Shown here one piece after another: positions 1 to 64,000 of a stretch of DNA of 64,000 nucleotides. The stretch is from Diadema antillarum (lineage: Eukaryota): positions 4,278,001-4,342,000 of the forward strand of contig NW_027271001.1 of the NCBI RefSeq assembly GCF_040938485.1. The letters run 5' to 3'. A model generated the notes under the pieces. That model made no database searches. It was not told where the DNA came from and saw only the letters and a program-made list of their open reading frames with translations. The position numbers were made by a program, and so were the translations under genes. The number at the start of each line of letters is the position of its first letter. Within the stretch, counting starts at the first letter, position 1.

Positions 1-25343: not shown

Positions 25344-25549
25344 TACTGTAAAAGTGGTTTCTTTCGTGGTGGTTTTGTTTTCGCACTTTGAGGTTGAACC
25401 GCGAATTTAATATCATGCGAAAATGTTTTGAACTCGTCGCTTGTTACAACGCTATCATTATCGACCGCGAATTTAAACGCACGCGAAAAAGTCGGCACCG
25501 ATGGAAACCGCGAAAGTTTCTGTACGCGAAAAAAACCACTTTTACAGTA
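25344..25549. mobile_element. TA-flanked MITE (TACTGTA family)
   Basis: TACTGTAAAAGTGGTTTCTTTCG ... AAAACCACTTTTACAGTA. Confidence 0.75.
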
Positions 25550-28533
25550 GTTGCTTTTGCCCTGAAAATGCACTCTGTACAATAGGATTGGTAGTATTCG
25601 TATTCACGGAGGGGATCTAAAGCATAAGTAGAGTTCTCAATACATATTGACGGGAAGAATGGACACTTTGTCATCGCTTGTGTATTTTGTAAAGTAAATA
25701 GTAACAGTATTCAGTTTGCCCACCAAAGAAGTCCTATGGCAATTGTTGCACCATGTTTTATATTAAAATCAAGCTTATCAATGATTTGTTTTCTAGTTTT
25801 TGTTGTTGCCTTTAATACCCTTACTCTCCTTTCCTGATTTTCTTCATTCTACATACTCATTGTTGTTTGTTTGTTTGTCTTTTAAAGCCAGACAGCCAGA
25901 GTGAGCTGGATATCAAGAAATGGAAGAAAAAAAAAGAGGGGAAAAGAGGAGTGGGTCAAGCTTTTGTAAAATCATTCTTTGTGCCATGGGCAGGGTTGAC
26001 TTATCAGAAAGTGTCTGGGCTTGAAGTGGACAGATACGTGTAGTAATTATTGCATAATTATGTGAGAATGTCGTGCCTTTTTAGAATTGTACAGATAGTT
26101 TATCAGGCAGACTGAAAATTGAGGTTGTTTGGCCCACCAAATTTTAGCAGTTCTGACAAGATATAATTTTAAACATGCACATTTTTGTTTTTGTTTTGTT
26201 TGTTTTTGTTTGTTAAGGTGTTTTTGGGGGGTTTTTTCCAAGCTTTTTGTGTTCATAGATATTTGCCTGTTGACTTTGGATTTTGTTGTAGAAGGAACTG
26301 CAATGCATTGTATTAGTACTGGCAAACACTCATTGCCGCTTGAAATAGCCTGAGAAGTTTCTGTTTACAATATTTTAAAGATAATTCATGCATGATTGAA
26401 ATAATTATTATGTGTATACAAACATGCAAAAAATATGAATATGGGCAATGAGGAATGATGTATTACCACATGTGACATATCAATATTGGATGAAAATTGT
26501 TAGTTTCAGTACAGACATTGATTTGAAATCTCTAAGCTGACATGATATTGAGACAATGCGATGCAAAGGGCAGAATTACTTAATCTGAGCATGATAAATG
26601 TTGTAACTCGCACTTGTACTATTGCATGAGCACTATTGATGTATGTATGAATTGATTCTTTTTTCATCATCTGCACAGTTTGTGTGCTTAAAGAAACTGC
26701 AGCTTAGCATTATTCCAAAGTCTCACTGCTGTATATTCATTTTATCAAAATTGTATGACAATCACCTATGCGTTATTGGATTTTGTTATTAGTGCATGTT
26801 CAATTTAAAACCAGAATATTAGATTTTATATTTGTAAAAAATGTGTACTTATGTTTTTTCACCCAAGCCTGTGTGATAAATGTCAGTGTGCACAAGTGTC
26901 CCGTTTGGCTTAAAAATATGCATGTGTATAACTGGCATCTGCATCTTGCTAGTTAAACCTGGACAAAACGTTCCTGCAGTAGCATTACAGGGGAGTAAGA
27001 TTAACATGTGCCAATGTCTGGTTTTCTGTGGAATGAACTTGTATCCTTCTGGTACTCAAATGACCAGTTTACTGGTGTTTCGGAATGCATGTACATTTTC
27101 TGTCAGAGGACTTAAGAACAAGTTATTCTACCAATCTGTGTATACACATTGCACCGCAGTACTGCTACTAGGAATCCAGTTTGAATGCATTGCATGTTGC
27201 TGTGTCGGGCAAGTCTCTCGTTGTCAGGAACAATCTGGGCTAGAAAGGTATGCATAAAATTTCAGTGTATTAGGAAGTTAGTCTATTGCTATTATATCAT
27301 AATGTTGCACGCTGCTCTGCCATACCACTTTAATACCTTGTTGTGTCACGTGGCAGTCATTAAGGGCTTTTTGATTGTATGTAAGTGGACTTGTAGTTCT
27401 TTGGTGGTTGCTGTCCACCTTGTTTGAACCCATTTTGATTCTGGCTTTGCGTTACAAACACCACAACGTCGTGACACCACCCTCAGATTAGTGAATTGGA
27501 CACTCAGTGACATCATCCGATCTTCATAGAGTCAAGGCCGACATGAAACCATCCACAGACCCATTCTTTGTTATGGCAGCAGACATGCAAGAGAACAAGC
27601 ATGTGTTGTCTCTGCAAATTGCCCTATCCTGCACAGTCCAATCTGAGAATATGCAAATCAAAAAGCCATTGTTACATAATATTGTGTGGAAAGTGTTACT
27701 TTTGGGGGAACTTTTCTTCTCAATTATGACTATAAGTTATAACGTACACTACCAGAAGAAGACAAGCAAATAAACAACAACTTTACAAAGGGTATTGTTG
27801 CAGATTGATGCCATATTTTGTGAGGATGACCTCTGTGAATGTATTCATGTTATATGACAGAGACATTTATGAAACCTGTTGTCATGGAAACCTGTTGACA
27901 TGGAAACCTGTTGATGCGTTGATGCAGAGGGCTGTCAAAATGATTATTAGCAGTATTATGATTATTGGCAAAGTTTCCTCTTCTTCTGTTGTTCCATTTA
28001 AGGTTTAATTTATCGTTCAATTGTTCCACATCCACTTGATGAGAAGCAGTATTTGTCAGTGCAGCTGTTAATTTAAAGAAAAATGGAAGTGTTTTGATGT
28101 ATTATATTGTAGCAGCGTAGCATGATTAGGTTTAGTGTTTCATCTGTTAGCTTTATGTCTTTAATCAATGCACAATTTCAAAAATGCAGCTATTGTGGTA
28201 TGTTAGAGTTAACTGTGTGTAATTTTGCAATAGGCCTATGTGTGATTGAAAAACAAAATGTTAAGAAATCTGTGATTATGCTTGGCAATGCTTGCTCTAC
28301 AAGTTAGAATTTGGCCCCAAAGCTAGCATTGTTACGCTGGAGCGTATGTTTAAGAGTTTGTCACATCTGTTAAGTTGCGATGTGTGGATTTGTTAAAGAG
28401 AAGTAATGAATAGCAAGTGTTAATTGTTTTCTTGCTTATCTTTGTGTTTGAAGTATGAGATCCTGTGACTTAATCAGAAGTTTCCTCCTGGGAGTCCATG
28501 CAAAGACTTGAACATGACTGTGATTCCCAGGAG

Positions 28534-28757
28534 CAGAGCTGCCAACTAGTACTGATTTTCAGTAATTTCTACTGAAATTGGAGAAGAATACCGAAGGTTA
28601 CAAGCAATATGGAATTGCTGATTTTAGACATCATTGTCTGTGATATATTCTATTACACTGTTTTAAAGATTACTGATTTTCAATCAAAAAAAGGTGCAAA
28701 TTACTGATTTTCAGCCATCAAAGTACTGAAAGGCATTTACAAATGCTGGCAACTCTG
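28534..28757. mobile_element. hAT-like MITE with near-6-bp TSD
   Basis: TIRs CAGAGCTGCCAAC / GCTGGCAACTCTG; flanks CAGGAG / CAGTAG; TACTGA subterminal repeats. Confidence 0.75.
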
Positions 28758-30479
28758 CAGTAGCATGGGGACACATTTGTCAGATTTGAAGACCGATAAA
28801 TTGTGTGAAGAAGCTAATTGCAAATGAGTGTTATTACTGATTTATGTTACTGGCTTGCTAATGACTTGTACTAACATGCAAAGTGCTTTGAATGCAGTAG
28901 AGCAAAGTTTGACACATTTCTTTTTTAAACAAGGAAAGTTTGTGAGAAGTTCTACTTTTAAATGAATAGGAATGATCAAAATAGAGACATGTGATTTTAT
29001 TGTATAAATTAAATGATTATATTTGAAATGACAAGACAATTGCTTAACACATATTGTTTTATTGAGCTGTCTGCACGTGTGAACTCCCTTAATCCCCTTC
29101 CCATCCTCACATTATGCACATCATCATTAATGTGGAAGAGAAAAGAACATACAAAGAGTTTGAATACAAAACATATCAGTGCCTTTTTCATTCTTTTTTT
29201 TTTCTAATTTAAGTTATCAGGTTAAAGAAAAATCAAATCTTTTCAGTGATACTGCATTCATTACCTGTGCATGCAACAAGAAATATTTGGTCATTTAAGT
29301 CATCACATATGTTTAACTATTTTCCCTGTATTTTTCAGCAGATTGAAACTCAAATATCTCAAATTGGTATAGATGATATTTTTTTTTTTTTTGCGTTGAA
29401 ACAACTTATGTTGTTTTATATACCTCAAGAGAGAGTGAATAGCCCAGGTGTAACTAAAATAGAAAACTTGACAAAAATGTGTGAAATATTACTTTAATTT
29501 CTATATCCATCCATGACTGTATGCAGGAGAAGACATAGCATTGTGTAGTAAGCTAGAAATAGACAAAATCTTGACTTCACACAAAATTCTACACCATGTT
29601 ACAAGTAGACTGTAATGAATAGAGTGAGCTCAGATGAACAGGGTAATTGTATCAGACCTAAAATGAGAAAGTTATGGGGTGTTAAATTTTGTCATGTTTT
29701 CACGAATTAACGATGGCATTCACAGCCACACATATAGATCAAAATAGGCGATATGTCACCTTCGAACTCTCCCATTATGGTGTAACACTAAAATATTATG
29801 ATAAAATCATATTTCTAAAGTAGGCAGTTATATGCCCTCCAATGAATCAACATTTTTTTTATAAATGCAAGACTACAAAGATTTTTTTGTGAAGGACACA
29901 ACTTCCCCTTGTTTTTTTTATTTTTTATTTCATGTCCAAAAAGAAAAAAAAACATAGGTACAAGGTGGTAATGTCATCAGCTCCAATTTGCATGCTGTGG
30001 TTAATGCTCAGGGGCCATGGAACGTTTTTTAGGGTGGGGGGGGGGGGGGGGAGGGACAGTCGAGGTCAATGGAACCCCCTCCCGGAACCTTTGGAAATTC
30101 ACAGGTGTCAGATTGATGTGACTGTTCTTCATAACATGCCAAAACTTTCTTGTAGGTCCAATTTTGATGAAAACTCTACCATCGCTGTTTGATTTTATAC
30201 CTTTTTAAAAAGAAAAAAAAAAAGGTTCACTTGCTTGAAGATGGTGTAGAATTGCACAACTTTAAAAGTGGAAGGCAGATCTCTATTTACTTTGAAAACA
30301 GAAGGAAGTGTTGAAAGAAGCAGATCTGAAAGTGCCGTGACAAGTGGACATGCAATGAGAAAGTTTTAAATGTTTTCATCATGAAACAGTGTGGCATTGG
30401 TCACTTACCGAAACCATTTCCCTGGGCTTCCGGACATTTGATATCTGGGGTCCTTATCATGCTCTCTTCTGCCACAGTA

Positions 30480-30723
30480 TATGAAGAGTTTGTTCGCAAA
30501 AACCGATAAGTCCATTTTTGAAGATTTTGAAGTACAGTCTCTAGCTGTCATAAAGTACAAAATAATATCTTTTAAATGATATATTGGTCACTACATATAA
30601 AGGTACATTTTTGAAGTTATGGTCAAAAGAAGCAAAAATTTTCTTATTATTCTCTTTATTTTCCTTGACCTTTAATCGTTGGCAAATATGGACTTATTGG
30701 TTTTTGCGAACAAACTCTTCATA
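30480..30723. mobile_element. TA-flanked MITE (TATGAAGAG family)
   Basis: About 36-bp TIR TATGAAGAGTTTGTTCGCAAAAACCGATAAGTCCAT and its near-exact inverted copy. Confidence 0.75.
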
Positions 30724-31259
30724 TGAACCTTTAGTGTTAGAACCACATCAGTCACATTTGAAATTAGAGCATTGCTTTCATTTTTTTTTGTATAGTATTT
30801 CCTGGTGTTTTTGTAGAGTCTTGAGGCTATTTTTTAGTTTTCTCCGGACAAAGTATGCAAGTAATTTCTTGGGCTGCTTCATAATTAGCCAATAGAAAAT
30901 AAACGGTACTTAACTTATTTTGATGAATTCATGTGTGTCTATCTAATACACTAGAAGTTTAATTCCTATCCATGCAGATTTCAATTCCTGATGATAATCA
31001 AGGCTAACAATTAATGGCTGAATGTTACTTTGAAATGACAAGCGTATGGCTGACTCGCCGACACACACTTTAATTGCTCACAAACACACATAATCAACTG
31101 ATGTACAGTATATATAGGTAGACCAAAACACATGTATACTCTTGATTTTCTGCGCATCTTGAAATATTGCATACAGCTTTATCTGTTAGCTACATTATAT
31201 AGATATTTGTTTTGTTTGTATGTTTTCAAATGCACTATCAAAGCTAATGAATATATGTA

Positions 31260-31318
<59 letters not shown>

Positions 31319-31899
31319 TACATATACATATATTATATATATTACATATATTTATCACATCCAAAGAAACATATTGGCAATGCATTTTTGGCCAATAAAG
31401 TACATATTCATTAGTTTATTCGAGCCCAATAAACTTATGAATATATACACTTTACTTCTTTGTGGAGCCAATAATACTTGAAATCCCAACACGCTTATAT
31501 ATACCTATACATTATTATGTGTTGTATCTTTGCAAGTCTGTCTAAAATAAGGTTATTTTTTGCCTTTGTGCCTAAGTTGCCTTAGTTTGTGTTTATTAAT
31601 TGCCAAGATGAGAACACTGATTTGAACACTTGAAAGTCTGAAATAGGCATGTGTCATTCTGATTTTCATGCTCGATTGTCAACCTGCATGCATGAACAAC
31701 GTATGGGATGAACATACACAGACACAAAATCTCTATGACTTTCATCTTTATATTTTGTTAACCCCAAATCATACGATCACTTCAGGTTGAGCTGGTTTGT
31801 CATTCGACGTTCAACTTTGAACTCTCTGGACCATTGTCAAGCCGGCCAAGTACAGTTTGTATTCTTGATACAACAACTATTTCCATACCAAACACTTCT

Positions 31900-32620
31900 T
31901 GTTTTTGTTGTTGTTGCTGTCGTTTTGTGGGAGAAGAAACGAAGGCGTCGCGTCGATTCGAAGTCACTTTCGTGAAAGCACAGGCATGCGTGCGCGCGGG
32001 AATTAGCGGTAGCTACACGTCATAATCTGTTTTTACCGGTAGTCGCCTAGTCTTAGTACAGTACGTAAAATGTAACCTCCTTGAATATCCTGTAATTCGT
32101 AGTAGTATCGATGATCACCTTGCGTGCACGACCAGGCACAACGCACTCTACTGAAATAACTGAGACGAAACGCAGCTCAATTAATGAGGGAATTGTTATT
32201 GAAGCTGCTATGTGCACGACTTCCTGCATGGTGAGACTGTCGTTTGTATGCGTGTATAAGTTTGCATTCTTCAGGCTAGCCTGCGCCTGGCAATTATGAA
32301 ATTGGCAGGGCTGCAGCAATTGAATTGGGTGTCAGGTGTGGGTGCGCCGCGCCGCTGGCCTCCCGCTAGCGCTGGCGCGCTGCCCGACCAAGGGCCAAGG
32401 CACTGGCCTGCCTGCCTGGCGAATGAATGGCAACTGATGACATAGACAGAAAGATCCGTCTGTCCGGAGGACTCTTTTTGTATTTTGCCATTAACGCCGT
32501 CCTCCGTAGACAGAGGGGATCCGTGAAGCCAGACGTAGTCTCCGCGGAACATTCCCCGACGGACAGATACAGACCGTTCTTTCGGTCAACTGATGACATG
32601 GCTCTAGCTGCCATCACCCG
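31900..32620 (+). promoter_or_regulatory. CpG-rich patch, putative promoter region of paralog B
   Basis: High CG/GCGC density in AT-rich DNA about 2 kb upstream of the B start exon; no transcript evidence available. Confidence 0.35.
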
Positions 32621-32917
32621 GGGGGTGTTTCACGAAGTCGAACTTAAATTAATTTAAGATTGACTAAAAATTATGGTATGCCACTGGTTTCCCTGTTCAA
32701 TTTCATCAGGCTAATCATCACCCACTTCAAATTATCAGTACCGGTAATGTTTACAGAATAATTTCATTGTTAACATGAAAAAGGTCTCCAAAATCTTAAT
32801 TCTTGTAGAAAGTTGGGCAACATTGCCATTGAAGACACATGCAGCATAGATTTACCATAATCTTTAGTCAATCTTAAATTTATAAGTTCGACTTAAAATC
32901 TCTGTGAAACACCCTCC
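32620..32917. mobile_element. Long-TIR MITE, PIF/Harbinger-like
   Basis: About 55-bp imperfect TIRs GGGGTGTTTCACGAAGTCGAACTTAAATTAATTTAAGATTGACTAAAAATTATGGTA and inverted copy. Confidence 0.7.
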
Positions 32918-33987
32918 CGATGTTTTTCGTGCAGCATGCAGCGTTGCTCTCTGCCAGCAGTCGAAGAAAAGTGCTGCTCAGCTGATGATCTTTTTCATGA
33001 AAGTTACTTATATATCATCAGGAACCTGCTATCTTGCATTTTTAGATTTAGAACTGATCTAGAATGTATCTATACTTTGAATTCATGCACAACCCTGTCG
33101 TTGATGAATGCGCATGGCAGATGCAAAGCACGGCGCCTGGTCGGGCGGGCAAGAAGGGCCAGGGTTCCACTTCCACTAGCTCTATGTAACGAGTGCATGA
33201 TTGCCATAACGTGTTTGTCACAAAGAGAGAGTGATTTTTTTGTTGTTGTTTTTGTTGTGACTTAGTTCAATTCAATTGTATTATTTGTGCTTGTGATGAG
33301 AAAGAAAAAAAAATAGATTTAGAAGTTGCGTTGACCACTGCACTGCATAATTGTGTGGACTGTGGTAACAATAAAAATATCATCTCTAACTCTAAGACTC
33401 TAAGAGGGTTGTCCAATTGCAATTCTACTAAACCGAGTTAGACTCTAGATTCTAACAAAGTATAAATGTCTAGGCCTGCCTGAAAGCTTTCCATTCAACA
33501 TTCGATGACATGTCAAAAGACTTTGTGCAATAGTTTCCCTCATTGTCCACAATGATGGCCAGAGTTTGCTAACGAGTTTAACTTAGTTAGGATCTGGTCT
33601 ACAGTACATGTGTAGTATTTATAGAAATTCTAGACGTCTGACTCCTCATGTAAGATGTAGGAATCACTTCTGCTACTCGTGCCAGCAAAGCCCAGAGACA
33701 ATATGTGAGCAGTTATTGTCTGAAGCTAATCACTGTGCACAAGCTGATGATGAGCATGTTGGTCTTTTTTCTTTCAAAGCAAGATTGTGATGGGTTCTGG
33801 CATTTAAATGTATTTGATATATTAAAGCTAATATTTACCGGTAGAACCCTGTTAAGTAGGCCTAATATAACTAATTACAGCTGGGCCTCAATGATGCTAA
33901 AGGTGTAGAACTTGTATTTAAGTTGACGTTGTACTACCAGGTAATGTTGCTTTTTGTCCGTAGTTAATGTACTTCTAGCCCGACCAG

Positions 33988-34104
33988 GGCCCTGTTTTAT
34001 GAAGAGTTAGAATTAATGATATAGTTGATTTCAACTGTAAGTCTAGGGCAGCTTGTGTGGTAAGAAAATTTAAAATCGATTTTATCTTTTGATAAAACGG
34101 GGTC
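33988..34104. mobile_element. Short MITE, PIF/Harbinger-like
   Basis: GGCCCTGTTTTATGAAG / TTTGATAAAACGGGGTC; flanks CAG / CTG. Confidence 0.55.
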
Positions 34105-34478
34105 CTGATGCTGTGCGACTTCTGTACAGCGACAGGGCTGTGTGTACTTCAAACAGTATCCTGCTTCACCCACTCAAAGATGGGTGCTCTTGAGTCTTAT
34201 GACGTTTTACACGTACCAGTACATCCTGCAAGTGTTTCATAAAAGCATTTATTGACATTTAAGTGAAGTCTTATACATGTATTGTAATGTGTATTTATTT
34301 TTGAAATATGGTTCTATTCAATCTTTAGCATCTGTGAAAAGACCTAGGCTCTATAAAATACCATGCTGTAGTTCTTAATAGAGGGGCTTGATTCGTCGAA
34401 TTTTAAAATGAGATCTACATGTACCGGTACCATTCCTCATTACACAGGTTTAGAAGCTGACGGAACTCTACAAGCACC

Positions 34479-34656
34479 ATGGACGTTGTTTCCCTCATCA
34501 AAAGCTCCACGCTGGTCCACATCTGGCTGATGAGTACATTGCTGATCAGCGCCCTCATTGTTACGAGCTGCCAGTGCCTCACCCTCTTTCTGTGGCCTTT
34601 CAGCAAGAGACTGTATCGTGATGCCAACGGACTCATCATGAACATGCTATGGCTAG
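34479..34656 (+). CDS. AGPAT3/4: Paralog B coding exon 1 (MDVVSLIKSS...MLWL)
   Basis: ACCATGG start, CTAG|GTAACT donor, 178 nt; upstream acceptor TACACAG at 34447. Confidence 0.92.
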
Positions 34657-37600
34657 GTAACTTTTGTTTTTAGTCGTCAGACAGTTATCTCTTCACTACC
34701 ATTGTTGTATTTTAAAAAGAGAATATTAGTGTCATCTCCTACCAAGCCTGTTGTACAAAGAGCATACTCTTTGTCATTTAACCAAGAGGTAGCTCATCAT
34801 GAAATTCTCATATGTCTTTAAGTATACTGTAAAAGCGAATATTTTCACGTGAGTAATTTTTCATGTTCTGCCGAGAAAGATCAATTTTGCATGTTTTTGA
34901 TTCTGCTGAATCAAGACATCACAAGGTGGTACACACAACAAGGAAAATATTTGTATGCTTTTGTTTTTGCATTGGTTTCTGGTCGCACAAAATGTGTGAA
35001 AATTTCCACACCACAAACAGTTTCCAATTTCACAATCATTGCATTTCTGTTTTGGTAATCATTGTAGATGCTTTACTTGTTCAGTCTGATGCACTGAATT
35101 TGTCAGTCTTTAGAAAATACAATTGGTACAATACCTGACACATGACTCCAAGAGAAAAATGATGATTGAAAGTAGTCGATTTTTATTTTGCTAATATCTC
35201 TTGTTGCTGTCCTTATTGCATTTAGACTGCTTAAGTTAAAGTTTGTTTCAGCCATTTTTGTGTCATAAATTCCTCCTTGCTATATAGATGCATACATTGG
35301 GTCATATCTTGATTTAAGGTTTGATGGGCAAAACTGTCCTTGCCACATAATTGAATTTGTCCAAGAAGAATGTAAGAGAAATGTGATTTCTTTTAATGTT
35401 GTGCTATCATGAGCTCATAATGAGTGATGTCAGCATATCATTGATCTTTTTAGAACTAGTATGGCTGATTGACAGCTGGTCGGGGTCAGAGGTCATTCTG
35501 CATATGACAGAGGAAGAGATGAGGCTCCTGGGAAATGAACATTGTCTTCTGATCTTCAACCATCGTCAGGACGTGGACTGGCTTGTCACCTGGCAGATTG
35601 CAGAAAAGTTCAAAGTTCTGAGAGTATGAATAGTTTCTTGTCAATGTCTCCACCCCCTCTCCTACCACCATTTCCATGCCATCATCGTCATCTGGATCAT
35701 CATCACCATCACCATCACCATTACCACCACCATCACCACCACTATGATTACTATAACGATATTGCACCACTACCTCCACCATCACCCTCACCATCACCAT
35801 TATCACTACCACCACCATCAACATTACCATCATCACCACCACCACCACAATTACTACATATAACTACATTGTACATGACTACTACCACCATCACCCTCAC
35901 CATCACCACTACCACTACCACCACCATCACCACCACCACCACCACTACCACCACCATCACCATCACCATCACTACCACTATTACCATCACTACCACTATT
36001 ACCATCACTATCACCATCAGTACCACCATCACAATTACCATCATCATCCAATGGCCAGCATTACCAAAGTATGATCACTTTTTGCACTGCATCATCATCA
36101 TCAGCACCATCATCATCACTTTAAACATGCTCTTCACCAGCAATACATCCAGTACCGCTGATATCACCATGGCAACACCACTTGTGTGAGCCATACAAAT
36201 CACAGCAAATTACTGTCACCACCTACCTCCATTGGCACACGGCATGATTTGCATCCCGGTATAGCTTCCTTAGAGCTGCAATTGGAATTACTGCAACAAG
36301 TGACAAGTGACAAGTAACAAGAAACTACTGTCATCATTATTATCATCATCATCATCATCATCATCAAGATTTAATGCCGCTGCTGTTGTCATCACCATCT
36401 TTATTATCATTAGCATCCTCTTTCCCATCACTCACCACCACTGTCTCTTCCATATCATCCTCACCACCAATTTTTACTAAACTTGTCTGTTTCACCAGTT
36501 GAAACATGTGTATCATTGTTGATGCTATGTGACTTTAATTCTAATTTTCATCTTCATAAGACTTGTTGATAAAGCTTCAAAAAAAAAAAAAAGAATTGTA
36601 GTAATGTATCATTTGTCACTTTACATTGATGTTATCATTGACAGATGCTTTGATCCATGGGCAAAAGCCAGAAATTGATATGGAAGTATCACAAATCCTG
36701 GGTGTATTTGGACGCATTGATTGTGGTTTGCCAGTCATATTATATCCATTTATGATGTCTGAAAATACTGAAAGGCAAATTCACTGCGACATTAGTAAGC
36801 TGACTGCAGTGCTTGAAATACCCATCAGCCATCGGCAATTTGCTGCCGAGTCCCTCTTATTGGCCAGAATGCCTCTTTTAAAATCAAACCGTTCACGGCC
36901 ACAATATTTTGTTATTCACTTGTGCCGCTTCTAGTGGATTTGTGCCCCCTTAAAAAAGTGGCTTTTACTCAAATTTGATGAAATTCGAGACCTGTGACTG
37001 AATGAATTTGTGCTGTATAGAGTAACAGTATTGATGTAGGATACCTATGCATAGTATTACAATCAACATGTGAAGCTTTTGTGATGCGTTCTGCTATGCC
37101 TTGACGCCAAAGTTGTCCTGCCTTGTCCGTCTCACACATACAGGGTGCCAAGAGTGTGATGAAGAATGAGCTGAAGTACGTGCCTTTCTTTGGCTGGTCC
37201 TTCTACCTCACCGAGCAGCTGTTTGTCAGCCGCGACTACGCCAAGGACAAGACGAGCCTCATGAAACACTTTAAGAACATTACAACATTCCACCACCCAT
37301 GCGTCGTAAGTTATTGATCTTATTATCCATACATTATTTTGGCAAGCTCTCACATCTTACTGTTTGTCTGTCTTTTTGTTTGTTTGTATTTGTTTGTTTG
37401 TTTGTTTGTATGAAAATAGTCACTTTTTAGTAGTCTGTAATAGCTTATGAAACATCAGTTCACATACTCACCCACTTCCAAGCTTTAATTGGCAGTTAAA
37501 GGTAAACATCAGGGCCCCATTTCATGAAAGGTTGATACGATGACAACTCTTGCTGGAATGGCAATTGTCATGGTAACAACAAGAATCCAGCTTCCTGATT

Positions 37601-40371
37601 GGCTGTTGCTATTGGAAGTTGCCATTCCAGCAAGAGTTGCCATCCTACCATCTTTTATGAAACAGGGCCCAGAAGAGCTATCTATTGTTGAAACTGCTTG
37701 CCAATATGGAAAGAAAAAGTCTGAGTGTATTTGCGTCAGCTTTTTTCCGACCCCCTGAATCAAAAGGAAAAGAAAAACCAGACATGATCATACCGATTTG
37801 TCCAGAGCAGATACCTAAGTGTCTGCATGTTTCCAGTTGAATTCCACTTACTGTGTAAATCTGGGTTGCACTCAAGCACCATATAGAGTTTTGAATGCTG
37901 TCTGCTTTCATCAGGTATGTTACCAGAACATACCAGTGAATGGTTGTCGAACCAATTTTATAGGGCTCAAGTGAGTACAGTGTGTCAATATGACCTGTCT
38001 GTTTCCTGTTTTTTCAAAAGTTTGATAGCCCCCAGAATGAGCTGTGAACAGCTGAAAGTCATTTTCACATACTCTGTATGCAAAGACTAGCCAAATTTGG
38101 GGGAGGAGGTCAAAAATTTCTGGATAGTAACAGCATAGTTTCACCCTTCTGTATGCTTAAGTATATCCCCCTTCATTTGAATATCATAGTATGGCCCAGT
38201 TGGCAAAGTTCAACAATTACTGAAATTGGGCCACCACTATCTTAAACGGTGTCTTTGAGGGTCTGATCCAAAAATAGTGTTCACTTGGGCTAAATTTTCA
38301 TATTGACACTTGTATTTCATGTTATATATCATATAAAAGCTGAGAATCTGCAGTTTTCAGAAAAGTACGTGTCTAATATATTTGACGTCAGACTTTTCCG
38401 TAAATTACCGATAAAACATGAAAAGCGCCCTCTTTGCGCGACGGGACGGACTTTACTTTTTCAAGTAATTTGCACAAAAACTACAAAAGTAGGGGAACAT
38501 CAATTCTTATCATAGAGTACTCTTCCTAGGAGCAGTTCATATCTGGTATTCATTTTTCTCATTATAGTTTAATTTTGGGTCAAAATCTTCATTTTTTCTT
38601 GAAAAAACATGTTTTTCAGCACTTTGACACAAAATTATTATTTTTTCTGTATGATAGACTTGAGTTTGGTCACTCATATTCCATAATGTATCAATGAATT
38701 AGTGGGGCTCTATATCCATGACACTAAATTAAATAATTCTCTATTCATAAGAAAATTATAATTGTCCAACATAATGTCCGTCCCGTCGCGCGACGGGACG
38801 GACTTTACATAATGGTAGGCGCGACGGGACGGACTGCACATGTAAACAATGGTAGGTGCGACGGGACGGAATTTGTATACCACAATGGGCTAGAAAAAGA
38901 GTGTCCCTAACTTGAACAGAATAAAAAGACTACAATGTAATTGGCAAACTTGTGAAAAGAGTAACCATTGTATGTGGTCAAGGGGTTTTATGGATCCTTC
39001 ATCTTCCCTTCAGTTTTTAAATCATAAAGATGTATCTCTACCCCCATCCCATGATCTGATTGACTAGTGAGGTTGACCAATTGAAGTTAAAGAGATGGTA
39101 TAGTTTTGGTCAAGATGGGGCATCAAGTGTTCATCTATTTTTGTGAGGTAATGAGAAACCTTTTATGAAATATAAAACAGCATGTAACTCTTGGAGGGAT
39201 TTAAAGTTTATTTGATGAAAATTGGTTTTGAAATGGCTGATATATGCAAAACAAAGTAAAACAAAGCCAGGTGGATTCCACCTTTTTCGGCAATGGATAT
39301 TATTTGTTTTACTTTGTTTGAGATATGTCAGCCATTTCAAAACTGATTTTCATCTAATAAACTTTAAATTCCTCTTAGAATTGTATGCTCTGTATTATTT
39401 CATATAGTGGTTTCTTAGTATCTTGAAAAAAAAAAGAAGGTATCAGTGTAAAAGCTCAATCTTCATCCCAACCAATACTGTACTCTCCCTTAATATTTGA
39501 TGTTCTGCTGATTTGTAGTTGCATTCATTTTACATGTACATGAATAGCCTTTTACTGTTTGGAGTAATGTACTAAGATCTATGCTTACTTTTTGTTTCAT
39601 TTTGTCCATGATGTAATTCACCAACTTATTTTTAGCAAGGCAATTCCCATTTAGACATTAAAAAAAAATAATTGTAAATTACAAATGCACAGTCTACTCT
39701 GGTAGTCAATACTGCATTGATAAAGCTGATTCTCTTGTCCATGTGTTCGAACTGTATTTTTTTTTTAAATTGAGGTTAATATTTATCAACATGCAGATTC
39801 CTACCCTGTCTGAGAAATAGGGAAGAAAAATTGCCACAAAAAGTTTATGAGAAAAATGGGGAAAAAAATCATTCTTTAATAGACAATTGTTTGAATTTCA
39901 ATACTGAAACACTGATTTTGAGCATCCCCATGATGGAATGCACATGGGGAATTGACAATTCAAAATTCTTCATCTAAAAAATACATAAACCTGTTTCAAT
40001 TCTTAGACACTTCTGACATACAAGTTTAAAAATACAATTTATATTAAAAAAAAGAAATGTCAACAAAATTACTGCAACTCAAAAAAGAGGTGAAGTTTTA
40101 AAACTGAAAAACTACAGCATGGTTGTCAAAAACTGTGATGCTAATATATGATGCTCAACCCCTTGTGGATGGAAAATGAAAAAAAAAAAAACAGCATCTG
40201 GATACTAAGATTATCACAAAATTACTTCCCCAAAATGATTTGCCACTACTCTGAGTGGCGTTGTTGCTGCTGAAAACTTGTATAGACTTTATAGCACAGT
40301 CAGTCAAATCGTGGAGGTAGAATCAAAGCTTGTGCAAATGACGTGCAACGTAATGAGTCTCATTTTCACTC

Positions 40372-40452
<81 letters not shown>

Positions 40453-43400
40453 CTGGGAAAAATATAATCAAGGATTACTATACCATAAGTGCAAGGATTT
40501 ATGTGTAATGAAAATCTTTAACTATGATAGTGATAACTGTTACTGAAATTTTCCATCATTTCTCAGTAGTTTAAATCTTCGTACTCTACACTAAAATGTT
40601 ATAAAACTGTGTTAACCACAGGCTATAACACATTTTGATGAAAATTAGTCAGTGTTGAAAATTTCCCATTCGTTTTGTACATAGTGCATATCGTTTCGTC
40701 CCGTTGCGCTATGGGATGGAATTCAACACCTTTCGAGGAATTTACTTAAAAAGTATAACATATTAAATCTGTATGATAGCTCTTTTGTTGAAGTAATGTA
40801 GGGAGTGGTAGCAAACAATGCCATATAGCATGGCAAGTCTTGCTCATCAACGTTGATACAATTCTCCTTTGAATTTTGTTTTAAAAAAAACAGTGATTTT
40901 TTTTAATTCTGTGAGTAAAATTTGTTGTTTCCATGGAAACAAAACAAATGTCTGCCTTGTTTATAGTGCACTTTCATGCTTTCATGTAAGCTTGATACCT
41001 ATGGCTGCTATCATGCTAACATTTTTTTTTTTTTTTTTTGTGAGCATAAAAATTCTCTTAAATTCCGTCTCATCGCTGTCCCTTGATTTTTTGGATCAGA
41101 CTCAGAGGCTCATTTTTGTTTTTCTCCCTGGAAATTGGAGAAAAAAAAATGGAGGAGAATATGAAGAGTATCCACAGTTGCCAAGATCGTCATTAAAGAC
41201 AGCCTTTGCATTGGTGATCAAATCTTGGTGGAAAGATTCAATCTTTGGGCAAACGAAATGCCATTGCAACATTATCATTCATGTAAAGTAATTTTCCTCG
41301 AGAAAGAAAATCAAGGATTACCATACCAAAAGTGTAAGAATTCTTGTAAAATGAGAATTTTTGGCCTTATGATAATAATTGTTGATCAAATTTTTCAGCA
41401 CTCATGAGTAGTTTGAATCTTGGTGTGCTTAATCTACACTAAGATGTTATAAAACTGTTTTCCAAAGTTTAAATACATTTTGATGAAAATTAGCTGATTC
41501 TCTAGAATTTCCCATTCGTTTTGTACATAGTTCATTTTTGTCCGTCCCGTCGCGTGACGGGACGGACTTCAACAGCTATTGAGAAAATTACCTAAAAAAT
41601 AAAATCTATTAGATCTAGATGTTTCTCTATTTGTGCAAGTAATGTTTGGAACATTGACAAACAAACACCACATGACATGGTCTGTATTGCTCATTAACTT
41701 TGAATTAATTCTCCTTTGAATTTTCTTCACAAAAACCAGTGATTTTTTCAGTCCGTCCCGTCGCGCTAATAAAATTTGTTGTTGCCATGGAAACAAAACA
41801 GATGCTGATATTGTCCATAGTGCAGTGTGATGTCTTCATGTAAGCCTAACACATTTGTAGTAATAAATGGCTGCTAACACTTACACTTTTTTTGTTTTAA
41901 ATAAAAAACCCATTCAAATTCCGTCCCGTCGCGCTCCCTTGATTTTTGGATCAGACCCTTGACAAAAGTAATAGCCGTAACCTACTTATTTACAATGCAT
42001 CGGTGTATGTACTCCTTATTGTAGCATATATGACTATATCCTGCTTTAGTTGATAGATATCTGCAGTACAAATATGGACCTTGTTCTCCAGCTGAGTTTT
42101 CCTATTTAAAAGTGATTTGATAAGACCCCCTCCGAGCAGGATTGAAATCGAGACTGATATAATTGAATTTCATTCATATCAGAGGATTTCAAAATTTTAG
42201 TCTTGACATTTCAGACCTGAATAACTGCAGGTACATGTAGCTGCAGGTCCTGATCATGTGTATGACAGGACATATTTCAGAGTCATCAACAGTAGGTTTC
42301 TTTTCTATGCATGATGTGATACATAGGTAGAATGCAGGCAGACTCCATCATTACCACAGCATTCCAGTTGCTTATCCAACTCAAACTCCTAATGCTATAT
42401 TATGAAGCATTGAATGCAATCAAAATTACTGGCATAGACACACACACAAACAAAATGGCAAGTCTGGCACTTAGACAGGGAAAAAAAATGGTAAGATACA
42501 GTATGTGTATTGTTTGACATTGAATAAGAGGCTATGATGCCATTGCAGACTGATAAAACCTTTGTACATTTTGTATTAGGAAGGCAACTGGGGATACTTT
42601 GGTATACGTGTATGTCATTGCCGTGTTTTGATCCCTTTTTTAATGTTATTCTAATACCTAATCTCACCCATAGAAATATACAAGGGACATGTATGTTATG
42701 TATCAAATACTGCAATATATTGTTACTTTCCACTTTGCAACTGTAACAACATTTTCAATGTTTAGAGGGGCTGTTGCGCACACTTTGTTAGAGTGCTATA
42801 TTTATGCCAAAGGGTGCAACATGCAGGAAAAACAAAATTGAACAAGAACAAGGAGATGAAATACAAGCTTTTTCACTGAACTTTGTCTCTTAAACAATGA
42901 ATAGAATATAAATATGTGTGTAAAATGGTCTAAAAAAAAACATACCGTGCAGCAAGTGTACTGCTGGCAAGCTTTAGGTGGTGGATTTGTACTGGTGACC
43001 CTTTTCTGACTGCTTCTCGTATTTAATGCATACTCTAGGCATGCCTTTCCAAGTACCAGCAAATATCACATCTTAATTTCAACTACCCTGCTATTCAAAG
43101 TGCAGGGTGGTTGTCATTGTTTTGTGCGTGAGGAGAAGAAATGGAAACAACAATTGATTTTAAGAAGCATGATGTTGTAATGCAAAGAATTTTTATGATT
43201 GTTGCACAAGAAACAAGGAAAAAAAAGAAGGAGGAAACTATTGTAATCATACAAATAGAGCTTTTTCACAACAATGGGCCTGCTATATGCATTCATCTCC
43301 CAGAGTGAACAAAAAAAAAATGTTACATTTCTTTTTTCCATTACCATTAATAAGATTCTCTATTCGATCTGTATTCACCAAGTGAAAAAGTAGAATCTTA

Positions 43401-46400
43401 TTCACGACAGAGAGTAACTGTGTAAGTAAAATCCCTGTAGGCCCTAGCTACACTTTCTGCAAAACAAAACAAAACAGAAATGAATCCCGGCATTCTTTCT
43501 CTAAAAACTCTAAAAGCAAACATCTATTTGAACTGAAATAGTACAGTGACAGATGATTGGCGAAAAAGAACTCAGAACTGAGTCCTTTGGTGTAATCTGA
43601 TTGGTTTTGTAGAAGTTGCAAAATTTTGAATCATGGTGATAGATCTATCTAGGGTGACTTCAACAGGCTTTACTGTATTTCAGATCAGCTACATGACTGA
43701 TTCACTACTCGTGAAGAAGTCCTTCTATTTGCAAAATGAAATATATTTGATTGAACATAGAAGTAAAAAAAAATATATGTATACAGTGGATATTTGCCAG
43801 ATATTAATACAATGTAGGTATAACACTAAATTGCACTTTTTTTATGGCAAAGAATTTCTTTATTTTGCAAAATGATCATTTGTATATTTGTGTTTGGATA
43901 CACTACACAGATCTATAACAATTCAGTGAACATTTTAATGTGCTCTCAGATTGGCATGTTAGGTGATGGAATGTTTTTAAACAAAGAAACACTTAATATT
44001 AAACTGAGATTCACTCAACATTTCAAGGACAAGGCTTGCCATAGTACTGGCTCCATTAGAGTAGGGCCACTGATTTTTTGTTGTTGTTGTTTCATGTTTC
44101 ATCTACATTTTTATGTGCATTTCTTTTTCCTTTTTTTTTTTTGCTGGCAAATAAGGAAACTGTTCTTTTTGCAAACGAAAGTGTTTTGATTGAATGGTAT
44201 ATGTAAGTCTTTGAGATATGGTGGGTGCACAGTGAACAAAGCGTCTTTTGTGCATTGGTAGTTGTTCTCTCTCACTTTTTTTGTATAGTTTTTTTTTTTT
44301 TTTTAGTTTTTGCTAATCTGTGAAGTGTGTAAAATAGTGCAGACAATGTACAATTGCACACACTTGAACTTCAGTCTGTACCAGGAGTCTCTAGAAGTTC
44401 TAAACAGAAGGTGTACATTGTATATGTGACTGTGTATCACAAAACTGACATAAAGTTGCACACCCTGATTTTACGTGAGGATTCAGAATAGGCGAAGCAC
44501 ATCAATCTAGTCAATCTTGAGTTTTTTGCACTTTGTGAAAGAGTAACCTTCTGCATAATTCTACAGCTTTGGATCATAAAACAAGTTAAAATTGAGTATT
44601 AAGCAGTATTTTCTAGAACACATTTTGCTTGTAGAACAGAGTGGTTAAGCATATCATAGAGGCCCCTTTTAAAGGGGAAGGCTAGTAACTGATCAGTGGG
44701 AATCAGTGGAAATGCTGGGAGATGATTGTTCCAATCCTTATGGGATTCATTCAAGAGTTCATTGTATATCTATTGTTGTGTGAAAATGATGTGCTTCAGA
44801 ACGGTCTCATATTCAAGTAATGTGCAGTTTAATGCTTCCAGGTTAGCGTCCCTGGTCAGTGACGGAGCATTAATCTGCACATTACTTGAATATGAGACCG
44901 TTCTGAAGCAAATCATTTTCACACAATAATAGATAAAACAATGAACTCTTGAATGAATCCCACAAGGATTGGAACAATCATCTCCCAGCATTTCCACTGA
45001 TTCCCACTGATCAGTTACTAGCCTTCCCCTTTAATTCCTTAATAATCCTTAACACTCTTCATGTTCAACTCTAAGTATCTTTTGACAGGATGATGGTAAG
45101 CTTTTAAAGTGGGTACTAGTCATGAATAGAATGTGTTAATAGAGCATGCCTAATTTCAGCTTAATCTGATAATTCGTCATTGTTGTTGATATGGTGTTTT
45201 ACATCCTGTTATTTGTCTCATTCATTGCACAGCTAGCATGGCTTGGTAGGATTAAGTGCTTGAATAGACACTATACTTCAAAGCCTCTTTTCTCAGGACA
45301 CACTTTTTCAGAGGATGGCTTTCTTTTCAATATTTAGATAGGTTAGGAGAGTCCATTTGAATTGAGTTATACATCATTTTATTGCTGAAAGTCTGTTTTT
45401 TCATAATCTGCCCTTAACCAAAAATCCATGTGTGGCGACTTCTTTTTTGGTTTTGTGAAGCAGGGTCACACATTATGTACTTGCATAGACTAACACACCA
45501 AGTCAAAACCTTCCATGTAAAGTAGGCTTGGCCCTTTGACTTGCGCTGATGACCACTTGTGCAGCTCAAATATCAGATCTGCTTGTCAGTCAAATATCAG
45601 ACATGTTTGACAAGTGTTTTGTTTATGTACTAGGTAATATTTCAGCTAGCTCATCAAGCAAACTTTCATCCACCTTCAGTTTCTTTTTACAGTGAAGTTT
45701 CATATGATGTTTTGTTTCTCAAGGATTTTTTTTTTCCCCTTTGACCTCTTTTCCTTTTCTACACCAATTCATACCCAGTGCATCAGAAGTAGTAGTTCTA
45801 TAAACAGTGAACATTGATTCAGTTTTGTGAATCACTAGAGTTGTACTGTAGCCTTTGTATGTGAATATACTACATGTAGATAAATGAAATGTTGAAAGAT
45901 GATGCTCAGGGTAGATTGTATTTATTAGGTGATACGCTATTGTGATTGTCAAAATCTCTCTTTATTTTTTTTTATTCTTCTTTCTTTCTGGACAATTTTG
46001 TGTCGTCAATATCTCAAGAATGACATTACAAAATAACATGACATTTTCAGTCAACATGTCTCATGACAAAATCTAGCCACAATAGGGTTTTCATGACAGT
46101 AACATATCTATGACGTCATCTAGGCGCCATTTTGTGATTTTCGGACCTTGTCAAATGATCGATCATAACTTCATAACTAGATATCATTTCTGTATCATTT
46201 TCGGTGGACGTGAAGTTCAGGTCACGCTCTATCTTACTTTTTAACGCTAGTTACACAGGTCATCATTACGCGCGCGTAAGAGCGCGTCAAAATTTTAAAA
46301 GGCTCAAAACGACTTCCCAATGGGAAATCTCGAAGTTTCAGACAATTTTAAGCGTTTCGAACATTTTCTCGCGTGCGCGTCCGTCCGCGCAATTTCGCGC

Positions 46401-49400
46401 GCAGAGCCCGTAAGCAACATGAAAATGCAATTTTTTTGACTGATTTGGATTCCTGATACTTTGAGTAACAATATCCATTGATTTCCGATCGATTTCGACC
46501 TATAACAAAGGAATGCACTGGCGTCAAAGTTGAAATTCCGCGTGCGCGTCTTTCTGCAAATATAGTGAAAAAACATGTCTTTGTTTATTTCGCCATAGCT
46601 CTTTAAATCGTCCGTTGACTCTATATTTCTATTGCATATTACAAAAGTATATGAATTGTAAATAACATTCCAAGTATCAATATTGCCAGGAAAACGCGAT
46701 GACGTCATCATATCGTCATTTTAAATAAAAAAAGTGGAATTGATTTTTTTGAGGTACTGTTTCTGACATTCATTTGCTCGTATCTCTGTTGTTTAAGCTC
46801 AATATTACCCCAAATTCAGGTATGTTGCACTTTGAACATTTGCCTTTCAAGTCCATGTGATGGTTTTGAAATATGATGACGTCATCATACTAGAAATTGT
46901 GATTAAAGGTAAAGACTCAAAATCAGACAAGTTTACGTGTTATGTCTATGGGAGGTGATTTTTTTTAAACCATGCATTGACTTGACAACGTTTAAGCACC
47001 TTTATCTCAGCTGATTTTGCTTCATTTCCTCTGAAACATAAATATGTTGTAGCTGAGACAATAAGCTTTAGTAATCATGCATTTTATGTTTTCAAATCTC
47101 CTCATCAGGTTGACAATTTTGCAATTTAAAACTGAAAATGAGAATGCAATCTGTACGGAACAATTCCCAATTTTTCTTTGCAACTGTATATTGATCGAAT
47201 CCACGCTGCCACTTGTGGGAAGTTAAATAGCGCCATCACAAGTCAACACTGTCACGATAGTATTTAGATTTAAGTTTCGCATTCGATCTTCAGGACAGCC
47301 ATGTGCATAGCTGCCAAGTATTACGAAAAATTCGTAAATATTACAAATTTTTACCTATTTTACGAAAATACGAATGCACCTTTAAATTTTACGAATATGA
47401 GCGCCATTATACATGTATTATACTATGCCCATTCACGCATGTGTTATACAACATGTCAGCGCAATTCTATCCACGTACGTACGTGCACATGCATGGCGTG
47501 GACCATTACTGTAACTGTGCGAAGAGACGATAGATTGCTGTGTACTGTATGTAGCATGCAGTGTGCACCGCGCGCACCGATGCTACATTCCCCCGTGACT
47601 ACGGTACAGTCACAGCTGTACTACGTATTTGAGTGCTTGTACTCGCAGTCGAGCCGCTCGCTACGTCGCTTGTCGTACGCTGGCATAGCAAGCTATGTAG
47701 CAGAGGCTTTGGATGAAAGCAGTGAATGTGTACTACAGTAAAGTAACCTGCTGCGGAGCGCGAATTTAAGAACCTGCGAATACTGTTTACGTGGTTTCTT
47801 TCGCGGTGGTTTTAGCCGCTCAGCGCGAAAAATTAATCGCGCGAAAATATTGACGTTTACAGTATACCACGCTAGTACGTGTAGACGAAAACAGCGCATT
47901 CGTGTGAAAGTAAGAGGCCATTCATAGTACATGCATGTTGATGTTAGTGCATACACACTGCCTATGTATAGCTTTATGATGATTGCAAGTGCGCTGCACC
48001 GATGTGTATTGTGTGTGATGCAGTACAGTTGCGATGTTGCTAGCGAACGTTCGACGCTATCTTCTCACTTCTTCTTTTCTAGTTTTGACTTTTGGACAAT
48101 AAATGACAGAGAATGGATCGTAAAAAGGGACAGTGTTACAATAGCAAATACGAAACAGAGTTCGACTTCATCACAAAATCTGGAAAGAGCAAACAGCATG
48201 CATTTTGTAAGATATGTCGCCGGGATATTTCAATCGCTCATGGCGGCCGCAGTGACATCATTTTGCATAGGAAATCAAAACTTCACATTGGTAATTTTGA
48301 GTCTGAATCTTCATCCACACCCAAGATAACATCATGGATGTCAACTTCGCAGGATTTAAATGTTACGCGAGCTGAGTGCTTGTTTACATCATTCTACTTG
48401 GAGCACAACATTCCTCTTTCTGCTGCTAGTCATATGGGGCCATTGTTACGGAAAGCCTTTCCAAATTCGGAGGAGGTGAAGAAATTTTCAAGTGCAAGGA
48501 CCAAAACTTCCTGTCTAGTTAAAGAAATGGCCAAAGATGAACAAGAACGGATTGCTTTAGCAATGAAAGCAGGACCCTTTGCAATTTCAACTGATGGGAG
48601 TAATACAAGCACCAGTAAATTGTACCCAATAGTTATCAACTACTTTGACGGTAAGCAAATTTCTTGTTCTATTTTCTCCCTTCAAAACTTGGAAGAAGCG
48701 GGAACTGGCGAAAACATTGCGCAGCTGCTTATAGCAGAAATGCAAAAGCATAGTATCCCATGGCAAAACTGTACAGCATTGGGGTCAGACAATGCAGCGG
48801 TCATGACAGGTGTGAAGAAAGGAGTGGGAGCATGCCTCAAAAAATGTCAGCCAGAGCTCATTGTGCTTGGTTGCCCAAATCATCTCATTGATCTTGCCGC
48901 CAAAGCTGGATCATCAGCGTTACCATGCTCAATAGACTCGCTTCTCATTGATGTGTTCTATTATCTTGAAGCCAGCGTAAACAGGAAACTTAATCTCAGA
49001 AATTTCCAAAAGCTCCTTGGTACTGAAGTGCAAGCAATCTTGAAACATGCTTGTACTCGCTGGCTGAGCTTGGGACAGTGTTTGCCACGATTTCTCCAGC
49101 AGTGGGAAGCTCTCATTCTCTTTTTTGAGGAGGAAGTGGCTCAGCAGCAGAAGCCTGTTAAAGAGACCAAGACAACACCCAGTATCAAGACCAACCTTGT
49201 ACCGAAGAAAGCAAATCCAACTTTGAAAAGCAAACCTGCTCAGGAACCTGCGTGTGTCTCCCAGCAGAAGAAGCTTGCTCCACAAACCAGCAAGGCCAAG
49301 ATCACAGCAAGCCTCCAGAAGTTTCGTATTCCAAAGAAGGTATCTGCAATTCATGCAAAACCAGATGTAACTGTAAGCAAACCTCAACTGCTTCAGCCGG

Positions 49401-51914
49401 AGGTGAGTGCATCATCATCACAGCCTCAACGAGTAAATGTGTCTCCAGCAAGTGATTCAGTTGGACAGAAACGGCATGGTGATAATGTAAACGTACATGT
49501 ACCTCACCAAAAGAAACAAAAGACTTGTACAGAAGGACCTTCTGCTAAGGCAGTATGCACATTGAAGCTGAAGCCTGGAACTTCAAGTCATCCTAGCAAA
49601 TGTACTACAGGAGTGACCAGAAAATCTACTGCAAAGAAAACAAGCTCACACATACTCACACCTGAGACTTCAACTAAACTTAGTCAAGGTACCAGCAATG
49701 TAACTGAAAAGGAAGAAACAAGACCTGTGAGAATTCTGAAGACACTGAAATCAAAGCTGAAGTTGGCCATTGCACAATTTCTGAGCCAAAGTATTACTTC
49801 ATTTGACAGGAAAAGTGTCATCCTCCAGACCAGAAGTCCTCTTATCCACAGACTTAAAAGAGAACTTGAAAACCTACTGCGTGATCTGTACAGCAAATTT
49901 GTCACTCCACAAGCCATTATGGCAGTCACTGATGTGACCCTTCTTGATTACAAAAAGAAGGAGAATCTTAGAGAAGAAAGTGAGATTGTCATAGGAAGTG
50001 AAGCAAGAGAGACTGTGAGCACATTGGACAAGGCTGATCGCCAACAGTTTTATGCAGCAGTATACTCTTATTACTCAAAGGCATGTGACTACATTGTTGC
50101 AAAATTTCCACTGAAATCCAATGTCATCATCCATGCACAGGTTGCAGATATTTCATGTAGAATGGATGTCAAATTCACCTCTGTGAAGTTTTTCATTGAC
50201 AAGTTTCCGTGCATGTTACTCGTCAAAGAAGGAGAAGACAGACATAGTGCGATGGATGCACTGGAAAACCAGTTTGTGAGCTATCAAATTGCTCAGATTC
50301 CAGACTCAGTGCTAAGAGAGGAAGGAGCTGACAAGCAGTGGGCAGTTATGATGACACAGAAGGGTGCATCAGGTGAACTGAGCTATGATAGACTTGGAAG
50401 AGTAATGCTAGGGATCCTGACAATACCACATACAAACGCGGAGTGTGAACGGGTGTTCAGCCAAGTACGCAAGAACAAAACTGATTTCAGAGGATCAATG
50501 AGTGATGAAACTCTGTCAAGTTTACTAATCACCAAGGCTCAGCAGACAGGACCTTGCTACTTGAGAGACTTTGATGACAAATTTCTCAGGAGAGCTAAGT
50601 CGGCTACATGTAGAGCTCTCAATGAATAACAATCTATGTGTCATGAGGAAAGAAACTGATTTCAGACAGTCAACAAATGTTTGAACAATGCTACTGAAAT
50701 AAACTCAACTTTACTTTTCCTCCAGTGAGAGCAGACAGGACCATTATACCTCAACAAATTAAGAACTTAAAGCATCAGCTACATAGAGCTCTTAACACCT
50801 GTGCCTGTGGTAAGTTTTTTCTTTTTTCTTAAGGGCAGTAAAAATTCAAATGCATACTTTAATTAATGATATTTTGAATGGTCCATTTAATCATATTTTA
50901 TTGTGTTATTCATTTATCTTCAGATTTATGAATATTTTGGGCAATAATTTTCTCAAACCTAAGATTCACCCTAAAAACAACTGAAAACCCCTGTAGATAA
51001 TAGACTGGAGATCACATCTTTTAACAAATGGCAGATCTCAACTCTGTGTGATTTATATGTTAATTGTTATGTATGTGAAGAAATAGCTTTGCATTGATGT
51101 AATCCAGGAATGGGGAGAAAGGTTAAAATGCTCCAAAAAAAGGCTCAGATTGCACCAGAGAGTGTCTAGAACCCCAGAGCTTCCAGGGCTCTTAAGTGGG
51201 CCCTGGACCCCGGCCGCAAGGACTTCGCGCTTCGCGCTCGTGATGTGCGCTTCGCGCACATTTCTGTGTTTTTTATCTGATCATTACTAATTTTGAATTT
51301 CAAATGTTGGCAGCTATGCATGTGGCATAATCGGTTAGCGCGCTGGTTGTTCATAACGCCATACCGGAAGGCGAGAGGTTCGACTCCCGCAGGACTTTTA
51401 TCCGTTCTTTCTTTTTTTCTCTTTTTTTTTCGGCAATTCAGCTTTACTCCGATGTCATTTATCGTATTATTTTATCAAGTGTACGTAACCCGTGAACACT
51501 GCTGCTCTATTTCCCTTGTTTTGTATTGGAGTTTGGAGATTGGGTTTGCTTCATTAATTTTGTCACACTTAATGTTGTAAATTGCCCCTTGTTACAGTGT
51601 CCTGCTTGCCACCTTTCGTTTGCTCTTTCCTTTTCTCTTCATTGGTTATTGTTATACTGTAACAGGATAGGTAGGAACATGTACGTTTAAATAACTTGCA
51701 GGAATGGGAGCTGAATTGATTAACTCTAGTCCAGGTGTATGGCGTCTCGCTCATCTCTTTGAAATTCCAGGTTGTTATTGTTTGACCCAATAACGGAGTT
51801 GTAGACAGGTTATATGTTGCTATAGAGGTATCTTGTGCCACATGAGTGGAAAGCATCACTGTTTAGTAGTAGTAATGAACTTTTTCATGTTGTATATGGT
51901 ATAAAATATTTAAG

Positions 51915-51960
<46 letters not shown>

Positions 51961-54900
51961 ATTAAAGATAAATTTCACATCCAATTTTCGGTACAGCCGT
52001 GTGGCTTTATAGTCACTTAGCGCGCTGCATGGTCATTATGCACTACCTTAGGACGAGATGTTCGAGACCCGCAGGACGCTATCATTTTTTCTCTCTCTCT
52101 TTCTTTGTGTTTCTTTTGGCAGTTCAGCTTTATTCCGATCGATGTCATTTATCGTATTATCTTATCAATTATACTACCCCACGACACACAGTCGCTCAAG
52201 TTCCTTTTTTTTTTTGTCGGAGGCTGGAGGTTGGATTTGCTTCATTTATCATACGTATTGTTTAAATTGCCCTTGGTACAGTGCCCCACTTGCCACCTTT
52301 CCTTTTCCCTTTCCTTTTCTCTACGTTTGTTCCTGTTACATTGTCACAAGACAGGTCGGAAAATAATTTGCATAACTCAACTGGAGCAGGAATGGCAACT
52401 GAATGAATTAACTCTAGGCCAGGTGTATGGCGTCTCGCTCATCTCTTTGAAATTCCAGGATGTTATTGTTTGACGCAATAACGGAGTTGTAGACAGGTTT
52501 TTTATGTTGCTATAGAGGTATCTTGTGCCACATGAGTAGAAGGCATCACTGTTTAGTAGTAGTAATGAACTTTTTCATGTCCCTCCATGTCAATTATAGT
52601 GTGGTTTTAAAGGGGTTGTGTGTCTATCTGCCAAAGAAAAGGAAAAACTTATTTTCGTCATGGCTGCTTCTCTATACGTAGCCGTAGGTAATGAGTGTTG
52701 TTGGTATCTGAGCAGTGAAGAAACAGAGCATCAGGCTAAAATCCCCCTTAGTTTATACGCGCTAAGCGTTCAATTTGATATATCTTTCTTTATGAAGTCA
52801 ATCCCTGCTAATGGAGTTACAGAATTATGTTTATGACACGTTTTCACTGAAAGTTTGTAAAGCAAAGTTTATGGACAAGGCAAGCAATTGTACATGAATA
52901 ATACCTGCCATTGATTTCAGAGGGAAATTATGGTATGCATAAATGTAAGGGTATCATTGCTTTGGAATTGCTGAGACAATATGCTTGGCACGAGGGCTTC
53001 CACTTCTAATAACTGATCCCTTTGAAGATGTGTCGGTCACGGGTGATCGTCATGATTCATCTTTCACGTAGAAGCTTACGTTCCACACTCTTGGTTCGAG
53101 AAGACTTACCATCATACTTCAAATTGTTATTAAAGGTAAAGACTCAAAATCAGACAAGTTTACGTGTTATCTCTATGGGAGGTGATTTTTTTTTTTTTTA
53201 ATGTGCATTGACTTGACAAACGTTTAAGCACCTTTATCTCAGATGATTTTGCTCCATTTCCTCTGTAACTTAAGTGTGTGGTAACTGAGACAATAAGCTG
53301 CAGTAATCATGCATGTTATTCTTTTGAAATCTCCTCATTAGTTTGACAATTTTGCAGTTTAAAAACTGAAAAATGAGAATGGAATGTGGACAAAACGATT
53401 CCTGATTCATCTTTCACATACATAACTTTACGTTCCTCTTTTTTTCTCGTCGAGACGTATGGCCGAGTGGTTTAAAGGCGACGTCTCAGAGACGTGAGGT
53501 TGCACACGTGCGGGTTTCGAACCCCACAAGATCACGAAACAAAATACTTAGCTATTTTTACTTTTTTTTTCTTCAATTTTTGTATTACATATTCGTCCAT
53601 GTAGAAATCACATTCATATATAAATGCACCTATACACACACACAGACACACACACACACCATATCCCTCTTTTTTTGTGTTGGAGACCATATTGCTTCGA
53701 CTGCTGCAAAAATTTTTGCAGGCTGACTTTGTCAAACTGATCATAGTATGTAATGACGACGACGAAGGTGTTGTACTTTGAACAATTGTCTTTCAAGACC
53801 ATGTCATTGTTTTGTACTTTGATGACGTCATCGCACTGAAAAATTGTGATTAAAGGCAAGGTATCAAAACCAGCCGATTATAGGTTTTATGTTTACGGCA
53901 CGTATTTTTCCCAAGTTGCCAGAAATGGCATAGGGACATCAGTAGTTACAAGGCCGCATTTCCGTCTAGCAATGCAATACATGTTTCACGCGGCCACGTT
54001 GGTTGAGTGGGGCATTGACTTTTCTCCCTGTAATATCTATACATTTTCTTTTTTGCCTTACCATTTCCGTGGATGTCCCGTGGCCGAGAGGTTAGAGAAA
54101 CGGTTTTTTGCATGCAAACTCAATTATAACTTCAAGGTGCCTATATCACATTCTTTTCTTTGTCGATCACAGATGACCGACATCTGATAACCCCAAGCGT
54201 ATCACCTAACTCGTCAGTCTGACGAGTTTTCATATCTTGTTTATTTGTTTGTTTGTTAGTTTTTTTTGTTATATTTTCAATATGACATGCTCAAGACACC
54301 ATTCAGTGCTTTGTGATTACTACTCTGTATGAAAGCATGATACTGACTTGAAGTAGATGATTAAAAGTGGTTACATAGCATTTGTATGATGCATTGTGCC
54401 TGGTTGCCACCATTTGCTGACTATTGCCAATCACTTGGGGGCAATTCACAAGGGGTTTGGCATCATTCGCCCATTTTTCTGGTGTGAATACATGGGTGAA
54501 CCTTCATCTTCACTGGGTTAGCACCTTTTCTATTTGCGACGAATGAATGAAGTGGGATCTTTTTACCTGCATGACATATGGCTAACTCACACATGGGGAC
54601 CTCCATTTGATGTCCTATCAGAGGGGACAGCATGTTTTTTTGCCTCTTACTAGGAGAGGGGGACGACATGATCTCACACAGCATTTGCTCAGCTAGACTC
54701 CATGTGATATTGAAACCCGAGCCCACTAGTTTGCATTGCGGACACATTACTGACCAAGCAACATAATATCGTGATGCAATTTTCCTGTTAAAGCAATACT
54801 TTTATTGCAATGTGAATGGAGGTTTAAAACTTTGCTGTTTTAAATGTTGCAATATTTTGCACTGAGAATGGGTTAACCTGTTTTATCATTTCTTCTTTTT

Positions 54901-55673
54901 TTTCCCTGCAGACATTGATCTTCTGTGAAGGGGACTCGCTATACCAAAGAAAAGTACGAGAAGAGTCAGGCATTTGCGAAGGCAAAGGGACTCCCCGGTC
55001 TCAAGCATCACTTGTTGCCGAGAACCAAGGGGTTCAACCTGTGCGTCGAGGCGTATAAAGGGAAGGTGAGGGGAGGCTACAATCTATCCATTTTAACCCT
55101 AACTTACCTGCGACCATTCCGGCGCGCAAATTTTTTTGACCGCGCCGCTTGCTGACTTTTTACTTTCAAGTCTCCCGCAACTTTTGAGACCAAATTTGTC
55201 GCACCCGGGCATACCGTTCCGAAGCCACGCCCCTTCAAAAATTTTTCGTCAACCCCAAAATTGCTCAAAAACCGTTATTTTGTGTACAAAGTCAATACAA
55301 ATTGTGTTTTTTTCAGTTAATTCATATAGAGATTCATATTCTTAATTTTAATGGCTGAAATCAGTTTATGAGAATTATGCATCAAAAAATGTGTATGACA
55401 AATTCTGCTGAAAAAACAAAAACAAAAGTTTGAAAAAACAACAAAATACATAAAAAATTGATAAAACAATAAAAAAACATATGAAAATAATTTTGATACT
55501 GAATTTTTTTTACGCACAAATGTTAGGAATGTCACTAGGAATATTTACACCAAAAAATCAGCATTCCATAAGCTTTTATAAGCCAATTACAGACGAAAAT
55601 GAGGTTTTTTGCATATATTTGCATAATTAATTAACTTAATATAGAAAATGCAAATTTTTGGAAATTGGCATAA

Positions 55674-55706
<33 letters not shown>

Positions 55707-58700
55707 AATTCAAGCTCGCTAAATAGCCCAGTATTAAAGTTAGGGTTAAACCTTGAAAACCCTTTTTGTGCACAAATCCTCATATATGCACACACAACTC
55801 CACTAGGGCCTTTTCCCCTTGTGCCCCAAAGCTGGAATAGCCTCCCTGTTCATTAGCGGCACCATGGTCCCATGTTATTGAAACATTCAGAAATGGACTC
55901 AAAACCTACCTTTTTCAAGCTACAAATCATTATCCTGCAGTTTTGTTCACGTTATGTTATCTGACTGGTAGGTACCTATTGTAATATTTGTGCATCTAGT
56001 GATTATTTGATATATGTCAGTGTTTGTATTGTCATAGTTAATTTAGTAATAATAGTGATTATTTGATATATGTCATTGTTTGTATTGTCATAGTTAATAG
56101 TCATTATTTGATATATGTCATTGTTTGTATTGTTCTAGTTAATGTGCTTCAGAATATTTGAATATGCAAATTGATGATAATAACAATTATGATGATTATT
56201 ATTATCGATATCTTTGTGAAATAACATGAATATTGGATTCATTTCAATAATGCAAGCATACAAAATTGGCTGGTCTTATTTCTGCAGTTCCTGCACTCTA
56301 TGATGCAACAATAGCCTACAAAGACGGGGCACAGTCATCTCTCTATGACCTGCTGTGTGGAAAGAAGTTTGTCTATCACATTCACTCTAGGTGAGAAATG
56401 GTCCCAGTCTGTGGTGATCGCAGAAGGTGCCTACCCCCACTCGCTTCTCAGTGGATCTTGTCCAAGTTTTCAGACACTCATCATCAGTGATTGAGAAAAA
56501 TGAATGAAATAGACATACATGTACATGTTTTTAGTGTTTTATGTGTTTGTTTGTTTAGAGTCCACGTTTTGATAGTGTGGTCATTATTGAATCCAGCTGA
56601 TCTTTCCTGTGTGTTACAGCACTTTGATAGCTGTAACTTCCTTTGAAGCCATTTTATACATACTGTTTTTATTTTGGTGTGATGTATTGATGGTGCTCTT
56701 TACGTTTGTGATTTTCGCAAGTCAACTGAATTTCTTAAAATGAGCAACTTACCGGAATTTTGTCTCCTATACTTCAAATGGAGTCAGGTTTGTGTTGTCT
56801 GCAAGGTGAGAAATCACCCATAACAATTTTTGAAAAGGGATAATTTCTCACTCCATCATCAAAGTCCTCTGTTGCAGATTTATTCATCTGAAAGGAAGGA
56901 AGGAAGGGAAGAAAGAAAGAACTCATGTTTCACAATCCTAAGTCCCAAGACTGGTGTGATACAGTAGGAAATAAGTAAAATTACACAATTCCCATCCTTG
57001 TGCCAATCTTTTTGTTTGTTCGTTAAGATAAGTTTAGCAGATTTATTAAGAAAGATCGGTAAGAGTTTAAAGAAAGGAGAGCTCATCGTATAACCCTGTC
57101 TGTTATTTGATTCTTATTTACGTATATTAGTCTATTGCTTACGTGTATATCACTTTCTTTTCATATTTGTACATGTAGTCATTTTTCTGAACATATCTTC
57201 AAATATCATAATTGCATTTATTTACTTCCAGGAGGATACCACTAGAGGAAATTCCAACCGATACAGAGGAGGCAACATCTGAGTACTGTCATGAGCTGTA
57301 TCGGAAAAAGGTGATGTCATTGTTCTCCTGACAGCTAAATGTAGTAGATTTACCAGTGGAGTGGTATTTGCAGAGACTCCAACTCTCACGTTTTCACGGG
57401 AGATCTCCCGCCGAAAACCCATATTTGCAAGATCTCCCGTTCTCCCGTTTGAGATTTAATTTCTCCGCCCTGGCTTTTTGTCTCCCGTTGGAAAGGATTT
57501 CTTACTTATTTCTATCGTATGTTAAAAAAATAAGCCTTAGATAGCACCAGAGAGCATCTAGAACCGTGGGAATTTCGCGCTTCGCACACATCAAGTTGGA
57601 GTCTCCCGTTTGCTAAGGGTTTCAGGCGGGAGAATCTCCAGATCAGAAGGTGCTTGGGGTTGGAGTCTCTGTATTTGTTGGATTCCAAACAATTTGTCTT
57701 CTGTATTCAGTGATGAGTTTTAGCTCTATACCAGAAGGCATGTATGTATTCCAGGGCTCATTTAGTAGCAGATTTGGTTACATGATTTATCAGAAGTATT
57801 TCCAATTTAATGAATGGGTATTTATTTGCCATCATGCGGCACTGGGTAAATTGAATGTGTGAGAAGCTGCTGTCTACAGCAACTGGCTGTTAAAAGAGTT
57901 AAAGCCAAAACATAGTTTTTCCAGTGGCTGCATACAGTGCTGATTTTTGCTCTAAAATGGAGACAAGTGCATAAGAATGTGAAATAGGCAGTAACAACAC
58001 AATTTCAGTTTGGTAAAATGAAAGTGTGGAATGTTACTGAAAAAAGGTACGCAGGAAGTATTGCAGTCTCTGAGTATTCTTGAACATGGTTTCTACTTGA
58101 TGCTTTGTACATTGATTACAAAACATCAGTAACATCGATTACAATATATTGGGCTAGCAGTATCCCATATGCAAGAATGAATAGCATGCAGCCTGTTAGC
58201 AGCCTACAATCAGTACTGCTTCTAGGACACATTTTGTAGTAATGTTTACCTATCTACTGAATTGGGGGAGGGGAGGGTTCTTGAATAAAAGTTGTGTACA
58301 CCTACTTTTATTATTCCAGACGTTTGATCTCAAAATACTCCAAAAAAAACTTACGAGTTCTGAGTTTTGTGGTAGACCCTTGTATAATACTCCAAAACAA
58401 CTTACTGTTCTGGGTTTTGTGGTAGACCCTTCCAGTGTATTGCTAGCAAATTCCAAATGGTGGAAGATGAATTTAGTGCCCTTCTGAGAACTATGTTTTA
58501 GCCTTAACATCCTATGCTGTCTTCCTAAACCGAGGTATTCTGCATTGATTTGCCAATTCTCTGCCAAACAGGACGAGACGTACCAGTACTTCCTGGACCA
58601 CAACACGTTTGCCGGCTACGACGCGGAGCGAACCGAGCACCGCCTACCCCAGTCCATGCGGCCCAAGTACGTCATGGTCTTTTGGACCCTCACCATCGGT

Positions 58701-60134
58701 CTTCCCCTCATCTACTACACCCTGCTTGTCCTTCTCTCCGGCTCCACGGTCCTCATGCTCATCGTTGTGGCCATCTTTTATGGAGGTGGGCAAGACCAAT
58801 GACCGCATTCACACGTACAAAATACTGTATACGCCATATATTTCGCAAGTCTAAATTTTTGCGAATGGGGAATTCCTGACGATTTCACAAGTGGTTGAAT
58901 TCGCGATCTTGGAGTCCTGTACTGAACGGAGAAGTGTACACGCATACTTTACATTCACATTGGGATCAGAGTCGGTATTTCACGTGTTTTTAATATCCCC
59001 GAATAGCACCTGACTTGCAAAATTTACGAAAATACAAGCCTCGCAAAATGTTTGGCCTATGCAGTAATGCGATAACGATTGCGATCAAAATCTCAAGATT
59101 TTTTACAAGCATTGACATTGACAGAAATATCCCGATCGCGATAATTTGCATATGAATATGTGTATGCACGAAATCTGCCAAACTGGCGCACACAGGGTAC
59201 TTCACTGCATGTGCTTCTCTTTGCCCTTTTGTTCTTTTCTGGTGTGTCACAGTGTTGTGATGTGCACACTGTTGTGATGTGCAATTTGAATGATGAGATA
59301 TATAATCTCGAGATTATTTGCTCCAGCATTCACACGGTCACGGTGGGGAGAATTATCATGATAATTCAGAAATAAGTGCAAGATTTTGTAGGATTTACAT
59401 CGCAATGCTGATCACGATAAGTAGTGGGATTTTTGTGTCCACACACAGGCAAAAATCTTGAGATTTCAGTCGCGATGTAAATCTCGACATTTGTATCTTG
59501 CTAATTCGTGTACACGTGATTCTCACTGATGGTAGTGTATGGTTGGAGTGAAGCTAACAGTACTAATAATGATATAAGAATGATAAGGATAATGANNNNN
59601 NNNNNNNNNNNNNNNNNNNNNNNNNNNNNNNNNNNNNNNNNNNNNNNNNNNNNNNNNNNNNNNNNNNNNNNNNNNNNNNNNNNNNNNNNNNNNNNNNNNN
59701 NNNNNNNNNNNNNNNNNNNNNNNNNNNNNNNNNNNNNNNNNNNNNNNNNNNNNNNNNNNGAGTAGTAGTAGTAGGAGTAGTAGTCGTAGTAATAATAGTG
59801 GTAGTAGTATAAATAACAAGAGTAACAATAGCTGGAACCATCCTGATAAACTTTCCACAGCTCCTGTAATAAAATTTGTACTTTGCAAACAACTATGAAG
59901 TGAAGTCTCCTGTTTAATGATACTATTCACAAAGTTTTGATAATGGGTATTTTCATGTATTTCTCCCATGCAGCATTTTCTGTCGTCAAGTCCATGTTGA
60001 ATTTCACCGTGGCGTCAAAGGGATCGACTTACGGGAGCAACAAGGAGGGAAGGTCAAAGAGCGGTGTGCAAAATGGCAACGCAGAGTCCAACGGAACGTC
60101 GACTCACCCCTCCGACGAAAAGAAGACGGATTGA
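34479..60134 (+). CDS. AGPAT3/4: AGPAT gamma/delta-like paralog B; join(34479..34656,35454..35623,37144..37305,54912..55065,56288..56390,57232..57310,58572..58785,59974..60134); exon 4 has two indels as assembled
   Basis: Same exon sizes and phases as A for exons 1-7; motifs NHRQDVD, FVSR, (FCE)GTR, LLPRTKGF, SKGSTYG, C-terminal KKTD. Extra G in 54930-54933 and one missing base near 55063-55065 give TAA at 55056-55058. Confidence 0.88.
35454..35623 (+). CDS. AGPAT3/4: Paralog B exon 2 (NHRQDVD)
   Basis: TTTTTAG| acceptor, AGA|GTATGA donor, 170 nt. Confidence 0.93.
35690..36480. repeat. Degenerate (CAC/CAT/TAC)n low-complexity tract
   Basis: Read directly; produces spurious poly-His/Thr/Val ORFs. 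Confidence 0.9.
36807..36994. mobile_element. hAT-like MITE with perfect 6-bp TSD
   Basis: TGACTG|CAGTGCTTGAAAT ... AATTCGAGACCTG|TGACTG. Confidence 0.75.
37144..37305 (+). CDS. AGPAT3/4: Paralog B exon 3
   Basis: ATACAG| acceptor, GTC|GTAAGT donor, 162 nt. Confidence 0.94.
37513..37669. mobile_element. Palindromic MITE, PIF/Harbinger-like, CAG TSD
   Basis: CAG|GGCCCCATTTCATGAAAG ... CTTTTATGAAACAGGGCC|CAG; internal IR CAACTCTTGCTGGAATGGCAA. Confidence 0.75.
38257..41960. mobile_element. About 3.7-kb non-autonomous TIR DNA transposon (GAG-type terminus, possibly Sola-like)
   Basis: 18-bp TIR AGGGTCTGATCCAAAAAT at 38258-38275 and inverted at 41942-41959; CGCGACGGGACGGA subterminal motifs in opposite orientations; duplicated right arm; no TSD recognised; no coding capacity seen. 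Confidence 0.7.
44673..45030. mobile_element. Foldback MITE with TTAA TSD, Kolobok-like
   Basis: TTAA|AGGGGAAGGCTAGTAACTGATCAGTGGG ... CCCACTGATCAGTTACTAGCCTTCCCCT|TTAA; arms about 167 bp, spacer about 24 nt. Confidence 0.9.
47781..47864. mobile_element. Mini TACTGTA-family MITE nested in the hAT left end
   Basis: TACTGTTTACGTGGTTTCTTTCGCGGTGGTTTT ... ACGTTTACAGTA; similar to 25344. Confidence 0.6.
48113..50629 (+). CDS. hAT-family DDE transposase, 838 aa
   Basis: BED-like finger C32-x2-C35...H52-x5-H58; STDGSN (D161), GSDNAAVMTG (D226), CPNH (C254/H257), TRWLSL (R316/W317), IPHTNAECERVFS (E779, hATC region). No stops or frameshifts. Confidence 0.93.
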   Translation: MDRKKGQCYNSKYETEFDFITKSGKSKQHAFCKICRRDISIAHGGRSDIILHRKSKLHIGNFESESSSTPKITSWMSTSQDLNVTRAECLFTSFYLEHNIPLSAASHMGPLLRKAFPNSEEVKKFSSARTKTSCLVKEMAKDEQERIALAMKAGPFAISTDGSNTSTSKLYPIVINYFDGKQISCSIFSLQNLEEAGTGENIAQLLIAEMQKHSIPWQNCTALGSDNAAVMTGVKKGVGACLKKCQPELIVLGCPNHLIDLAAKAGSSALPCSIDSLLIDVFYYLEASVNRKLNLRNFQKLLGTEVQAILKHACTRWLSLGQCLPRFLQQWEALILFFEEEVAQQQKPVKETKTTPSIKTNLVPKKANPTLKSKPAQEPACVSQQKKLAPQTSKAKITASLQKFRIPKKVSAIHAKPDVTVSKPQLLQPEVSASSSQPQRVNVSPASDSVGQKRHGDNVNVHVPHQKKQKTCTEGPSAKAVCTLKLKPGTSSHPSKCTTGVTRKSTAKKTSSHILTPETSTKLSQGTSNVTEKEETRPVRILKTLKSKLKLAIAQFLSQSITSFDRKSVILQTRSPLIHRLKRELENLLRDLYSKFVTPQAIMAVTDVTLLDYKKKENLREESEIVIGSEARETVSTLDKADRQQFYAAVYSYYSKACDYIVAKFPLKSNVIIHAQVADISCRMDVKFTSVKFFIDKFPCMLLVKEGEDRHSAMDALENQFVSYQIAQIPDSVLREEGADKQWAVMMTQKGASGELSYDRLGRVMLGILTIPHTNAECERVFSQVRKNKTDFRGSMSDETLSSLLITKAQQTGPCYLRDFDDKFLRRAKSATCRALNE
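51325..51890 (+). mobile_element. tRNA-headed (SINE-like) repeat, copy 1, its 5' end split by the hAT
   Basis: A-box-like TGGCATAATCGGTTAGCG and B-box-like GGTTCGACTCC; body homologous to 51995-52580. Confidence 0.6.
51995..52580 (+). mobile_element. tRNA-headed (SINE-like) repeat, copy 2
   Basis: GCCGTGTGGC...TTAGCGCG...GTTCGAGACCC head; last about 190 bp nearly identical to 51700-51890; separated from copy 1 by (TA)n. Confidence 0.6.
53457..53530 (+). mobile_element. Degenerate tRNA-derived head (SINE-like), not a functional tRNA
   Basis: TGGCCGAGTGGTTTAAAGGCG A box and GGTTTCGAACCC B box; no convincing acceptor stem. Confidence 0.5.
54912..55065 (+). CDS. AGPAT3/4: Paralog B exon 4, disrupted as assembled (+1 G, -1 nt, internal TAA)
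   Basis: CCCTGCAG| acceptor, AAG|GTGAGG donor; GAAGGGGACT versus GAAGGGACC in A; ends GGGAAG versus GGAAAAG in A. Confidence 0.85.
55097..55745. mobile_element. piggyBac-like non-autonomous element
   Basis: TTAA|CCCTAACTT ... AAGTTAGGG|TTAA. Confidence 0.7.
56288..56390 (+). CDS. AGPAT3/4: Paralog B exon 5
   Basis: TCTGCAG| acceptor, CTAG|GTGAGA donor, 103 nt. Confidence 0.92.
57232..57310 (+). CDS. AGPAT3/4: Paralog B exon 6
   Basis: CTTCCAG| acceptor, AAG|GTGATG donor, 79 nt. Confidence 0.92.
57371..57671. mobile_element. hAT-like MITE with perfect 6-bp TSD
   Basis: TATTTG|CAGAGACTCCAAC ... GTTGGAGTCTCTG|TATTTG; shares the GCACCAGAGAG..CTAGAACC..TTCGCGCTTCGC module with the hAT right end (51150-51260). 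Confidence 0.85.
58572..58785 (+). CDS. AGPAT3/4: Paralog B exon 7
   Basis: CCAAACAG| acceptor, GGAG|GTGGGC donor, 214 nt. Confidence 0.9.
58823..59066. mobile_element. TA-flanked MITE (TACTGTA family, diverged)
   Basis: TACTGTATACGCCATATATTTCGCAAG ... CTCGCAAAATGTTTGGCCTATGCAGTA. Confidence 0.6.
59596..59759. other. Assembly gap (164 N)
   Basis: Run of N between ATG/TAG trinucleotide repeats. Confidence 0.99.
59974..60134 (+). CDS. AGPAT3/4: Paralog B exon 8 (SKGSTYG...KKTD*)
   Basis: CCATGCAG| acceptor; TGA at 60132-60134. Confidence 0.92.
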
Positions 60135-63100
60135 ACTATGTGCCGTGTTATGGTGAATTTTGTGAAACTCTGGTTTCATGGCTTCCTGTGTGAAACCGTG
60201 TCTAAAAGTTGTGAAATTTTTTCTATATCAGGGATGCATGCTATTGTGGGTCTCTTTTTTTTTCCTTTTTCTATTCTTCTTTCTTTTTTTTTTTTTTGCT
60301 GTGAATGTTCACATTCTGGGGCTTTCTTTGATGAAAAAAAGAAAGAGAAGGGTAGAAATTTGTGTTTGATAATGTAAATGTTTTGTGTGAGGCATTATCT
60401 TGCCTGGCTGTTCACTTAAACTCTCTTCATGTGGACGTGAAAAATTGATGACCTATTTCACCACTACGTGCCAGCCATCTACCATTGGACCAAATGTAGC
60501 AGCATCATTCCACAAATTTCTGAGTGAATTTTAGCATTGAGGTATCTCAATTTACTTTTATATGAGAATATATTATCATTTGAGATTAATACAGTTTTTC
60601 TTATTCAGAGCTCTGCAGTCTTTGTGTCAGAGCCACTCTAACTGGTTCTTGGTCTGAATCCTGTGAGAAATTAATTATCGCATACGAATATTAACTCACA
60701 TGATTTAATACTGACATGATAAAGTAGTTTAGAAGAACTGTAAACATATTTTTAGTAGGTTTATACTAATGTATGCATATTGTATCCCAATATTTGACTA
60801 TGAATCATGTCCATTCTCCTCCCCCACTTCTCATGTGAAGAAGACATACAGTGCTATATCCATCTTGACTTTATCCGAAGAAGATTTTCACATGATTTCC
60901 AAAAGTTTTTGTCACTTTCAATGTTCTCTTCATTGATACCTCAAAGTCTTAGTACATTTCTGCCATTATTTGATACCCCCAAAGTCAGGGCAAATTTAAC
61001 ACTTTTTTGCTTTAAGATGGTAACTATATTCTATAGAAAAACAATTAAAGTGATGAGTTCAAATCTATGACGGCTGAAATCAAAATTATTGAGGAGGAGC
61101 AAATTTTTAAAAAATGTAAACACCACTGCAGCGCAATTTCATTAAACTTTTTACACCTGTTGTAATTTGCAATAATTTGCGGTTTTTGTGGCAGTAGCCA
61201 TGAAGCAACCAATCAGATGCAAATATGTGAGTTGTTACTGTGATAACTGTGATCAAAGCAACATTAAATCACTGCCCCCCCCTCCCCATTTTCCATGGAC
61301 ACCAGATCGTGTATGTGATTTCAGTCATTCAGCACTTGCATAGTATCAATCATTTTGAGCATGAGACTGAATTGAAAATTCAGCAGGAAACATCCTTTTC
61401 GATGAATATATATGTTGCTCTAAACCATGGAGCTACAATCTGTACACAGATCATGAGCCTGTGCATTGAAATAAATCTCGATGCCCAGTTACCACTCACA
61501 GTATTATATGGGTGGGACTGGGCTAAGAGAGAACGTAAAGCTTGCTGCTTTCTGTCTCTGCTCATTGGTCAAAACTTGTCAAAAATCAATCAAGATTAAT
61601 GCTCCGAGGTTACACTGCCTTCTTGACAGAAAAAACAGTGGCATGTGACATTATGTGGTCAGATTTAAAGAGATGAATGATGATCCATATTACAGAAAAT
61701 TTCTTATCAATTTTAGATTTTAAGAGGACTGTCAGAAGTATCCATGTTCAAAAGGGTGAAATCAGTCAAGAGATGTAAAAACTTGTGTAATATGGCTGTG
61801 AGTGTTTTTAAAATATTCTTGGCTCAGAAATATAAAAATCAGTTTTGCTTTAGGGATAGCTTAGATTTTGTTACTGGCAATAAATGCTTGCAAGCAAGGC
61901 CCCCTCTTGAAAAGAGGAAATGTACAAGTAAAGGTACATGTAATTGTTGAAGTAACTGTAATTGATTGAAGTCATGAAAACTTTCATTTGGAAATTTTAA
62001 ACTCATCTGATTGTGATGTACAAATGCATGAATATAGAAACATGTCTTGGTAGTTATTCAGAGCACTGTCACATTGAGGCACCAAAGATTGACGATATCT
62101 ATTCTTGCCAAGCCCCAGCAAGTTGTCAGAAAAATAGAGTAGGGTAAATGGTATCTTGCCATTTTGTGTTTTATTCTTGTAGTGATGAATACAAGATTCA
62201 AAATTGCGTTCATCCTTCTGATAGCATAACTCATCAACTCTACCATTATGTGTCTTACACAATGTCATGAATGCCTTCTTAATGTTGTAACTCCCCCCCC
62301 CCCCAAGCAAGCTTGTCACATCTATGTACGCCTGTTTTAGGCAGTTGCCATAAACATCAAATTCTTGGTGGCAATCCCCCCCCCCCCCCCATCACACTCC
62401 TGAATAACGTGCAAGTGTCCTGTGGAGCTATTAAATGATGTACAAAGATATTCACGTTGAAAATCTTAGGAACAAGTGAAATCCCGGTATTATCTGGTAC
62501 ATGCTAATTTCATTTTTTTAAGTTTGCGATGAAGAAGACAAGCAAATCTGAAGACCTCCAGAAATGTATTTGGTGCCTTAAGTTGTTTGTTTGTTTTTCT
62601 AAAGCTGTTTTCAAAATGATGCTGATGCTATAAGATTTATGATTCCATTTAGCACACCATGCCAAACATATCACTCGGTATCTCACGCTTTCTTCACTCA
62701 AAAAATTTGAACTGTGGACCAAATTTACATTTTAATACCATTTGTTTTTTAGTTTGTTGTTTCTGATTCATTCTGTATGCTGGGTAGTGGTATATAATTC
62801 TCAATTTTCTATAAAAAAGGGTACATTGTTGTGTGCAATCATCAACAGCGTACATACCTTGAACGTAAAAGGAAAATGGTGACTAGCTATAGAATTGCCT
62901 GTTTGCTGTTAGCGGTACTTTGGCACTGTGTGTGTGGGAGGTGAATGTTAAGTTCTGATTGGAACATTATATTGATTTGCAGTCATCACCAGCTGAGCAA
63001 TGTTCTTCTTGTTGTTGTCATGGAGTATAAATAGAACCACCTGTCCTTGTGGGCAGAGAGTAACAAAGTGTGATGTCATAGTTAATTCATTGCCATGGAA

Positions 63101-63455
63101 ACTGGTTTTAAAGAACTTCACCTGGCCTGAGTGTCAAGACAGAATTGCTCTGTGGTGCGTTGTTGGTGCAAACGTCCTGCAAATTGCCCGATGCAATTGT
63201 CATCATTGACATTCAAGACCTGTTATTTTTGCAGTGCCCAAAATTGAGTCATAAAACTGTTCCACTATGCTCTCATGGAATTCCTAAGTGACTAGCTTCA
63301 TTTGCAGTGTTGTTGTTTTGTTGTTTTATTTATTTTCTTTTTTTTTCTCATCACTTGTTTGTTGGCTTGTTAGATTCGCTGTTTCCAGCTTTGTAAATGT
63401 CATCACATTGATGATACAACAGTACCACATATTGTTTTGAAGCAACTTGATTTAA

Positions 63456-63540
63456 CCCTTTGAGGACGGGCTGATTTTGCTACAACACGCATTTCCCACA
63501 GACCCCGGCCCGAGTTTACTCGGGACTCGTCCTCAACGGG
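63456..63540. mobile_element. 85-bp piggyBac-like mini-element
   Basis: TTAA|CCCTTTGAGGACG ... CGTCCTCAACGGG|GTAA; internal hairpin CCCGAGT-TT-ACTCGGG. Confidence 0.65.
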
Positions 63541-64000
63541 GTAAGGTGGCATAACCTGAAATTTCATAGTCCTGTCCAAAGTAACATATCAAGATTGTGG
63601 TCTTCACATCATGTGTAAAACTTCATTTTGCAGACATGCACCTTATGCTTTTGCTACAATTGTTCCTTTCTCAAAAGAATTTGACAGATTTCATTTTAAA
63701 TTAGAGTTACTTGAAATGCCTGTCACGTCAATTATCCACTGTGCATGTGATAAACTGACCTAAAAAAAAGAATTCTTTCTAAACTATTCTTGTCGTGAAT
63801 GGTTGAGTTTGCCGATTGTTGCATGGTATATTGTAGACCTTGCAGATAAGGAAATTTTAATGAAATTACAAAACCTTGTCGGAAAACTCATTTACATTTG
63901 TATTGAAGCATACATTGAAGATATGGGTAAGGTGGAATTTTTTATGGCAACTATGTCTTTTTGTTTGTTTTATGAATCTTTAGTTACTACAGTAGTTGAT

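What the first reader, a model, noticed from the sequence alone, without database searches (positions are those of the whole stretch)
47300..51324. Potentially active hAT with a non-canonical 6-bp TSD, supported by an internal empty-site control
Seen: perfect 12-bp TIRs, identical CATGTG flanks and an uninterrupted 838-aa ORF with D161/D226/E779, CxxH and RW. Removing the element and one TSD gives ACAGCCATGTGGCATAATCGGTTAGCGCG. This aligns with the uninterrupted sister repeat ACAGCCGTGTGGC..TTAGCGCG at 51993, so 6 bp rather than 8 bp were duplicated, and the target was the 5' end of a tRNA-like head just before its A box. Inference: a recent insertion and a candidate active transposase of a little-studied subgroup, of possible use as a tool.
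Basis: partly seen in the sequence, partly recalled or inferred. Interest (0 to 1): 0.7.

Follow-up and report, generated by a model that had tools for sequence, protein, structure and literature searches.

The report
Young hAT transposon making 6-bp duplications
This is an intact copy of a small, very young and probably still mobile hAT-type cut-and-paste transposon that always duplicates 6 bases of its target rather than the usual 8. That habit is real here, but a group with it (hAT6) was named in 2007.

Summary
Window 47306-51318 is a 4013-bp element with perfect 12-bp inverted ends. CATGTG flanks it on both sides, and it carries one open 838-aa frame.

- **Protein:** a genuine hAT transposase. 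It matches the Pfam dimerisation domain, a homologue profile matches Hermes colinearly, and the predicted fold matches Hermes. D161, D226, E779, C254/H257 and R316/W317 are invariant in 30 homologues.
- **Copies:** the 1.75-Gb assembly holds exactly 12 copies at 10 independent sites. Nine have the intact frame and are 99.0-99.9% identical.
- **Duplication:** nine sites show a perfect 6-bp repeat and one shows 5 of 6. None shows 8.
- **Empty sites:** ten copies of the host repeat elsewhere carry the window's target uninterrupted. Four other insertions have a partner contig with contiguous flanks and a single 6-mer. The family is therefore polymorphic and recently active.
- **Selection:** substitutions among copies give dN/dS of about 0.25.

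hAT families with 6-bp duplications are a named group, hAT6 (Kapitonov and Jurka 2007, cited in PMC12730594). The target is not the 5' end of a tRNA-derived SINE. It lies inside a ~4.3-kb Helentron-like repeat, and tRNA models do not recognise it. The window copy is the second most diverged of the eight independent intact copies. Verdict: new member of a known kind, moderate interest.

The parts
47300..47305 (+). Left copy of the 6-bp target site duplication, CATGTG
   Evidence: Ten paralogous empty sites carry a single CATGTG.
47306..47317 (+). Left terminal inverted repeat, CATAGCTGCCAA
   Evidence: It is identical in all 12 genomic copies and in the Patiria miniata relative.
47321..47395 (.). 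Cluster of four TTACGAA subterminal repeats, candidate transposase binding sites (inferred)
   Evidence: Four of the six matches in the 64-kb window fall in these 75 bases. The same motif lies in the left end of the Patiria element.
47509..47862 (.). Nested 354-bp TA-flanked MITE with termini CTGTAA..TTACAG, sitting in the 5' non-coding part of the element
   Evidence: It is absent from copy L011, whose sequence reads straight across the site with a single TA. Copies L010 and L012 carry 187 bp more of it. The first look found 2412 candidate matches to the whole element, and the scored non-hAT matches all cover this stretch at 86-91% identity.
48113..50629 (+). Intronless transposase gene, 838 aa plus stop
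48206..48286 (+). N-terminal CxxC...H.....H zinc finger (C32, C35, H52, H58), BED-like
   Evidence: These columns are conserved in at least 90% of the 30 homologues. The region is modelled as small strands plus a helix with pLDDT around 90.
48593..48595 (+). Catalytic D161
   Evidence: Invariant. It aligns with the first Hermes catalytic Asp segment.
48788..48790 (+). Catalytic D226
   Evidence: Invariant. It aligns with the Hermes 'VTD' segment.
48872..48883 (+). CxxH motif (C254..H257)
   Evidence: Both residues are invariant.
49058..49063 (+). RW motif (R316, W317)
   Evidence: Invariant. It aligns with the Hermes TRW motif.
49166..49705 (+). Roughly 180-aa disordered insert rich in K, S, T and P (residues 352-531) inside the helical insertion domain
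   Evidence: pLDDT is below 50 with no secondary structure. The columns are poorly conserved, but the frame stays open in nine loci.
50381..50536 (+). hAT C-terminal dimerisation region (residues 757-808), containing catalytic E779 at 50447-50449
   Evidence: Pfam PF05699, E 8e-7. The profile matches Hermes at E 3e-13. E779 is invariant.
51307..51318 (+). Right terminal inverted repeat, TTGGCAGCTATG
51319..51324 (+). Right copy of the target site duplication, CATGTG
45937..47299 (+). Left part of the host repeat into which the hAT inserted
   Evidence: It is 95-98% identical to other genomic copies, several of which share the boundary at 45937.
51325..54242 (+). Right part of the host repeat, including the ~80% internal sister unit at 51969-52580 and a subterminal hairpin near 54210-54228

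Best explanation
Window 47306-51318 is one intact copy of a low-copy, very young autonomous DNA transposon of the hAT superfamily. Its single intronless gene encodes an 838-aa transposase. The protein has an N-terminal BED-like zinc finger and an RNase-H-like DDE core (D161, D226, E779). A helical insertion domain carrying CxxH and RW splits that core, and the hAT dimerisation region closes the protein. By analogy with Hermes (inferred, not shown), a transposase multimer binds the 12-bp inverted ends and probably the subterminal TTACGAA repeats. It would excise the element through hairpins on the flanking DNA. It would then join the two 3' ends to target phosphates staggered by 6 bp, not 8. 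Repair of that stagger gives the 6-bp duplication. The ten known targets suggest a weak palindromic preference, CAnnTG. The family was mobile very recently in this species. The window copy is an older member that landed inside a multicopy Helentron-like repeat. By its duplication length the element fits the Repbase group hAT6. By its transposase it belongs to the FAM200/ZBED5/DUF4371 (Buster/Charlie-type) branch of hAT.
For: **Anatomy:**

**hAT identity:**
- Pfam PF05699 matches.
- Homologues carry PF27073 'FAM200-ZBED5_RNase-like' plus PF05699, and some carry DUF4371.
- A homologue profile hits Hermes at E 3e-13 with colinear D, D, RW and E segments.
- The AlphaFold model (pLDDT 79) hits Hermes structures at E 2e-9, with TM up to 0.65 on the target.
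- The nearest atlas clusters are ZMYM1/FAM200/GTF2IRD2/ZBED5-like.

**Mobility:**
- The genome holds exactly 12 left ends, at 10 independent sites.
- Nine loci have an intact 838-aa frame, at 99.0-99.9% identity.

**Six-base duplication:**
- Nine of ten sites are perfect and one matches 5 of 6.
- Ten paralogous empty sites match the window's target.
- Four partner-contig empty sites each carry a single 6-mer: L004/L051, L006/L058, L007/L060 and L008/L063.

**Selection in the family's history:** 18 synonymous against 16 non-synonymous changes give dN/dS of about 0.25. Coding divergence is 0.17% against 0.38% in non-coding parts.

**Window copy:** it keeps every invariant residue.

**Other samples:** the element occurs at about 99% identity in DNA runs labelled as two organisms, and at about 94% in a third.

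**Known group:** hAT6 is documented in PMC12730594.
Against: - No transposition, excision footprint or transcript was observed. No run on record as RNA holds the element, and the runs of organism C are only guessed to be RNA.
- The partner contigs are assumed to be alternative haplotypes. They could instead be recent segmental duplications that predate the insertions. That would still prove the 6-bp duplication but would weaken the case for polymorphism.
- The window copy differs from the family majority at 5 residues, with unknown effect.
- The single Patiria miniata relative examined has the same ends but an apparent 7-bp direct repeat. The 6-bp length may therefore not hold across the wider clade.
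- Whether the family clusters with Repbase hAT6 transposases could not be tested.
- The target preference rests on only 10 sites.
Confidence: 0.85

Rival explanations
1. It is a domesticated hAT-derived host gene of the ZBED/FAM200 type, not a mobile element.
For: The frame is intact and shows purifying selection. Its nearest named relatives include domesticated FAM200, ZBED5 and GTF2IRD2. The same genome holds domesticated hAT genes elsewhere (unchecked note).
Against: There are ten independent sites with perfect inverted ends and duplications. Four filled/empty locus pairs exist. The gene has no introns. The copies are 99-99.9% identical, non-coding ends included.
Confidence: 0.02
2. It is an ordinary 8-bp-duplicating hAT whose duplications only look like 6 bp, because the element boundaries were misplaced or the flanks mutated.
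For: CATG is palindromic, so the boundary in the window copy alone is ambiguous by one or two bases. The Patiria relative shows 7 bp.
Against: Filled minus empty is exactly 4013 + 6 bases at the window site (ten paralogous empty sites). At four other loci, whose elements are 4013-4031 bp, each partner contig shows contiguous flanks with a single 6-mer. Sites whose 6-mer does not begin with C or end with G (TACTTG, CATCCT, CATAAC) fix the boundary.
Confidence: 0.02
3. The family is real but now dead. The copies are relics of one short burst, silenced or non-functional, for example because of the 180-aa disordered insert or the MITE nested in the 5' region.
For: No RNA evidence was found. The copy number is low and no non-autonomous derivatives share the left end. 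All intact copies carry the nested MITE.
Against: Hemizygous insertions differ from the family majority at only 3-10 of 4013 sites. Nine frames are intact. The MITE-bearing lineage is the one that multiplied. The disordered insert is also present in the intact Patiria homologue, which aligns over 100% of the query.
Confidence: 0.12

Closest known systems
hAT6 group of Repbase (Kapitonov and Jurka 2007, Repbase Reports 7:1192-1204, as cited in PMC12730594)
   Same: It has a hAT-superfamily transposase and 6-bp target site duplications, which is the feature that defines the group.
   Different: No hAT6 reference sequence was available here, so phylogenetic membership is untested. PMC12730594 places hAT5 and hAT6 in a lineage with Blackjack. 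This element's transposase is of the FAM200/ZBED5/DUF4371 type instead. Whether the two placements coincide is unknown.
Buster family of hAT (TcBuster, AeBuster1 and the recently tested AnBuster; PMC12637253, PMC3499496)
   Same: Both have an intronless transposase. Homologues carry the FAM200-ZBED5 RNase-like domain and DUF4371. Both have an N-terminal zinc finger and the hAT dimerisation domain. ZBED5 is Buster-derived (from my own knowledge and the abstract of PMC3606216).
   Different: Buster elements make 8-bp duplications (consensus nnnTAnnn) and have about 16-bp inverted ends. This one makes 6-bp duplications (roughly CAnnTG) and has 12-bp ends starting CATAG. It also carries a ~180-aa disordered insert in the insertion domain.
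Hermes transposase (PDB 2bw3, 4d1q, 8edg)
   Same: The overall fold matches. So do the DDE triad, CxxH, the RW tryptophan and the C-terminal dimerisation helix.
   Different: Sequence identity is only about 12%. Hermes belongs to the Ac family, has 17-bp ends and makes 8-bp duplications (nTnnnnAn).
Patiria miniata LOC119735640 element (L043:5205-8726)
   Same: The protein is 60% identical over its full length. The terminal 12-13 bases are the same (CATAGCTGCCAA...). TTACGAA repeats lie in the left end.
   Different: The element is 3522 bp and lacks the nested MITE. The one copy examined has a 7-bp direct repeat, CTGAATA.

Membership tests
hAT superfamily | DDE catalytic triad in an RNase-H-like fold, split by a helical insertion domain | tested here: met
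   D161, D226 and E779 are invariant. They are colinear with Hermes, and the fold matches Hermes.
hAT superfamily | C-terminal hAT dimerisation domain (PF05699) | tested here: met
   E 8e-7 at 29.2 bits against a cut-off of 21.4. All 30 homologues match.
hAT superfamily | CxxH and RW motifs | tested here: met
   C254, H257, R316 and W317 are invariant.
hAT superfamily | Short terminal inverted repeats (about 10-25 bp) | tested here: met
   The ends are 12 bp and perfect. They start CATAG, whereas the common hAT start, recalled from memory, is YARNG.
hAT superfamily | 8-bp target site duplication (the usual value) | tested here: not met
   It is 6 bp at all 10 sites. Exceptions of 5, 6 and 7 bp are accepted within the superfamily (PMC12730594).
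hAT6 group (Repbase) | 6-bp target site duplication | tested here: met
hAT6 group (Repbase) | Transposase clusters with reference hAT6 transposases | not testable with these tools
   No Repbase sequences can be reached. Only literature statements are available.
Buster family of hAT | Buster-type transposase core (FAM200-ZBED5 RNase-like, DUF4371) | tested here: inconclusive
   PF27073 is precomputed on the homologues. DUF4371 was found in 4 of 30 homologues but not in this protein. The atlas neighbours are of this type. No tree with TcBuster or AeBuster was built.
Buster family of hAT | 8-bp duplication with nnnTAnnn target consensus | tested here: not met
   The duplication is 6 bp, roughly CAnnTG, with no central TA preference.
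Domesticated hAT gene (ZBED/FAM200 type) | Single orthologous locus, no inverted ends or duplications, immobile | tested here: not met
   There are 12 loci, all with ends and duplications, and four filled/empty pairs.
   ARAGORN and Rfam find no tRNA in interrupted or uninterrupted copies. Conservation continues more than 1.3 kb upstream of the 'head'.
Helentron-associated non-autonomous element (HINE, the host repeat) | Short 5' terminal and 3' subterminal inverted repeat, a 3' stem-loop, internal tandem repeats or a microsatellite, head-to-tail arrays | tested here: inconclusive
   An 11-bp inverted pair lies at 45929-45939 and 54198-54208. A hairpin lies at about 54210-54228. There are internal ~600-bp units and a (TA)n run. 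Head-to-tail junctions occur in L035 and L040. No autonomous partner or insertion-site rule was examined.

The most novel reading that the evidence does not exclude
The 6-bp stagger may have arisen inside the Buster/Charlie-type (FAM200/ZBED5) branch of hAT, independently of the Repbase hAT6 lineage. It would come with its own palindromic CAnnTG target preference. The close Patiria relative shows 7 bp. If that reflects a real difference, duplication length in this clade would be evolutionarily labile. That would offer a natural series for finding which transposase features set the spacing of the two strand-transfer sites. It would also offer a still-active echinoderm hAT for transgenesis.
Probability: 0.3. 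Interest if true: 0.5.

Novelty: new member of a known kind. Interest (0 to 1): 0.35.

Why it matters
hAT transposases such as TcBuster are in use as gene-delivery tools. Natural elements caught while still mobile are the raw material for new ones. This family is unusually clean for that purpose. It has ten sites, nine intact genes, exact empty sites and hemizygous insertions within one assembly. It also gives a well-documented animal example of a 6-bp-duplicating hAT, a group almost absent from the open literature. That makes it a useful comparison for asking what sets the 8-bp stagger in Hermes and Buster. For genome annotation, it shows that the assembly keeps alternative haplotypes that differ by transposon insertions. 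It is not a new kind of element.

Tried and rejected
- **Ends in distant homologues.** I looked for ends and duplications in the tick (L044) and pipefish (L045) loci. No convincing ends were found, only one weak 10-bp candidate in the tick. The Diadema protein is not on record.
- **Insertion polymorphism in public runs.** The 'skip 4019' joints are paralogous copies of the host repeat, about 91% alike, not alleles of this locus.
- **RNA evidence.** No run on record as RNA holds the element. Contigs from organism C are only guessed to be RNA and are about 94% alike.
- **Literature on hAT6.** Beyond PMC12730594 and one mention in PMC3942097, nothing was found. There was nothing on hAT6 in sea urchins.
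- **Non-autonomous derivatives.** None share the 22-base left end.
- **L003.** No partner contig was found, because most of its flank is a repeat. The L005 partner lacks the element but is rearranged at the site.
- **Not run.** I did not run the large representative protein search, because the family scans had already settled the protein's identity.
Full report
**1. The observation**

- CATAGCTGCCAA at 47306-47317 and TTGGCAGCTATG at 51307-51318 are perfect 12-bp inverted repeats. The match fails at base 13.
- CATGTG lies directly outside both ends, at 47300-47305 and 51319-51324.
- One frame is open from 48113 to 50629, giving 838 aa.

The element is therefore 4013 bp long.

**2. The protein**

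- Pfam recognises only the hAT C-terminal dimerisation region, at residues 757-808 with E 8e-7.
- The word search found 54 relatives. The best are an uncharacterised Patiria miniata protein and an unnamed ENA protein, both 59-60% identical over the full length. Many 716-745-aa proteins from public assemblies follow.
- The precomputed domains on these relatives are PF27073 and PF05699, and some carry DUF4371. PF27073 is named 'FAM200-ZBED5_RNase-like'.
- In an alignment of 30 relatives, D161, D226, C254, H257, R316, W317 and E779 are invariant. A CxxC...H.....H zinc finger (C32, C35, H52, H58) is nearly so.
- A profile of that alignment hits Hermes transposase at E 3e-13. Three colinear pieces cover the two aspartates, the TRW motif and the glutamate.
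- An AlphaFold model (mean pLDDT 79, pTM 0.69) has two confident blocks, residues 1-350 and 535-838. A disordered loop of about 180 residues (352-531) separates them.
- Foldseek places the model on Hermes structures at E 2e-9, with TM up to 0.65 on the target.
- The nearest language-model clusters are ZMYM1/FAM200/GTF2IRD2/ZBED5-like hAT proteins.

This is a complete hAT transposase of the Buster/Charlie-type branch.

**3. Copies in the genome**

The window is C113:4278001-4342000 of a 1.75-Gb assembly with 2963 contigs.
- A DNA search found nine full-length copies at 99-100% identity and three altered ones.
- A 22-base left-end pattern occurs exactly 12 times, at the same loci, and its control pattern occurs zero times. 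The family has no non-autonomous derivatives with that end.
- C587 duplicates the window locus with no substitutions, only small indels. C451 and C207 are two versions of another locus.
- That leaves ten independent sites. Eight of them, plus the duplicate, keep the 838-aa frame with 5-10 residue differences from the window copy.
- Pairwise identity among the intact copies is 99.0-99.9%.

**4. The 6-bp duplication**

The flanks of the ten sites read CATGTG, CATCCT, CAAGTG, CATACC, CCCTT(C/A), CATGTG, TACTTG, CACTGG, CTACTG and CATAAC. Nine are perfect 6-bp repeats and none extends to 8.

Two kinds of empty site confirm the length.
- **Paralogous sites.** The host repeat around the window copy has many copies at 96-98% identity. 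Ten of them read straight through, with a single CATGTG between the same flanks.
- **Partner contigs.** For four other insertions, the assembly holds a second contig whose flanks are 95-99.9% identical and contiguous, with one copy of the 6-mer. The pairs are C157 against C87, C1133 against C887, C50 against C1373, and C71 against C587.

The C887 empty site shows that the imperfect pair arose from target CCCTTA. The base next to the left end is changed in the filled allele.

The empty alleles are exact, not footprints, so these sites were never occupied. If the partner contigs are haplotypes, these four insertions are hemizygous. The contigs' divergence and the size of the assembly suggest that they are.

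Across the ten targets, position 1 is C in 9, position 2 is A in 8, position 5 is T in 6 and position 6 is G in 6. This gives a weak palindromic CAnnTG. With only ten sites, that is a lead and not a result.

**5. Age and selection**

I scored each intact copy against the majority state at each site.
- There are 18 synonymous, 16 non-synonymous and 46 non-coding differences.
- dN/dS is about 0.25. Coding divergence is 0.17%, against 0.38% in non-coding parts.

Some of the differences therefore arose in lineages that had to stay functional, as expected for an element copied from working masters.

The window copy carries 24 differences and is the second most diverged of the eight independent intact copies (L009 has 26). 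The four copies that have an empty partner contig (hemizygous if those partners are haplotypes) carry 3-10. None of the window copy's five private residue changes touches an invariant column. Copy L009 has R326Q at an invariant arginine.

**6. Other samples**

Contigs from DNA runs labelled as two organisms carry the element at about 99% identity. Runs of a third organism, only guessed to be RNA, carry a version about 94% alike. No run on record as RNA holds it, so expression is unknown.

**7. Surroundings**

The 'tRNA-like head' is not recognised by ARAGORN or by Rfam, even in uninterrupted copies. The resemblance is limited to box-like motifs.

Conservation among copies runs from about 45937 to at least 53470, and by two head-to-tail junctions to about 54242. 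The target therefore lies inside a ~4.3-kb repeat. That repeat has these features:
- a (TA)n run;
- an 11-bp inverted pair at 45929-45939 and 54198-54208;
- a hairpin just before its 3' end.

I did not test it further.

Inside the hAT, 47509-47862 is a TA-flanked MITE. Copy L011 lacks it and shows the empty TA site, and two old copies carry a longer version. The MITE entered an ancestor, and the lineage carrying it is the one that multiplied.

**8. Comparison with what is known**

hAT elements usually duplicate 8 bp. Families with 5 and 6 bp were named hAT5 and hAT6 by Kapitonov and Jurka in 2007, and 7-bp families were described in 2025 (PMC12730594). By its defining feature this element belongs to hAT6. 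I could not test whether its transposase clusters with the reference hAT6 proteins.

Its transposase type is that of Buster/Charlie relatives. Studied members of that branch make 8-bp duplications and have 16-bp ends (PMC12637253).

The Patiria relative lies in a 3522-bp element with the same terminal bases but an apparent 7-bp repeat. That is a single copy and remains unresolved.

**9. Verdict**

It is wrong on the nature of the target. It also overstates novelty and the youth of this particular copy. This is a new member of a known kind. It has moderate interest as a candidate active element and as a clean example of a poorly documented group.

Noticed in passing
window 47509-47862: A 354-bp TA-flanked MITE (ends CTGTAA..TTACAG) is nested in the hAT's 5' non-coding region. 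The first look found 2412 candidate matches to the whole element, and the scored non-hAT matches all cover this stretch at 86-91% identity. Copy L011 preserves the empty TA site. Copies L010 and L012 carry a version 187 bp longer.
   Followed up: partly
window 45937-47299 and 51325-54242: The host is a ~4.3-kb multicopy repeat. At least 40 copies of its unit A were scored, and those aligned over the wider repeat are 95-98% identical. It has internal ~600-bp units, a (TA)n run, an 11-bp inverted pair (45929-45939 / 54198-54208), a 3' hairpin and head-to-tail arrays. This fits a Helentron-associated non-autonomous element.
   Followed up: partly
window 50648-50749 versus 50473-50560: Just after the stop codon lies a degenerate (~72%) duplicate of the last ~90 bases of coding sequence. 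A GTAAG donor-like site follows near 50812. It may be a relic duplication or an alternative 3' exon.
   Followed up: no
window 51139-51317: The 3' subterminal part of the hAT has very high contig depth in all four runs laid, including the more distant organism C. It contains three CTTCGCGC repeats. It may share sequence with another high-copy repeat.
   Followed up: no
G000 contigs C106:36079-38568, C706:771069-773558, C227:1904303-1906792, C833:890824-893313: A sister hAT family, 37% identical at the protein level, has four intact 884-aa open frames in the same genome. Its ends and duplication length could not be examined.
   Followed up: no
G000 contig pairs C157/C87, C1133/C887, C50/C1373, C71/C587, C113/C587, C451/C207: The assembly keeps pairs of contigs for the same locus at 95-100% identity. 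These are probably uncollapsed haplotypes, and they can differ by whole transposon insertions.
   Followed up: partly
L043:5198-5204 and 8727-8733 (Patiria miniata): The 60%-identical Patiria element has the same terminal 12-13 bases but is flanked by a 7-bp direct repeat, CTGAATA, rather than 6 bp.
   Followed up: partly
window 49166-49705 (residues 352-531): A ~180-residue disordered stretch rich in K, S, T and P sits inside the helical insertion domain. It stays open in the nine loci that keep the 838-aa frame. The best-conserved homologues have a counterpart, but its sequence is hardly conserved. It may be a linker or a nuclear-localisation region.
   Followed up: no
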